Shown here: one piece after another, positions 1 through 43,944 of the stretch
Layout of the letters: the number at the start of each line of letters is the position of its first letter
How positions within the stretch are numbered: the first letter of the stretch is position 1
DNA from: Candidatus Moraniibacteriota bacterium
Lineage (GTDB): Bacteria; Patescibacteriota; Minisyncoccia; Moranbacterales; UBA2206
Length of the DNA stretch: 43,944 nt
Direction of reading: 5' to 3'
Assembly: GCA_049297495.1 (NCBI GenBank)
Contig: JBAQUL010000007.1
Location: 1-43,944 of the forward strand
Notes under the pieces: model-generated
Database searches by the model: none
What the model was told of the DNA's origin: nothing
Seen by the model: only the letters and a program-made list of their open reading frames with translations
Position numbers and translations under genes: made by a program

Positions 1-1
1 T

Positions 2-136
2 AATCAAACTGTGACCGAATGGCTGGTTGAGTACAACTTCAGGCGTCCCCATGAGACATTAGGCTATGCCACCCCCATTAATTTCCATAATACTACGCAA
101 GTGTTACCTATGTGCCCTTCAAGAACAGCGCATTGA
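2..136 (+). mobile_element. 3' end of an IS transposase/integrase gene (rve-type DDE core C-terminus), cut by the window edge
   Basis: Frame 2 reads NQTVTEWLVEYNFRRPHETLGYATPINFHNTTQVLPMCPSRTAH, then TGA at 134-136. YNxxRPHxxLGxxTP is the conserved tail of retroviral-integrase-type transposases. Confidence 0.7.
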
Positions 137-347
137 CAGGAGGCTAAAAATGTGCTATACTTGGAAATCGTAATAAGGTCAGGCGAGCGGGTCATCAGCA
201 ATTCCTTATTATCTTGTGACGATAGTGATGGGAAGGAGGAGTAAGTTTTAGGTTAATAGAAACGATTTTGTAATTGAACTCATCGAACTTATTCTCAAAT
301 TATCTTTTTCATCACTTTCTTCGCAAGAAATATCTCGGATTTACATG

Positions 348-375
348 TTGACATCTCTCTTGATTCGTGTATAAT
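348..375 (+). promoter_or_regulatory. sigma70-like promoter (TTGACA, 16 nt spacer, TATAAT)
   Basis: TTGACA at 348-353 and TATAAT at 370-375. No long ORF follows before rnj at 632. Confidence 0.5.
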
Positions 376-564
376 AGTATGATATAATTTCAGCAGTGGA
401 AGAAAACCTTTTGTTTTAGTCAATTTATTCTATTTCTTTTATTATCAATTTCTCTTTTGCCTTTGCTACGGCAGATGAGCTTATTATTTTGTTTGTAGCT
501 TTTTACAGAAAAAGAGTCTGAAGTTTTTTCAGGGTCAACGCTGTTTAATTAATTTCTTTAAATA

Positions 565-590
565 AAAAAGCGCGAAGTCGCTTTTATTTG
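565..590 (+). terminator. weak stem-loop with T-tract (possible attenuator or terminator upstream of rnj)
   Basis: aaaagcg-cgaagt-cgctttt followed by atttg; short stem, so low confidence. Confidence 0.35.
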
Positions 591-631
591 AGATAACCAG
601 CTTTTTTGGTATCTTTAATTTTTCGAAAAGT

Positions 632-2449
632 ATGTTTAAAAAAACAACCAATGTATCGTCAGCTGGTTTGGTGCGTCCAAACAGTTTTACGATACCAAAA
701 AACCTCGATGGTTTAGCGAGGACAAAACAAAAACCAAGTCGGACCCCGATGCCGATTCAAGTTCATTCGGGAGGCGCTAAGGGATCTTTGCGGATTATTC
801 CTCTTGGAGGTCAAGAAGAGGTTGGTCGCAATATGACGCTATTTGAATATGGCGGAGATATTGTCATTCTCGACATGGGTATGATGTTCCCGGAAGAGGA
901 TATGCCAGGAATCGATTATATCATTCCTAATATCAGCTATCTCAAAGGGAAGGAAAAAAATATTCGTGGCGTGATCTTGAGCCATGGTCATTTGGATCAC
1001 ATTGGCGCTGCGCCAATCCTGCTTCGTCAATTGGGTTATCCACCAATCATTGGTCGAGATATGACGCTTGCAATGGTGAAGAAAAAACTAGAAGACTTTG
1101 AAAAGGGTTCAGCTCAAAACTTGAAAACTATTCGCGTGAAATCGGTTGAAGACAAACTTCGGCTGGGAAAATTCGAAATTGATTTTTTTGAAGTGGAGCA
1201 TTCTATCATGGACGCCGTTGGTGTAATTTTAAAGACTCCAGATGGGACAGTAATTCATCCTGGGGACTGGACAATGGAAAAAACTCCAGATGGCAAGAGA
1301 CTTGTAGATTACAGTCATCTATCTAAGTTGCCAAGCCCACGCATTTTAATGCTCGAAAGTCTCGGTGCTATCGTGACTAATCCATCTCGTACGACAGAAG
1401 AGGAGATGTATCACAATCTGGAAAAATTGATGAGTGAAGCGACAGGCAAGATTATTATCGGTACTTTTTCTTCACAAATTAGGAGAATCGGTCACATTCT
1501 GGAGTACGCTGAAAAGATTGGCAAGAAAGTGGCACTCGACGGCTATAGCATGAAAATGAATATTGATATTGCCAAAGAACTTGGTTACATTAAGATGCAT
1601 AAAGAAACATTGATCACGGTCAATGATTTGCATAAGTATCCAGAGAACAAAGTTGTGATTGTTTGCACTGGTGCGCAGGGCGAAGGCAATGCTGTGCTTT
1701 CTCGTATCATTACAGATAACCATAGGTTCATCAAGGTTAAGAAAAATGACACGATCGTTTTTTCCTCTTCGGTTATTCCGGGTAATGAAAGAACGATTCA
1801 GCGCTTAAAAGATAATCTTTATCGTAAATGTGACAATGTTATTCATAGTGATATTATGGATGTGCATACTAGCGGGCACTGTAGCGCCGCTGATATTCAA
1901 GAGTTGCTTCGTCAGGTGCGACCAGACTTTTTTATCCCGGTCTATGCTAATCACTATATGCTCAAAGAAGCAGAGAAGCTGGCCGTGCGAATCGGTTTTC
2001 GTAAAGAAAACATTTTCGTTATGGATAATGGGCATGTGCTTGAAGTGCAAAAAGGCGGTGCCAAGCTTTTGCCAAAAAAAGTTGATACCAGTTACGTTAT
2101 GGTGGACGGACTGGGCGTGGGGGACGTGGGACAAGTGGTCATTCGTGACCGCCAAGTGCTCAGCGCTGACGGCATGTTTGTCATCACGGTTATTCTTGAT
2201 AGTAAGAAGAAAGAAGTGGTCGGCAATATTCAAATCACATCGCGTGGTTTTATCTACGTCAAAGACAACTTTGATCTGATTAACGAAACCAAACGGCGAG
2301 TGCAAAAAGCCATCAAAGACACGACGTCTAAAAAAACTGCTCCCGAAAAGAAGTTTATCGAGGATAATATTCGTGAAGTGGTTGGACTCTATCTTTTCCA
2401 GCAAACTCAAAGACGTCCAATGGTTTTGCCGGTGATTATTGAAGTCTAG
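632..2449 (+). CDS. rnj: Ribonuclease J (metallo-beta-lactamase / beta-CASP family)
   Basis: 605-aa ORF. It has the HGHLDHIG (HxHxDH) motif, the IIPLGGQEEVGRNMT N-terminal beta-lactamase fold, and a beta-CASP plus C-terminal domain layout. About 50 aa of N-terminal extension. Confidence 0.9.
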   Translation: MFKKTTNVSSAGLVRPNSFTIPKNLDGLARTKQKPSRTPMPIQVHSGGAKGSLRIIPLGGQEEVGRNMTLFEYGGDIVILDMGMMFPEEDMPGIDYIIPNISYLKGKEKNIRGVILSHGHLDHIGAAPILLRQLGYPPIIGRDMTLAMVKKKLEDFEKGSAQNLKTIRVKSVEDKLRLGKFEIDFFEVEHSIMDAVGVILKTPDGTVIHPGDWTMEKTPDGKRLVDYSHLSKLPSPRILMLESLGAIVTNPSRTTEEEMYHNLEKLMSEATGKIIIGTFSSQIRRIGHILEYAEKIGKKVALDGYSMKMNIDIAKELGYIKMHKETLITVNDLHKYPENKVVIVCTGAQGEGNAVLSRIITDNHRFIKVKKNDTIVFSSSVIPGNERTIQRLKDNLYRKCDNVIHSDIMDVHTSGHCSAADIQELLRQVRPDFFIPVYANHYMLKEAEKLAVRIGFRKENIFVMDNGHVLEVQKGGAKLLPKKVDTSYVMVDGLGVGDVGQVVIRDRQVLSADGMFVITVILDSKKKEVVGNIQITSRGFIYVKDNFDLINETKRRVQKAIKDTTSKKTAPEKKFIEDNIREVVGLYLFQQTQRRPMVLPVIIEV

Positions 2450-2456
2450 AATTCTC

Positions 2457-2488
2457 TACGAATTACGAATTTGTACGAATGTACGAAT
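2457..2488 (+). repeat. 32-nt 3'-UTR element made of four TACGAAT units (unit-unit-3nt-unit-1nt-unit)
   Basis: tacgaat tacgaat ttg tacgaat g tacgaat, starting 8 nt after the rnj stop. The same architecture occurs at 12533-12564 on the minus strand. Confidence 0.7.
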
Positions 2489-2603
2489 AATGCCTAGCAA
2501 GAGCTCTGATTAGTCGGGGCTTTTGCTTTTAACCAAGAATTGCTTGAAACGGGAAAATGGGCTAAAATGGATTTAGTTAACTTCTTATGGGTAGTATTTA
2601 AAA

Positions 2604-2897
2604 ATGCCTATTTGGCTTGGTAATTATATGAGTCTAATGAAGAAAATCATTATTTTTGGCTTGATTATCCTTGGCGCTATTTTAATAGTTTTATATATTT
2701 GTTTTCGCAATTCAAAGCCCGACAATATTTACAAGAAAACGTATGAAGAATGCAATGGGGTTGGGCTGGGGTATAAGGGGATGTGCTATGGAAATTTGGC
2801 CGTAAAAAAGAACGATATTTCCATCTGCGAAAAAAACATCGCGGATGATTTTGATAAGAAAAAATGTATAGAAGAGTTTAATAATAGTAAAAAATAG
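2604..2897 (+). CDS. small single-pass membrane protein, Cys-containing ectodomain (hypothetical)
   Basis: ORF with the hydrophobic segment KKIIIFGLIILGAILIVLYICF. The true start is probably an internal Met at 2628 or 2637. Confidence 0.5.
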   Translation: MPIWLGNYMSLMKKIIIFGLIILGAILIVLYICFRNSKPDNIYKKTYEECNGVGLGYKGMCYGNLAVKKNDISICEKNIADDFDKKKCIEEFNNSKK

Positions 2898-2929
2898 TTC
2901 TTCTTTTTTTGTTTTTAAAAAATAACACT

Positions 2930-3790
2930 ATGAAAAAAATAATTAAAATTAGTCTAGCATTCTTCGGGGTAGTTTTCTTGGTCGGATGCGGAAAACAGTC
3001 CACGAATCAGGCTCAGCCAGTTGTGTCGACTCCAGCTGTGAATCAGTCAGCGAACAATCAATTAGATGCAGCGAAGCAATGCCAAAATTTTCCGCCACCA
3101 AGTTTTTGTCCTGGTGGGGTGGGGGATATTATTGTCACGGGCACTGATAACGATGGATGCTCAATTTATGGCTGCAAACCCGGTCAAGAAGGGCAAGTTT
3201 ATAAAAATGAAAAATATGGATTTCAATTGACGCTTCCAAAAGGTTGGGAGAACTATAAAGCCCTGGCAAACGAGACAACGGGCAGTAAAAACGTGGTTGC
3301 TTATGTGTACATAGACCTGCCGACAAGTGAAAAAACTTGGCCGGGCGATACTGATCCTGCTACTGGTAAATCGTTTATGGGGTATGCGAGTATGTTTGCA
3401 ATCACTGTTTGGAGCACTGATGGCTATGCTGCGGAATTGAAACGTTGCAAGACTGAGTCAGATCCGGGTTGTCCGGGAGCAGATGTTGTTTCTGTGAAAA
3501 GCGATAGGTATGTCTTTTCAATACGCGGACCACAAGCAATGCCGGAAGATTTGCAAAAAAGCATGGGGGGTGGATATATTGAAAAAATTAAGCAAAGTTT
3601 CAAGCTAGCTAATTCTGCCGATCAAGGAATTGAAACAGCAGATAAATGTAATATTTCATCCAAGGATGCGTGTGAAGCTAAGTCTGAGTGCTTTTGGAAA
3701 GATGCTGGCGGCAAAAAAGAATCACACTATTCATGTTGTCCGAAAGATGTTGAAAGCTCTCCAGAGAGATGTCGCATTATGGTTGATTAA
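2930..3790 (+). CDS. putative lipoprotein, Cys-rich (hypothetical)
   Basis: MKKIIKISLAFFGVVFLVGC lipobox-like signal peptide from the ATG at 2930. The tracked ORF starts at a TTG at 2909. Confidence 0.7.
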   Translation: MKKIIKISLAFFGVVFLVGCGKQSTNQAQPVVSTPAVNQSANNQLDAAKQCQNFPPPSFCPGGVGDIIVTGTDNDGCSIYGCKPGQEGQVYKNEKYGFQLTLPKGWENYKALANETTGSKNVVAYVYIDLPTSEKTWPGDTDPATGKSFMGYASMFAITVWSTDGYAAELKRCKTESDPGCPGADVVSVKSDRYVFSIRGPQAMPEDLQKSMGGGYIEKIKQSFKLANSADQGIETADKCNISSKDACEAKSECFWKDAGGKKESHYSCCPKDVESSPERCRIMVD

Positions 3791-3819
3791 TTGCTTGAAA
3801 TTGGAGAATGCTTTAAAAT

Positions 3820-4698
3820 GTGGTTAACCAAGCTGGTATAAAAATTGTGGCAGACAGTGAAAATCAAAACAATCAAATTGCTTTATTTAAAGGCAAGGCA
3901 ATCCGAAAAACGCTCTATCAAAAAGAGTGGTGGTTTTCGGTTGTGGATGTAGTTAGAGCGCTTCTTGATGAAGCGGATAGCTTAACTGCCAGAAAATACT
4001 GGAATAAACTCGCACAAAGACTCCGAGAGGAGGGAAGTGAACTGGTGACAATTTGTCACCAGTTGAAATTGCTAGCCGAAGACGGAAAAATGCGGGAAAC
4101 TGATTGTGCTAATACAGAGGGGATGTTTCGCATTGTTCAATCAATTCCTTCACCCAAAGCCGAGCCACTGAAACGTTGGTTGGCCAAAGTCGGCTATGAG
4201 CGGGTGCAAGAAATTGAAAATCCGGAACTAGCAACCAAAAGAACGAAATTACTCTATAAGCTCAAGGGTTATCCCGAAGATTGGATTGAAAAACGGATGC
4301 GTGGTATTGTGGTTCGCGAGGAGCTGACTGATGAGTGGCAAGAACGCGGGGCAAAGGAAAAGCGGGATTATGAAATTTTGACTGCTGAAATATCCAAAGC
4401 TACTTTCGGTATAACGCCAACGGAGTATAAAAAAGTGAAGGGGCTGAAGCGAGAGAACCTGCGTGATCATATGGATGATTTTGAATTGATTCTTACAATG
4501 CTCGGAGAAAAAACGACGACGGAAATTCATCGTACCAAAGATTCCCAGGGCTTGCCAAGATTGAAAGATGATGCTCGAGTTGGTGGACAAATCGCCGGAA
4601 CAGCCAGAAAGCAAATTGAAAGAAAATTGAAAAGGCCGATTGTTTCGAAGAATAATTTTTTGAAAAAGAGGCACACTAAGAAATTAAATAGCAAATAA
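3820..4698 (+). CDS. Bro-N domain protein, DinD-like (DNA-damage-inducible protein D family)
   Basis: GTG start. WWFSVVDVVRAL, RIVQSIPSPKAEPLKRWLAKVGYERVQE, LTDEW and NLRDHM blocks match my recollection of Bro-N/DinD-family proteins. The stop lies 4 nt before the trpS ATG. Confidence 0.6.
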   Translation: MVNQAGIKIVADSENQNNQIALFKGKAIRKTLYQKEWWFSVVDVVRALLDEADSLTARKYWNKLAQRLREEGSELVTICHQLKLLAEDGKMRETDCANTEGMFRIVQSIPSPKAEPLKRWLAKVGYERVQEIENPELATKRTKLLYKLKGYPEDWIEKRMRGIVVREELTDEWQERGAKEKRDYEILTAEISKATFGITPTEYKKVKGLKRENLRDHMDDFELILTMLGEKTTTEIHRTKDSQGLPRLKDDARVGGQIAGTARKQIERKLKRPIVSKNNFLKKRHTKKLNSK

Positions 4699-4702
4699 GC
4701 TT

Positions 4703-5899
4703 ATGAAAAAACGCATTTTTTCAGGCATTCAGCCATCAGGGAATCTCCACATCGGGAATTATCTCGGCGCAATTCAAAATTGGGTCAAGTTGCAAGATGA
4801 ATATGATTCAATTTTTTGTGTCGTGGATATGCATGCCATCACCGTTCCGCAAGACCCGAAAACGCTGCGCCTCCGCACAATTGAAATCGCTAAGATTTAT
4901 TTGGCAGCCGGCATCGACCCAAAGAAATGTTCCATCTTTATTCAGTCGCACGTCTCGGAACATGCGGAATTGGGGTGGGTATTGAATACGATTGCAAAAA
5001 TTCCAGAGCTGGAAAGAATGACACAATTCAAAGATAAGTCTGGAATTAAAGATATAAGGGAAGAACTCGACCGAGTTGGTAATTTTTTAAAAGAATTTAT
5101 CGAAAAAGACAAAGAAACCAGAAAAGTTTTGAGAGAAATCGATGTCACGAACATTTTAAATACCAGGAAAATAATTCAAGATCTTAAGGAAATAGAGAGT
5201 AATAGATATATTAATTTTGAAAAAGTTTTATCTTATACAAATGATATACTAGACAATATCCGTAATAGAGCTAGTGTTGATGTTGGTCTTTTCGATTACC
5301 CAGTCCTCATGGCCGCTGATATTCTTCTTTATGACACACAAGCAGTACCCGTTGGCAAAGATCAAAAACAACACATTGAATTAGCGCGGACTTTGGCGCA
5401 AAGATTTAATCATAAATTTGGCGAGACATTTATTATCCCCGAAGCCTACACAAAACCAGAAAGCGAGAACATCATGGGTCTCGATGATCCAATGAAAAAA
5501 ATGTCTAAATCGGCCAAATCGGAATATAATTACATCGCGCTTTCGGATGACGCCGAAACGGTGCGTAGAAAAATCAAAAAAGCGGTGACGGATTCTGGCA
5601 GCGAGGTTGTGTATCAAGAGGATAAACCGGCGCTCAAAAATCTGATTAATATTTATAGCCTTCTTGATGATAAAACGCCAAAAGAAGTGGAGAAACTTTT
5701 TGTAGGCAAGAAGTATTCTGATTTTAAGACTGAATTAGCCGAAGTTATCATTAAATTCCTCGAGCCGTTTCAAAAGAAAATGGGGGAGCTGAGTGATGAA
5801 AAAGTTTTGGCTATCCTGGAAGACGGTGCCAAAAAAGTGCGCCCATTGGCGAAGAAGAAACTCGAAGAGGTGAAAAATAAAATTGGGTTTATAGTCTAA
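4703..5899 (+). CDS. trpS: Tryptophan--tRNA ligase with a large internal insertion
   Basis: HIGH-type motif GNLHIGNYLGA, KMSKS motif, MTQFKDKS and GLFDYPVLMAADILLY blocks. 398 aa against roughly 330 aa for typical bacterial TrpRS. Confidence 0.9.
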   Translation: MKKRIFSGIQPSGNLHIGNYLGAIQNWVKLQDEYDSIFCVVDMHAITVPQDPKTLRLRTIEIAKIYLAAGIDPKKCSIFIQSHVSEHAELGWVLNTIAKIPELERMTQFKDKSGIKDIREELDRVGNFLKEFIEKDKETRKVLREIDVTNILNTRKIIQDLKEIESNRYINFEKVLSYTNDILDNIRNRASVDVGLFDYPVLMAADILLYDTQAVPVGKDQKQHIELARTLAQRFNHKFGETFIIPEAYTKPESENIMGLDDPMKKMSKSAKSEYNYIALSDDAETVRRKIKKAVTDSGSEVVYQEDKPALKNLINIYSLLDDKTPKEVEKLFVGKKYSDFKTELAEVIIKFLEPFQKKMGELSDEKVLAILEDGAKKVRPLAKKKLEEVKNKIGFIV

Positions 5900-6002
5900 A
5901 TGGTTATTTATTGTTAGAATGATTTAGCCATAAGGATTGCGCAGTTGCATGCTTAGATGAGACAGGGGTTGGAGCTGGCTATTAATCAAATTTTTATCAA
6001 GA

Positions 6003-7541
6003 ATGCCGATTATGCCAAAAGTGAATTTTTCGGAAAAAATAAAAAAACTTAGTAACTTTCTCGATCCATATTATCTTTGGCTTATTTTGATTTTGGCTTC
6101 AGTTTTCCGTTTATATCAAATTGCTTTGCGTGATTTTTGGTATGACGAAGCCTTTACTGGTGTTGCTGTCAAGGAAAATTTTTCTGACATGATTCAGATG
6201 ATTATCAATGATATCCATCCGCCTCTGTACTATATTTGTCTAAAAATATTCTCTCTCTTTTTTGATTATAGCGTTTTTGGTATTCGTCTTTTTTCCGCTA
6301 TTTTTGGCGTTCTCTCTGTCTGGGCGGTCTATCTTTTTGCAAAAGAGCTCTATGATAAGCGCGCCGGACTTTTTGCTGCTTTTGTGGTCGCAATCTCTCC
6401 TTTTGCAATTCAATATTCGCAAGAGGCTCGTATGTATTCTATGCTTTCTTTTTTCCTCATCATGGCAGCCTATTTCTTCCTGAAGGCACTCAAGACAAAC
6501 CAAACCAAAAACTATATCCTCTGGGGGGTGTTTTTGGGCTGTTCTTGCTTGACGCATTACATGGGCATCGTCTTTTCCGCCACATTTTACTTGGCTTATC
6601 TGGTGTGGAACATTTTTAATGAAATTGCTTATGGTCATAAGTTTAATTTTAAAAGTATCAACGGATTAATTCCCACAACCGGAATTCTGCTTGGCTACGG
6701 CTCGGCTTTTCTGGTATTTTCCTTTTGGATTGGAGAATTCTATCGTCATATCACCGATCTCGGGGATAATCTCAAATGGGTTCGCCCGGCTAATTTGGGT
6801 GATATTTTTTGGAATATACAGATGTTTCTTTTTGGGACACCTCTGGGCGAAATGTCTTCCGGTATGCCTAATCCTAATTTCTTTCATCACATCCAGCAGA
6901 CCTCAGTTTTGAGTGCGCTAACGGTTTTTCTCACGGGGGTTATTATCTACTTATTTGTCAAAGATAAAAAAAAGACAGCCATTCTTCTGGTTTTTTCTTT
7001 TGGATTTTTTGGGATTGTTTACGCTCTCTCTCTTTATGGCAAACACTATTTTGTTTCTCGCTATCTTGTGCCCGGCGCATATTTCATTTTCACCCTTTTG
7101 GGCGTTTGGCTTTCTCAAATCCGCTGGCGCTACGTTATCGCCACGTTTGCGCTTTATGGGGTCCTTTTGGTTTTTGCAGCGCACTTGGGATTTTCTACTG
7201 GTTGGAATGTACTGAAAGAAAATTCGCCAAAATATGAAAAAAACAATTTCTATATCCTCACTTCTTTTGATTACGTCATCGCCAGATATTATTTAGGTGA
7301 AAAAAAGCTTTATTTGTATAACGTCGATTGGCCAGCGTATGATCCCAGCCGTTGGGCAGCTATTGGACCAGAGCTTAGGCGAGTTGAAAGTTTTGACGCG
7401 ATTGCTAGCGACCCCAATGCCATTATCATCTCCAATACGCCGCTCACCAACAAGCGCAGTGTCGATCAATCGTTCAGCCCTAATCGCCTGGAGCTTATGG
7501 ATAGCTATAAAAATATTTTAGTTTATAAGATAAAAAAATAA
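6003..7541 (+). CDS. Polytopic membrane glycosyltransferase, GT39/ArnT/PMT-like
   Basis: 512 aa with more than 10 hydrophobic helices. The first-loop motif RDFWYDEAFTG (DE motif) is typical of the GT-C ArnT/PMT_2 family. Confidence 0.65.
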   Translation: MPIMPKVNFSEKIKKLSNFLDPYYLWLILILASVFRLYQIALRDFWYDEAFTGVAVKENFSDMIQMIINDIHPPLYYICLKIFSLFFDYSVFGIRLFSAIFGVLSVWAVYLFAKELYDKRAGLFAAFVVAISPFAIQYSQEARMYSMLSFFLIMAAYFFLKALKTNQTKNYILWGVFLGCSCLTHYMGIVFSATFYLAYLVWNIFNEIAYGHKFNFKSINGLIPTTGILLGYGSAFLVFSFWIGEFYRHITDLGDNLKWVRPANLGDIFWNIQMFLFGTPLGEMSSGMPNPNFFHHIQQTSVLSALTVFLTGVIIYLFVKDKKKTAILLVFSFGFFGIVYALSLYGKHYFVSRYLVPGAYFIFTLLGVWLSQIRWRYVIATFALYGVLLVFAAHLGFSTGWNVLKENSPKYEKNNFYILTSFDYVIARYYLGEKKLYLYNVDWPAYDPSRWAAIGPELRRVESFDAIASDPNAIIISNTPLTNKRSVDQSFSPNRLELMDSYKNILVYKIKK

Positions 7542-7559
7542 GGCCTAGTCAACTTCATA

Positions 7560-7596
7560 AAAAAAAGAGAGGCGCGAGGCCCCTCTTTTTTTTATG
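7560..7596. terminator. bidirectional rho-independent terminator between convergent genes
   Basis: aaaaaaaagagaggc-gcgag-gcccctctttttttt: a GC stem flanked by an A-tract and a T-tract. Confidence 0.75.
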
Positions 7597-7606
7597 TCTC
7601 GTTAGT

Positions 7607-7969
7607 TTACTTTTTTAATTCTGAGATTAACTCTTTGAGTTCACCAATGGTATATTTTGGAGTATTGCTATCAGGCGTAAATCCATATTCATCAGTTAAA
7701 GCATCCCACAAATCAAAGCCTTCAACTCTTGCAAGAAATTCATCTACTGGGTCTCTCGTGCCAATTTCTTTGCGTAACTCGTCAGGCAAATCTTTGAGTA
7801 GAATTGTTTCGCTTAGGATTCTAAGTTTGAGATACTGTTCAAGTTCAGAAGTAATTTGGGGCAGTTGACTTTTGGGTAGGTCTTTTTTAATTTCGTCAGC
7901 ACGTTTTGATATCTTTGACTCTGCTTGTTGTTCTGGTAATTTTGGTGCGGCTGGTATGTTGAAATTCAT
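7607..7969 (-). CDS. hypothetical acidic protein (120 aa)
   Basis: ORF only, ATG start, no obvious SD, no recognisable motif. Confidence 0.45.
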   Translation of the reverse strand: MNFNIPAAPKLPEQQAESKISKRADEIKKDLPKSQLPQITSELEQYLKLRILSETILLKDLPDELRKEIGTRDPVDEFLARVEGFDLWDALTDEYGFTPDSNTPKYTIGELKELISELKK

Positions 7970-8026
7970 AATTTTATTGTTACGAATTAAGCTATTTTAA
8001 TCAGTAAAAGTAAATTCGCCAAACGC

Positions 8027-9466
8027 TTATTCCAGCTCTAGCGCTTCCACATTTATCGGAGTGATTATCGCTCCGGTCCAGTCTACCTCCGGGTAACTAT
8101 GCAGAAATTCATTGAGATATTTTTTGAGCTGATCATAGCGTTCTTGAGTTTGTGCTTCAAATTTGATAGTCAGATATGGACCATTTTGAGAATAACGAAC
8201 CACAAACATCGAATCTGCCAGATTGAGCCTAACTCCATCTCCTGCTCTTTCATCGGAAATCACTTCTGCCTCGGGATAATCTTTTTGAAGCACAGCGCTC
8301 ATCTTTTCGATGAGGGCAACTTTCTTATCATCTGCGCAACCGATTTTTATTTCCGGGCTGGAGATGTATCTTGGCAAACTCTCCACTGCTTCAGAAAGCG
8401 ATTGATTAGTTCGTGACAAATAGGCAAGCAGGCGCAGGGTTGAATATATTCCATCGTCGTGGTTATAGAAATCAGTTGAGAAGAAAAAGTGGCCGGAAAG
8501 TTCTCCGATGAAGGCGGCTTTCACTTCTTGATTTTTTTTCTTCAGGAATGAATGTCCAGTTCTCCACATAAAGGGGACGCCGCCAGTAGCTGAAATTGTA
8601 TCTTCCACGACTTTTGAGCAGAGCGTGTTATACATTATTTTTTCTCCTGGATGTGAATGCAATACATCGGTGGAAAAAATGGCCACGAGTACATCGTTCC
8701 AAATCACGCCTCCCTTATCATCTACAATCCCGATGCGGTCGCCATCGGCATCATAGGAAAATCCAAGATCAGCTTTTTCTTCTAGAATTTCTCTGCTCAA
8801 TCTGTTGGCGACGATATTTTCAGTTGGGTCGGGAGTGCCCAGTGGAAATGACGGATCAATATTACAATTTTTTTCCACCACCTCACAGCCAATCTTTCGC
8901 AAAAATTCCGGCACAATCGCTCCTGCAGTGGAATTGCTCGGATCAATTACGACTTTGAATTTTTTTGTGATGGGCAATCTTTTGTTTAAATCTTCAAAAT
9001 AAGCCTGGCTGATATCTTGTTTTTCTATCTTTCCTGGTCGGTCACCCTTTTCGTAATCTTCTTCCTCGACCATTCTGCGGATTTCTTGAATCCCTTCGCT
9101 AACCAGTGTTTCTGAAAAACCAATTGCAAATTTAAATCCATTATACTCAGAGGGATTGTGCGAAGCTGTCACAAAAGCACCGCCAGGGGAATCGAGATAA
9201 TATTGTGCCCAATAAAAAGTGCCAACCAAACACATCCCAATATCAATCGTATCCACTCCAGCCCAACTGAATCCGCGGATCAGTGCTTCGCTATACTCGG
9301 CGCTAGTAAATCGACAATCACGTCCGACAACTGCCCTTGTCACGCCCTGCCTTTTCATATACGTTCCATGCGCTTTTCCCAGATGCTCTGCAATTTCCGG
9401 ACTAAGATCTTTCTTAACTATTCCTCGCAGGTCGTAGCCGCGAAAAATGTTTGGGTTTACTTGCAT
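8027..9466 (-). CDS. Phosphomannomutase/phosphoglucomutase (alpha-D-phosphohexomutase family)
   Basis: TASHNPSEYNGFK active-site loop, YDADGDRIG metal loop, GELSGH sugar loop. I start at the internal Met (MQVNPNIFRGYDLRG, 9466) because the tracked extension overlaps the upstream gene. Confidence 0.85.
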   Translation of the reverse strand: MQVNPNIFRGYDLRGIVKKDLSPEIAEHLGKAHGTYMKRQGVTRAVVGRDCRFTSAEYSEALIRGFSWAGVDTIDIGMCLVGTFYWAQYYLDSPGGAFVTASHNPSEYNGFKFAIGFSETLVSEGIQEIRRMVEEEDYEKGDRPGKIEKQDISQAYFEDLNKRLPITKKFKVVIDPSNSTAGAIVPEFLRKIGCEVVEKNCNIDPSFPLGTPDPTENIVANRLSREILEEKADLGFSYDADGDRIGIVDDKGGVIWNDVLVAIFSTDVLHSHPGEKIMYNTLCSKVVEDTISATGGVPFMWRTGHSFLKKKNQEVKAAFIGELSGHFFFSTDFYNHDDGIYSTLRLLAYLSRTNQSLSEAVESLPRYISSPEIKIGCADDKKVALIEKMSAVLQKDYPEAEVISDERAGDGVRLNLADSMFVVRYSQNGPYLTIKFEAQTQERYDQLKKYLNEFLHSYPEVDWTGAIITPINVEALELE

Positions 9467-9485
9467 ATTTTTTATAGTTAAAAAA

Positions 9486-10253
9486 TTATCGTTGAAATAT
9501 TTCCAAAATTGAATCGTGCAAATCTTTATTAGTTGCAATTATTGATGTTGTATCGTTGGTAATCTTGTTGCCTTGGATATCTGTTACCTTACCACCAGAT
9601 TCCTCTACTATGATTTTTAAAGCAGCAAAATCCCATATTTTAGTTTCGGCTTCAATCATGATATCGATTTTACCTTGAGCAAGCAAATGATAGCACCAAA
9701 AATCACCAATGCCTCGATGTCCACTGGTGCTTTTGGAAAGTTCCAGGAGAGAACCTAGATAATCATGTTTTTTGAAATATTTGATACCGCCGAAGCAACA
9801 ATAGGAGTCACGCAAGTTTTGAATATTTGAAACATGAATTTTTTCTGTCTGAAAAAATGCTCCTTTACCTTTTTCGGCAAAAAGCATTTCATGCATTGCC
9901 GGCGCGTTGGAAATACCTAGAATTATTTCGCCATCTTCCAATAGAGCGATTTGCGTTGCAAAAAGGGGAATTTTTCTAGTATAATTTTTTGTGCCATCAA
10001 TTGGATCAATAATCCATTGATATTTCGAAGTTGTGTTGTCATTTCCAGATTCTTCGCCAAGAAAAGAATGATCGGGGAAGGAATTTTTGATTGTTTCGAT
10101 AATAATTTTTTCAGCCTCGGTATCTGCGAGAGTAACAGGTGACTGGTCGGCCTTTTTTTGCCACTTCAAATCATCCGAATAATATTTCATAATAACCCTT
10201 TCCGCTTTTTTTGCCGCTTCGAGTGCGACAAGTAAAAAATTGCTTTTGTCCAT
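9486..10253 (-). CDS. Inositol monophosphatase family protein (SuhB/IMPase/FBPase-like)
   Basis: FLGEESG and WIIDPIDGTKNY motifs. Confidence 0.85.
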   Translation of the reverse strand: MDKSNFLLVALEAAKKAERVIMKYYSDDLKWQKKADQSPVTLADTEAEKIIIETIKNSFPDHSFLGEESGNDNTTSKYQWIIDPIDGTKNYTRKIPLFATQIALLEDGEIILGISNAPAMHEMLFAEKGKGAFFQTEKIHVSNIQNLRDSYCCFGGIKYFKKHDYLGSLLELSKSTSGHRGIGDFWCYHLLAQGKIDIMIEAETKIWDFAALKIIVEESGGKVTDIQGNKITNDTTSIIATNKDLHDSILEIFQR

Positions 10254-10419
10254 TAAGATACAATTTTTAACTTTAAAAATTTCACTTAACGCTATAATAG
10301 CATAAAATTGACTAATTTAGAATAAACTGGCGCCAATCGGGGGAAAATAGGGATTTAAAGACAGCTTTAGGAGTATATGATATTATATGGGTATAAGCAT
10401 AAGTTAATTATTTATCTCT

Positions 10420-11634
10420 ATGAAAAAAAAAGAAACTAATGATATTTTTCTTGTTATTCCAAAGCTGATTGAGCAGTCTACTTGGGGTGGGGACTATATC
10501 TTGGATTTTAAAAATTGGCAAAAGAAATCACCATTTGATTCTCTCAAAATTGGCCAATCCTATGAACTTTTTTCGGGTACAAAATTACGAACAGATATTC
10601 GTTCTTCCAAGGAGGATTCTTTTACTGGTGAACTTGGTTATGCTATGGAGCCGGACAAAATTATCTACGCAGGAGATAAGAAGAAAGCAATTTCTCTTTC
10701 AACGCTGATCAAAAAGAACCCCGCTGGAGTGTTGGGGAAAAAGGCCTTCGCGCGCTTTGGTTCGAAGATGAAAGTGCTCATTAAGTTTACTCAGGCCAAG
10801 GGAAATTCTTTTCAGCTGCATGTAAGGGAAAAAGATGAGACAAAACGTTGGCAATTTAAGCCGGAGAGTTGGTATTATTTTGAAAAAGGCTTAATTACTT
10901 TGGGGGCTAAAAAAAATATTGATTGGGGAAAGTATGAACAGTGCGTGAAAGGAGTGGCCCTTGAAATGAATGAGCTCAGCGCTCGTGTTGCTAAAAAGGA
11001 GCTAACAACAGATGTCGCTAAGAAAATGGCCAAAACGATTGTGGAAGAATATAATCCATGGCAATTTGTTAATTTGGTTAGAGTGAAAAAGGAAGGACTG
11101 ATTGATTTGAGCTCTGGCGGGCTGCATCATTCCTGGGAGGAAAATGAGAAAGAATATCCCTCGGGTAATGTTGTCTATGAACTCTGTATGGATGTGATGG
11201 ACCCAGTTTCCTCTATTAGAAGTTTTGATAAGGGAAAAATGAAAAGTGACGGGAGTCTTCGCGCCGTACACATTCAAAAGTATTTTTCTAGCATTGATCG
11301 GACAGTTCGTGCTAATGATCCGAAAAATAGTTTGAAAAAGGCCAAAACTATTTTTTCTGACTCTGGTATGAAAGTTGAAGCACTTTTGCGAACTAAGTAT
11401 TATAGTCTAGATCGATTGATTATTTCTAGGGAATACTCCGGGAAGTTTAGTAGGCTAACCGATTCATTCCATCATCTGTTTATGAAAGAAGGAGAGGCGC
11501 TGATTCGGACTGAGAAATCGGAAATACTTCTCTCCAGGGGGCACTCTTGTTTTATTCCCGCTTACGCAAAAAGCTATACTATTAAATCTTTGGGGCGAAA
11601 AAAAAGCGAAATTCTTAAGACTTTTGTGAACTAG
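10420..11634 (+). CDS. Type I phosphomannose isomerase-like cupin protein
   Basis: N-terminal PKLIEQSTWGGDYI and central SFQLHVRE...KPESWYYF resemble the KxWGG / HP..(E)CWY blocks of class I PMI. Longer than usual at 404 aa. Confidence 0.55.
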   Translation: MKKKETNDIFLVIPKLIEQSTWGGDYILDFKNWQKKSPFDSLKIGQSYELFSGTKLRTDIRSSKEDSFTGELGYAMEPDKIIYAGDKKKAISLSTLIKKNPAGVLGKKAFARFGSKMKVLIKFTQAKGNSFQLHVREKDETKRWQFKPESWYYFEKGLITLGAKKNIDWGKYEQCVKGVALEMNELSARVAKKELTTDVAKKMAKTIVEEYNPWQFVNLVRVKKEGLIDLSSGGLHHSWEENEKEYPSGNVVYELCMDVMDPVSSIRSFDKGKMKSDGSLRAVHIQKYFSSIDRTVRANDPKNSLKKAKTIFSDSGMKVEALLRTKYYSLDRLIISREYSGKFSRLTDSFHHLFMKEGEALIRTEKSEILLSRGHSCFIPAYAKSYTIKSLGRKKSEILKTFVN

Positions 11635-11643
11635 GCTCTGCAT

Positions 11644-11785
11644 TGTTATTCTGAGCGTAGCGCAGCGGAGTCGAAGAATCTACTATGGGTTATCGTAAAC
11701 TCTACTATATTGCAGAAAACTTGTGGTAGTGGATGGCAGATCCTTCGATTGCGTCCTGAGTACAGGACTCCGCTCAGGATGACAT
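11644..11785. repeat. Family-A MITE-like palindromic element, copy A1 (degenerate)
   Basis: Ends are tgttattctgagcgtagcgcagcggagtcgaagaatct and agatccttcgattgcgtcctgag..ctccgctcaggatgaca. It is homologous to 16229-16377 and 33804-33948. Confidence 0.75.
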
Positions 11786-11793
11786 GTTTATTT

Positions 11794-11820
11794 AAAAACC
11801 CGTCTTTAGGCGGGTTTTTA
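11794..11820. terminator. bidirectional terminator hairpin
   Basis: aaaaacccg-tctttagg-cgggttttt between convergent genes. Confidence 0.6.
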
Positions 11821-11832
11821 AAAACAATTGTT

Positions 11833-12441
11833 TTATCCGATAATTGGAAGTCCACCCAGATCTTCCTTTAGAATTTCTTTGTATAGCGGATTTCTCTTGA
11901 GTGCCGGCTTGCCTTCATGCTCGACGACGTAGTAGGCGAAACCGCGCATTTTTTTGACTGGTTCATAATCAGCGTGTCCGGGAAAACTGACGGGATTTTT
12001 TTCGTCAAAATTAACTGGACTGGTGTCAGCGGTAACGAAGTAGGTTTTGCCGGTGTTGACTAGGAGGTGGCCATAGCCTGGAGCCATGTAAATTTCATCT
12101 CCTACCTTTGTGACAATGGCTTTGAATTCTTCGACCGAATCAGCAATCATTTCTCCATTTTCGTCAACGGATAATTTTTGAAGTAGCGCGATACCTTCGC
12201 CAAAGAGGATATTGTAATTTTCATCCAATTGACCAACATGGTAATGGCCGTAGGTTTTGATGTATTCTCCGGAAATTGTACCCGGTTCCCAGACGGTGAT
12301 ATTTTTCTGTTCAATTCCGCCACGGATCATGTAATAGTGGATGGCAGGTCCAACGCCACTTGGGTCCATGAGGACATCTATCATTTTCTCGTGTTCACGC
12401 GCAGCGTAATGCTTGGGAACAAATTCAAAGTTGTTTTCCAT
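11833..12441 (-). CDS. Cupin-type glucose-6-phosphate isomerase-like protein (archaeal cPGI family)
   Basis: TYGHYHVGQLDENY...IYMAPGYGHLLVNTG resembles the cupin metal-binding blocks of cupin-type PGI. 202 aa. Confidence 0.5.
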   Translation of the reverse strand: MENNFEFVPKHYAAREHEKMIDVLMDPSGVGPAIHYYMIRGGIEQKNITVWEPGTISGEYIKTYGHYHVGQLDENYNILFGEGIALLQKLSVDENGEMIADSVEEFKAIVTKVGDEIYMAPGYGHLLVNTGKTYFVTADTSPVNFDEKNPVSFPGHADYEPVKKMRGFAYYVVEHEGKPALKRNPLYKEILKEDLGGLPIIG

Positions 12442-12532
12442 TTGTTTTAAATTTAATAATTACAAAAACTTATTTAATTTAAAAAAACGAGTAATGGGAA
12501 ACAGTTCGCTCATCAGTGCAGAACTATTTTTT

Positions 12533-12564
12533 ATTTGTACATTTGTAAAAATTCGTATTTTGTA
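12533..12564 (-). repeat. second copy of the 32-nt TACRAAT 3'-UTR element
   Basis: The minus strand reads tacaaaa tacgaat ttt tacaaat g tacaaat, beginning 10 nt after the SBP stop. Unit spacing is the same as at 2457-2488. Confidence 0.65.
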
Positions 12565-12573
12565 GGGAAATAA

Positions 12574-14076
12574 TTATTTCCAAACTCGCCTCGTATTGAT
12601 AAACCATTTTGAAATATTTGAGAAGCGTTCTGAGGGAGCGACAAGATTTGTTGCGTCGATACCTTGGACTTTTTTGTTGACTGGGTAGATGTATTCTGGC
12701 GAACAGAGAAAGATGGCTGGCATTTCTGTTACTAATTTTTTCTGAAAATCAGCATAGAAGTTCGCTCTTTTTTCTCGGTCAAACTCAACGCGGGCGTCTT
12801 CAACTAGCTTGTCAGTGTCACTATCACCAAAAAGAGCCAGGTTTAGTCCCGGGTCTTTTTTTTGTGCTGAATGCCAGAAGGAATAGAGATCTGGTTCAGC
12901 TCCCAAAACTTGTCCAAAGAGTAGGGCTTCATATTCTCTTGGGCGGATATAGTTTTGTTGAATGTCTGAAACGGAAAGACTATTGATGTTCACTTTGACG
13001 CCAATTTTTGCCCACTGGTCTTTAAGAACCTCTGCGCTTTTGGAGAATTCGTCCCAATCTGTTGTGGCCAGACTTATCTCTAGCAGCTTATCATTCTTTT
13101 TGCGAAATCCGTCATCAGACATTTTCCAACCAGCATCATCAAGCAGTTTTTTGGCTTTCTCGGAGTCGTAGTTAACTTTTCCTAAGTCAGGCGAATAGCC
13201 AATCATTCCCGGCAGGATTGGCGAATAAATTGGGGAGCCCTTTCCGTTAAGTACAATTTTTACTAACTCATCTCGGTCAGTGGCCAAGTTTAGCGCTTCT
13301 CTGACTTTATCCTCAGCTAGAGGCAAACTCTTGCTTTGATTTAAAAATACTGCGGAATATCTGGGAATAGAAAAAGAATGCAAAAGAGAGCTTTTTTGAT
13401 TTTTGATCTCGGCTATCTTCTGGGAAGAAATGGTTCCCATGCCCATAATCTCTTTGCGGTTATAAGCATCTAGAGCAGATTCCTCATCGGTGTAAAAGTT
13501 GAAAGTAATCTTGGAAAGATAGGGCTTTCCTTCGAAAAAATTTGGATTAGCAACAAGCTTATAGGAAAGAATGTTACCCTTGGAATCTTTTTGAAAAGCG
13601 TTATATTTGAAAGGGCCAGTACCAATTGGTTCGAGGTTCAGCTGGGCGAGGGGAAAATTATCCGGTTTTACATCATCCCAGATGTGTTGAGGGAGGATTC
13701 CAAAGGTGACGTTATTAAGAAAGCCAGCATAGGGACTGGTAACAAATTTAATTGTGAAATCATCTACTAGATTGGCGGTCACACCCTGCCAGTTAGAGCG
13801 CAGAGGGCTTTTGTAAAATGGATCAGTAATTAAGTTGAAGGTGAAGAGCACATCACGGGCGGAAAACGCTGCGCCATCATGCCAAGTGACATTTTTTTTC
13901 AGATGGAAGGTATAGGTGGTTTTATCCTCGCTAATTTCATAGCTTTCGGCAAGGTCGGGAATAAGTGCACTTTTTCCGTCATATTTAAGTAGTCCGTTGT
14001 AGATGATTTTAGTGATATCGGCGTCGACATCATTGGATGCGGACAGGAGTGGATTGATATGTTGTGGTTGTCCCAC
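12574..14076 (-). CDS. ABC-transporter substrate-binding protein, family 5 (peptide/nickel, OppA/DppA-like); 5' end unresolved
   Basis: 500-aa ORF from a GTG. WHDGAAFSARDVLFTF and the overall SBP_bac_5 layout. The in-frame upstream extension to 14289 encodes the expected signal anchor but has no ATG/GTG/TTG (see findings). Confidence 0.8.
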   Translation of the reverse strand: MGQPQHINPLLSASNDVDADITKIIYNGLLKYDGKSALIPDLAESYEISEDKTTYTFHLKKNVTWHDGAAFSARDVLFTFNLITDPFYKSPLRSNWQGVTANLVDDFTIKFVTSPYAGFLNNVTFGILPQHIWDDVKPDNFPLAQLNLEPIGTGPFKYNAFQKDSKGNILSYKLVANPNFFEGKPYLSKITFNFYTDEESALDAYNRKEIMGMGTISSQKIAEIKNQKSSLLHSFSIPRYSAVFLNQSKSLPLAEDKVREALNLATDRDELVKIVLNGKGSPIYSPILPGMIGYSPDLGKVNYDSEKAKKLLDDAGWKMSDDGFRKKNDKLLEISLATTDWDEFSKSAEVLKDQWAKIGVKVNINSLSVSDIQQNYIRPREYEALLFGQVLGAEPDLYSFWHSAQKKDPGLNLALFGDSDTDKLVEDARVEFDREKRANFYADFQKKLVTEMPAIFLCSPEYIYPVNKKVQGIDATNLVAPSERFSNISKWFINTRRVWK

Positions 14077-14284
14077 GCTACCTTCGATATACTCACTGCC
14101 ATAATTGGGCAGAGCAGCGGTGTGGGAATAATAGGAAGAAACTCCCCAGTAACCGAGAGAGGTAATAAAAAGTAAAACTAAAAAAGAGAGGAGGGTCTTT
14201 TCTTTAAAGCTGCTGACTCTATAGAGCTTGGAAATGCATTTCGGTGAGAGCCATTTACAATTTTCGGTTGGAATACTAATATTT

Positions 14285-14515
14285 TTAACTTAACTTGTTA
14301 GACAAAATCAAATTAATAATAGCTAGAATAATGAAGGTTGTTGAAAGAAAGATGGAAAAATAAACCAAAAATCTCTCAAATCCTCGTCTCGTATAATAAC
14401 CTTCAAATCCACCACCAAATGCTCCAGATAGTCCTGCGCCTCGATTTTGCAATAAAATAGCAATGATAAGCATGATAGCGATGACGATTTCAGCAATATT
14501 AATAATTTTTAACAT
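14285..14515 (-). CDS. secG: Preprotein translocase subunit SecG
   Basis: 76 aa with two TM helices and the characteristic LLQNRGAGLSGAFGGG loop. Confidence 0.85.
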   Translation of the reverse strand: MLKIINIAEIVIAIMLIIAILLQNRGAGLSGAFGGGFEGYYTRRGFERFLVYFSIFLSTTFIILAIINLILSNKLS

Positions 14516-14739
14516 TTTTTTGAGAATTTAATAAATTTTTATAAATTAACCCTTTTTTATTTTGCGCCTAATTTCAGCTCAATAACTCATTTGAGATTAG
14601 CATGCTGCTCAGCTTTCGTCAAGTGCAAAATGGCCATCTTAGGCCATTTTTAGGCTTAGAATAGCCAAAATAGCGTTGGTCAAAAACGCTCATCTTTCGT
14701 TTTTTCGGTTGGTGTGGTTTAATTAAAGGGCAGTTGTCT

Positions 14740-14983
14740 TGTCATCCCCGAGAAGTCGGGGATCCAGGCACCTCGGGTTAACAATAAAGAGAAAGTGAAT
14801 TATTAAAATTCAAGACTTACTGAAGCAGAGAGTTTGTCAGACTTACGGTTCGATTTTCCAGGGCTCATAACTAGTGGTACCTGGATTCCCTGCCTACCGG
14901 TGGCACGCCGCCAAAGGCTATGGCCGACGGAGCGCAGGCAGGCCGCCGGAGTTTATACTCGTGAAACGGGTGCGGGAATGACA
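14740..14983. repeat. Family-E GC-rich composite palindromic element
   Basis: Left end tgtcatccccgagaagtcggggatccagg, right end cctggattccc...gcgggaatgaca. The GC-rich interior stands out from an AT-rich intergenic region. Confidence 0.6.
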
Positions 14984-15056
14984 CGAATTTTAGTTTTTTG
15001 TATATCACAAAAGATAGCACAATGAAGATAATAATTAATAAAATTAAAACAACAAT

Positions 15057-16097
15057 ATGAAAATAGTTATCTCAGCTGGAGGAGTTGGCACGAGAATGTG
15101 GCCGTTGTCGCGAGAAAATTCGCCCAAACAATTCGATAAAATTTTTAACGGAAAATCGACATTGCAACTAGCCTATGATCGAGTGGCTCCGGCTTTTGGA
15201 GCAAAAAATATTTTCATCCAAACCATGCCGGCCTATCAGAAAATGATTCGCAAGCAACTTCCGGGACTGCCAAAGGCGAATATTTTTCTCGAACCGGCCA
15301 GGAGGGACAATGGTCCGGCAGTTTGCTTTGCCGTTAATCAGCTAGTCAAATTGGGGCACAGTGGTCCAATGGCAATTGTCTGGGCGGATCACTTGATGGA
15401 TCGGATTTCTGAGTTTAGGAAAGCTTTGAAAGCAGGTGAAAAACTAATTGAAAAGGAGGCCGATCGCTTTGTGTTCATCGCGGAGCGTCCTCGCTTTGCT
15501 AATAATAATTTGGGTTGGATGAAAGTGGGGGACCAAAAAGGCGAGATTGGTAAACGGGATTATTTCGGTTTTGAGGGCTGGAAGTATAAACCGGAAAAGG
15601 CGCTTTGTGATCAGATGTTTAAATCAGGAGAATATTATTGGAACCCAGGCTACTTTATCACTTCAGTGGAATTTCTGCATAATTGCTACAAGAAACTGGC
15701 ACCGGAAATTTTCAAATGCGTAACGAAGGGAAAATATGAGGATTGTCCTAAGCTGTCTTTTGATAATGCCATTATTGAAAAAGTTGACCTAACGAGCGCC
15801 GTGATTCTCAAGACCAATATGGGCTGGAGCGATCCGGGCACGCTCTATGCCTTGAAAGAAGCCTTGGAAAAAAGCAGTGATTGCAATGTGACAAAAGGCA
15901 ATGTGGTTGATTTTGAAACGAAAGATAGTCTTGTCTATAACTTTGAGCCAGGAAAAGTAGTGACAACAGTCGGTCTCAAAGGCATGGTAGTCGTGAATAC
16001 CAAAGACGCTATTGTTGTCGTGCATAAAGATGATGTAGTGAGGATTTCTAGTTTGGTGAAAGAAATGAAGGTGAGGGGGTTGGAGAAATACCTATAA
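15057..16097 (+). CDS. manC: Mannose-1-phosphate guanylyltransferase (NTP-transferase only, no PMI domain)
   Basis: MKIVISAGGVGTRMWPLSRENSPKQF, the G-x-G-T-R-x-x-P-L-S signature of sugar-1-P nucleotidyltransferases of the ManC type. Confidence 0.8.
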   Translation: MKIVISAGGVGTRMWPLSRENSPKQFDKIFNGKSTLQLAYDRVAPAFGAKNIFIQTMPAYQKMIRKQLPGLPKANIFLEPARRDNGPAVCFAVNQLVKLGHSGPMAIVWADHLMDRISEFRKALKAGEKLIEKEADRFVFIAERPRFANNNLGWMKVGDQKGEIGKRDYFGFEGWKYKPEKALCDQMFKSGEYYWNPGYFITSVEFLHNCYKKLAPEIFKCVTKGKYEDCPKLSFDNAIIEKVDLTSAVILKTNMGWSDPGTLYALKEALEKSSDCNVTKGNVVDFETKDSLVYNFEPGKVVTTVGLKGMVVVNTKDAIVVVHKDDVVRISSLVKEMKVRGLEKYL

Positions 16098-16100
16098 ATA

Positions 16101-16135
16101 AAATTTCCAAGCCCTAATTTCCAATGTCAAAATTA
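16101..16135. repeat. Family-D (AATTTCC-type) element, intergenic copy
   Basis: aaatttccaagccctaatttccaatgtcaaaatt shares the 17-mer aatttccaatgtcaaaa with the in-frame element in uvrB (18869-18885). Confidence 0.65.
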
Positions 16136-16145
16136 AAGAAAGTGC

Positions 16146-16195
16146 CTCCTCTCCCTCCGGGAGAGGATGTCACGAGCACGTGACAGGTGAGGGTT
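16146..16195. repeat. Family-B GC-rich double-hairpin element, half copy B1
   Basis: ctcctctccctccgggagaggatgtcacgagcacgtgacaggtgaggg is nearly identical to 39440-39488. Confidence 0.75.
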
Positions 16196-16228
16196 TTCTC
16201 TAATTCAGAGAAAATTGTAAAAAGCTCT

Positions 16229-16377
16229 TGTCATCCTGAGCGGAATAAATTTTCGATAGAAAATTTATTCAGTCGAAGGATCTGCTAGCTGTTATCGTTG
16301 GCCTAATGATTTATAATAAAACCTAGGATTACCGTAAGCAGATCCTTCGACTCCGCTACGCTACGCTCAGGATGACA
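16229..16377. repeat. Family-A MITE-like palindromic element, copy A2
   Basis: Terminal inverted repeats are tgtcatcctgagcgg...gtcgaaggatct and agatccttcgactccgctacgctacgctcaggatgaca. About 80% identical to copy A3. Confidence 0.8.
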
Positions 16378-16392
16378 GTTATTTTTTCCAAG

Positions 16393-16445
16393 CCAAAGTA
16401 AAAAACCAGCATCTCTCCGAATCCGCGAGGGGATTTTGGAAAAAT
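16393..16445. repeat. Family-C repeat, copy C1
   Basis: ccaaagtaaaaaaccagcatctctccgaatccgcgaggggattttggaaaaat; 51/53 identical to 16888-16940. Confidence 0.75.
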
Positions 16446-16491
16446 AAAAAAGCTGTCGATATGAATGGTGTGATTTCTCATATCAACAGCT
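16441..16491 (-). terminator. rho-independent terminator of the 16522-16755 gene
   Basis: 14-bp arms agctgtcgatatga / tcatatcaacagct, followed on the minus strand by tttttatttt. Confidence 0.6.
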
Positions 16492-16521
16492 GTGTGTCGT
16501 CGACCTTCTCCATTGAGTCGG

Positions 16522-16755
16522 TCAGGACAGGGTTTTAATTTTGGCCTCGAGCTCTCCTTTTGTGAAGTATGGGCCGTCAGCGATAATATCCCCTATGAAA
16601 CTCCCGCCCTTGTCGTGTACGCTGAATTGTTGGTTAGAGCTTCTGCTTGGATTCTTTGGGTCATCGAGAAAAATGCGCAGGTCGGTTTCAATCTTTTGAA
16701 GTTGCACTATTGTCAACTTCGCGATTTCCGGTTTTTTTGTTGTGTTTTTTGTCAA
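16522..16755 (-). CDS. hypothetical protein (77 aa), TTG start
   Basis: ORF with an AAGGA-like SD about 9 nt upstream and its own terminator. No recognisable motif. Confidence 0.45.
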   Translation of the reverse strand: MTKNTTKKPEIAKLTIVQLQKIETDLRIFLDDPKNPSRSSNQQFSVHDKGGSFIGDIIADGPYFTKGELEAKIKTLS

Positions 16756-16851
16756 AGTTTTTTTCCTTTTTTGAGTGAATAGTGGGTGCAGTCCATTATT
16801 GGATAATTCAAATTTTAAAGAATATCTGATACTATCAAAATATAATCACTT

Positions 16852-16879
16852 TGTCAATGCCTGAGCGCTCAGAGTGATA
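16852..16879. repeat. collapsed family-A termini (ends joined, interior missing)
   Basis: tgtcaatgcctgagcgctcagagtgata looks like the two family-A ends (tgtcatcctgagcg / cgctcaggatgaca) abutted. It contains the perfect 12-bp palindrome ctgagcgctcag. Confidence 0.5.
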
Positions 16880-16887
16880 TTTTTTAA

Positions 16888-16954
16888 CCAAAGTAAAAAG
16901 CCAGCATCTCTCCGAATCCGCGCGGGGATTTTGGAAAAATGCTGGCTTACTTTT
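16888..16954 (-). terminator. Family-C repeat copy C2, forming the terminator hairpin of the 16968-17471 gene
   Basis: aaagtaaaaagccagcat...atgctggcttacttt encloses the C repeat. On the minus strand the stem is followed by a T-run. Confidence 0.6.
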
Positions 16955-16967
16955 GAGACCAAGGAAA

Positions 16968-17471
16968 TCACTTATTATGCATGGCGATGGCTGCATCGTA
17001 CCAGTAGCCAGACATGGCGATGAAAAGATTCCTCTGGTCTTCATCTTTGAATTTTGATCTATCAATTGCTGTTAGAAAATGATGTGGGTTGAAGTGGAAG
17101 AGACGGAGCGCATTAATAGCATCAACTGCTCCAGGTTTTTTTAACGAGGACGGTCCGAAAGTATTGGCTGCCTCAATGAAAATCCAATTATGCACGATGG
17201 AACCTTTTAGTGCAAAATTGATTCTATTCACAATTACCTGAGTACTCACCCAGCAGAGATAGCCGATAATAGTCATATCAAGTTTTCTTTTTTTGACTTC
17301 ATCGCGGATGGCTTGAATTTCTTTTTTGGATATTTTAACATCCTTGGCAGAAACGTTTTCCAGCAAGGGTACTTTACTGATGTCCATGATTTGAAGTCCA
17401 AAAACCTGCCTAGCATCCTCTATCGATAATGGATGCTCTACCTTTTTCTCGGGTTTCTTAAAAAATAACAT
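16968..17471 (-). CDS. hypothetical protein (167 aa)
   Basis: ATG start preceded by an AAGGAG SD at 7 nt. No recognisable motif. Confidence 0.65.
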   Translation of the reverse strand: MLFFKKPEKKVEHPLSIEDARQVFGLQIMDISKVPLLENVSAKDVKISKKEIQAIRDEVKKRKLDMTIIGYLCWVSTQVIVNRINFALKGSIVHNWIFIEAANTFGPSSLKKPGAVDAINALRLFHFNPHHFLTAIDRSKFKDEDQRNLFIAMSGYWYDAAIAMHNK

Positions 17472-17529
17472 GACACTTCTCCTTATCTATGAGGTTATGA
17501 TACTATATTGGTAGATATCATTAGTTGCA

Positions 17530-17557
17530 TTGACTTGTTCAAAGAACTCGATATACT
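17530..17557 (+). promoter_or_regulatory. candidate uvrB promoter (TTGACT, 16 nt spacer, TATACT) with an 11-bp palindrome in the spacer
   Basis: TTGACT at 17530-17535 and TATACT at 17552-17557. GTTCAAAGAAC (17537-17547) is a perfect palindrome between them. Confidence 0.45.
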
Positions 17558-17581
17558 AGCACAATTTAACCTTTTTGTCAA

Positions 17582-19666
<2,085 letters not shown>

Positions 19667-19718
19667 AATTTTTGATTTTAATCATGGTATAATCAAGGCG
19701 AGGATGTATAATAGTTAG

Positions 19719-20252
19719 ATGAAATTTTTTATGAATAAAATTAGTCCAGCAGAAATAAACACCGTCGTTGAAATTCTAAAAAAACTGGAGCCTGGGGTTT
19801 TGCCATTTGAGTTGTTTCATCAATTTGCCCGGCTTTATGTGACGCCGATTATTGAAATCGTTCCACTCAAAAAACGCGAAGACGGAAAAATAACGACAAT
19901 ACTTCTTGAGCGTGATAAGGATGATCCAGTTTGGCCAGGCATGTTGCATACACCCGGCACAGTAGCGCGCGCTTCAGACAAAGAGGGGGATTTCTCTGAC
20001 GCGTTTGGTAGGATATTAAAAGGGGAGCTGGGAAATTTAGATTTAGTTCATGGACCAGAATTTGTCGCCTATGAATTTCACCAAGTGCAAAGAGGCCGGG
20101 AGTTGGCACTTATATTTTTCGTGGAATATTTTGGAGTGCCAATAAATGGCAAGGAGTTTGAAGTTGGTAAGTTACCTGAAAATATAGTCGTTACTCAATT
20201 GAAATTTATTAAAAAAGCTGTCGATGCTTTTAGACTCAATGTTAAAGCTTAG
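19719..20252 (+). CDS. NUDIX-fold-like protein with a degenerate Nudix box (hypothetical)
   Basis: GTVARASDKEGDFSDAFGRILKGELG loosely resembles GX5EX7REUXEEXGU, but key Glu residues are missing. Confidence 0.35.
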   Translation: MKFFMNKISPAEINTVVEILKKLEPGVLPFELFHQFARLYVTPIIEIVPLKKREDGKITTILLERDKDDPVWPGMLHTPGTVARASDKEGDFSDAFGRILKGELGNLDLVHGPEFVAYEFHQVQRGRELALIFFVEYFGVPINGKEFEVGKLPENIVVTQLKFIKKAVDAFRLNVKA

Positions 20253-20275
20253 CGAAATAATTTTTAAATCTAATT

Positions 20276-20779
20276 ATGGCAAACTACAAAAACAAAACAG
20301 AAGCGGGCAAGTGTATTTTTTGTGAAATCGCTAAGGGCAAAATTAAACCTTTGGGCGACGGTTTGATTTGGGAGGATAAAAATTATATGGCTTGGCTTTC
20401 TCCGTTTCCCAATTCATTGGGATTTGCAATGATTATTCCCAAAGAGCATTATGCCAGTGACGTTTTAGAAATGGATGACAAGGCTCTTTTGAAATTTATC
20501 CTAGCCGCCAAAAAAGTGGCAAAACTACTAGAGGATTATTTCAAAGACGTCGGTCGAGTGGGCCTTATCATGGAAGGCACGGGGATAGATCACGCGCACA
20601 TCAAACTTATCCCAATGCACGGAACGGGACACATGAAAAAGGGGATTTGGAAACGGTATAACAGTGAAAAGACCGATTACTTCAAAAAATACGCCGGCTA
20701 TTTGAGCTCAGCCGACGGTCCAATGGCGGATTTTAAAAAATTAAAAAAATTAGCGGAGAAGATGAAAGCTTCTCGTTAG
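20276..20779 (+). CDS. HIT-family protein (atypical H-x-H-x-K triad)
   Basis: CIFCEIAKGKI N-terminus and GIDHAHIKLIP in place of the HxHxHxx motif. Confidence 0.65.
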   Translation: MANYKNKTEAGKCIFCEIAKGKIKPLGDGLIWEDKNYMAWLSPFPNSLGFAMIIPKEHYASDVLEMDDKALLKFILAAKKVAKLLEDYFKDVGRVGLIMEGTGIDHAHIKLIPMHGTGHMKKGIWKRYNSEKTDYFKKYAGYLSSADGPMADFKKLKKLAEKMKASR

Positions 20780-20812
20780 CAGATTTTATAGGCTATTTTC
20801 TACTATTTCCAT

Positions 20813-21457
20813 ATGAAGCATGAATATAATCAAAAAGAACTGTGGCGAAAAACATGGGACGACGAAAAGCATAAGAAAGTTAATGCTTTCGCCAAAAGAA
20901 GTCTTGCGATAATTGAAAAGCATGGTAACCTAAAAACACTTTTGGATTTAGGTTGTGGTCTCGGGCAAGATTCGGCTTACTTTGCGAAAAAGGATTTTCA
21001 GGTCACCGCAGTAGATTTTTCTGAAACGGGTGTGCGAGGGATTCCAAAAGATATTAAAAATCTCAAGCCGGTCTGTCAAGACATTAATAATTTAAAATTT
21101 AAGCATGATTCATTTGATATAATTTACGCTAATCTGAGTCTCCATTATTTTGATGATTCCGCCACGACCAAAATTTTTGACAAGCTTTACGATATTTTGA
21201 AAAAAGATGGCTTGATTTTTATTAAATGCAAATCGACAGATGATGCTGTCTACGGAAAGGGTGGTAAAATTGCTCCGGATGTATATTTCTTCGAAGGACG
21301 AGTTTGCCATTTTTTCAGCAAAGAGTACATGAAGTCCAAATTGGCGAAGTTTCACGTCATGAAAATAAGAAAGACAGCATCTCTTTATCATAAATATAAG
21401 TCGTCATTCATTGAAGCTGTTGCGATGAAGAATAAAAACTATGAAAAAACAGTATGA
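20813..21457 (+). CDS. Class I SAM-dependent methyltransferase
   Basis: Motif I LLDLGCGLGQDSAYFA and post-I VTAVDFSE. Confidence 0.8.
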   Translation: MKHEYNQKELWRKTWDDEKHKKVNAFAKRSLAIIEKHGNLKTLLDLGCGLGQDSAYFAKKDFQVTAVDFSETGVRGIPKDIKNLKPVCQDINNLKFKHDSFDIIYANLSLHYFDDSATTKIFDKLYDILKKDGLIFIKCKSTDDAVYGKGGKIAPDVYFFEGRVCHFFSKEYMKSKLAKFHVMKIRKTASLYHKYKSSFIEAVAMKNKNYEKTV

Positions 21458-21672
21458 AGCTAGGAAAATATCAACATTATAAGGGTGGGCTTGTTGAAGT
21501 TATTGCTGTTGCTCATCATAGCGAAACACTGGAAGAGATGGTCGTGTATAGGGCGCTATATGAATGCAGGACTTTTGGAAAAGGCTCTGTGTGGGTTCGT
21601 CCCAAGCAGATGTTTTTTGAGAGTGTGATTGTTGATGGAAAAGAAGTGTCAAGATTTAAATTATTAAAATAA
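21454..21672 (+). CDS. DUF1653 family protein
   Basis: YQHYKGGLVEVIAVAHHSETLEEMVVYRALY...WVRPKQMF. ATGA overlap with the upstream gene. Confidence 0.7.
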   Translation: MKLGKYQHYKGGLVEVIAVAHHSETLEEMVVYRALYECRTFGKGSVWVRPKQMFFESVIVDGKEVSRFKLLK

Positions 21673-21677
21673 GCACC

Positions 21678-22943
21678 ATGAAAACACAAAACAAAAATCT
21701 TTTTTCTTGGCTCGTGTATGATTTTGGTAATTCCTTTTTTGTGACAGCGATTAGTGGATTATTTCTCGCTCAGTGGCTTATTTTAGACAATAAGCTGGAT
21801 GATATTTGGTATGGGGCGGGATTTTCGATTGCTACTATTTTTGTACTTTTCACTTCACCATTTCTTGGAGCGTGGTCGGATAAGTTAGGAAAAAGAATGC
21901 CTTTTTTAAAATGGTCATCGCTGGCGTTGTTTGTTTTTAATGGACTCATCGCAATCATAGCTGTTTCGAGCTTGCCTCAAATTCAGCGAGCGTTTATTGT
22001 TCTCGGTCTTTCTATCGTTGTTCAATATCTATATCAAATGAGTCTGATTTTCTACAATTCTCTATTGAAAGAGATTTCAACGGAAAATAACAGAGGAAAG
22101 ATTTCCGGACTTGGCGAAGGGTTTAATAGCCTTGGTTGGCTTTTTGGTTCTGTCGTGCTACTACCTTTTGCTAATGGTGCGATAACCCTTATTGGGGAGC
22201 CAGGACGGCATCAAGTTTTTGTCCCTGCCTTTATCATTTCGACTCTGCTCATGCTACCAATGCTTTTCGCATTCAAAGAACAACCACAAGTAGTTGATAT
22301 GGCCTCAAAAGAATCTGTTAGCAAAAAGACATTCGCAGGGATAAGGCAACTATTTCATGAGAATAGAAATGTTGGAATTTTTCTTGTGGGGTTCTCTTTT
22401 ATATCAGACTTAATGCTCACCGTAGAGTTATTTTTTGCCGTGGTAATGGACGCGCTTTATCGAATTGATGATAACTCAAAAACCCTTGTTTTTGCTATCA
22501 ATCTTATCTGCACTATTATTTTGGGATATATATTCGGAAAATTAGGCGATAAATATGGACATAAAAAGATTTTATTAATCTCTTGCAGTATTTTTATTGT
22601 TTCGATGATAATTTTTTTCACTTCGTCTTCACTGAATATGCTTTATCTGGTGGGGGTTGCAAGCGGAGCTGGTGTGGGAGGCTACTATGTCAATTCTAGA
22701 GCGCTAATGATCAGAATATCACCGCAAGATAGATTGGGAGCATATTTCGGATTCTATTCTACCTTCGCAAGAATTGCTTCAGTGGTTGGACCGCTTATTT
22801 GGGGTGGGATAACATTGTTGTTACGAAACGAGCCAGTTCTAAAATATCAAGTCGCTGGAATGGTAATGGTTGGACTTTTGATTATTGGGAGCATACTACT
22901 ATTAAGGGTCAAAGAAGAGGCTAAAATTAACATCGCTGGATAA
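21678..22943 (+). CDS. MFS transporter (UMF1/Atg22-like)
   Basis: About 12 TM segments. N-terminal WLVYDFGNSFF resembles the UMF1 signature. Confidence 0.7.
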   Translation: MKTQNKNLFSWLVYDFGNSFFVTAISGLFLAQWLILDNKLDDIWYGAGFSIATIFVLFTSPFLGAWSDKLGKRMPFLKWSSLALFVFNGLIAIIAVSSLPQIQRAFIVLGLSIVVQYLYQMSLIFYNSLLKEISTENNRGKISGLGEGFNSLGWLFGSVVLLPFANGAITLIGEPGRHQVFVPAFIISTLLMLPMLFAFKEQPQVVDMASKESVSKKTFAGIRQLFHENRNVGIFLVGFSFISDLMLTVELFFAVVMDALYRIDDNSKTLVFAINLICTIILGYIFGKLGDKYGHKKILLISCSIFIVSMIIFFTSSSLNMLYLVGVASGAGVGGYYVNSRALMIRISPQDRLGAYFGFYSTFARIASVVGPLIWGGITLLLRNEPVLKYQVAGMVMVGLLIIGSILLLRVKEEAKINIAG

Positions 22944-22962
22944 TTCTTAATTGATAATATTC

Positions 22963-23376
22963 ATGAAACTTTGCAGTGCGTGTCTTTTGGGCATAAAATG
23001 CCGCTATGACGGTGGCGATAAGGCGAATGAGAAAGTTTTGGAATTGGCCAAAAAAGAAAAGCTGATTCCAGTTTGCCCGGAACAATTGGGCGGTCTCTCA
23101 ACTCCACGAGAACAAACCGAGTTAAGGGGCGATAGGGTTGTCACGAAAAGTGGGCTTGACGTAACGGATATTTTTGAAAAAGGTGCCGAGCAGGTTTTGA
23201 AAATTGTGAAAGATAGGGGAATAAAAAGTGTTATTCTGAAACAAAAGAGTCCTTCTTGCGGATGCGGAAAAATTTATGATGGAACTTTTTCTGGTGCAAT
23301 TATTGCAGGTGATGGGATTACCACGAAACTACTCAAAGAAAATGGTGTGGAGGTTTTGACGGAAGAAAATTTGTAA
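22963..23376 (+). CDS. DUF523 protein (TudS-like 2-thiouracil desulfurase family)
   Basis: CSACLLGIKCRYDGG plus a later PSCGCG cysteine cluster. ATG at 22963; the tracked ORF starts at a TTG at 22951. Confidence 0.7.
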   Translation: MKLCSACLLGIKCRYDGGDKANEKVLELAKKEKLIPVCPEQLGGLSTPREQTELRGDRVVTKSGLDVTDIFEKGAEQVLKIVKDRGIKSVILKQKSPSCGCGKIYDGTFSGAIIAGDGITTKLLKENGVEVLTEENL

Positions 23377-23390
23377 TTATTTCAAAAAAT

Positions 23391-23723
23391 ATGATAAAAG
23401 AATTTGATTTTTATTGCGAAGAAGCAATATCCGGAAAAACTCCAATTGATAAATTATATGAATCGGATCAGGTTTTAGCTTTCTATCATACAAGACCGTC
23501 CTATGCGACACATATTGTCATAATTCCCAAAAAACATATTCTGGATTTGCCATCTTTTTCGGACGATGACTTGGAAATTTTGAATGAAATCATGAAGGTC
23601 GCTCGTGATTTATCGAAGAGTCTAGATAGAAGCGCTGGTGTGAAACTTTGCACAAATGTTGGTGCGTTTCAAGAGACACCACACACGCATTTTCATTTAG
23701 TTGTAGGCAAAAAGCTAAAATGA
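23391..23723 (+). CDS. HIT-family protein (canonical histidine triad)
   Basis: THIVIIPKKHI and the C-terminal HTHFHLV triad. Confidence 0.8.
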   Translation: MIKEFDFYCEEAISGKTPIDKLYESDQVLAFYHTRPSYATHIVIIPKKHILDLPSFSDDDLEILNEIMKVARDLSKSLDRSAGVKLCTNVGAFQETPHTHFHLVVGKKLK

Positions 23724-24229
23724 AAATTATGGAACCAGCCAAGCAAAAAATAATTATTGTTGATGAAAATGACGAAGTCATTGGATCCAGAGAAAGAGGT
23801 ACTACGTCCGAGGAGGATATTTGTCGTGTCTCTGCTTTGTGGTTGACCAATTCTCGCGGGGAAATCTTAATTGCCAAGCGTCATCGCAATAAATTCTATC
23901 ATCCAGGAACATGGGGTCCGGCTGTTGCGGGAACAGTTGAAGTTGGGGAGTTATATGAGGATAATATCATCAAAGAGGCCAAAGAAGAGTTGGGACTTGA
24001 AAGTATCAAGCCTAAAATTGGACCAAAAATAAGAGTCGATGATGTACATCCATTTTTTCTTCAATGGTACGTGTTGACTGTGGATAAAACTCTTGATGAA
24101 TTTGAGTTGCAGTCGGACGAAGTTGAGGGAGTAGACTGGATCTCGCCGGAAGAACTAGAAAAACAGCTCAAAGAGCAGCCAGAAAAATTTGGTCCGAATA
24201 TGAAAAGGTATTTCGGGTTATTTTCATAA
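23720..24229 (+). CDS. NUDIX hydrolase (Idi-like subfamily topology)
   Basis: Nudix box GTVEVGELYEDNIIKEAKEELGL. The ATG at 23720 overlaps the upstream TGA (ATGA). The tracked ORF start at 23648 is an overlap artefact. Confidence 0.8.
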   Translation: MKIMEPAKQKIIIVDENDEVIGSRERGTTSEEDICRVSALWLTNSRGEILIAKRHRNKFYHPGTWGPAVAGTVEVGELYEDNIIKEAKEELGLESIKPKIGPKIRVDDVHPFFLQWYVLTVDKTLDEFELQSDEVEGVDWISPEELEKQLKEQPEKFGPNMKRYFGLFS

Positions 24230-24264
24230 GGGTGATTATTTTTTTAAATTTAATTAAAAATATT

Positions 24265-24660
24265 ATGAAAAAATTCAGCATCAAAAATACCCAAGGTATT
24301 GCGCCAGGACATGAAGACCCCAAAAATCCTGGAACATTAAAACGTGTAATTTTCACAGCCGAAGACGTTAAAATTGAGGGGATAATGCAAATGATTAATT
24401 GGTCAAAAATGCCGGTGGGAAAAAGTCTTGCTTTGCATTATCATGAATTTATGGAAGAGGTGTTTATCATTCTTTCTGGTAAGGCAGAATTTGTAATTGA
24501 TGATGAGCGTGAAATCCTTGAAGCCACTGATGCCGTCTATGTTCCGCAACAATCAAAACATTTAATGAAAAATATCGGAACAGAAACTTTGGAATATCTT
24601 GCCATTGGCGTGGTCACAAAAGCTGGCGGGAAAACGGTGGTTGTGGAAAAAGCGGAATAA
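24265..24660 (+). CDS. Cupin domain protein
   Basis: ALHYHEFMEEVFIILSGKAEF...VYVPQQSKHLMKN two-motif cupin pattern. Confidence 0.7.
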   Translation: MKKFSIKNTQGIAPGHEDPKNPGTLKRVIFTAEDVKIEGIMQMINWSKMPVGKSLALHYHEFMEEVFIILSGKAEFVIDDEREILEATDAVYVPQQSKHLMKNIGTETLEYLAIGVVTKAGGKTVVVEKAE

Positions 24661-24688
24661 TAATCTAAAAAATAAAAAACTTACAATT

Positions 24689-25066
24689 ATGGGTAGTTTT
24701 ATTGAGATCAATGATACATTGCAATTATCCTCAGAGCAGGGCTTCCCAATGGAGCTTGATTATGAGAAGCATAAAATAAAGCCTTTCGTGGCTAGCGATT
24801 TTGAAGGTAGAATTTTTGAATTTAAAGACAAGCCCAAGGTTAGGGTTTACAAATTGCCACCAGTAAGGAATTTTTTAGTGCAAAATATTGATGGCAAGTG
24901 GCTTTATTGGGGACTTGTGCATGTTATAGAAGTTGTGCATGATAATATGGAACAAACAACTTCCGGAAAATTTAAGCTAATCTATATCTATACGCCAGAT
25001 GAAATGAAGAACGCGCATAAATTAATCGATAGGAACAAAGAGACGGACTATCTGGAAGTAATGTGA
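24689..25066 (+). CDS. hypothetical protein (125 aa)
   Basis: ORF from MGSFIEINDTLQL. The tracked upstream extension overlaps the cupin gene. No recognised motif. Confidence 0.55.
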   Translation: MGSFIEINDTLQLSSEQGFPMELDYEKHKIKPFVASDFEGRIFEFKDKPKVRVYKLPPVRNFLVQNIDGKWLYWGLVHVIEVVHDNMEQTTSGKFKLIYIYTPDEMKNAHKLIDRNKETDYLEVM

Positions 25067-25077
25067 AACCTAAGCTT

Positions 25078-25677
25078 ATGATCAAAGCAATTATTTTTGA
25101 TTTTGGCGGAGTTCTTTGTGTGAACGATGACCTTCCAAAATTTTGGCAAGAAAACGGTGATAAGCTTGGCGTTGATCCTGAAGATGCGAGAAAGGTTGGC
25201 GTGCCAATCTGGATGGAAGCGCGCGTTGGGAAAATAGACTCGAACGTGTATTGGGAGGATTTAGGTGTGCTCGCGAAGATGAGTGCAGAAGAATTTAGGA
25301 AATACTTTATTGAATACACCGGCTTTCGTGACGAACTTTACACATACATCAAGAAAGAGCTGAAAGGGAAATATAAATTAGCAATTCTGTCGAACCAGAT
25401 CAAATCCTGGTTTGAACCGATTGCTGAGGAAAAAAAATTTAAGGCAGTCTTTAATGTAATTGTCACTTCGTATGGGACTGGCATTGCCAAACCGGAGATT
25501 GAAATATATAAGAAAACTATCAAGGAACTTGGCGTGGAAGCTTCTGAATGTGTTTTTGTCGAGGACCGACCAAAAAACATTGAACCGGCAGAAAAACTTG
25601 GAATGCAAGTCATCGAATTTAAAGATTTCAATCAATTTGTTGGAGATTTAGAGAAAATTAAAAAATTTGGATACTAA
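25078..25677 (+). CDS. HAD-superfamily hydrolase (subfamily IA)
   Basis: Motif I IIFDFGGVL and motif II ILSN; the late motif is VFVEDRPKNI. An alternative GTG start at 25063 overlaps the upstream stop. Confidence 0.8.
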   Translation: MIKAIIFDFGGVLCVNDDLPKFWQENGDKLGVDPEDARKVGVPIWMEARVGKIDSNVYWEDLGVLAKMSAEEFRKYFIEYTGFRDELYTYIKKELKGKYKLAILSNQIKSWFEPIAEEKKFKAVFNVIVTSYGTGIAKPEIEIYKKTIKELGVEASECVFVEDRPKNIEPAEKLGMQVIEFKDFNQFVGDLEKIKKFGY

Positions 25678-25687
25678 GTGGGGTTGC

Positions 25688-25716
25688 TTGCACTAAATTC
25701 CAAGATTGTTTATAAT
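25688..25716 (+). promoter_or_regulatory. sigma70-like promoter (TTGCAC, 17 nt spacer, TATAAT)
   Basis: TTGCAC at 25688-25693 and TATAAT at 25711-25716, 57 nt upstream of the next CDS. Confidence 0.55.
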
Positions 25717-25772
25717 ACAAAAAGTATCGGGAAATTAGCCGATAAAATTAATAAATAATAAATTTTAAACTA

Positions 25773-26846
25773 ATGGAAACAGAAAAAAAAGAGTCCACAG
25801 AGGCTGAGTGCTGTGAGCAGGGGGCATGTGGTTGCGAAAAGTATAAGAAATTTATGCCAAAAATAATTGCAATCGTGCTTTTGGTTGTTGTGGCAGGGGG
25901 CTTTAGCTATTACAAATTAGTTTGGCAAAAGCGTAATTTAAGCCAAGCGCAGGCAAAAACAAAAGTTGAGGATTTCATCAATAAGAATCTGATGCAAGGT
26001 GGAATGAAGGCTAATATAACTTCAGTTACCAAAGAAAACGGAATGTTTAAGGTGATGGTTGAAATTGGAGAAGGTGCGCAAAAGCAAGAAATCACTTCCT
26101 ACCTATCAACTGATGGGTCTAAATTTTTCCCCAGTGTGATGGATATCGCAGAAACAGAAAAGAAAATGGCTGATCAGAAACCAGCTGAGACGAAGCCTGC
26201 CGCAGAGATTCCCAAGACCGACAAGCCAACCGTAGAACTTTTTGTGATGAGCTATTGTCCATATGGAACTCAGATTGAAAAAGGCATCTTGCCGGTAGTA
26301 GATGCTCTTGGAGCAAAGATTGATTATTCTTTGAAATTTGTTAGTTATGCAATGCACGAAAAGAAGGAAATTGATGAGAATTTGAAACAATACTGTATTC
26401 AAAAGAACGAGCCTAAAAAGTTGAGTGCCTATCTTAAATGCTTTTTGAAGGATGATACTAAGGCGGCCGAATGTCTAAAAACCGCTCTTATTAATCCAAC
26501 AACGCTTAGTAGTTGTATTGCCGCTACGGATAAGCAGTTTAAAGTCACGGAAGGCTATAATGACAAAGCATCTTGGAGCAATGGAAGTTTCCCTCCTTTT
26601 AATGTGGATAAGGATGCTAATGATAAATATGGCGTAAAGGGTTCTCCAACGCTTATCGTTAATGGTGTCGAAGCTTCTTCCGCTGGACGAGATGCTGCTA
26701 GTCTTTTAAAAGCGATCTGTTCTGGATTTAAGACTGCACCAAAGGAGTGCTCAGCAACACTCTCAGCTACAGCTCCTGCACCAGGTTTTGGTGAGGGAAC
26801 GGTTCAAGGAGCCGCTGCCAACAGTGATGCCGCTTGCGGAAACTAG
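25773..26846 (+). CDS. membrane-anchored thioredoxin-fold protein (DsbA-like ectodomain, CPYG motif) with a Cys-rich cytoplasmic N-terminus
   Basis: AECCEQGACGCEKY, then the TM segment IIAIVLLVVVAGGF, then ELFVMSYCPYGTQ and GSPTLIVNG, which are thioredoxin-fold hallmarks. Confidence 0.45.
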   Translation: METEKKESTEAECCEQGACGCEKYKKFMPKIIAIVLLVVVAGGFSYYKLVWQKRNLSQAQAKTKVEDFINKNLMQGGMKANITSVTKENGMFKVMVEIGEGAQKQEITSYLSTDGSKFFPSVMDIAETEKKMADQKPAETKPAAEIPKTDKPTVELFVMSYCPYGTQIEKGILPVVDALGAKIDYSLKFVSYAMHEKKEIDENLKQYCIQKNEPKKLSAYLKCFLKDDTKAAECLKTALINPTTLSSCIAATDKQFKVTEGYNDKASWSNGSFPPFNVDKDANDKYGVKGSPTLIVNGVEASSAGRDAASLLKAICSGFKTAPKECSATLSATAPAPGFGEGTVQGAAANSDAACGN

Positions 26847-26868
26847 ATTTAAAAGCTTAGCTTTAAGA

Positions 26869-26900
26869 AAGAAAAATCCCAATTAATTGGGACTTTTCTT
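26869..26900 (+). terminator. rho-independent terminator
   Basis: agaaaaatcccaatt/aattgggacttttct (the core tcccaattaattggga is a perfect palindrome), followed by a T-rich tail. Confidence 0.7.
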
Positions 26901-26916
26901 ATATTTAAGTAGCTAC

Positions 26917-26954
26917 TTGACAGTGTTAGTGTATCAATGATAAAATAACACTGT
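26917..26954 (+). promoter_or_regulatory. candidate lexA promoter (TTGACA, 18 nt spacer, TGaTAAAAT extended -10) overlapped by a 9-bp inverted repeat
   Basis: TTGACA at 26917-26922 and TAAAAT at 26941-26946. ACAGTGTTA (26920-26928) and TAACACTGT (26946-26954) bracket the promoter. Confidence 0.5.
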
Positions 26955-26967
26955 AATTATTAAATTC

Positions 26968-27096
26968 ATCCCCCACCACTTTTTTACTCGCATTTATAAT
27001 GCGGATAGGGGCTAGGTTTCAGGAATATTTATTACATGTGCTGATTGTGATTGTAACTGTGAATTAAAGTTCAAAAGTAAAAAAGTGGTGGGGGAT
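26968..27096 (+). promoter_or_regulatory. perfect 20-bp inverted repeat (89-nt loop) in the lexA leader; the 3' arm contains the SD
   Basis: atcccccaccacttttttac (26968-26987) is the exact reverse complement of gtaaaaaagtggtgggggat (27077-27096). The lexA ATG is at 27105. Confidence 0.7.
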
Positions 27097-27104
27097 AAAA
27101 AAAT

Positions 27105-27764
27105 ATGATACTAACAGCCAAACAACAAAACATTCTTGAATCGATTCGAGAATTGATCAGTCAGGGTAAAGAAAACCCGACTAGTTATCGCCTACAAAAA
27201 TATCTTGAATCACAAGGCGTCAAAGATAGCTTAAAGTCAGTGATGCAGGTGATTGAGTCATTGGAAAAAAAAGATCTCATCAAGCGCGACAAGAATAAAA
27301 AAATTTATCTGATTGAAAACGAGAACTACGCAAACTTCAAAAATATCTTTTCTGTTCCAGTCTATGGCCTGGCTTCTTGCGGAGAGGCTTTGGCCTATGC
27401 GCAGGATAACGTAGATGGCTTTTTGCAGATTTCCAAAGCCCTTTTTCGCGATAAAGATGAGTCGCTTTTGTTTGCTGTGAAGGCACTTGGTGACTCAATG
27501 GATAAAGAAAAAATTAATGATGGCGATTATGTCATTTTTGAAAAATATGAACAGCGAGAAGACCTGGAAGGCAAAATTGTGGTGGCAGTGGTGAATGGCA
27601 TGGCCACCATCAAGCGCTACAAAAAAGTCAGTGAAGATGTAATTGGCCTTTTTCCCAAATCGACCAACCCGATCCATCAGCCAATCTTCATCCACAAATC
27701 CGATTCCTTCATTTTTGCCGGAATTTTCCGCAAAGTCTTGCCGGTGAAATATGTGAGTTTGTAG
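27105..27764 (+). CDS. lexA: LexA-family repressor (wHTH plus S24 peptidase)
   Basis: N-terminal winged-helix region, the linker VPVYGLASCGEALAYA, the catalytic Ser in ALGDSM and Lys in ATIKRYKK. Confidence 0.8.
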   Translation: MILTAKQQNILESIRELISQGKENPTSYRLQKYLESQGVKDSLKSVMQVIESLEKKDLIKRDKNKKIYLIENENYANFKNIFSVPVYGLASCGEALAYAQDNVDGFLQISKALFRDKDESLLFAVKALGDSMDKEKINDGDYVIFEKYEQREDLEGKIVVAVVNGMATIKRYKKVSEDVIGLFPKSTNPIHQPIFIHKSDSFIFAGIFRKVLPVKYVSL

Positions 27765-27863
27765 ATTTCTTTTTTTGACAAAAAGAGTTTTCTAGGCTTA
27801 TTATGTTGGTAGGTTAGGGGATATTTTGTTGTTTTACCAATAAAATAGCGGGGGTGCTTATTT

Positions 27864-28100
27864 ATGAAAGAAGAAGGAAGAACGTTGAAAGTCTTTGTTG
27901 CTAAAGGACAAACCTTGAGAGCTTTTTTGACGGCGATTAATGTAGATTTGGCCAATGTTGAGAAAATAAAGATTGGTTGCGAGTGGTTATTCATTTTAAC
28001 GTCTGAAATAGCTGAGCGTGTTTTGGTTAGCAAAGATACCTTCGTTGAGGTTCTTCTTAAGAAAGGTGTCTATGTGGGATATTGCCCCTATAGCGTGTAG
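27864..28100 (+). CDS. hypothetical protein (78 aa) downstream of lexA
   Basis: It has its own TTGACA promoter-like box near 27771, a GC-rich SD (gcggggg) and a strong terminator. No recognisable motif. Confidence 0.55.
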   Translation: MKEEGRTLKVFVAKGQTLRAFLTAINVDLANVEKIKIGCEWLFILTSEIAERVLVSKDTFVEVLLKKGVYVGYCPYSV

Positions 28101-28137
28101 ATTCCTCTAAAAGGAGGAAGATTTCACTAACCCATGG

Positions 28138-28176
28138 GCCGGTTTCAGATTGCTTGAAACCGGCTTAGATTTTTTT
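28138..28176 (+). terminator. rho-independent terminator
   Basis: gccggtttca-gattgct-tgaaaccggc followed by ttagattttttt. Confidence 0.8.
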
Positions 28177-28204
28177 CTAGGGCTTCAGCTTGTAAGAAAA
28201 AATA

Positions 28205-28263
28205 AAAAAGTTTTAAACCGAAATATGCCAAATTTAAATATGCAATATGAGCTATTTGACTAA
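28205..28263 (+). repeat. direct repeat R1: duplicated copy of the uvrA-1 promoter region and first codons
   Basis: aaaaagttttaaaccgaaatatgccaaatt matches 29257-29286 at 27/30. It is followed by ATGCAA tat gag cta ttt gac TAA (MQYELFD*), against the uvrA-1 start MQDELII. Confidence 0.65.
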
Positions 28264-28359
28264 AACGTTTTTTGGTGTCAGTATTTTGTCAACCATGATT
28301 TTCGTCCATAACTATCCCATGTGCGTATGTTTGTCCACCTATAAGAGAGGGAGGTAGTC

Positions 28360-29172
28360 ATGAAAAAATTTCATCAATTAGTGGCGTTGTTTGTGGTTTT
28401 TTGTTCCTTGTCATCCTCTAGTGTAGCTTGGCCGGAGGAAATCGTCCACATTTTCAATAAAGATGGCGCGGTAGATCAGGTCCGAAAGGACATTGCTCCA
28501 AGGCTAGAGGTGGCCACTGGTGGGGCAACGTATACGCGGTCACTTTATTTGACCATTGGCGATCCGCAAGCGCTTAATAGTTTTTCGATATTTGCTGTGC
28601 CGGTTTCTGGCACGGTGCTGACGGTTGGCGACGGTTCCGTCGTGGAACTATGGTGCTATCAGTATGTGAACGGAGATTATTTATGGCAACAATTTTCCGA
28701 TTTTGGCAACCTGCCAAGTGGATCGTATGTCATCGTAAAAGGTAACAAATATTCCCAAAGCAACATAAAGCAGTTTGACGCCACGCTCAGGATTCCTGTG
28801 GAGCCAGATCATTTTCTCTATCAGTATTTCGAGCGGCATCAAGATCGGTTTTGTCGAGATTTTTTAGTGCCGATCGAAAGTCAAAATATTTTACCAAGCG
28901 AAGATGGTGCCACATATAATGTGGCATATCTCGGAAATCTAACGACGATGTCTGTCAGTAGGATTGCCGAAATCGACGGATCGGCAATTCGATGTCTCGA
29001 TGGCATTCAGAGGAGGAATAAGCTTTTGGCTGTAGTACTACCAGGAGCTATTGGTAACTTGGAAACCGTTCTTACCGCAGATCAGGCAAAGGCAAATCAG
29101 CTTGAACTGCGGGATGGCCAGATTTTTGGCCTGGTGCTGGAAATTGTTCCCGATATTATTCCACAACCATAG
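28360..29172 (+). CDS. secreted hypothetical protein (270 aa)
   Basis: Strong SD (gggagg) and the signal peptide MKKFHQLVALFVVFCSLSSSSVAWP. Visibly more GC-rich than its neighbours. No recognisable domain. Confidence 0.7.
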   Translation: MKKFHQLVALFVVFCSLSSSSVAWPEEIVHIFNKDGAVDQVRKDIAPRLEVATGGATYTRSLYLTIGDPQALNSFSIFAVPVSGTVLTVGDGSVVELWCYQYVNGDYLWQQFSDFGNLPSGSYVIVKGNKYSQSNIKQFDATLRIPVEPDHFLYQYFERHQDRFCRDFLVPIESQNILPSEDGATYNVAYLGNLTTMSVSRIAEIDGSAIRCLDGIQRRNKLLAVVLPGAIGNLETVLTADQAKANQLELRDGQIFGLVLEIVPDIIPQP

Positions 29173-29188
29173 TTCCCACAATAGGGAA

Positions 29189-29230
29189 GCGAGCCGGTGC
29201 AACTCAGTTGTATCGGCTCGTAATATTTTA
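29189..29230 (+). terminator. stem-loop after the secreted-protein gene (weak T-tail)
   Basis: cgagccg-gtgcaactcagttgtat-cggctcg, then taatatttta. Confidence 0.45.
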
Positions 29231-29256
29231 TGGACAGTTGGCTTGCAGGAAAAGCC

Positions 29257-29302
29257 AAAAAGTTGTAAACTGAAATATGCTAAATTATATTTTTTTATGC
29301 AA
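29257..29302 (+). repeat. direct repeat R2 (native uvrA-1 promoter and start)
   Basis: aaaaagttgtaaactgaaatatgctaaatt, then TATATT (29285-29290) 6 nt before the ATG at 29297. No SD is visible. Confidence 0.65.
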
Positions 29303-32300
29303 GACGAATTAATCATCCGCGGAGCGAGGGAGCATAATTTGAAAAATGTAAACCTTGATTTGCCGCGGAATAAATTTATTGTTTTTACAGGAATCAGTGG
29401 CTCAGGCAAGAGTACGCTGGCTTTTGATACTATTTTTGCTGAAGGGCAACGGCGTTATTTGGAAAGCTTATCCAGTTATGCTCGGCAGTTTTTGGGGCAG
29501 ATGGGAAAGCCGGAAGTGGATTCGATTGAGGGACTCAGTCCCGCGATTTCTATCGACCAAAAAGCCGCTTCGCATAATCCGCGCTCAACCGTGGGAACGG
29601 TGACGGAAATTCACGACTATCTGCGATTGCTTTATGCTAAAATTGGCACGGCGCATTGCCCCATTTGCAACAGGGAGATCGTGAAACTTTCCACGGATGA
29701 AATTGTGGACCGGATTTTGAATATTTGCACGGAAGGAAATAAAAAATCGACAAAAGACAATTGCACGATTGAAATTTTTTCTCCCATCGTGCGTGAGCGC
29801 AAAGGGGAATATTCGACACTACTGGAAGAAATGTTTCGGCGTGGTTTTTCCACTGCCTTTGTGAATGGAAAAAAATATGCGCTGGATGAAAAGATTGGCG
29901 CGCGGGTAAAGTTGGAACGCTACAAAAAACATAATATTGATATTTTGGTTGATAAAGTGGAAATTAATTCCGAGAATATTTCACGGATTTTTGAAGGCGT
30001 GGAGCAGGCGTTGAGATTGTCGAAAGGAATTGTCAAAGTAAAATTTCCAAATCCAAATTTCCAATTTCAAACCAAATCCAAAGTTCAAAATTATAATGAC
30101 AAAAAAAAGAAAAATACTTTTGCCAAGAAGGGAGAAGATTTTGAAATTAGTGAAGTAATTTTTAACCAAAATTTTTCTTGCCCGGTGCATGAGGTGGATT
30201 TTCCCGAATTGGAACCGCGCTTGTTTTCTTTCAATAGTCCATTTGGCGCTTGTCCGTCTTGCGAAGGCTTGGGTGTGAAAAAGGAAATTGATCCGGAACT
30301 AGTTGTGCCGGATATGAATAAAACGATTGCCGAAGGTGGAATTATGCCGTGGAGTTATAAGAAAAATAACTGGCAAGGCACAATTTTGCGCGCAGTGACC
30401 AATTTCTATCACATCCGCGATAATGTGCGATTACGTGACTTATCGGAGGATGATTTCAATACGTTACTTTACGGAAGTCCTGAATCAGAAGACATGATTG
30501 CCGAGGATGAAGCAGATGAAATCCCAGTGACGTTGCGCAGTAAAACCGGTTCAAGTTGGAAATATAATATGCGTTGGCGGGGAGTGGTGGGTTATTTGCA
30601 GGAGCGCTATCTTAAAACGGATTCGGAAAGCGTACGCACGGACATTGAAAAATATATGTCACAAAATCCTTGTTCGACTTGCCTCGGTTCGCGCTATAAA
30701 AAAGAAGTTTTGCTTGTAACTGTGGGAGATTCTGCCCGCAATGCTACGCTTTTAAATGGGACGGAGAATTCTGATAGTTATAGTAAAAAAACAAAGGAAG
30801 GCACTAACTCCAAGGAGCATAGCGTTGCAGGCGGGAAAAATATTTATGAAATTTCTAACATCAGCGTACGGGAAACCTTGGATTTTTTTCAAAAAATAAA
30901 ATTTAGTAAACGTGAAGAATTGATTGCCAGTCGAATTCTCAAGGAAATTCAAAATCGTTTGGGTTTTTTGCAAGATGTCGGCCTTGGCTATCTTTCCCTT
31001 GGTCGCGCCGCCAATACCCTGGCTGGTGGCGAATCTCAACGCATTCGTTTGGCTTCGCAAATCGGCTCACAACTCGTTGGCGTGCTCTATATCCTCGACG
31101 AACCATCAATCGGCCTTCATGCGCGCGATAACGCCAAATTGCTTTCCACACTTTTGCAACTGCGCGATGTGGGTAATACTCTTATTGTGGTCGAGCACGA
31201 CGAAGAAACAATGCGCGCGGCAGATTATCTCGTGGACATTGGACCGGGAGCAGGAAAACACGGCGGAGAAATTGTGGCCGAGGGGTCGCCGGAAGAAGTG
31301 ATGAAAAGTAAAAAGTCACTCACTGCCAAATATTTGCGTGGGGAAATGCAAATTGAAATCCCATCCTTTAGGCGATCGCTCAAAAACAAAAAAACACTTG
31401 TGGTGCGCGGAGCACGCGAGCATAATTTGCAAAATATTACTGTTTCGTTTCCACTTAAAGTTTTGACCTGTGTGACGGGCGTGTCTGGCTCAGGAAAATC
31501 AACTCTGGTCGAAGATATTCTCTATAAGGCCCTGTCGGCCAAAATTATGCGTTCCTTGGAACGTCCAGGCAAGCACAGTGAAATTGTCGGTGATCATTAT
31601 CTCAACAAAGTGATTATGATTGACCAGTCGCCAATTGGACGTACACCACGGTCCAATCCGGCCACCTACACCGGACTGTTCACTGCTATCCGTGAACTGT
31701 TTGCCGAAACGCGGGACGCCAAAGCAAAAGGTTATTCGCCGGGACGATTTTCTTTTAATGTTAAGGGCGGCCGCTGTGATAATTGTCAGGGTGATGGGTA
31801 CAACAAAATTGAAATGCAGTTTATGCCGGACGTCTATCTACCTTGTGATGTTTGCTCTGGAAAACGCTACAACAGCGAAACGCTGAAAGTGAAATATCGT
31901 GATAAAAATATTGCGGATGTACTGGCGATGACCATATCTGAAGCGCGTGAATTTTTTGCTAATTTTCATGATATTGCTGACAAACTGAAAGTTCTCGAAG
32001 ATGTTGGCTTGGGCTACATTCAACTCGGACAATCCGCTACGACGCTTTCCGGCGGAGAAGCGCAACGCATTAAACTTTCCACGGAACTGTCTCGCCGTGC
32101 CACAGGGGATACTTTATATATTCTAGACGAACCAACAACTGGTTTGCATTTTGATGACATCAAAAAACTGCTGGGAATTCTCAATCGTTTGGTTGATGCC
32201 GGCAACACCGTTATTGTAATTGAACATAATTTAGACGTAATCAAAACTGCCGATTGGATCATTGATCTTGGACCGGAAGGTGGCAAAGAAGGTGGAAAAG

Positions 32301-32389
32301 TGATCGTTTCCGGCACGCCAGAAGAAGTGGCGAAGTGGCATAAGGAGAGTTGGACAGGGAGGTATTTGAAAGAATGTCTGAACCACTGA
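29297..32389 (+). CDS. uvrA: Excinuclease ABC subunit A, paralogue 1 (canonical motifs, two in-frame repeat insertions)
   Basis: [59 protein letters not shown], Zn-finger CxxC pairs, a second ABC module [21 protein letters not shown]. 1030 aa. The tracked ORF start at 29051 is an out-of-gene extension. Confidence 0.95.
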   Translation: MQDELIIRGAREHNLKNVNLDLPRNKFIVFTGISGSGKSTLAFDTIFAEGQRRYLESLSSYARQFLGQMGKPEVDSIEGLSPAISIDQKAASHNPRSTVGTVTEIHDYLRLLYAKIGTAHCPICNREIVKLSTDEIVDRILNICTEGNKKSTKDNCTIEIFSPIVRERKGEYSTLLEEMFRRGFSTAFVNGKKYALDEKIGARVKLERYKKHNIDILVDKVEINSENISRIFEGVEQALRLSKGIVKVKFPNPNFQFQTKSKVQNYNDKKKKNTFAKKGEDFEISEVIFNQNFSCPVHEVDFPELEPRLFSFNSPFGACPSCEGLGVKKEIDPELVVPDMNKTIAEGGIMPWSYKKNNWQGTILRAVTNFYHIRDNVRLRDLSEDDFNTLLYGSPESEDMIAEDEADEIPVTLRSKTGSSWKYNMRWRGVVGYLQERYLKTDSESVRTDIEKYMSQNPCSTCLGSRYKKEVLLVTVGDSARNATLLNGTENSDSYSKKTKEGTNSKEHSVAGGKNIYEISNISVRETLDFFQKIKFSKREELIASRILKEIQNRLGFLQDVGLGYLSLGRAANTLAGGESQRIRLASQIGSQLVGVLYILDEPSIGLHARDNAKLLSTLLQLRDVGNTLIVVEHDEETMRAADYLVDIGPGAGKHGGEIVAEGSPEEVMKSKKSLTAKYLRGEMQIEIPSFRRSLKNKKTLVVRGAREHNLQNITVSFPLKVLTCVTGVSGSGKSTLVEDILYKALSAKIMRSLERPGKHSEIVGDHYLNKVIMIDQSPIGRTPRSNPATYTGLFTAIRELFAETRDAKAKGYSPGRFSFNVKGGRCDNCQGDGYNKIEMQFMPDVYLPCDVCSGKRYNSETLKVKYRDKNIADVLAMTISEAREFFANFHDIADKLKVLEDVGLGYIQLGQSATTLSGGEAQRIKLSTELSRRATGDTLYILDEPTTGLHFDDIKKLLGILNRLVDAGNTVIVIEHNLDVIKTADWIIDLGPEGGKEGGKVIVSGTPEEVAKWHKESWTGRYLKECLNH
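30041..30148 (+). repeat. family-D (AATTTCC / CCAAAT) element, in frame in uvrA-1
   Basis: aaatttccaaatccaaatttccaatttcaaacc...gattttgaaatt encodes FPNPNFQFQTKSKVQNYNDKKKKNTFAKKGEDFEI. The arms aatttcaaa / tttgaaatt are complementary. The left end is nearly identical to the intergenic 38293-38310. Confidence 0.6.
30732..30835 (+). repeat. family-A-derived element with terminal inverted repeats, in frame in uvrA-1
   Basis: ctgcccgcaatgctacgc and gcatagcgttgcaggcggg are 14/18 complementary. The centre ttatagtaaaa also occurs in copy A3. It encodes SARNATLLNGTENSDSYSKKTKEGTNSKEHSVAG between VTVG and GKNI. Confidence 0.6.
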
Positions 32390-32431
32390 TTAACACTGAT
32401 TGAAATGATTTCACTGAATTATAAAAAACAA

Positions 32432-33769
32432 ATGTCAACCAAAATCGCCAAAAAACTGAAAAGCTTGCCCACCTCTCCTGGTGTCTATATTTTCTATGCC
32501 CAAGGCGTAAATAATGCCGGGAAAATTTTGTATGTAGGCAAAGCCACGTCGTTGAAAGATCGGGTCGGGTCATATTTTCAAAGTCGCAGTGGCTATGCTC
32601 GGCCAATTGAGATGTTTATGGATCAGGTCGCGGATATTGAAGTTCGGAAAACCGAAACAGTTCTCGAGGCGTATATCTTGGAGCAGGAGCTGATCAAAAA
32701 GTGGCAACCGAAGTTTAATGTGGATGGGAAAGACGGAAAGTCATTTGCGCATGTATTTGTTACTAAAGAAGAATTTCCCCGGTTTATGGTCGTGCGAAAA
32801 ACTGATATTGTTCAAATTTCTAATTTCCAATTTCTAATTTCTAAACAAGTTCCAATTTCCAAGGAACAAATTTCAAAAAAAATACAAGCCACCAAAATCT
32901 ATGGTCCATATATTTCTAAGAAAAATATTGAGATAGCGCTGAAGATTCTCAGGAAAATTTTTCCCTACCATTCAAAAGCGCAAAAAACAGAAAGTGGTTG
33001 TTTGGATTTTCAGATTGGGCTTTGCCCTGGGCCATATGCTGGGGCGATTTCGAAAGAGGATTATGCGAAAAATATTAGGGGAATCAAAATGATTTTAGAG
33101 GGGAAGAAAAAAAGTCTTATTGCCAAGATGAAAAAGGAAATGTCGGATCTGAGTGAGAAACAAGAATTTGAAAAGGCGGGGAAGGTGAGAAATGCGATTT
33201 TTGCGTTGCAGCATATTCAGGATATAGCTATCATCTCTGATCGAGATGATAATTTCCAATTTCCAATTTCCAATTTCCAATCAATTTCCAATGATAAAAT
33301 TTCAAAATTAAAAAACATTCGAATTGAAGGATATGATATTTCTAATATTTCTGGAAAATCTAGTGTCGGGTCGATGGTGGTGTTTGATAATACGAACGGG
33401 GAAATCGGTCCGAACAAAAGCCAGTATCGGAAATTTAAAATAAAGACCGTGGAAGGCGCGAATGATACTGCTTCGATGGCGGAAGTGCTGGGTCGTAGAT
33501 TTGGGAATAGTTGGACTAAGCCGGATCTCATCATTCTAGATGGCGGGCAAGGCCACCTCACCGCCGTGAGGCGTGTGCTCAAAAATTTTCATCTGGAAAT
33601 TCCACTGCTGGCTGTTGCTAAGGGTCCCACGCGCAAAAAACTCGACCGCTATGCCTTCGGCAGTGTGCCGGAAATTTCCGACGAAATCATCGAACGCGTC
33701 AGGGATGAGGCGCATCGCTTTGCGATTACCTATCATAAGAAATTGCGAGGGAAGGAATTTATGAAATAG
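32432..33769 (+). CDS. uvrC: Excinuclease ABC subunit C, C-terminally short (no HhH region)
   Basis: GIY-YIG (PGVYIFY...ILYVGKATSLKDRVGSYF), UVR domain (EKQEFEKAGKVRNAIFALQHI), the endonuclease domain IEGYDISN...ILDGGQGHL, and RDEAHRFAITYHKKLR close to the stop. Start taken at MSTKIAKK (32432). Confidence 0.9.
   Translation: MSTKIAKKLKSLPTSPGVYIFYAQGVNNAGKILYVGKATSLKDRVGSYFQSRSGYARPIEMFMDQVADIEVRKTETVLEAYILEQELIKKWQPKFNVDGKDGKSFAHVFVTKEEFPRFMVVRKTDIVQISNFQFLISKQVPISKEQISKKIQATKIYGPYISKKNIEIALKILRKIFPYHSKAQKTESGCLDFQIGLCPGPYAGAISKEDYAKNIRGIKMILEGKKKSLIAKMKKEMSDLSEKQEFEKAGKVRNAIFALQHIQDIAIISDRDDNFQFPISNFQSISNDKISKLKNIRIEGYDISNISGKSSVGSMVVFDNTNGEIGPNKSQYRKFKIKTVEGANDTASMAEVLGRRFGNSWTKPDLIILDGGQGHLTAVRRVLKNFHLEIPLLAVAKGPTRKKLDRYAFGSVPEISDEIIERVRDEAHRFAITYHKKLRGKEFMK
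32815..32862 (+). repeat. degenerate AATTTCY heptamer run, in frame in uvrC
   Basis: aatttct aatttcc aatttct aatttct aaacaagttcc aatttcc encodes QISNFQFLISKQVPISK. Confidence 0.7.
33251..33292 (+). repeat. perfect (AATTTCC)x4 tandem heptamer plus a fifth unit, in frame in uvrC
   Basis: aatttcc x4 (33251-33278), then aatc, then aatttcc; encodes NFQFPISNFQSISN. Confidence 0.85.
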
Positions 33770-33803
33770 TGTTTATTTGAAAGCGGGCTGTTTGTTACTA
33801 AGT

Positions 33804-33948
33804 TGTCATCCTGAGCGGAGTCCTGATAGCAATCGGGACGCAGTCGAAGGATCTACTGACCATTATCGCTGGCTTAATTATTTATAGTAAAACCTACGAT
33901 TAATCGAAGCAGATCCTTCGACTCCACTACGTTTCGCTCAGGATGACA
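33804..33948. repeat. Family-A MITE-like palindromic element, copy A3
   Basis: tgtcatcctgagcggagtcc...gtcgaaggatct and agatccttcgactccactacgtttcgctcaggatgaca. It begins 35 nt after the uvrC stop. Confidence 0.8.
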
Positions 33949-33967
33949 TAAAAATAAGAATATTCTT

Positions 33968-34642
33968 ATGCCGAAAATCAAAATCTCAAAAATCATTCGC
34001 TCCAAAAGAAAAAATATCGCGCTTGTGATTACGCACGACGCGACTTTAGTTGTGCGTGCGCCGATGCGCACTCCGCTGGGCTACATCGAAAAACTAGTGG
34101 AAGAAAAATTTGCTTGGATTGAAAGGAAGATGCGGGAATTTGAAAAGCGGCCCAAAGCGGAGAAGAAAACTTTTTTTGAAGGAGAGGAGTTTTTGTATTT
34201 GGGAAAAAAATACAAATTAGCATTGACCAACGGACTCAAAATTGAAACTACTGAAGATTTTGAATTACTTTTCCCCAGAGTTTTTCTTTGGCGTGCGCAT
34301 CATCGAATGCACGATTGGTACAAGAAGCAGGCGCATAAAGAAATTTCCGAGCGGACAAAAATAATTGCTGAGAAATTAAACCTCAAATATTCATCGCTCA
34401 AAATTTCCAACGCCAAAACCAATTGGGGATCATGCGGACCAAAAAACAGTTTGAATTTCAATTGGCGCCTGATTATGGCGCCTGAGGTGGTTGTGGGTTA
34501 TGTCATCATCCATGAGCTGATGCATATTCCCGAAAAAAATCATTCGGCAAAATTTTGGAACAAAGTTGCGGCGGTGATGCCGGGATATAAAACTGCCAGA
34601 AAGTGGCTAAGGGATAATAGTAAGGTTTTGACGTTGGAATAG
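33968..34642 (+). CDS. DUF45/YgjP-like zinc metallohydrolase (M48-like zincin)
   Basis: HELMHIPEKNHSAKFW (HExxH plus a downstream H/E) and the NWGSCGPKN block typical of DUF45. Confidence 0.8.
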   Translation: MPKIKISKIIRSKRKNIALVITHDATLVVRAPMRTPLGYIEKLVEEKFAWIERKMREFEKRPKAEKKTFFEGEEFLYLGKKYKLALTNGLKIETTEDFELLFPRVFLWRAHHRMHDWYKKQAHKEISERTKIIAEKLNLKYSSLKISNAKTNWGSCGPKNSLNFNWRLIMAPEVVVGYVIIHELMHIPEKNHSAKFWNKVAAVMPGYKTARKWLRDNSKVLTLE

Positions 34643-34735
34643 TTGGGTAACTTGATTTTTTAGTTATTTCATGGTAGTATGTAACGTTGCTATTTTAACA
34701 ATAAAATAAACCTATAATAACAAAAGGAAAAAGCC

Positions 34736-35314
34736 ATGTTTATAAGAATATCTCTTGGAATGTTGTCTTTTGTTGTTGTTTCCGTTTTCTTTGGTCAGCC
34801 ATTTAATATCTGGTCACTCGTGCTTTCCATTTTGTTTATATTACTTCCGCTTGTCGATTGGCTACCATATCTAATGATACGAAAAAAATATAAACTAGTA
34901 TCGCATTATCTGTGGTACTATCCGCTAGTTTATGTTCCAGTGGGGGCGGTGATCGTTTGGATAATTTTAAAAGGTGAATATTATGTCATACTGTTCATAA
35001 TGAACAGTCTCGCTAATTTTATTCATGCGACATTTAGAACTCCGCTGGGCTTGGAATGGTTTTGGCCTTTTAGTAAAAACTCATTTAGCCTATATGGAAA
35101 TGAGCTAACGATTTTTTCAAAAGATGAAAGACTCGCCTGTATGAAAAAAAAGTACGCTCAATATGAAGCGCGGTCCCTGAAAAAAAGAGGAAAACAGGAA
35201 GCACGGTCATTGTCCGAAGAATTTTCTGACCGTAAACATCCAAAAGGTAAAAAAACCGTAGCTTTATTGGCTATTTCAATCTTAGCTGTTATGGTTTTTT
35301 GGCTCCTAAATTAA
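34736..35314 (+). CDS. integral membrane protein, DUF457/YdjM-like (tentative)
   Basis: Four hydrophobic helices. LLPLVDWLPY and GLEWFWPFS resemble the LPDxDH and G-x-x-x-x-WPFS blocks of YdjM-type membrane hydrolases, but the His is absent. Charged C-terminal tail plus a final TM. Confidence 0.4.
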   Translation: MFIRISLGMLSFVVVSVFFGQPFNIWSLVLSILFILLPLVDWLPYLMIRKKYKLVSHYLWYYPLVYVPVGAVIVWIILKGEYYVILFIMNSLANFIHATFRTPLGLEWFWPFSKNSFSLYGNELTIFSKDERLACMKKKYAQYEARSLKKRGKQEARSLSEEFSDRKHPKGKKTVALLAISILAVMVFWLLN

Positions 35315-35340
35315 GGAGCTGTTTTTGGCACATCGATGCT

Positions 35341-35387
35341 GAAGCCCTGTCATATAATTGTCATATGATAGGGCTTCTTTTGTTTTT
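35341..35387 (+). terminator. rho-independent terminator
   Basis: gaagccct-(21 nt)-agggcttc followed by ttttgttttt. Confidence 0.75.
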
Positions 35388-35398
35388 ATTATGACAGC

Positions 35399-35427
35399 TT
35401 GCCAAAACTGAAAAACTAGTGTAAAAT
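35399..35427 (+). promoter_or_regulatory. candidate uvrA-2 promoter (TTGCCA, 17 nt spacer, TAAAAT)
   Basis: TTGCCA at 35399-35404 and TAAAAT at 35422-35427. It shares gcttgc and aaactgaaa strings with the uvrA-1 upstream region. Confidence 0.45.
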
Positions 35428-35482
35428 TTGTTCCTAGTAATGCTATTGGCGTCTTTTTAAAAAATGTAACTCTTTTTTGCCT

Positions 35483-38290
35483 ATGTCAAAAAACAAACCA
35501 AAGGATAGAAGCCAGATTATCGTGCGCGGAGCACGGGTGAATAATTTGAAAAATATTGATGTGGAAATCCCACGGGACAGGCTGGTTGTCATTACCGGAC
35601 TGTCCGGTTCGGGCAAATCTTCTTTAGCTTTTGATGCGATTTATGCCGAAGGCAATCGGCGTTATCTTGAGGGAATGTCTAGCTACGCGACGCAATTTTT
35701 GGATGTGTCGGCCAAACCGGATGTGGACAAAATTGAAAATCTCACCCCAACCATTTCAATTGATCAAAAAAGTATCGCGCGCAGTCCGCGCTCAACTGTT
35801 GGGACACTGACGGAAATTTATGATTATCTGCGCGTGCTTTATGCGAAAACTGGAATGCCGCATTGCCCGCATTGCAAAACACCCTTAGAAAAAATTACTA
35901 ACTCAGAAGTATTGGAAGATATTCTTAACTCTCCCGACAAGACGAACATCGCAATTCTTGCCAAACTTAATGGCAAAGAGCGAAATTTGAAAGAAACCCT
36001 GAAAAGTGTTAGTCAGCTTGGCTATGCGCGGATTCGCTTCAAAGGGAAAATAATGTCACTTGCTGAAGCATTGGCACTAAATGATATTGATGCGGATGAG
36101 ACTTGCAATGCCGAGATCGTAATTGATCGGTTGGTTTTGAATAAAAAAAATCCTGATCGAGAAAGAATTTTAGATTCAATTGAGACTGCTTTCAAATTGG
36201 GCAAGGGTATGGCTGTGGTAATCAAAGATAATGAAGTTGAGAAAATATATAATCGTGATTTTGTGTGCAAGAAATGCTTTTTTGAAGTTGCCGATATCAC
36301 CCCAAAGCATTTTTCTTTCAATAGTCCTGAGGGTGCCTGTCAGCATTGTTCCGGACTTGGCATAATCAAGGAAATTGACGAGGATCTCCTAATCCCAAAT
36401 AAAAACCTGACGCTCGCTGAGGGAGCGATTTTGTCGTGGAATAAATCAGGCGGGAGATCAAGCGTGCTTGCCAGCGGGAATAATATTTTGAAAATGCTGG
36501 GGGATAAATATGGATTTTCTATCGATATTCCTGTGAAAAAAATCAGTCGTGAACATCTAAATATCGTGCTTTATGGTTCGAATGATCCTAAGATAATCTT
36601 TGAAGGAGTTATTCCGACAATGAAAAAGAAATATGAGGAAATGAATTCCAACTATCTGCGGAGTGAGATTGAAAAATACATGATTGAAAAAGTTTGTCCG
36701 CTTTGTTCGGGCAAGCGGTTAAAGGGGGAATATCTCTCAGTTCTTGTAGCAGGGAAATCAATTGATCAGACAGTGGACTTGTCTCTCGTGGATTTTTCTA
36801 TTTTTCTGGAAGCGTTAGAAAAAACAAATATTAGTTCGGTCAAGAAAAATATAATATTACCATTGGTCAAGGAGATGAAAGCGCGTAGTGCTGCACTTCA
36901 AAATGTAGGCTTAGGCTATCTTTCGCTTTCGCGCTCGGCTAATTCAATCTCCGGTGGAGAGGGGCAGCGTATTCGTCTGGCAACTCAGATCGGTTCGGAA
37001 CTTTCCGGTATCACTTATGTTCTGGACGAACCTTCAATTGGCCTGCATAATCGTGATACGGAAAAATTGGTAGCAACAATGGAAGAATTGCGCGAAGCGG
37101 GGAATTCCCTCATCACCGTGGAGCATGATGAACAAATAATTCGCCGTGCAGATTGGATTATTGATATGGGACCTGGCGCTGGCGAGGAAGGTGGAGAGGT
37201 GATTTTTTCTGGAGATCTTCAAAAACTTTTAAAATCAAAAACTTTGACAGCTCAATACCTGAATGGCAAAAGACAGGTCGGGGACAAGAAAAAGGCGCGC
37301 AAAGGTTCTGGAAAATTTATTAAAATTCAAGGAGCGACTGAACATAACTTGAAAGATATTGACGTGAATCTTCCCTTGGGGAAATTTATCTCGCTTACTG
37401 GCGTTTCTGGTTCAGGCAAATCAACGTTGGTAACAGATATCCTGTCGAAAGCTTTGGCGAAGTATTTTTTCAATACCAAAGAAGCTCCTGGTAAGCATAA
37501 GAAAATTAGTGGAATGGAAAGTATTGATAAGGTGATTAGTATCAATCAGTCTCCGATTGGTCGTACGCCACGATCAAATGCAGCAACGTATACTGGCGTA
37601 TTTTCACTCATCCGTGAGCTATTTGCGCAGACAGAGGAGTCGCATACTCGAGGATATGATGCCAGTCGGTTTAGTTTTAATATGAAAGGCGGGCGTTGCG
37701 AGGATTGCCAGGGAGAAGGAAAAAAGAAAATCGAGATGCATCTTTTGCCAGATGTCTATGTCGCTTGTGAAACTTGCAATGGTGCCAAGTACAATCAAAG
37801 AACGCTGGAAATTGAATACCGTGGAGTGAATATAGCTCAAGTGCTTGATATGAGTGTGAGTTATGCGTTAGCCTTTTTCAAGAATTCTAAATTAGTGACA
37901 GAAAAATTAGTCACACTGGAAAAAGTTGGTCTGGGCTATCTGAAATTGGGACAAAGCGCAGTAGACCTCTCTGGTGGAGAGGCACAGCGGATTAAATTAG
38001 CAACAGAGCTTTCTCGTCGTGCGACCGGCAAAACTCTGTACATTTTGGACGAACCAACAATTGGTCTCCATTTTGAAGACATTCGAAAACTCTTGGGAGT
38101 GCTTGATGCACTCGTTGACAAGGGCAATACTGTTTTGGTTGTTGAACATAATGTCGATGTGATTCGCAATTCCGATTGGGTGATTGATTTAGGACCGGAA
38201 GGCGGAAATGGTGGGGGAGAAATCGTGTTTGAAGGGTCACCGACAGAGCTGAAAAAATGCTCAAAGAGTTGGACGGGGAAATATCTCTAA
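35483..38290 (+). CDS. uvrA: Excinuclease ABC subunit A, paralogue 2 (divergent, insertion-free)
   Basis: [35 protein letters not shown], Zn-finger CxxC pairs, [21 protein letters not shown]. About 935 aa from the ATG at 35483 (tracked TTG at 35477). Confidence 0.9.
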
Positions 38291-38292
38291 AG

Positions 38293-38368
38293 AAATTTCA
38301 AAATCCAAATAGTATTTTTTGAATTTTGTCATTTGATATTGATTTGAAATTGGTTATTGGAAATTAGA
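38293..38368. repeat. family-D element in hairpin configuration (terminator-like) after uvrA-2
   Basis: aaatttcaaaatccaaat ... gatttgaaattggttattggaaatt; the arms are partly complementary. Confidence 0.55.
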
Positions 38369-38375
38369 TATTAAT

Positions 38376-39317
38376 ATGCTAGACCCGCTTTCCCAAAACA
38401 TCCTTGCCACCATTGCCTATTACGACGTCCTGGATTATCCATTGACGGTTTTTGAATTGTGGAAATATTTGATTAGCGACCAACAATCAGCGAATAACGA
38501 ACAAGAAATAGAAAAAATAACAATCGCGAATATTATTTTTGAACTGGAAGATGAAGAGTTGAAAAAACAAATCGAAACTTTCCGTGGGTACTATTTCTTG
38601 TCAGGGCGCAAAAATTTGGTGGCACAAAGAATTGAACGCAATAAAATATCTGAAGAAAAGTACGGAACAATTCAGTGGGTTGTGCAATTTTTGCGTTTCG
38701 TGCCATATGTTCGAATGATTTTGGTGACTGGACGGGTGGCGATGAAAAATGCTGGCAGAAAAAGCGATCTTGATTTTTTGATTTGCCTGGAAAAAGGAAG
38801 GATTTTTACTGGCAGGACTTTGGTTACGTTAGTTATCCATCTTTTAGGCAAAAGACGTTATGGAAAAAAAATTACCAATAGAATTTGCCTTAATTATTTC
38901 ATCACTACTGAATCTCTCGAGATTGAAATGCAAGATCTTTTTGCATCCTCGGAGTATTTCTTTGCGCTGCCTGTGTTTGGTTTTGATGTGTTTAGAGAAT
39001 TTCAAAAAGCTAATGGTTGGATTTCCAAATATCATGCAAATTTTATCTCTACGGAAATTCCAAATCTAAAGTTGAAATCCGACAACTATTTTTCAAAGTT
39101 AATTCGATCTGCTGGTGAAGAATTGTTTGGCTTTGATTATCTTGAGCAAAAATTGAAAGTCTGGCAAACTAAAAGAATTGCCTTGGATCCACGTACGAAT
39201 ATGCCCGGGAGCATGATCGTTGCTGATGATAATTCTTTGGTTTTTTTGCCTGAGCCGCAGGGGCCGAAAGTTTTTGAAGCGTTCAAGCTGAGAATGAAAA
39301 ATTTGGCAGGGGAATAG
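38376..39317 (+). CDS. hypothetical protein, possible nucleotidyltransferase fold
   Basis: 313-aa ORF. TGRVAMKNAGRKSDLDFLI resembles the G-[SG]...D-x-D motif of pol-beta-type NTases. Weak call. Confidence 0.4.
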   Translation: MLDPLSQNILATIAYYDVLDYPLTVFELWKYLISDQQSANNEQEIEKITIANIIFELEDEELKKQIETFRGYYFLSGRKNLVAQRIERNKISEEKYGTIQWVVQFLRFVPYVRMILVTGRVAMKNAGRKSDLDFLICLEKGRIFTGRTLVTLVIHLLGKRRYGKKITNRICLNYFITTESLEIEMQDLFASSEYFFALPVFGFDVFREFQKANGWISKYHANFISTEIPNLKLKSDNYFSKLIRSAGEELFGFDYLEQKLKVWQTKRIALDPRTNMPGSMIVADDNSLVFLPEPQGPKVFEAFKLRMKNLAGE

Positions 39318-39367
39318 AAGGCGGTTCTTGGGCCATAAAAACGGGCGGTTTTTGAACCGCACCCTAC

Positions 39368-39396
39368 TTGACTAAATATCTAGATTTTGTCAAAAT
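39368..39396 (+). promoter_or_regulatory. candidate groEL promoter (TTGACT, 17 nt spacer, TGtCAAAAT)
   Basis: TTGACT at 39368-39373 and CAAAAT at 39391-39396 preceded by TGT. Confidence 0.5.
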
Positions 39397-39404
39397 AGAG
39401 GATG

Positions 39405-39431
39405 TTAGCAATCTAGCCTTGTGAGTGCTAA
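39405..39431 (+). promoter_or_regulatory. CIRCE operator (HrcA binding site)
   Basis: TTAGCAATC-tagccttgt-GAGTGCTAA against the consensus TTAGCACTC-N9-GAGTGCTAA: one mismatch, exact 9-nt spacer, directly downstream of the promoter. Confidence 0.85.
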
Positions 39432-39439
39432 AAGAGTAT

Positions 39440-39600
39440 TCTCCTCGCCCTTCGGGAGAGGATGTCACGAGCACGTGACAGGTGAGGGCAAGGGCTTTTG
39501 ATAAACTTATTATTATCCTATGTACAACGTTTTTCCCTCCTATAACACCCTTGCCCTCATCCGGCCTTCGGCCACCTTCTCCCGATGGGAGAAGGGGAAC
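39440..39600. repeat. Family-B GC-rich element, full copy B2, inside the groEL leader
   Basis: The left half is nearly identical to B1. The 12-bp arms tgagggcaaggg (39483-39494) and cccttgccctca (39548-39559) are perfectly complementary. Terminal hairpins are ctcgcccttcgggagag and cttctcccgatgggagaagg. Confidence 0.7.
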
Positions 39601-39627
39601 TGAACAATAAATCTAATCAATTCATAA

Positions 39628-41340
<1,713 letters not shown>

Positions 41341-41377
41341 GCGCTAGTAGAGGATTGTGAAAAATAGTATTAAAATA

Positions 41378-41412
41378 AAGAACATAATTCATTTTATGTT
41401 CTTTGTTTTTTT
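41378..41412 (+). terminator. rho-independent terminator of groEL
   Basis: aagaacataa-ttcatt-ttatgttctt followed by tgttttttt. Confidence 0.8.
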
Positions 41413-41470
41413 AAAATAAAAAAGTTATCCACAGCCAAACTTTTTCGCTCTTCTTGCTTTCTTTTTTCTA

Positions 41471-41479
41471 TGGTATAAT
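41471..41479 (+). promoter_or_regulatory. extended -10 element TGgTATAAT upstream of the fibre gene
   Basis: TG at 41471-41472 and TATAAT at 41474-41479. The -35 is poor. Confidence 0.4.
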
Positions 41480-41562
41480 TAACCCATCAGATCTAATAAA
41501 AAATGAGGGTGAGAAAATGAAATAAGTTCCGTCACTTTCGCTTTAAACTAAAGCGTAGTCGC

Positions 41563-43944
41563 ATGATTTTTTCGAAAACAAAAATCAGTAAAAAATACAA
41601 GAAAAATGTAGTCATTTTTCTACTTTGCCTTGTCTCTTTTACGCTTCTTTCTTTTCTCAAAGTAGAGGCCGCCAGACAAATGGAAGGTATGGCTTTTCTC
41701 ACTGACAAAACAGGTCAAATGATCAGTGGAGATTACACCGTACGCTTTGCCATTTACTCCACCGACCGCACCACTATCGACAACTATCCTTCTGACGTAG
41801 ACAAAGACCAAAGAGTCTGGGAAGAAACTCAAACTGTCACTATCAAAAATGGCGTCCTCAACTTCAATCTCGGTCAAACCCAAGAACTGCCCATTCTAGA
41901 CAATCCCCAAGGTACCCACTATTTCCTCGGCATCCGTATTAACGAGGATAGTGAACTAGTTCCCAGAAAAAAAATCACTTCTTCTCTTTTCGCTTACAAC
42001 GCCACCAATGCCACCCTACTTAACGGCAAAAAGATTGGCACAAACTCTGGTGATATCCTCGCCCTCAACAACCTAGGCAAGATTGATCTGCAAAATCTCC
42101 CCATCGGCACCGGAGAGGGCCAATTGATCACCGGCAATGACTCAAGACTAAATGATTCCCTCACTCTCTCTGGAGCAAAATATCTCACTCTCAAAAATCA
42201 AAAACTAACCGCCAATAAAATTAAACTATCCTCCGATACCCAAGGCACTCTACCAGTCAGTCAAGGAGGCACTGGCCTGACTGATACCCAAGCTGGCAAA
42301 CTACTGATGGGTACCGGCTCCGGTTATGCTTTTGGTTCTATCCTGGGTTCCGGCAATGTTAATGTCGCCACCACCAGCAGTAATATCTCCATCTCACTCA
42401 AAGACACAATCAATGTCAGTGGCCTAGATGTCACTGATCGACTCTACCTGGCAGACAGTTCCGTTCCCACCACTCCCACCAACAATCTCTACAGCAGTAG
42501 TGGCAACTTGTATTGGGGCACCACCAACCTCAGTAGCGGAGGCACAACCTACACCAAGTCCGGCACCCTGCTCCAACTAACCGGTACCACTTTCTCAATC
42601 CAAGAAGGCACGCTCACAAACAACAAAATTTGCACCTATTCCACCACTGACGGCCTAGTCTGCAATACTGATCCGGCCAGTGCTGGAGTAGAAACTGATC
42701 CCATCTTTTCTGCTAGTCCCTCCGCAACAATCACCAATACTAACATCACCGATTGGAACGCCAAAGAAAGCCTCCTCACTTTTTCCACTGGCCTCTCTAG
42801 AGTAGTCAATACCATCACCAACACCGATCTTGGTTCCACTCAAAATATCTTCAAAACAATTACCGTCTCCGGTCAAAGCAATCTCACCACCGATCAAAAC
42901 TCTGATACCCTCACTTTAGTGGCCGGAACTAACGTTACCCTTACTACTGACGCCGCAGTAGATTCCATCACCATCAACTCCACCGACACAGACACCAATA
43001 CTACCTACTCAGCTGCTGCTAGTAATCTCCTCCAACTAACCGGTACTGAATTTTCAGTAAAACAAGGCACCATGACTGACACCAGACTGTGTGCCTATTC
43101 GGCTACACTAGGTTTAGTCTGTGACACCTCCACTTCTTCTTTTGCCCATGATCCAGCCAGTATCAATCCAACTATTCCTAATGGTCTAACGATTAACGGT
43201 TCCCAACAAATTTCCCTCGCGCTTTCCACTACCTCTACCACCGGAGCACTATCCAGCACCGACTGGAATATTTTCAATAACAAACAACCCGCCGGCTCTT
43301 ATCTCACTAGCAATCAAACCATCACCCTTTCCGGAGACGTAACCGGCTCAGGAGGAACAGCCATTACGACAACCATCGGAGCAGACAAAATCACCGAATC
43401 CATGCTAGTGGCTAGCGCCACCCCAGCTAGTGGCAATGTCCTCACCTACAACGGCACCAACGGTTTCACTTGGGTCGCCACTGCTCCCGGCACCGCCCAT
43501 AATCTTTTCTCTTCTACACACGGCGACACCGCCTCCGTCACTCCCGCCCAAGGTGACATCATCTACTACAACGGATCAAGTTGGACCACACTCACTGCCG
43601 GCACCAATGGCAACTTCCTGCGCACGAATGGAACCGGTGCTGCTCCCAGTTGGCAAACAGCCACCGGCACCACTTATACAGCTGCCGCCTCTCCTAATCT
43701 CCTCCAACTAACCGGCACTGAATTTTCAGTAAAACAAGGTACCATGACTGACACCAGATTGTGTGTCTATTCGGCTACGCTAGGTTTAGTCTGCGACACC
43801 TCCACTTCTTCTTTTGGTCATGACCCACTCACCATTAACTCAACAGCTAATGGACTAACAGTAGATGGCAGCCAACAACTCTCTCTGGCCCTTTCCACCA
43901 CCTCCACTACCGGAGCACTCAGCTCAACCGATTGGAATATTTTC
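41563..43944 (+). CDS. large secreted repetitive surface/fibre protein (5' partial; open to the window end, 794 codons)
   Basis: Absent from the supplied track because it has no stop. My hand translation from the ATG at 41563 gives MIFSKTKISKKYKKNVVIFLLCLVSFTLLSFLKVEA (signal peptide), then Thr/Gly/Asn/Ser-rich sequence. It has recurring modules LLQLTGTEFSVKQGTMTDTRLC.YSATLGLVCDT and LSLALSTTSTTGALSSTDWNIF. Confidence 0.8.
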   Translation, partial: MIFSKTKISKKYKKNVVIFLLCLVSFTLLSFLKVEAARQMEGMAFLTDKTGQMISGDYTVRFAIYSTDRTTIDNYPSDVDKDQRVWEETQTVTIKNGVLNFNLGQTQELPILDNPQGTHYFLGIRINEDSELVPRKKITSSLFAYNATNATLLNGKKIGTNSGDILALNNLGKIDLQNLPIGTGEGQLITGNDSRLNDSLTLSGAKYLTLKNQKLTANKIKLSSDTQGTLPVSQGGTGLTDTQAGKLLMGTGSGYAFGSILGSGNVNVATTSSNISISLKDTINVSGLDVTDRLYLADSSVPTTPTNNLYSSSGNLYWGTTNLSSGGTTYTKSGTLLQLTGTTFSIQEGTLTNNKICTYSTTDGLVCNTDPASAGVETDPIFSASPSATITNTNITDWNAKESLLTFSTGLSRVVNTITNTDLGSTQNIFKTITVSGQSNLTTDQNSDTLTLVAGTNVTLTTDAAVDSITINSTDTDTNTTYSAAASNLLQLTGTEFSVKQGTMTDTRLCAYSATLGLVCDTSTSSFAHDPASINPTIPNGLTINGSQQISLALSTTSTTGALSSTDWNIFNNKQPAGSYLTSNQTITLSGDVTGSGGTAITTTIGADKITESMLVASATPASGNVLTYNGTNGFTWVATAPGTAHNLFSSTHGDTASVTPAQGDIIYYNGSSWTTLTAGTNGNFLRTNGTGAAPSWQTATGTTYTAAASPNLLQLTGTEFSVKQGTMTDTRLCVYSATLGLVCDTSTSSFGHDPLTINSTANGLTVDGSQQLSLALSTTSTTGALSSTDWNIF

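Follow-up and report, generated by a model that had tools for sequence, protein, structure and literature searches.

We know of no reason for a canonical excision-repair UvrA to persist in a genome without UvrB, UvrC and Mfd. Some UvrA paralogues work independently of UvrB and UvrC in organisms that also have a canonical UvrA: the class II and UvrA-like proteins, namely Deinococcus radiodurans UvrA2 (2VF7), Ecm16 (7SH1) and DrrC. The UvrB-binding domain and first zinc finger are missing from class II proteins, and Ecm16 gives echinomycin resistance even in uvrA, uvrB, uvrC and uvrD mutants (PMC9328131). Porphyromonas gingivalis carries two full-length uvrA paralogues that are ~42% alike. Excision repair is ascribed to one of these; its paralogue lies in a uvrA-PG1037-pcrA operon and is linked to a peroxide sensitivity that is not seen in a uvrB mutant (PMC3747172). 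Here we describe a stretch of 43,944 nucleotides from a small-genome Candidatus Moraniibacteriota bacterium (the window), which encodes two UvrA proteins, UvrA1 and UvrA2.

Layout of the locus and its LexA-like repressor

The gene positions given by an earlier note on this DNA are borne out, including those of uvrB and of the DinD-like gene, whose product is a Bro-N protein. The locus appears to be the local form, with many insertions, of an arrangement that a large order of Patescibacteria has in common, putatively (uvrB) ... orf357 - [lexA] - uvrA1 - uvrC - [ygjP] - uvrA2 - orf313 - groEL. At its core, and conserved order-wide, is uvrA1-uvrC-uvrA2 (families f1, f5 and beyond); orf313, itself a core gene of the order, is a frequent 3' neighbour of uvrA2.

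Features of the window, with the evidence for each
Feature	Position	Strand	Evidence
Bro-N protein (DinD-like N-terminus)	3820-4698		
uvrB, excision-repair helicase	17582-19666	+	Pfam UvrB, UvrB_inter, Helicase_C; TIGR00631 940.7 bits in two pieces
lexA promoter TTGACA-18-TAAAAT and two overlapping dyads	26917-26954	+	promoter scan 11/12
LexA-like self-cleaving repressor	27105-27764	+	wHTH and S24 peptidase
78-aa ORF	27864-28100	+	strain-specific; own promoter 27775-27804, terminator 28135-28167 (scan)
270-aa protein, signal-peptide-like N-terminus, inserted cassette	28360-29172	+	terminator 29189-29221
uvrA1, class I UvrA, 1030 aa	29297-32389	+	NF001503 1426.6 bits
uvrC, 454 aa	32405-33769	+	GIY-YIG, UVR and RNase H-like endonuclease domains
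YgjP-like/DUF45 zinc metallopeptidase, 224 aa	33968-34642	+	PF01863 E 1.3e-58, HELMH
membrane protein, 192 aa	34736-35314	+	strain-specific; family assignment not significant
two predicted intrinsic terminators	35300-35377	+	close uvrA1-uvrC-ygjP-membrane ORF unit
uvrA2 own sigma-70-like promoter, TTGCCA-17-TAAAAT	35399-35427	+	promoter scan
uvrA2, full-length class I-architecture UvrA, 935 aa	35483-38290	+	
orf313, predicted wHTH and Pol-beta-type nucleotidyltransferase (G119...S130-D131-x-D133)	38376-39317	+	

The 78-aa ORF gave no family match and no tblastn match in relatives. No family match was found for the 270-aa ORF either; ~35 bp of the uvrA1 promoter region are duplicated on either side of this cassette (28205-28243 and 29255-29299), and a weak homologue (30% identity) occupies the same spot in one relative only. 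The locus had been described as a lexA-headed island. Its lexA-like gene is present, but its unity is overstated, as predicted terminators and promoters part it into at least four transcription units. We infer that uvrA2 is transcribed from its own predicted promoter, 3' of two predicted terminators; its true start is the ATG at 35483, as in relatives.

The LexA-like protein matches Peptidase_S24 (E 9e-19) and, weakly, the LexA wHTH, and features a Cys-Gly cleavage site, a GDSM serine and an IKRY lysine. Two dyads, CAGTGTTA-N3-TATCAATG and CAATGATA-N3-TAACACTG, lie over the lexA promoter and constitute a candidate autoregulatory operator. They are kept 5' of lexA in relatives from three genera, and are the sole sites in the genome with 14/16 matches; elsewhere in the genome, no site for this operator rises above chance. 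The E. coli LexA regulon includes lexA, uvrA, uvrB, ydjM and dinD. The arrangement here resembles such SOS-type control of uvr genes in its S24 self-cleaving repressor, in the dyad over the repressor's own promoter, in the position directly 5' of uvrA1 (the lexA-uvrA1 gap is just 12 bp in one relative, G008) and in the presence of an encoded RecA. It differs in that the protein falls under the LexA equivalog cut-off (TIGR00498, 87.8 bits vs 110.95), that the operator departs from known LexA boxes, and that lexA is restricted to some genera of the family and few genera of the order. A shared operator, which the earlier note had proposed to look for, is not seen: lexA shares no LexA box with uvrA1, uvrA2, uvrB or the Bro-N gene.

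Architecture and descent of the two UvrA proteins

Both UvrAs have the full architecture of class I UvrA (E. coli; G. stearothermophilus, PDB 2R6F/3UWX), with two ABC modules, three zinc modules, a UvrB-binding domain and an insertion domain. Both copies are full length and exceed the NF001503 equivalog cut-off of 1147 bits (1262.5 bits for UvrA2; UvrA1 in the table), and they are divergent, being 44% identical to each other. UvrA1 contains in-frame low-complexity inserts, and in one of its zinc pairs the second ligand is, unlike in class I UvrA, a His (CPVH) rather than a Cys, in 28/28 sequences. UvrC lacks a (HhH)2 domain at its C-terminus, which holds for the whole order.

Over its whole length, UvrA2 matches 2R6F (1025 bits); 2VF7 and 7SH1 fit it much less well than the class I structures. 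As the earlier note had supposed, it is not a class II protein: it carries both the UvrA_inter and UvrA_DNA-bind domains and, unlike class II, the UvrB-binding domain and the first zinc finger. Essentially all 39 UvrA2 sequences retain the Walker A lysines, the zinc cysteines and R712, a DNA-binding residue. R216 and E222 of E. coli UvrA are UvrB-contact residues (PMC3025350). The equivalent of R216 is kept with one exception in 39, and that of E222 is E in 35/39 and otherwise mostly E/Q. This conservation of residues extends to the eight UvrA2 from genomes without excision repair. Since these equivalents and a UvrB-binding-like domain are kept, UvrA2 may still load UvrB where it is present, and the division of labour between UvrA1 and UvrA2 may not be clean.

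In the LG+C20 trees, the Patescibacterial UvrA clade takes in UvrA2 (support 98), which stands beside the single UvrAs of the same class, while UvrA1 and a second ('b-type') UvrA of one other Patescibacterial family, f48, lie outside it (support 96). An AU test rejects UvrA1 and UvrA2 as one clade, and with it a common origin of the two inside the order, with a moderate p-value (p 0.021, delta lnL 75). The UvrB of the order clusters with the f48 UvrB (support 99), separate from a small and biased sample of other CPR UvrBs. The UvrB tree mirrors that of UvrA1, and in f48 uvrB adjoins the A1-type uvrA, 2 kb away. These phylogenies show UvrA1 and UvrA2 to be two ancient full-length UvrA lineages, so that uvrA-2 is an anciently diverged paralogue rather than a recent duplicate. 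They likewise show the UvrA1 lineage to be common to the order and f48, and UvrA2 to be the vertically inherited Patescibacterial UvrA, orthologous to the single UvrA elsewhere in the phylum. In contrast to class II proteins, UvrA2 is the native UvrA of its lineage, not an accessory gene of a biosynthetic cluster.

Retention of UvrA2 in genomes without UvrB and UvrC

In the relatives surveyed, UvrA1, UvrB and UvrC are either all found or all missing, and the co-occurrence of UvrA1 with the other two is as in class I systems. UvrB is missing in 26/161 near-complete genomes of the order, and 22 of these 26 keep exactly one intact UvrA, which in every case falls in the UvrA2 clade; they come from 8 families and 20 genera. 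Absence was scored by HMM searches in metagenome assemblies (bins 90-100% complete). UvrC, scored in 41 genomes, is also missing in all eight UvrB-less genomes checked for it, and the single-UvrA genomes (8/41 relatives) are exactly these eight. For Mfd, the order yielded RecG-like partial matches only, none over the cut-off. Outside the order, UvrB is found in 219/221 Patescibacteria, most of them with one UvrA. Contrasts of presence and absence occur inside single genera (g34, g21, g61, g27, g68). One relative (L055) shows a clean excision that leaves orf357-uvrA2, and another (L058) has surface-protein genes in place of uvrA1-uvrC. The closed genome G159 still encodes UvrA1, UvrB and UvrC but has lost UvrA2, which is therefore not strictly essential.

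UvrA2 in the genomes without excision repair is under purifying selection: dN/dS is 0.14 between two such genomes and 0.06 between G001 and G013. The UvrB-binding-like domain has diverged no more in lineages without excision repair than in others. UvrA2 is thus, unlike class I UvrA, kept in genomes without UvrB, UvrC and Mfd, and because these relatives keep it without the rest of the excision machinery, it probably has a separate job. We consider it probable that UvrA1, UvrB and UvrC form a repair set and that UvrA2 fills a role that needs neither UvrB nor UvrC. That the second UvrA acts beyond canonical repair, as the earlier note had proposed, is very probable from the gene retention pattern; the neighbouring genes do not serve as evidence for it.

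Less likely, UvrA2 is a second excision-repair sensor, whether with a different lesion spectrum, paired with UvrA1 in a heterodimer, or expressed constitutively next to a LexA-inducible copy, and its copies in UvrB/UvrC-less genomes are leftovers not yet eroded. The full class I architecture, the score over the equivalog cut-off and the R216/E222 equivalents all fit such a sensor, as do the adjacency of uvrA2 to uvrC in many genomes and the UvrA2 orthologues that serve as sole UvrA beside UvrB in other Patescibacteria. Leftovers, however, sit poorly with an intact gene spread over that many UvrB-less genera and families, among them two f3 sister genomes of different genera (G026, G037) that lack UvrB and UvrC and both have an intact UvrA2. 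They fit no better with the low dN/dS, with residue decay that is not seen, or with a UvrB-binding-like domain that is not relaxed after UvrB loss. Conservation of that domain would suit a different partner, and UvrA2 could pass lesions to a non-homologous replacement excision system (an unrecognised nuclease plus helicase, or host-cell functions) where UvrB and UvrC are lost. We regard this as improbable, as only orf313 and groEL recur beside uvrA2, orf313 occurs in genomes with and without UvrA2, and a candidate partner was not found.

The remaining genes between uvrC and uvrA2 would be later insertions into the spacer rather than parts of a module. The DUF45/YgjP assignment holds, with a full-length match to PF01863 and an intact HExxH, as in other DUF45 minigluzincins (proabylysin, PDB 4JIU). 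A SprT/Wss1-type reading of this zincin does not: its nearest solved relative is proabylysin, matched around the active site (E 0.0015). Full-length YgjP stands beside uvrA2, between it and uvrC, in the window's genus, g1, alone; other genera have a shorter paralogue elsewhere in the genome. To our knowledge, no function links DUF45 minigluzincins to DNA repair. The DUF457/YdjM assignment of the 192-aa ORF fails (PF04307 E 0.65, 9.9 bits vs a 29-bit cut-off), and hhalign against E. coli YdjM gave a probability of 1.5%. The resemblance to YdjM is confined to a local H..T..G..WPFS-like motif. None of 40 relatives has a counterpart of this ORF, for which 5.8 billion proteins include 8 homologues only; on the one contig read, the homologue stands in an unrelated context beside NUDIX, YchF and TrmB genes. 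The proposed uvrC-DUF45-DUF457-uvrA2 neighbourhood is therefore not conserved, with YgjP there in one genus and the membrane ORF in one strain.

A damage-processing or drug/toxin-resistance module of zincin, membrane protein and UvrA2 in the excision-repair operon, whether for DNA-protein crosslink repair or DrrC-like action, is accordingly largely refuted and very improbable: the zincin is real, intact and beside uvrA2 in every g1 member examined (even G001, which has lost uvrA1 and uvrC), but two terminators and a promoter part both genes from uvrA2, a PADLOC search gave no match, and UvrA2 is conserved order-wide without either gene and is older than either insertion by the full depth of the order.

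For a role independent of UvrB and UvrC, we tentatively suggest, as a weak inference, that UvrA2 works as a dimeric clamp, driven by ATP, that checks DNA for distortion. It could dislodge non-covalent DNA binders or stalled proteins, like Ecm16 and DrrC, or pass lesions to nucleases outside the Uvr system. From its retention in genomes, UvrA2 appears to be as independent of UvrB and UvrC as Ecm16-type proteins; no partner or substrate for such a role was found, and the neighbourhoods compared gave no recurrent uvrA2 neighbours besides uvr genes, orf313 and groEL. As a precedent for UvrA paralogues that divide their tasks, the P. gingivalis pair comes closest. It differs in phylum and gene context, no PG1037 or pcrA partner accompanies the genes here, and P. 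gingivalis, always with UvrB, provides no natural UvrB-less background, unlike this order. As a whole, UvrA1, UvrB and UvrC are best read as a dispensable excision-repair set, in which UvrA1 would sense damage and load UvrB so that UvrC can incise, in the window's genus under a LexA that represses itself from an operator over the lexA promoter; UvrA2, from its own promoter, would do something independent of UvrB and UvrC.

UvrA2 is retained without UvrA1, UvrB and UvrC

The two UvrA proteins of the window, UvrA1 (type 1) and UvrA2 (type 2), were followed through two samples of relatives. The first consists of 41 genomes scored with UvrA, UvrB and UvrC profiles and is the sole sample tested for UvrC. 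The second consists of 161 genomes of the window's order of Patescibacteria, all of them metagenome bins at least 90% complete. Most of the 41 genomes carry two UvrAs, which score 1400-1490 bits (type 1) and 1110-1320 bits (type 2) against NF001503. A single UvrA, every time of type 2, is found in eight, and these are exactly the eight genomes that lack both UvrB and UvrC. One of the eight has the order orf357-uvrA2-orf313, in which the two conserved flanking genes of the locus frame uvrA2 after a clean loss of lexA-uvrA1-uvrC. In another, from the window's genus, genes for PKD and InlB-repeat surface proteins replace uvrA1-uvrC, and lexA, the YgjP gene and uvrA2 are still there.

In the larger sample, UvrB is missing from 26 of the 161 genomes. 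Exactly one complete UvrA, always inside the UvrA2 clade, is encoded by 22 of these 26, which span 20 genera and 8 families; in genera g34, g21, g61, g27 and g68, same-genus sisters of UvrB-less genomes keep the full set. The other four comprise one genome with a fragmented type-2 copy, two fragmented bins with both UvrA types, and one without UvrA. The converse, type 1 only with UvrB present, applies to one closed genome, G159, and may apply to a further one. Outside the order, UvrB occurs in 219 of 221 Patescibacteria, nearly all of them with a single UvrA. UvrA1, UvrB and UvrC form a co-occurring set, inherited and lost together though its genes are non-contiguous and lie at separate loci in several families. 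UvrA2 does not need to co-occur with UvrB or UvrC, and is retained intact where the whole set is gone. Besides UvrB, Mfd is known to bind the UvrB-binding domain; it was ruled out as the partner of the corresponding domain of UvrA2, as searches of the order returned only RecG-like partial matches and no Mfd.

The opposite anomaly was seen in genus g42, where neither type of UvrA was detectable in three genomes (E <= 1e-40). UvrB is a full match in G076 (990 bits) and is split into two fragments in G170; the third genome, G049, also lacks UvrB. Separately, G057, which is without UvrB, encodes a third UvrA-like ORF of 776 aa (C15:21444-23678). This ORF is class II-like, missing profile positions 127-269, the UvrB-binding domain.

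Class and ancestry of the two UvrA proteins

UvrA1 and UvrA2 share 44% identity and both score above the NF001503/TIGR00630 cut-off of 1147. The UvrB-interaction and insertion/DNA-binding domains (PF17760 and PF17755) match both proteins with E values of 1e-19 to 1e-24. Class II UvrAs (DrUvrA2, DrrC, Ecm16) lack the UvrB-binding domain and the first zinc finger, whereas UvrA2 of the window has both and passes the class I cut-off, so that the earlier note was right to set it apart from the truncated class II type. In a PDB search with UvrA2, class II structures were the weakest UvrA matches. Each of the two ABC ATPase modules has its Walker A lysine, matching K37 and K646 of E. coli and invariant in 28 UvrA1 and 39 UvrA2 sequences. 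Essentially all 39 UvrA2 sequences keep the DNA-binding R712 and the zinc cysteines, sequences from UvrB-less genomes included. Every CxxC pair is retained in UvrA2; in UvrA1, the pair at E. coli C253/C256 reads CxxH, with His in place of C256 (CPVH) in 28/28 sequences. At the equivalents of E. coli R216 and E222, UvrB-contact residues that have been mutated (PMC3025350), UvrA2 carries R in 38/39 and E in 35/39 sequences.

For UvrA2, dN/dS is 0.14 in a pair of UvrB-less genomes and 0.06 in the window's genus, values limited to close pairs as dS is saturated in deeper ones. No region differs more between the paralogues than the UvrB-binding-like domain, at 24% identity. Relaxed constraint on this domain of UvrA2 after UvrB loss was considered and rejected, since no faster evolution was seen there in UvrB-less lineages.

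Two variations concern the length of UvrA1. The window's protein has 1030 aa compared to 940-1000 aa in relatives, the excess consisting of in-frame low-complexity inserts (approximately 246-283, a segment near 400-424, and 478-512). In family f2 (G025 and G036; e.g. G025:C9:19952-22489), ORFs of 864-905 aa give a two-piece UvrA1 profile match, with a gap at about 292-401 that corresponds to the insertion domain.

Trees were built with FastTree and IQ-TREE (LG+C20) from 80 named UvrAs of many phyla, taken as outgroups from among the matches listed, together with E. coli UvrA and further Patescibacterial UvrAs. With both programs, each UvrA type forms a clade with support 100. UvrA2 falls inside the clade that unites the UvrAs of all other Patescibacteria (support 98), beside single UvrAs of the same class. 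UvrA1 lies outside that clade and groups with the second UvrA of f48, another Patescibacterial family (support 96). A common clade of UvrA1 and UvrA2 was rejected by the AU test (p 0.021, delta lnL 75), and uvrA2, described as clearly divergent in the earlier note, is indeed not an ordinary recent duplicate. A UvrA2 profile gave 1200-1408 bits with the single UvrAs of other Patescibacteria, about 1660 bits with UvrA2 of the order, and less than 1203 bits with the co-resident UvrA1. There are thus two ancient UvrA lineages. Tree placements, AU test and profile scores together show that UvrA2 is the native Patescibacterial gene and that UvrA1 belongs to a second lineage, the exact origin of which has moderate tree support. 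UvrB of the order forms a group with its f48 counterpart (support 99) and stands apart from twelve UvrBs of other Patescibacteria, in a sample that is small and biased towards few families; the uvrB gene of f48 is 2 kb away from the A1-type uvrA. On this evidence, which is only suggestive, UvrB probably belongs to the second lineage along with UvrA1.

The UvrA of L080 (CAYGFD010000003.1), labelled 'uncultured Gammaproteobacteria', nests in the Patescibacterial UvrA clade with support 98, which suggests a mislabelled or chimeric bin, or transfer. When UvrA2 was compared with 1.84 billion representative proteins, double-length UvrA fusions dominated the matches, which therefore contributed little to the trees.

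Gene neighbourhood and regulation of the uvr locus

The genes listed in the earlier note were recovered at their positions, all on the + strand. Transcription units are predictions, made from a promoter/terminator scan and a reading of the sequence.

Genes and predicted transcription signals of the uvr locus and associated genes in the window
Feature	Position	Strand	Description
Bro-N protein gene	3820	+	
uvrB	17582-19666	+	
lexA promoter	26917-26946		strong; predicted
lexA-like gene	27105-27764	+	S24 peptidase PF00717 E 9e-19, weak LexA wHTH
78-aa ORF		+	no family match; strain-specific; own promoter and terminator predicted
270-aa ORF		+	signal-peptide-like N-terminus; no family match; strain-specific
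Terminator after 270-aa ORF	29189-29221		predicted
uvrA1 promoter	29263-29291		predicted
uvrA1	29297-32389	+	1030 aa; NF001503 1426.6 bits
uvrC	32405-33769	+	454 aa; GIY-YIG, UVR and RNase H-like domains
YgjP-like zincin gene	33968-34642	+	PF01863 E 1.3e-58, HELMH motif
Membrane ORF	34736-35314	+	192 aa
Two terminators after membrane ORF	35300-35377		predicted
uvrA2 promoter	35399-35427		predicted
uvrA2	35483-38290	+	true start 35483; 935 aa; NF001503 1262.5 bits
orf313	38376-39317		313 aa; conserved; no Pfam family

Window proteins were placed by tblastn on 40 loci of 40 relatives within the order. The ancestral arrangement is (uvrB) ... orf357 - [lexA] - uvrA1 - uvrC - [ygjP] - uvrA2 - orf313 - groEL, with lexA in few genera only. 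Clustering of all flanking ORFs revealed no recurrent neighbours of uvrA2 beyond orf313, uvrC, groEL, uvrA1 and YgjP. The uvrC product scores 313.8 bits against TIGR00194 (cut-off 285.45) and retains the GIY-YIG, UVR and RNase H-like domains. Throughout the order, UvrC is 410-490 aa long and stops straight after the RNase H-like endonuclease domain, so that the (HhH)2 DNA-binding domain is absent, in the window as well. The uvrC/ygjP spacer (33800-33950) and the region upstream of groEL (39430-39600) contain long intergenic palindromes (GTCATCCTGAGCG ... CGCTCAGGATGAC and similar) that look like miniature mobile repeats.

The earlier note had suggested that a DUF45 zincin, a DUF457/YdjM-like membrane protein and UvrA2 could form a damage-processing or drug/toxin-resistance module, and had pointed to crosslink-repairing zincins of the SprT/Wss1 type. 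The DUF45/YgjP assignment of the zincin holds, as PF01863 matches over profile positions 1-206 of 207 (198.8 bits, cut-off 26) with the HExxH motif intact. Its comparison with DNA-protein-crosslink proteases does not, since PF01863 is the sole Pfam match at E <= 0.01, with no SprT-like or WLM match, and the nearest solved relative in the PDB is the minigluzincin proabylysin, not SprT or Wss1. The single-sequence AlphaFold model of the YgjP-like protein is poor (pLDDT 53). For the membrane ORF, the DUF457/YdjM label does not stand: the PF04307 score is 9.9 bits at E 0.65 (cut-off 29), hhalign with E. coli YdjM yields a probability of 1.5%, and none of its only eight homologues among 5.8 billion proteins contains a Pfam domain. 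In the single homologue contig read, the neighbours are NUDIX, YchF and TrmB genes. A full-length YgjP gene sits in the uvrC-uvrA2 gap in the window's genus only, other genera having a shorter paralogue elsewhere in the genome, and tblastn on the 40 loci found no counterpart of the membrane ORF or the 78-aa ORF. With YgjP genus-limited at this site and the membrane ORF without counterpart, the proposed module is not conserved in relatives. PADLOC returned only generic UvrA-like ATPase matches (mad3) for the window; the match of the second ABC module of UvrA2 (residues 619-934, E 2.5e-83) probably reflects generic homology to the UvrA-like ATPases of the MADS defence system.

The conserved orf313, usually in the uvrA2/groEL interval, combines a wHTH-like N-terminus with a Pol-beta-type nucleotidyltransferase core bearing a G...SDxD motif (G119, S130-D131-x-D133). 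Its predicted fold is confident (pLDDT 84.6); Foldseek finds only weak matches to it, the best at E 0.009, and every one is a nucleotidyltransferase. It lies next to uvrA2 in 28 of 39 loci. As a core gene found in 160/161 genomes of the order, those without UvrA2 included, it is not coupled to UvrA2 and was dismissed as a dedicated partner.

The LexA-like protein shows the self-cleavage features ASCGE, GDSM and IKRYKK, that is, a Cys-Gly cleavage site, as in UmuD, and a Ser/Lys dyad. It scores 87.8 bits against TIGR00498, under the 110.95 cut-off, and a RecA gene is found elsewhere in the genome. Two overlapping dyads, CAGTGTTA-N3-TATCAATG and CAATGATA-N3-TAACACTG, cover the lexA promoter, with conservation across three genera. 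The dyad derived from lexA promoters of relatives was used to scan the window and the whole genome. Genome-wide, 47 sites with at least 12/16 matches were obtained compared to 65-88 in shuffled sequence, hence no enrichment; in the window, none was found upstream of uvrA1, uvrA2, uvrB or the Bro-N gene. The uvrB upstream regions of relatives share no common motif. An operator common to lexA and these four genes, as the earlier note envisaged, is thereby reduced to dyads at lexA's own promoter, and a damage-response regulon with a common LexA operator was discarded.

Around lexA, a long perfect inverted repeat (CCCCCACCACTTTTTT ... AAAAAAGTGGTGGGGG, 26968-27096) spans the 5' leader and stops just before the start codon; it is common to relative G011 and missing from other lexA leaders. 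The lexA-uvrA1 spacer (28205-29299) is an insertion hot spot, ranging from 12 bp to >1 kb among relatives. Since a duplication of about 35 bp of the uvrA1 promoter region brackets the 270-aa cassette, the cassette is an insertion. At the same site, G006 (L051:14889-15620) encodes a protein distantly related to that of the cassette (30% identity).

Possible role of UvrA2

We infer that UvrA1 is the excision-repair sensor and that UvrA2 has a role needing neither UvrB nor UvrC. A protective activity independent of excision repair, as in class II UvrAs, may be indicated for it by which genomes keep the gene. Our best guess is that UvrA2 acts as an ATP-driven DNA-distortion clamp. Such a clamp could remove ligands or proteins from DNA, in the manner of the class II proteins Ecm16 and DrrC (PMC9328131), or it could hand lesions over to non-Uvr nucleases. 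P. gingivalis sets a precedent, its two uvrA paralogues differing in phenotype (PMC3747172). Because its UvrB-contact residues are kept, UvrA2 may also load UvrB wherever UvrB exists, but such loading leaves its retention in 20 UvrB-less genera unexplained.

Returning to a role apart from UvrB and UvrC, we tentatively raise a broader scenario, which we consider possible although rather doubtful. The native Patescibacterial UvrA would have a second, UvrB/UvrC-independent function that outweighs excision repair for the cell; a foreign UvrA/UvrB(/UvrC) set would have taken over repair and then been repeatedly lost, exposing this function. The function might serve replication or transcription by sensing roadblocks or distortions in DNA, or might consist of evicting DNA-bound ligands. 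It would be hidden in most bacteria because a single UvrA does both jobs, and loss of the foreign-lineage repair set would leave natural 'UvrA-only' cells in which it is revealed.

To our knowledge, UvrA has been studied for decades almost solely as the UvrB loader, and the UvrB-independent relatives known to us (DrrC, Ecm16 and D. radiodurans UvrA2) belong to the truncated class II type. In the literature searched, we found no description of UvrA2 kept without UvrB and UvrC. In this order, purifying selection maintains a complete class I-type UvrA in many genomes that measure about 0.6-1.3 Mb and are without UvrB, UvrC and Mfd; UvrC is absent from eight of the 41 genomes checked for it, and the UvrB-less keepers of UvrA2 number 22. 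This natural knockout series speaks for full-length UvrA being active on its own. It provides concrete proteins for comparison, namely UvrA1 and UvrA2 of one cell, and UvrA2 with and without excision repair. Excision repair is found almost everywhere else in the phylum, yet this one order of Patescibacteria can do without it and has lost it repeatedly, and the data suggest that its excision-repair set has an evolutionary origin other than that of the native UvrA.

Follow-up and report, generated by a model that had tools for sequence, protein, structure and literature searches.

How did a stretch of 105 nucleotides come to stand in frame within a uvrA gene of a Moranbacteria genome, and what kind of sequence is it? 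The gene, uvrA-1, lies in the stretch of 43,944 nt that was analysed as a whole (hereafter the window). Its product carries the Pfam domains UvrA_inter, UvrA_DNA-bind and ABC_tran, matches solved UvrA structures over its full length, and shares 70-91% identity with its Moranbacteria orthologues. Compared to the orthologue of locus L001 (91% identical at the amino acid level), the alignment leaves the window with exactly 105 extra nucleotides: the filled site reads GTG GGA GAT / TCT GCC ... GGC GGG / AAA AAT, and the empty site GTG GGA AAT / AAA AAT. As such, the extra DNA that the initial annotation had placed at 30732-30835 is real, although it begins one base further to the left (30731-30835), and the peptide quoted for it was correct. 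The uvrA paralogue (35477-38290) indeed has no gap at the corresponding position, as had been claimed.

The site is empty in the nearest orthologues of uvrA-1, which share 95-97% identity over conserved columns; this bears out the earlier proposal of an insertion rather than an ancestral loop. The UvrAs that do bear inserts are found at scattered tips of the tree. No insert is carried by any of the GTDB-representative Moranbacteria uvrA-1 loci whose site could be read (40 of 41), so that the comparative signal had to be drawn from a protein collection and from metagenomes. The same UvrA-1 protein was recovered twice independently, from an NCBI MAG and from a Logan assembly, and MAG GCA_049296015.1 carries the window allele. 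Judged by comparison of the sequences, the element is shown to have been gained by uvrA-1 in a shallow clade of Moranbacteria, at an exact codon boundary and without a target-site duplication.

The ends of the inserted DNA are formed by an imperfect inverted repeat (30732-30749 versus 30817-34), for which the annotated 14 of 18 complementary positions were found again as Watson-Crick pairs, rising to 16 of 18 when G·T is counted; the four mismatches between the arms consist of two T·G and two C·A. Taken alone this repeat is only modestly unusual, since pairing at 14/18 turns up in 2.3% of the 130-nt windows drawn at random from this sequence. It contains no exact run longer than 5, which is why an exact-seed repeat search of the insert region (seed 6) returned nothing relevant; a strict scan of the window for GC-rich hairpins and GC islands was not informative either. 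The element folds with a z of -4.5 as RNA of the sense strand, and with a z of -1.2 as DNA. With a length divisible by three and a single open frame out of six, it would be translated, into a 35-residue hydrophilic stretch that is modelled as disordered. An intein, an intron, a CRISPR repeat and an integron attC were rejected, given the size, the inverted instead of direct arms, the open frame and the absence of their defining motifs.

What identifies the segment is the recurrence of its arms elsewhere. We refer to elements carrying the arms of the window copy ('ARNAT…SVAGG') as the W family, with CYGCCYGCAAYGCTAYGC as the half-site profile of the arms. A two-arm pattern search found 19 copies in 18 metagenome loci; selected in this way by their arms, all of these copies have the right arm. 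The arms additionally occur around unrelated centres in two GTDB loci, L018 (right arm 19/19, left arm 17/18) and L026, where the left arm is likewise within 0-1 mismatch and the right arm occurs as variants. W elements measure 94-110 nt overall, the centre of the window copy accounting for 67 nt, and the in-frame copies (Table 1) are all free of stop codons and 102, 105 or 108 nt long. All copies on AT-rich contigs (36-43% GC, CPR-like) lie inside ORFs; in one case, a protein of 34 aa has been tripled in length by the element. While the centres are unrelated in most copies, they are homologous in the uvrA of L082 and related in the uvrB of L084 and L090. In three pairs of filled and empty alleles (uvrA, uvrB and the small ORF), exactly CCT/TCT GCC ... 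GGC GGG is inserted with zero duplicated bases, and the exact ends of the inserted DNA coincide with the arms. We therefore put at roughly four in five the probability that the segment represents a single copy of a non-autonomous repeat with palindromic ends, in which inverted GC-rich half-sites of 18-19 nt flank a variable AT-rich centre, arranged like a REP dimer or REPIN.

Table 1. Features in the window and copies of the W family in other loci
Feature	Position or locus	Strand	Remarks
uvrA-1 CDS, host gene of the element	29297..32389	+	1030 aa; from ORF and translation, Pfam, solved-structure matches and orthologues
Inserted element, 105 nt, 35 codons (S479-G513), peptide SARNATLLNGTENSDSYSKKTKEGTNSKEHSVAGG	30731..30835	+	No counterpart in the empty site of L001
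Left arm CTGCCCGCAATGCTACGC, encodes ARNAT	30732..30749	+	14/18 pairing with right arm
Variable AT-rich centre, 34% GC	30750..30816	+	Mostly unrelated between copies
Right arm GCATAGCGTTGCAGGCGGG, encodes HSVAGG	30817..30835	+	19/19 identical in L018
Short form in uvrB, two abutting half-sites, 36 nt, peptide SARNASRSDADG	18566..18601	+	In frame; arm search, <=4 mismatches; host UvrB by Pfam
Second, degenerate tandem unit in uvrB, peptide SANNASHGNGGG	18602..18637	+	Direct sequence reading
Family A copy	33804-33948		Intergenic, next to uvrA-1
Family A copy	16215-16391		Intergenic
Family A copy	11644-11784		Intergenic
W copy in uvrA, site identical to window	L082		In frame, window orientation and phase; clade-mate
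W copy in uvrA, same site	L083		In frame, window orientation and phase; lineage only 52-54% identical; gene 63% GC, element centre 31% GC
W copies in uvrB	L084, L090		In frame, window orientation and phase
W copy in pyruvate kinase			In frame, window orientation and phase
W copy in CCA-adding enzyme			In frame, window orientation and phase
W copy in GT4 glycosyltransferase			In frame, window orientation and phase
W copy in 34-aa ORF			In frame, window orientation and phase
W copy in phosphoglycerate mutase (iPGM)			In frame, reverse orientation

The copy of L082, which occupies the same uvrA site, gives an indication of the history of the window copy. Between the two, the arms are fully conserved except for the base that opens the insert and immediately precedes the left arm on its 5' side, and the centre differs at about one in five positions; overall, the inserts are 87% alike and their flanks 83-89%. 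Since the insert has diverged about as much as its flanks, the window copy has been inherited vertically for some time, with no sign of current mobility. A sensitive blastn of the insert revealed no second long copy in the window. Viral contigs contained no copies of W elements or of the type-b elements introduced below.

The superfamily also includes short forms, in which two half-sites abut without a centre (36 nt); these were found in a uvrB of the window and in L008, L015 and L026. In the orthologous uvrB of L008 the element occupies the same place in the opposite orientation, so that PARIATRSVAGG is encoded instead of SARNASRSDADG. This flip at a single site indicates that the conserved unit is the DNA palindrome, and not the peptide. 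At the uvrB site of the second, degenerate tandem unit (18602-18637), L084 has a type-b element (MDYF^GRDF). Moreover, the uvrA codon boundary of the window element is used by other families, b ('PASTRGDDRSSTRGG') and a ('PPHQ…NWCGG'), in scattered Moranbacteria lineages; the type-a element of L002 has a perfect inverted repeat of 15 nt, and the protein P0054 carries 'HARNASRSEAGG' at the insertion site. A sister family of 45 nt is 91-98% identical across genomes while its flanks are 60-87% identical, which points to recent spread or homogenisation.

Within the protein, a zinc module follows the UvrA DNA-binding domain, and the insert lies between the second CxxC of this module and the first ABC signature motif. 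According to HMMER, residues 478-510 of UvrA-1 are unmatched against solved UvrA structures, falling in a gap between residues 446 and 445 of the 9gxk chain, and none of these structures holds a counterpart of the insert. The AlphaFold model, which is of moderate quality overall (pLDDT 66), renders the insert as coil without secondary structure at a pLDDT of about 25, preceded by a strand at 474-476 and followed by a helix at 516-521. Thus the insert is, as modelled, a disordered surface loop that is compatible with the UvrA fold, in agreement with the surface position that had been proposed as a check. UvrA has other lineage-specific loops as well.

Could the element instead have arisen from something already present in this genome or this gene? 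The initial annotation linked it to the intergenic family-A MITE at 33804-33948, as a relative that has diverged, on account of a shared centre. The 11-mer TTATAGTAAAA is indeed literally shared, as it occurs near both centres (at 30778 and 33882) and nowhere else in the window, but this does not exceed chance once the choice of the 11-mer is counted: 37% of random 105-nt segments match the remainder of the window exactly over 13 nt or more. Furthermore, this place is occupied by GATTTATAATAAAACC and CAATATAGTAGAGTTT in the two remaining family-A copies, the best local alignment between insert and family-A copy spans 14 nt (E = 3.7) and is outranked by another match, and the terminal repeats of family A (TGTCATCCTGAGCG...) are unrelated to the W arms. 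The true relatives of the element have unrelated centres. A kinship with family A is very improbable, and the claimed descent did not stand. Even harder to credit is that the segment is a low-complexity loop of UvrA, whether ancestral or grown in situ, or that it is an artefact of assembly, with the inverted repeat a coincidence. The frequency of such repeats in random windows and the further lineage-specific loops of UvrA would allow for it, but the empty sites of the nearest relatives, the identical arms in other genes, the recovery of the same protein from two independent assemblies and the diverged copy at the same site in L082 all contradict it. A third alternative is that the element has been co-opted and is kept by selection, with the hairpin acting as an RNA structure in the uvrA mRNA (in stability, processing or translation pausing), or the peptide as a functional loop of UvrA. 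This would agree with the pronounced sense-strand RNA fold, with arms that are conserved between the window and L082 while the centre varies, and with a 45-nt family that is more conserved than its coding flanks. However, close relatives dispense with the element, related elements occur in both orientations and in unrelated host genes, the loop is predicted to be disordered, and neither the insert nor family A matches an Rfam family. The insert peptide gave 0 hits in a phmmer search of 1.84 billion representative proteins, from which it follows that it is not a protein domain; no protein shares three 5-residue words with it, and a word-index protein search with the 40-aa peptide yielded no candidate. 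We therefore consider co-option unlikely.

How does such a repeat arrive at its sites? Random insertion followed by selection does not by itself account for different families reusing identical codon boundaries. An alternative is that target-directed insertion, or conversion from allele to allele, fixes palindromes at codon boundaries of nucleotide-excision-repair (NER) genes, so that the unrelated families W, b and a would be directed to the same boundaries instead of merely surviving there, in Moranbacteria and in at least one distant lineage of 63% GC. Out of 120 UvrA-1 proteins from Moranbacteria, at least 15 have an insert at VTVG-x^KN, and these inserts come from at least 4 sequence families. 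There are sisters with 95% identity that hold different families, and proteins with 99% identity of which one has an insert and another lacks it. The same pattern is seen in uvrA at VKG^GRC and DEA^DEIPV, in uvrB at KE^RVL and DYF^GRD, and in uvrC at KW^PLP. Moreover, the distant UvrA of L083 has the arms at the same site around a compositionally foreign centre, three of the nine distinct host sites of the long form are in uvrA or uvrB, and NER genes have been noted as favoured hosts of intragenic REPs in other phyla (PMC3733652). On the other hand, the flanks share no conserved nucleotide motif and are merely purine/A-rich, and the W family is also found in genes for pyruvate kinase, CCA-adding enzyme, glycosyltransferase and phosphoglycerate mutase. 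In Verrucomicrobiota (L048 and L051) the same UvrA site holds unrelated extra loops that are not recognisable as palindromic repeats, making it simply a permissive site, and the locus sample was centred on uvrA, which inflates the NER counts of the 45-nt family. Directed insertion is thus a tentative proposal, one that we would sooner doubt than adopt.

As for the palindrome-ended repeat itself, it may spread by a hairpin-dependent copy-in that leaves no duplication, either through single-strand transposition of the HUH/RAYT type or through template switching that copies it from another locus. A tblastn search of 1.4 Mb of related loci with approximate sequences of IS200 TnpA and RAYT (YafM) gave no transposase match, and no autonomous element or IS with matching ends was seen in these loci. 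In a gene-dense genome, selection would purge insertions unless these are in frame and in permissive, charged surface loops, and we infer that UvrA tolerates the extra loop rather than using it.

In-frame palindromes within genes were described in Rickettsia first, and later in scattered REP-rich bacteria (PMC10969869; PMC3733652). With the present element, selfish palindromic repeats that survive in essential genes by staying in frame would now be shown in the candidate phyla radiation, for which we found no publication on such elements in the literature, as the initial annotation had supposed. The novelty is lowered by earlier records of intragenic REP-type palindromes in uvrA, uvrB and uvrC from other phyla (PMC3733652). 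In CPR genomes, such repeats may have been overlooked as a source of the many lineage-specific protein insertions and of length differences between near-identical orthologues, and in practice these inserts can mislead orthology assignment, alignment trimming and phylogenies of CPR marker genes. Filled and empty alleles at 95-99% identity, with several families competing for one codon boundary, furthermore provide a natural experiment, usable to ask how hairpin elements choose their targets and why excision-repair genes are hit frequently. If targeting were true, hairpin elements would have to possess an insertion mechanism, homing-type or coupled to repair, that has gone unrecognised, and the puzzle posed in 2013, of intragenic REPs favouring uvrABC genes, would be explained.

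How does the element compare with known systems? Rickettsia palindromic elements (RPEs) are repeated palindromes inserted in frame in unrelated housekeeping genes (PMC10969869; PMC3733652). RPE-1 to RPE-10 are palindromes of about 100-150 bp, with several families per genome, that are translated as an extra peptide compatible with the fold, which for the window element is a prediction. Calling its behaviour RPE-like, as had been done, is a fair description: the palindrome-ended family is repeated in unrelated loci, lies in frame in several unrelated ORFs and is inserted at a surface-compatible position. This likeness is one of behaviour, with no sequence relationship shown, and the host is a CPR bacterium instead of an alphaproteobacterium. 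The superfamily of the window also differs in having short forms of 36-45 nt, and in that different families reuse the same codon boundaries.

Intragenic REPs come close in layout. The GTAG- and CGTC-tagged REPs of Di Nocera et al. (2013) are short GC-rich palindromes that stand alone or pair up as inverted dimers around spacers of 20-100 bp with variable sequence; some are inside ORFs, and many of those in uvrA, uvrB, uvrC, uvrD, recBCD and DNA polymerases, with inserts in both uvrA copies of Opitutus terrae, the uvrA of a Thioalkalivibrio strain and the uvrB of R. conorii (PMC3733652). CPR genomes were not included in that survey (PMC3733652). W elements likewise have GC-rich palindromic half-sites, abutting or around a variable spacer, inside ORFs that include uvrA and uvrB. 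However, where the REP tetranucleotide tag stands at one end and outside the stem (PMC3733652), CTAC in the left arm and ATAG/GTAG in the right arm are within the arms here. In addition, the W half-site is not itself a stem-loop, and no RAYT was seen with the above queries.

With REPINs, W elements share a pair of inverted short repeats about 60-70 nt apart, which together make a unit of about 100 nt folding into a long hairpin, as well as the lack of a target-site duplication. REPINs, reportedly described by Bertels and Rainey in 2011 as REP doublets that form hairpins and are mobilised by RAYT transposases, are extragenic and have a spacer that is part of the hairpin, whereas W copies are intragenic and in frame, with an unstructured, variable spacer. 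Bacterial MITEs, too, occasionally fuse in frame with host ORFs (PMC10969869). Like the classical MITEs (Correia/NEMIS, ERIC, RUP, Nezha), W elements are small, of non-coding size, multicopy and bounded by terminal inverted repeats; yet the three filled/empty pairs are without target-site duplication, the interior lacks conservation, and the 1.4 Mb of related loci showed no cognate IS or other autonomous element with the same ends, so that the MITE label is not supported in the strict sense. Yeast mitochondrial GC clusters and 'byp' elements are GC-rich palindromic mini-elements in AT-rich compact genomes that also occur inside protein genes, and byps are skipped by the ribosome. These elements resemble the W family in spreading through such genomes and in residing within protein-coding genes, and differ in being organellar. 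The open frame that is kept in every in-gene W copy argues for translation, unlike in byps. Altogether, by analogy the element resembles the Rickettsia palindromic elements and the intragenic REPs, and it is a new example, from the CPR, of a kind already known.

The uvrA-1 gene of the window genome, a Moranbacteria member (CPR/Patescibacteria, 41% GC) whose best UvrA matches are MAGs of Moranbacteria, carries exactly 105 extra bases when aligned with a 91%-identical orthologue in L001 (L numbers denote fetched loci of relatives). The filled site reads GTG GGA GAT^TCT GCC CGC ... GGC GGG^AAA AAT, versus GTG GGA AAT^AAA AAT in L001, and the closest of the 120 best-matching UvrA-1 orthologues (95-97% identity across conserved columns) all have VTVG-(N/G/D)-KN, with the segment absent. 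GTDB-representative Moranbacteria uvrA-1 loci show no insert at this boundary wherever the site is readable. Because the identical 1030-aa protein is recorded in an NCBI MAG and an independent Logan assembly, the insert is no assembly accident. Its translation, SARNATLLNGTENSDSYSKKTKEGTNSKEHSVAGG (residues 479-513), has no counterpart in any solved UvrA chain, HMMER aligning the query up to residue 477 and again from 511. In an AlphaFold model (43 orthologues) of moderate overall pLDDT (66), it scores about 25 and is devoid of secondary structure, strand 474-476 preceding and helix 516-521 following it; as modelled, it occupies a disordered loop between the zinc module trailing the DNA-binding domain and the first ABC signature. 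A separate UvrA homologue, P0086 (1548 aa, 51% identity, 99% query coverage), is some 500 residues longer than its relatives and may contain a large insertion, e.g. an intein.

The imperfect inverted repeat that the initial annotation had seen around this DNA was borne out, with 14 of 18 arm positions paired and the exceptions being two T·G and two C·A. Taken alone, such a repeat is only mildly unusual (reached in 2.3% of random 130-nt windows); folding gives z = -4.5 as RNA and z = -1.2 as DNA. An 11-mer by which the insert had been derived from family A, an intergenic MITE-like repeat, is truly present in both, yet counts for nothing: of random 105-nt pieces taken from the window, 37% match the remainder exactly over 13 nt or more, the best local alignment has E = 3.7, and the other two family-A copies lack the 11-mer. 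We therefore reject this parentage. Family A itself has termini TGTCATCCTGAGCG / CGCTCAGGATGACA around a palindrome, AGTCGAAGGATC, and no Rfam match. Also present in the window are a 48-nt GC-rich repeat with an internal palindrome, GTCACGAGCACGTGAC, and an AT-rich family whose in-frame peptide (...SNFQFQ/ISNFQ...) is alike in uvrA-1, uvrB and uvrC; its uvrA-1 copy makes up a second hypervariable loop of low confidence (residues about 250-285), the length of which differs greatly among orthologues. The largest GC-rich island, 67 nt, matches no Rfam family at the gathering threshold; the 72-codon ORF around it is probably a spurious one.

The reading as an in-frame palindromic element resembling those of Rickettsia proved right in substance, as the arms recur in frame in several genes. 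Running the insert sequences by blastn against 1.2 Mb of fetched loci located both arms in two GTDB loci: in L018 the right arm matches at 19/19 and the left at 17/18 positions, with an end-to-end spacing of 104 nt, while L026 has two tandem units. Their centres are unrelated to that of the window, and the frame is identical, PAR(N/H)AT … (H/Y)S(V/I)AGG. An exact two-arm pattern search yielded a further 19 copies in 18 JGI/ENA metagenome loci, with host genes assigned by Pfam. This W element (two inverted GC-rich half-sites around a variable AT-rich centre) is a DNA repeat with palindromic ends, and it has inserted into many genes. Within genes it occurs only in translation-compatible form: every copy is stop-free and 102, 105 or 108 nt long, and all forward-orientation copies share the window's phase. 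In three filled/empty pairs (uvrA, uvrB and a small ORF), exactly (C/T)CT GCC … GGC GGG is inserted between codons, so that the ends of the element are exactly its arms, and none of the three has a target-site duplication. The small ORF, which is conserved, very basic and 34 aa long (MKKTKGEKREKKKKPKMRVSGKSVFKIKEIKDR) and has no Pfam match, lacks the element in at least nine loci, carries a single copy in four and two tandem copies in two, thereby growing to double or triple length; it lies near secG in L002.

Positions of host genes, elements and repeats (^, insertion boundary)
Feature	Locus	Position	Remarks
uvrB	window	17582-19666	
LexA-like S24 peptidase gene	window	27105-27764	
uvrA-1	window	29297-32389 (+)	1030 aa
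uvrC	window	32405-33769	
uvrA-2	window	35477-38290	paralogue of uvrA-1
W element	window uvrA-1	30731-30835	arms 30732-30749, 30817-30834
W element	L082 uvrA		same site; centre homologous, 87% identity; host a clade-mate at 95%
W element	L083 uvrA	1852-1955 (-)	same VGG^KN boundary, same arms
W element	L084/L090 uvrB		IERKE^RVLIT; centre visibly akin to window's
W element	metagenome loci		genes for pyruvate kinase, CCA-adding enzyme, GT4 glycosyltransferase
W element	phosphoglycerate mutase gene		reverse orientation, different reading frame
W copies, 34-aa ORF	L018	5066-5272	
W copies, 34-aa ORF	L073	2180-2386	
W copies, 34-aa ORF	L026	4710-5028	
Empty 34-aa ORF (example)	L015	4956-5054	
36-nt short form (two abutting half-sites)	window uvrB	18566-18601	in frame, MDYF^SARNASRSDADG
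Second tandem 36-nt unit	window uvrB	18602-18637	decayed, in frame, SANNASHGNGGG
36-nt short form	L008 uvrB		orthologous to window uvrB; opposite orientation, PARIATRSVAGG
36-nt short form	L015		
36-nt short forms	L026, L003		two further uvrA-1 hot spots
Type b	uvrA-1		four different boundaries
Type b	uvrC		NKW^PLPN, three genomes
Type b	uvrB		RKE^RVLIT, also used by W element in L084
Type b	further ORFs		
AT-rich repeat (AATTTCCAATTTCCAA...)	window uvrA-1	30036-30106	
AT-rich repeat	window uvrC	32809-32879, 33245-33315	
AT-rich repeat	window uvrB	18849-18884	
AT-rich repeat	window, intergenic	16096-16131, 38313-38373	second inverted
Family A (145-175 nt)	window, intergenic	33804-33948, 16215-16391, 11644-11784 (reverse)	unrelated to uvrA-1 insert
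48-nt GC-rich repeat (CTCCTC.CCCT.CGGGAGAGGATGTCACGAGCACGTGACAGGTGAGGG)	window	16146-16193, 39441-39488	96% identity
GC-rich island	window	14887-14953	

The UvrA of L083 is only 52-54% identical to the Moranbacteria UvrA-1, and its gene has 63% GC versus 31% in the element's centre, which by composition marks the latter as foreign DNA. Arms are also arrayed on other contigs of 55-60% GC (L074, L078, L085, L088), so the W half-site is not confined to Moranbacteria. The window copy, having diverged from that of L082 about as much as its flanks, is at present a passenger.

At least fourteen further proteins from this set of 120 UvrA-1 orthologues carry other segments at the VTVG-x^KN boundary: type a ('PPHQ…NWCGG'), type b ('PASTRGDDRSSTRGG'), 'HARNASRSEAGG' and a few more families. 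In L002, type a has terminal inverted repeats perfect over 15 nt (CCCCCACACCAATTT / AAATTGGTGTGGGGG), and type b in L003 is a palindrome of 45 nt (CCCGCCTCGACTCGCGGAGACGACCGCTCGTCGACGCGAGGCGGG). Carriers sit at scattered tips of a neighbour-joining tree; type b carriers P0076/P0080 are 99% identical to the empty P0090/P0094, and P0033 (type a) and P0038 (type b) are sisters at 95%. Type b is multicopy in Moranbacteria and almost always reads PASTRGDDRSSTRGG, its copies being 91-98% identical between genomes versus only 60-87% for their coding flanks. The GC-rich palindromic units in the window uvrB and the uvrA insert are members of one superfamily, and in L084 a type-b element occupies the boundary used by these short forms. 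Since the flip in orientation between window and L008 alters the peptide and keeps the palindrome, what is conserved is the DNA or RNA hairpin rather than a protein motif; in keeping with that, the insert peptide has no relatives among 1.84 billion representative proteins.

How might such elements spread? We suggest, as the most likely course, hairpin-dependent copy-in without target duplication, for which HUH/RAYT-like single-strand transposition or template switching are candidates; selection in a dense genome would then spare only those copies that stay in frame, in loop-coding stretches that are charged and purine-rich, where the host may tolerate an extra loop. Searches of 1.4 Mb of related loci by tblastn, with IS200 TnpA and RAYT queries, found no transposase, and no phage vector emerged from viral contigs searched for W and b elements. 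A scan of the 120 proteins for element peptides gave at least six hot spots in UvrA-1, most shared by more than one family. That different families use exactly identical boundaries suggests target preference or conversion between alleles, an explanation that we consider unlikely, at perhaps one chance in four. In two Verrucomicrobiota UvrAs the position of the window insert holds loops that are unrelated and non-palindromic; it is therefore intrinsically permissive. The uvrB, S24 peptidase, uvrA-1, uvrC and uvrA-2 genes are grouped within 21 kb (17582-38290), and the order of the last four is also present in L002-L004.

The observation of the insert is real, and the W element is an already described kind of element, now in a new phylum-level group; we found no published accounts of such elements in CPR. 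The most interesting thread is the repeated insertion at the same boundaries in excision-repair genes. Unlike MITEs, with their target-site duplication, the W element duplicates no target in the three filled/empty pairs. It matches the Rickettsia palindromic elements in behaviour (PMC10969869). Closer still is the match to the intragenic REPs, single or dimeric, of Di Nocera et al. (PMC3733652). In several phyla, these authors report, such palindromes lie within polymerase genes and within uvrA, uvrB, uvrC, uvrD and recBCD; the spacers of the dimers measure 20-100 bp, and repair genes are, as they remark, seemingly preferred. The tetranucleotide tag of those REPs stands at one end, outside the stem; in the W element CTAC/GTAG lies within the arms.
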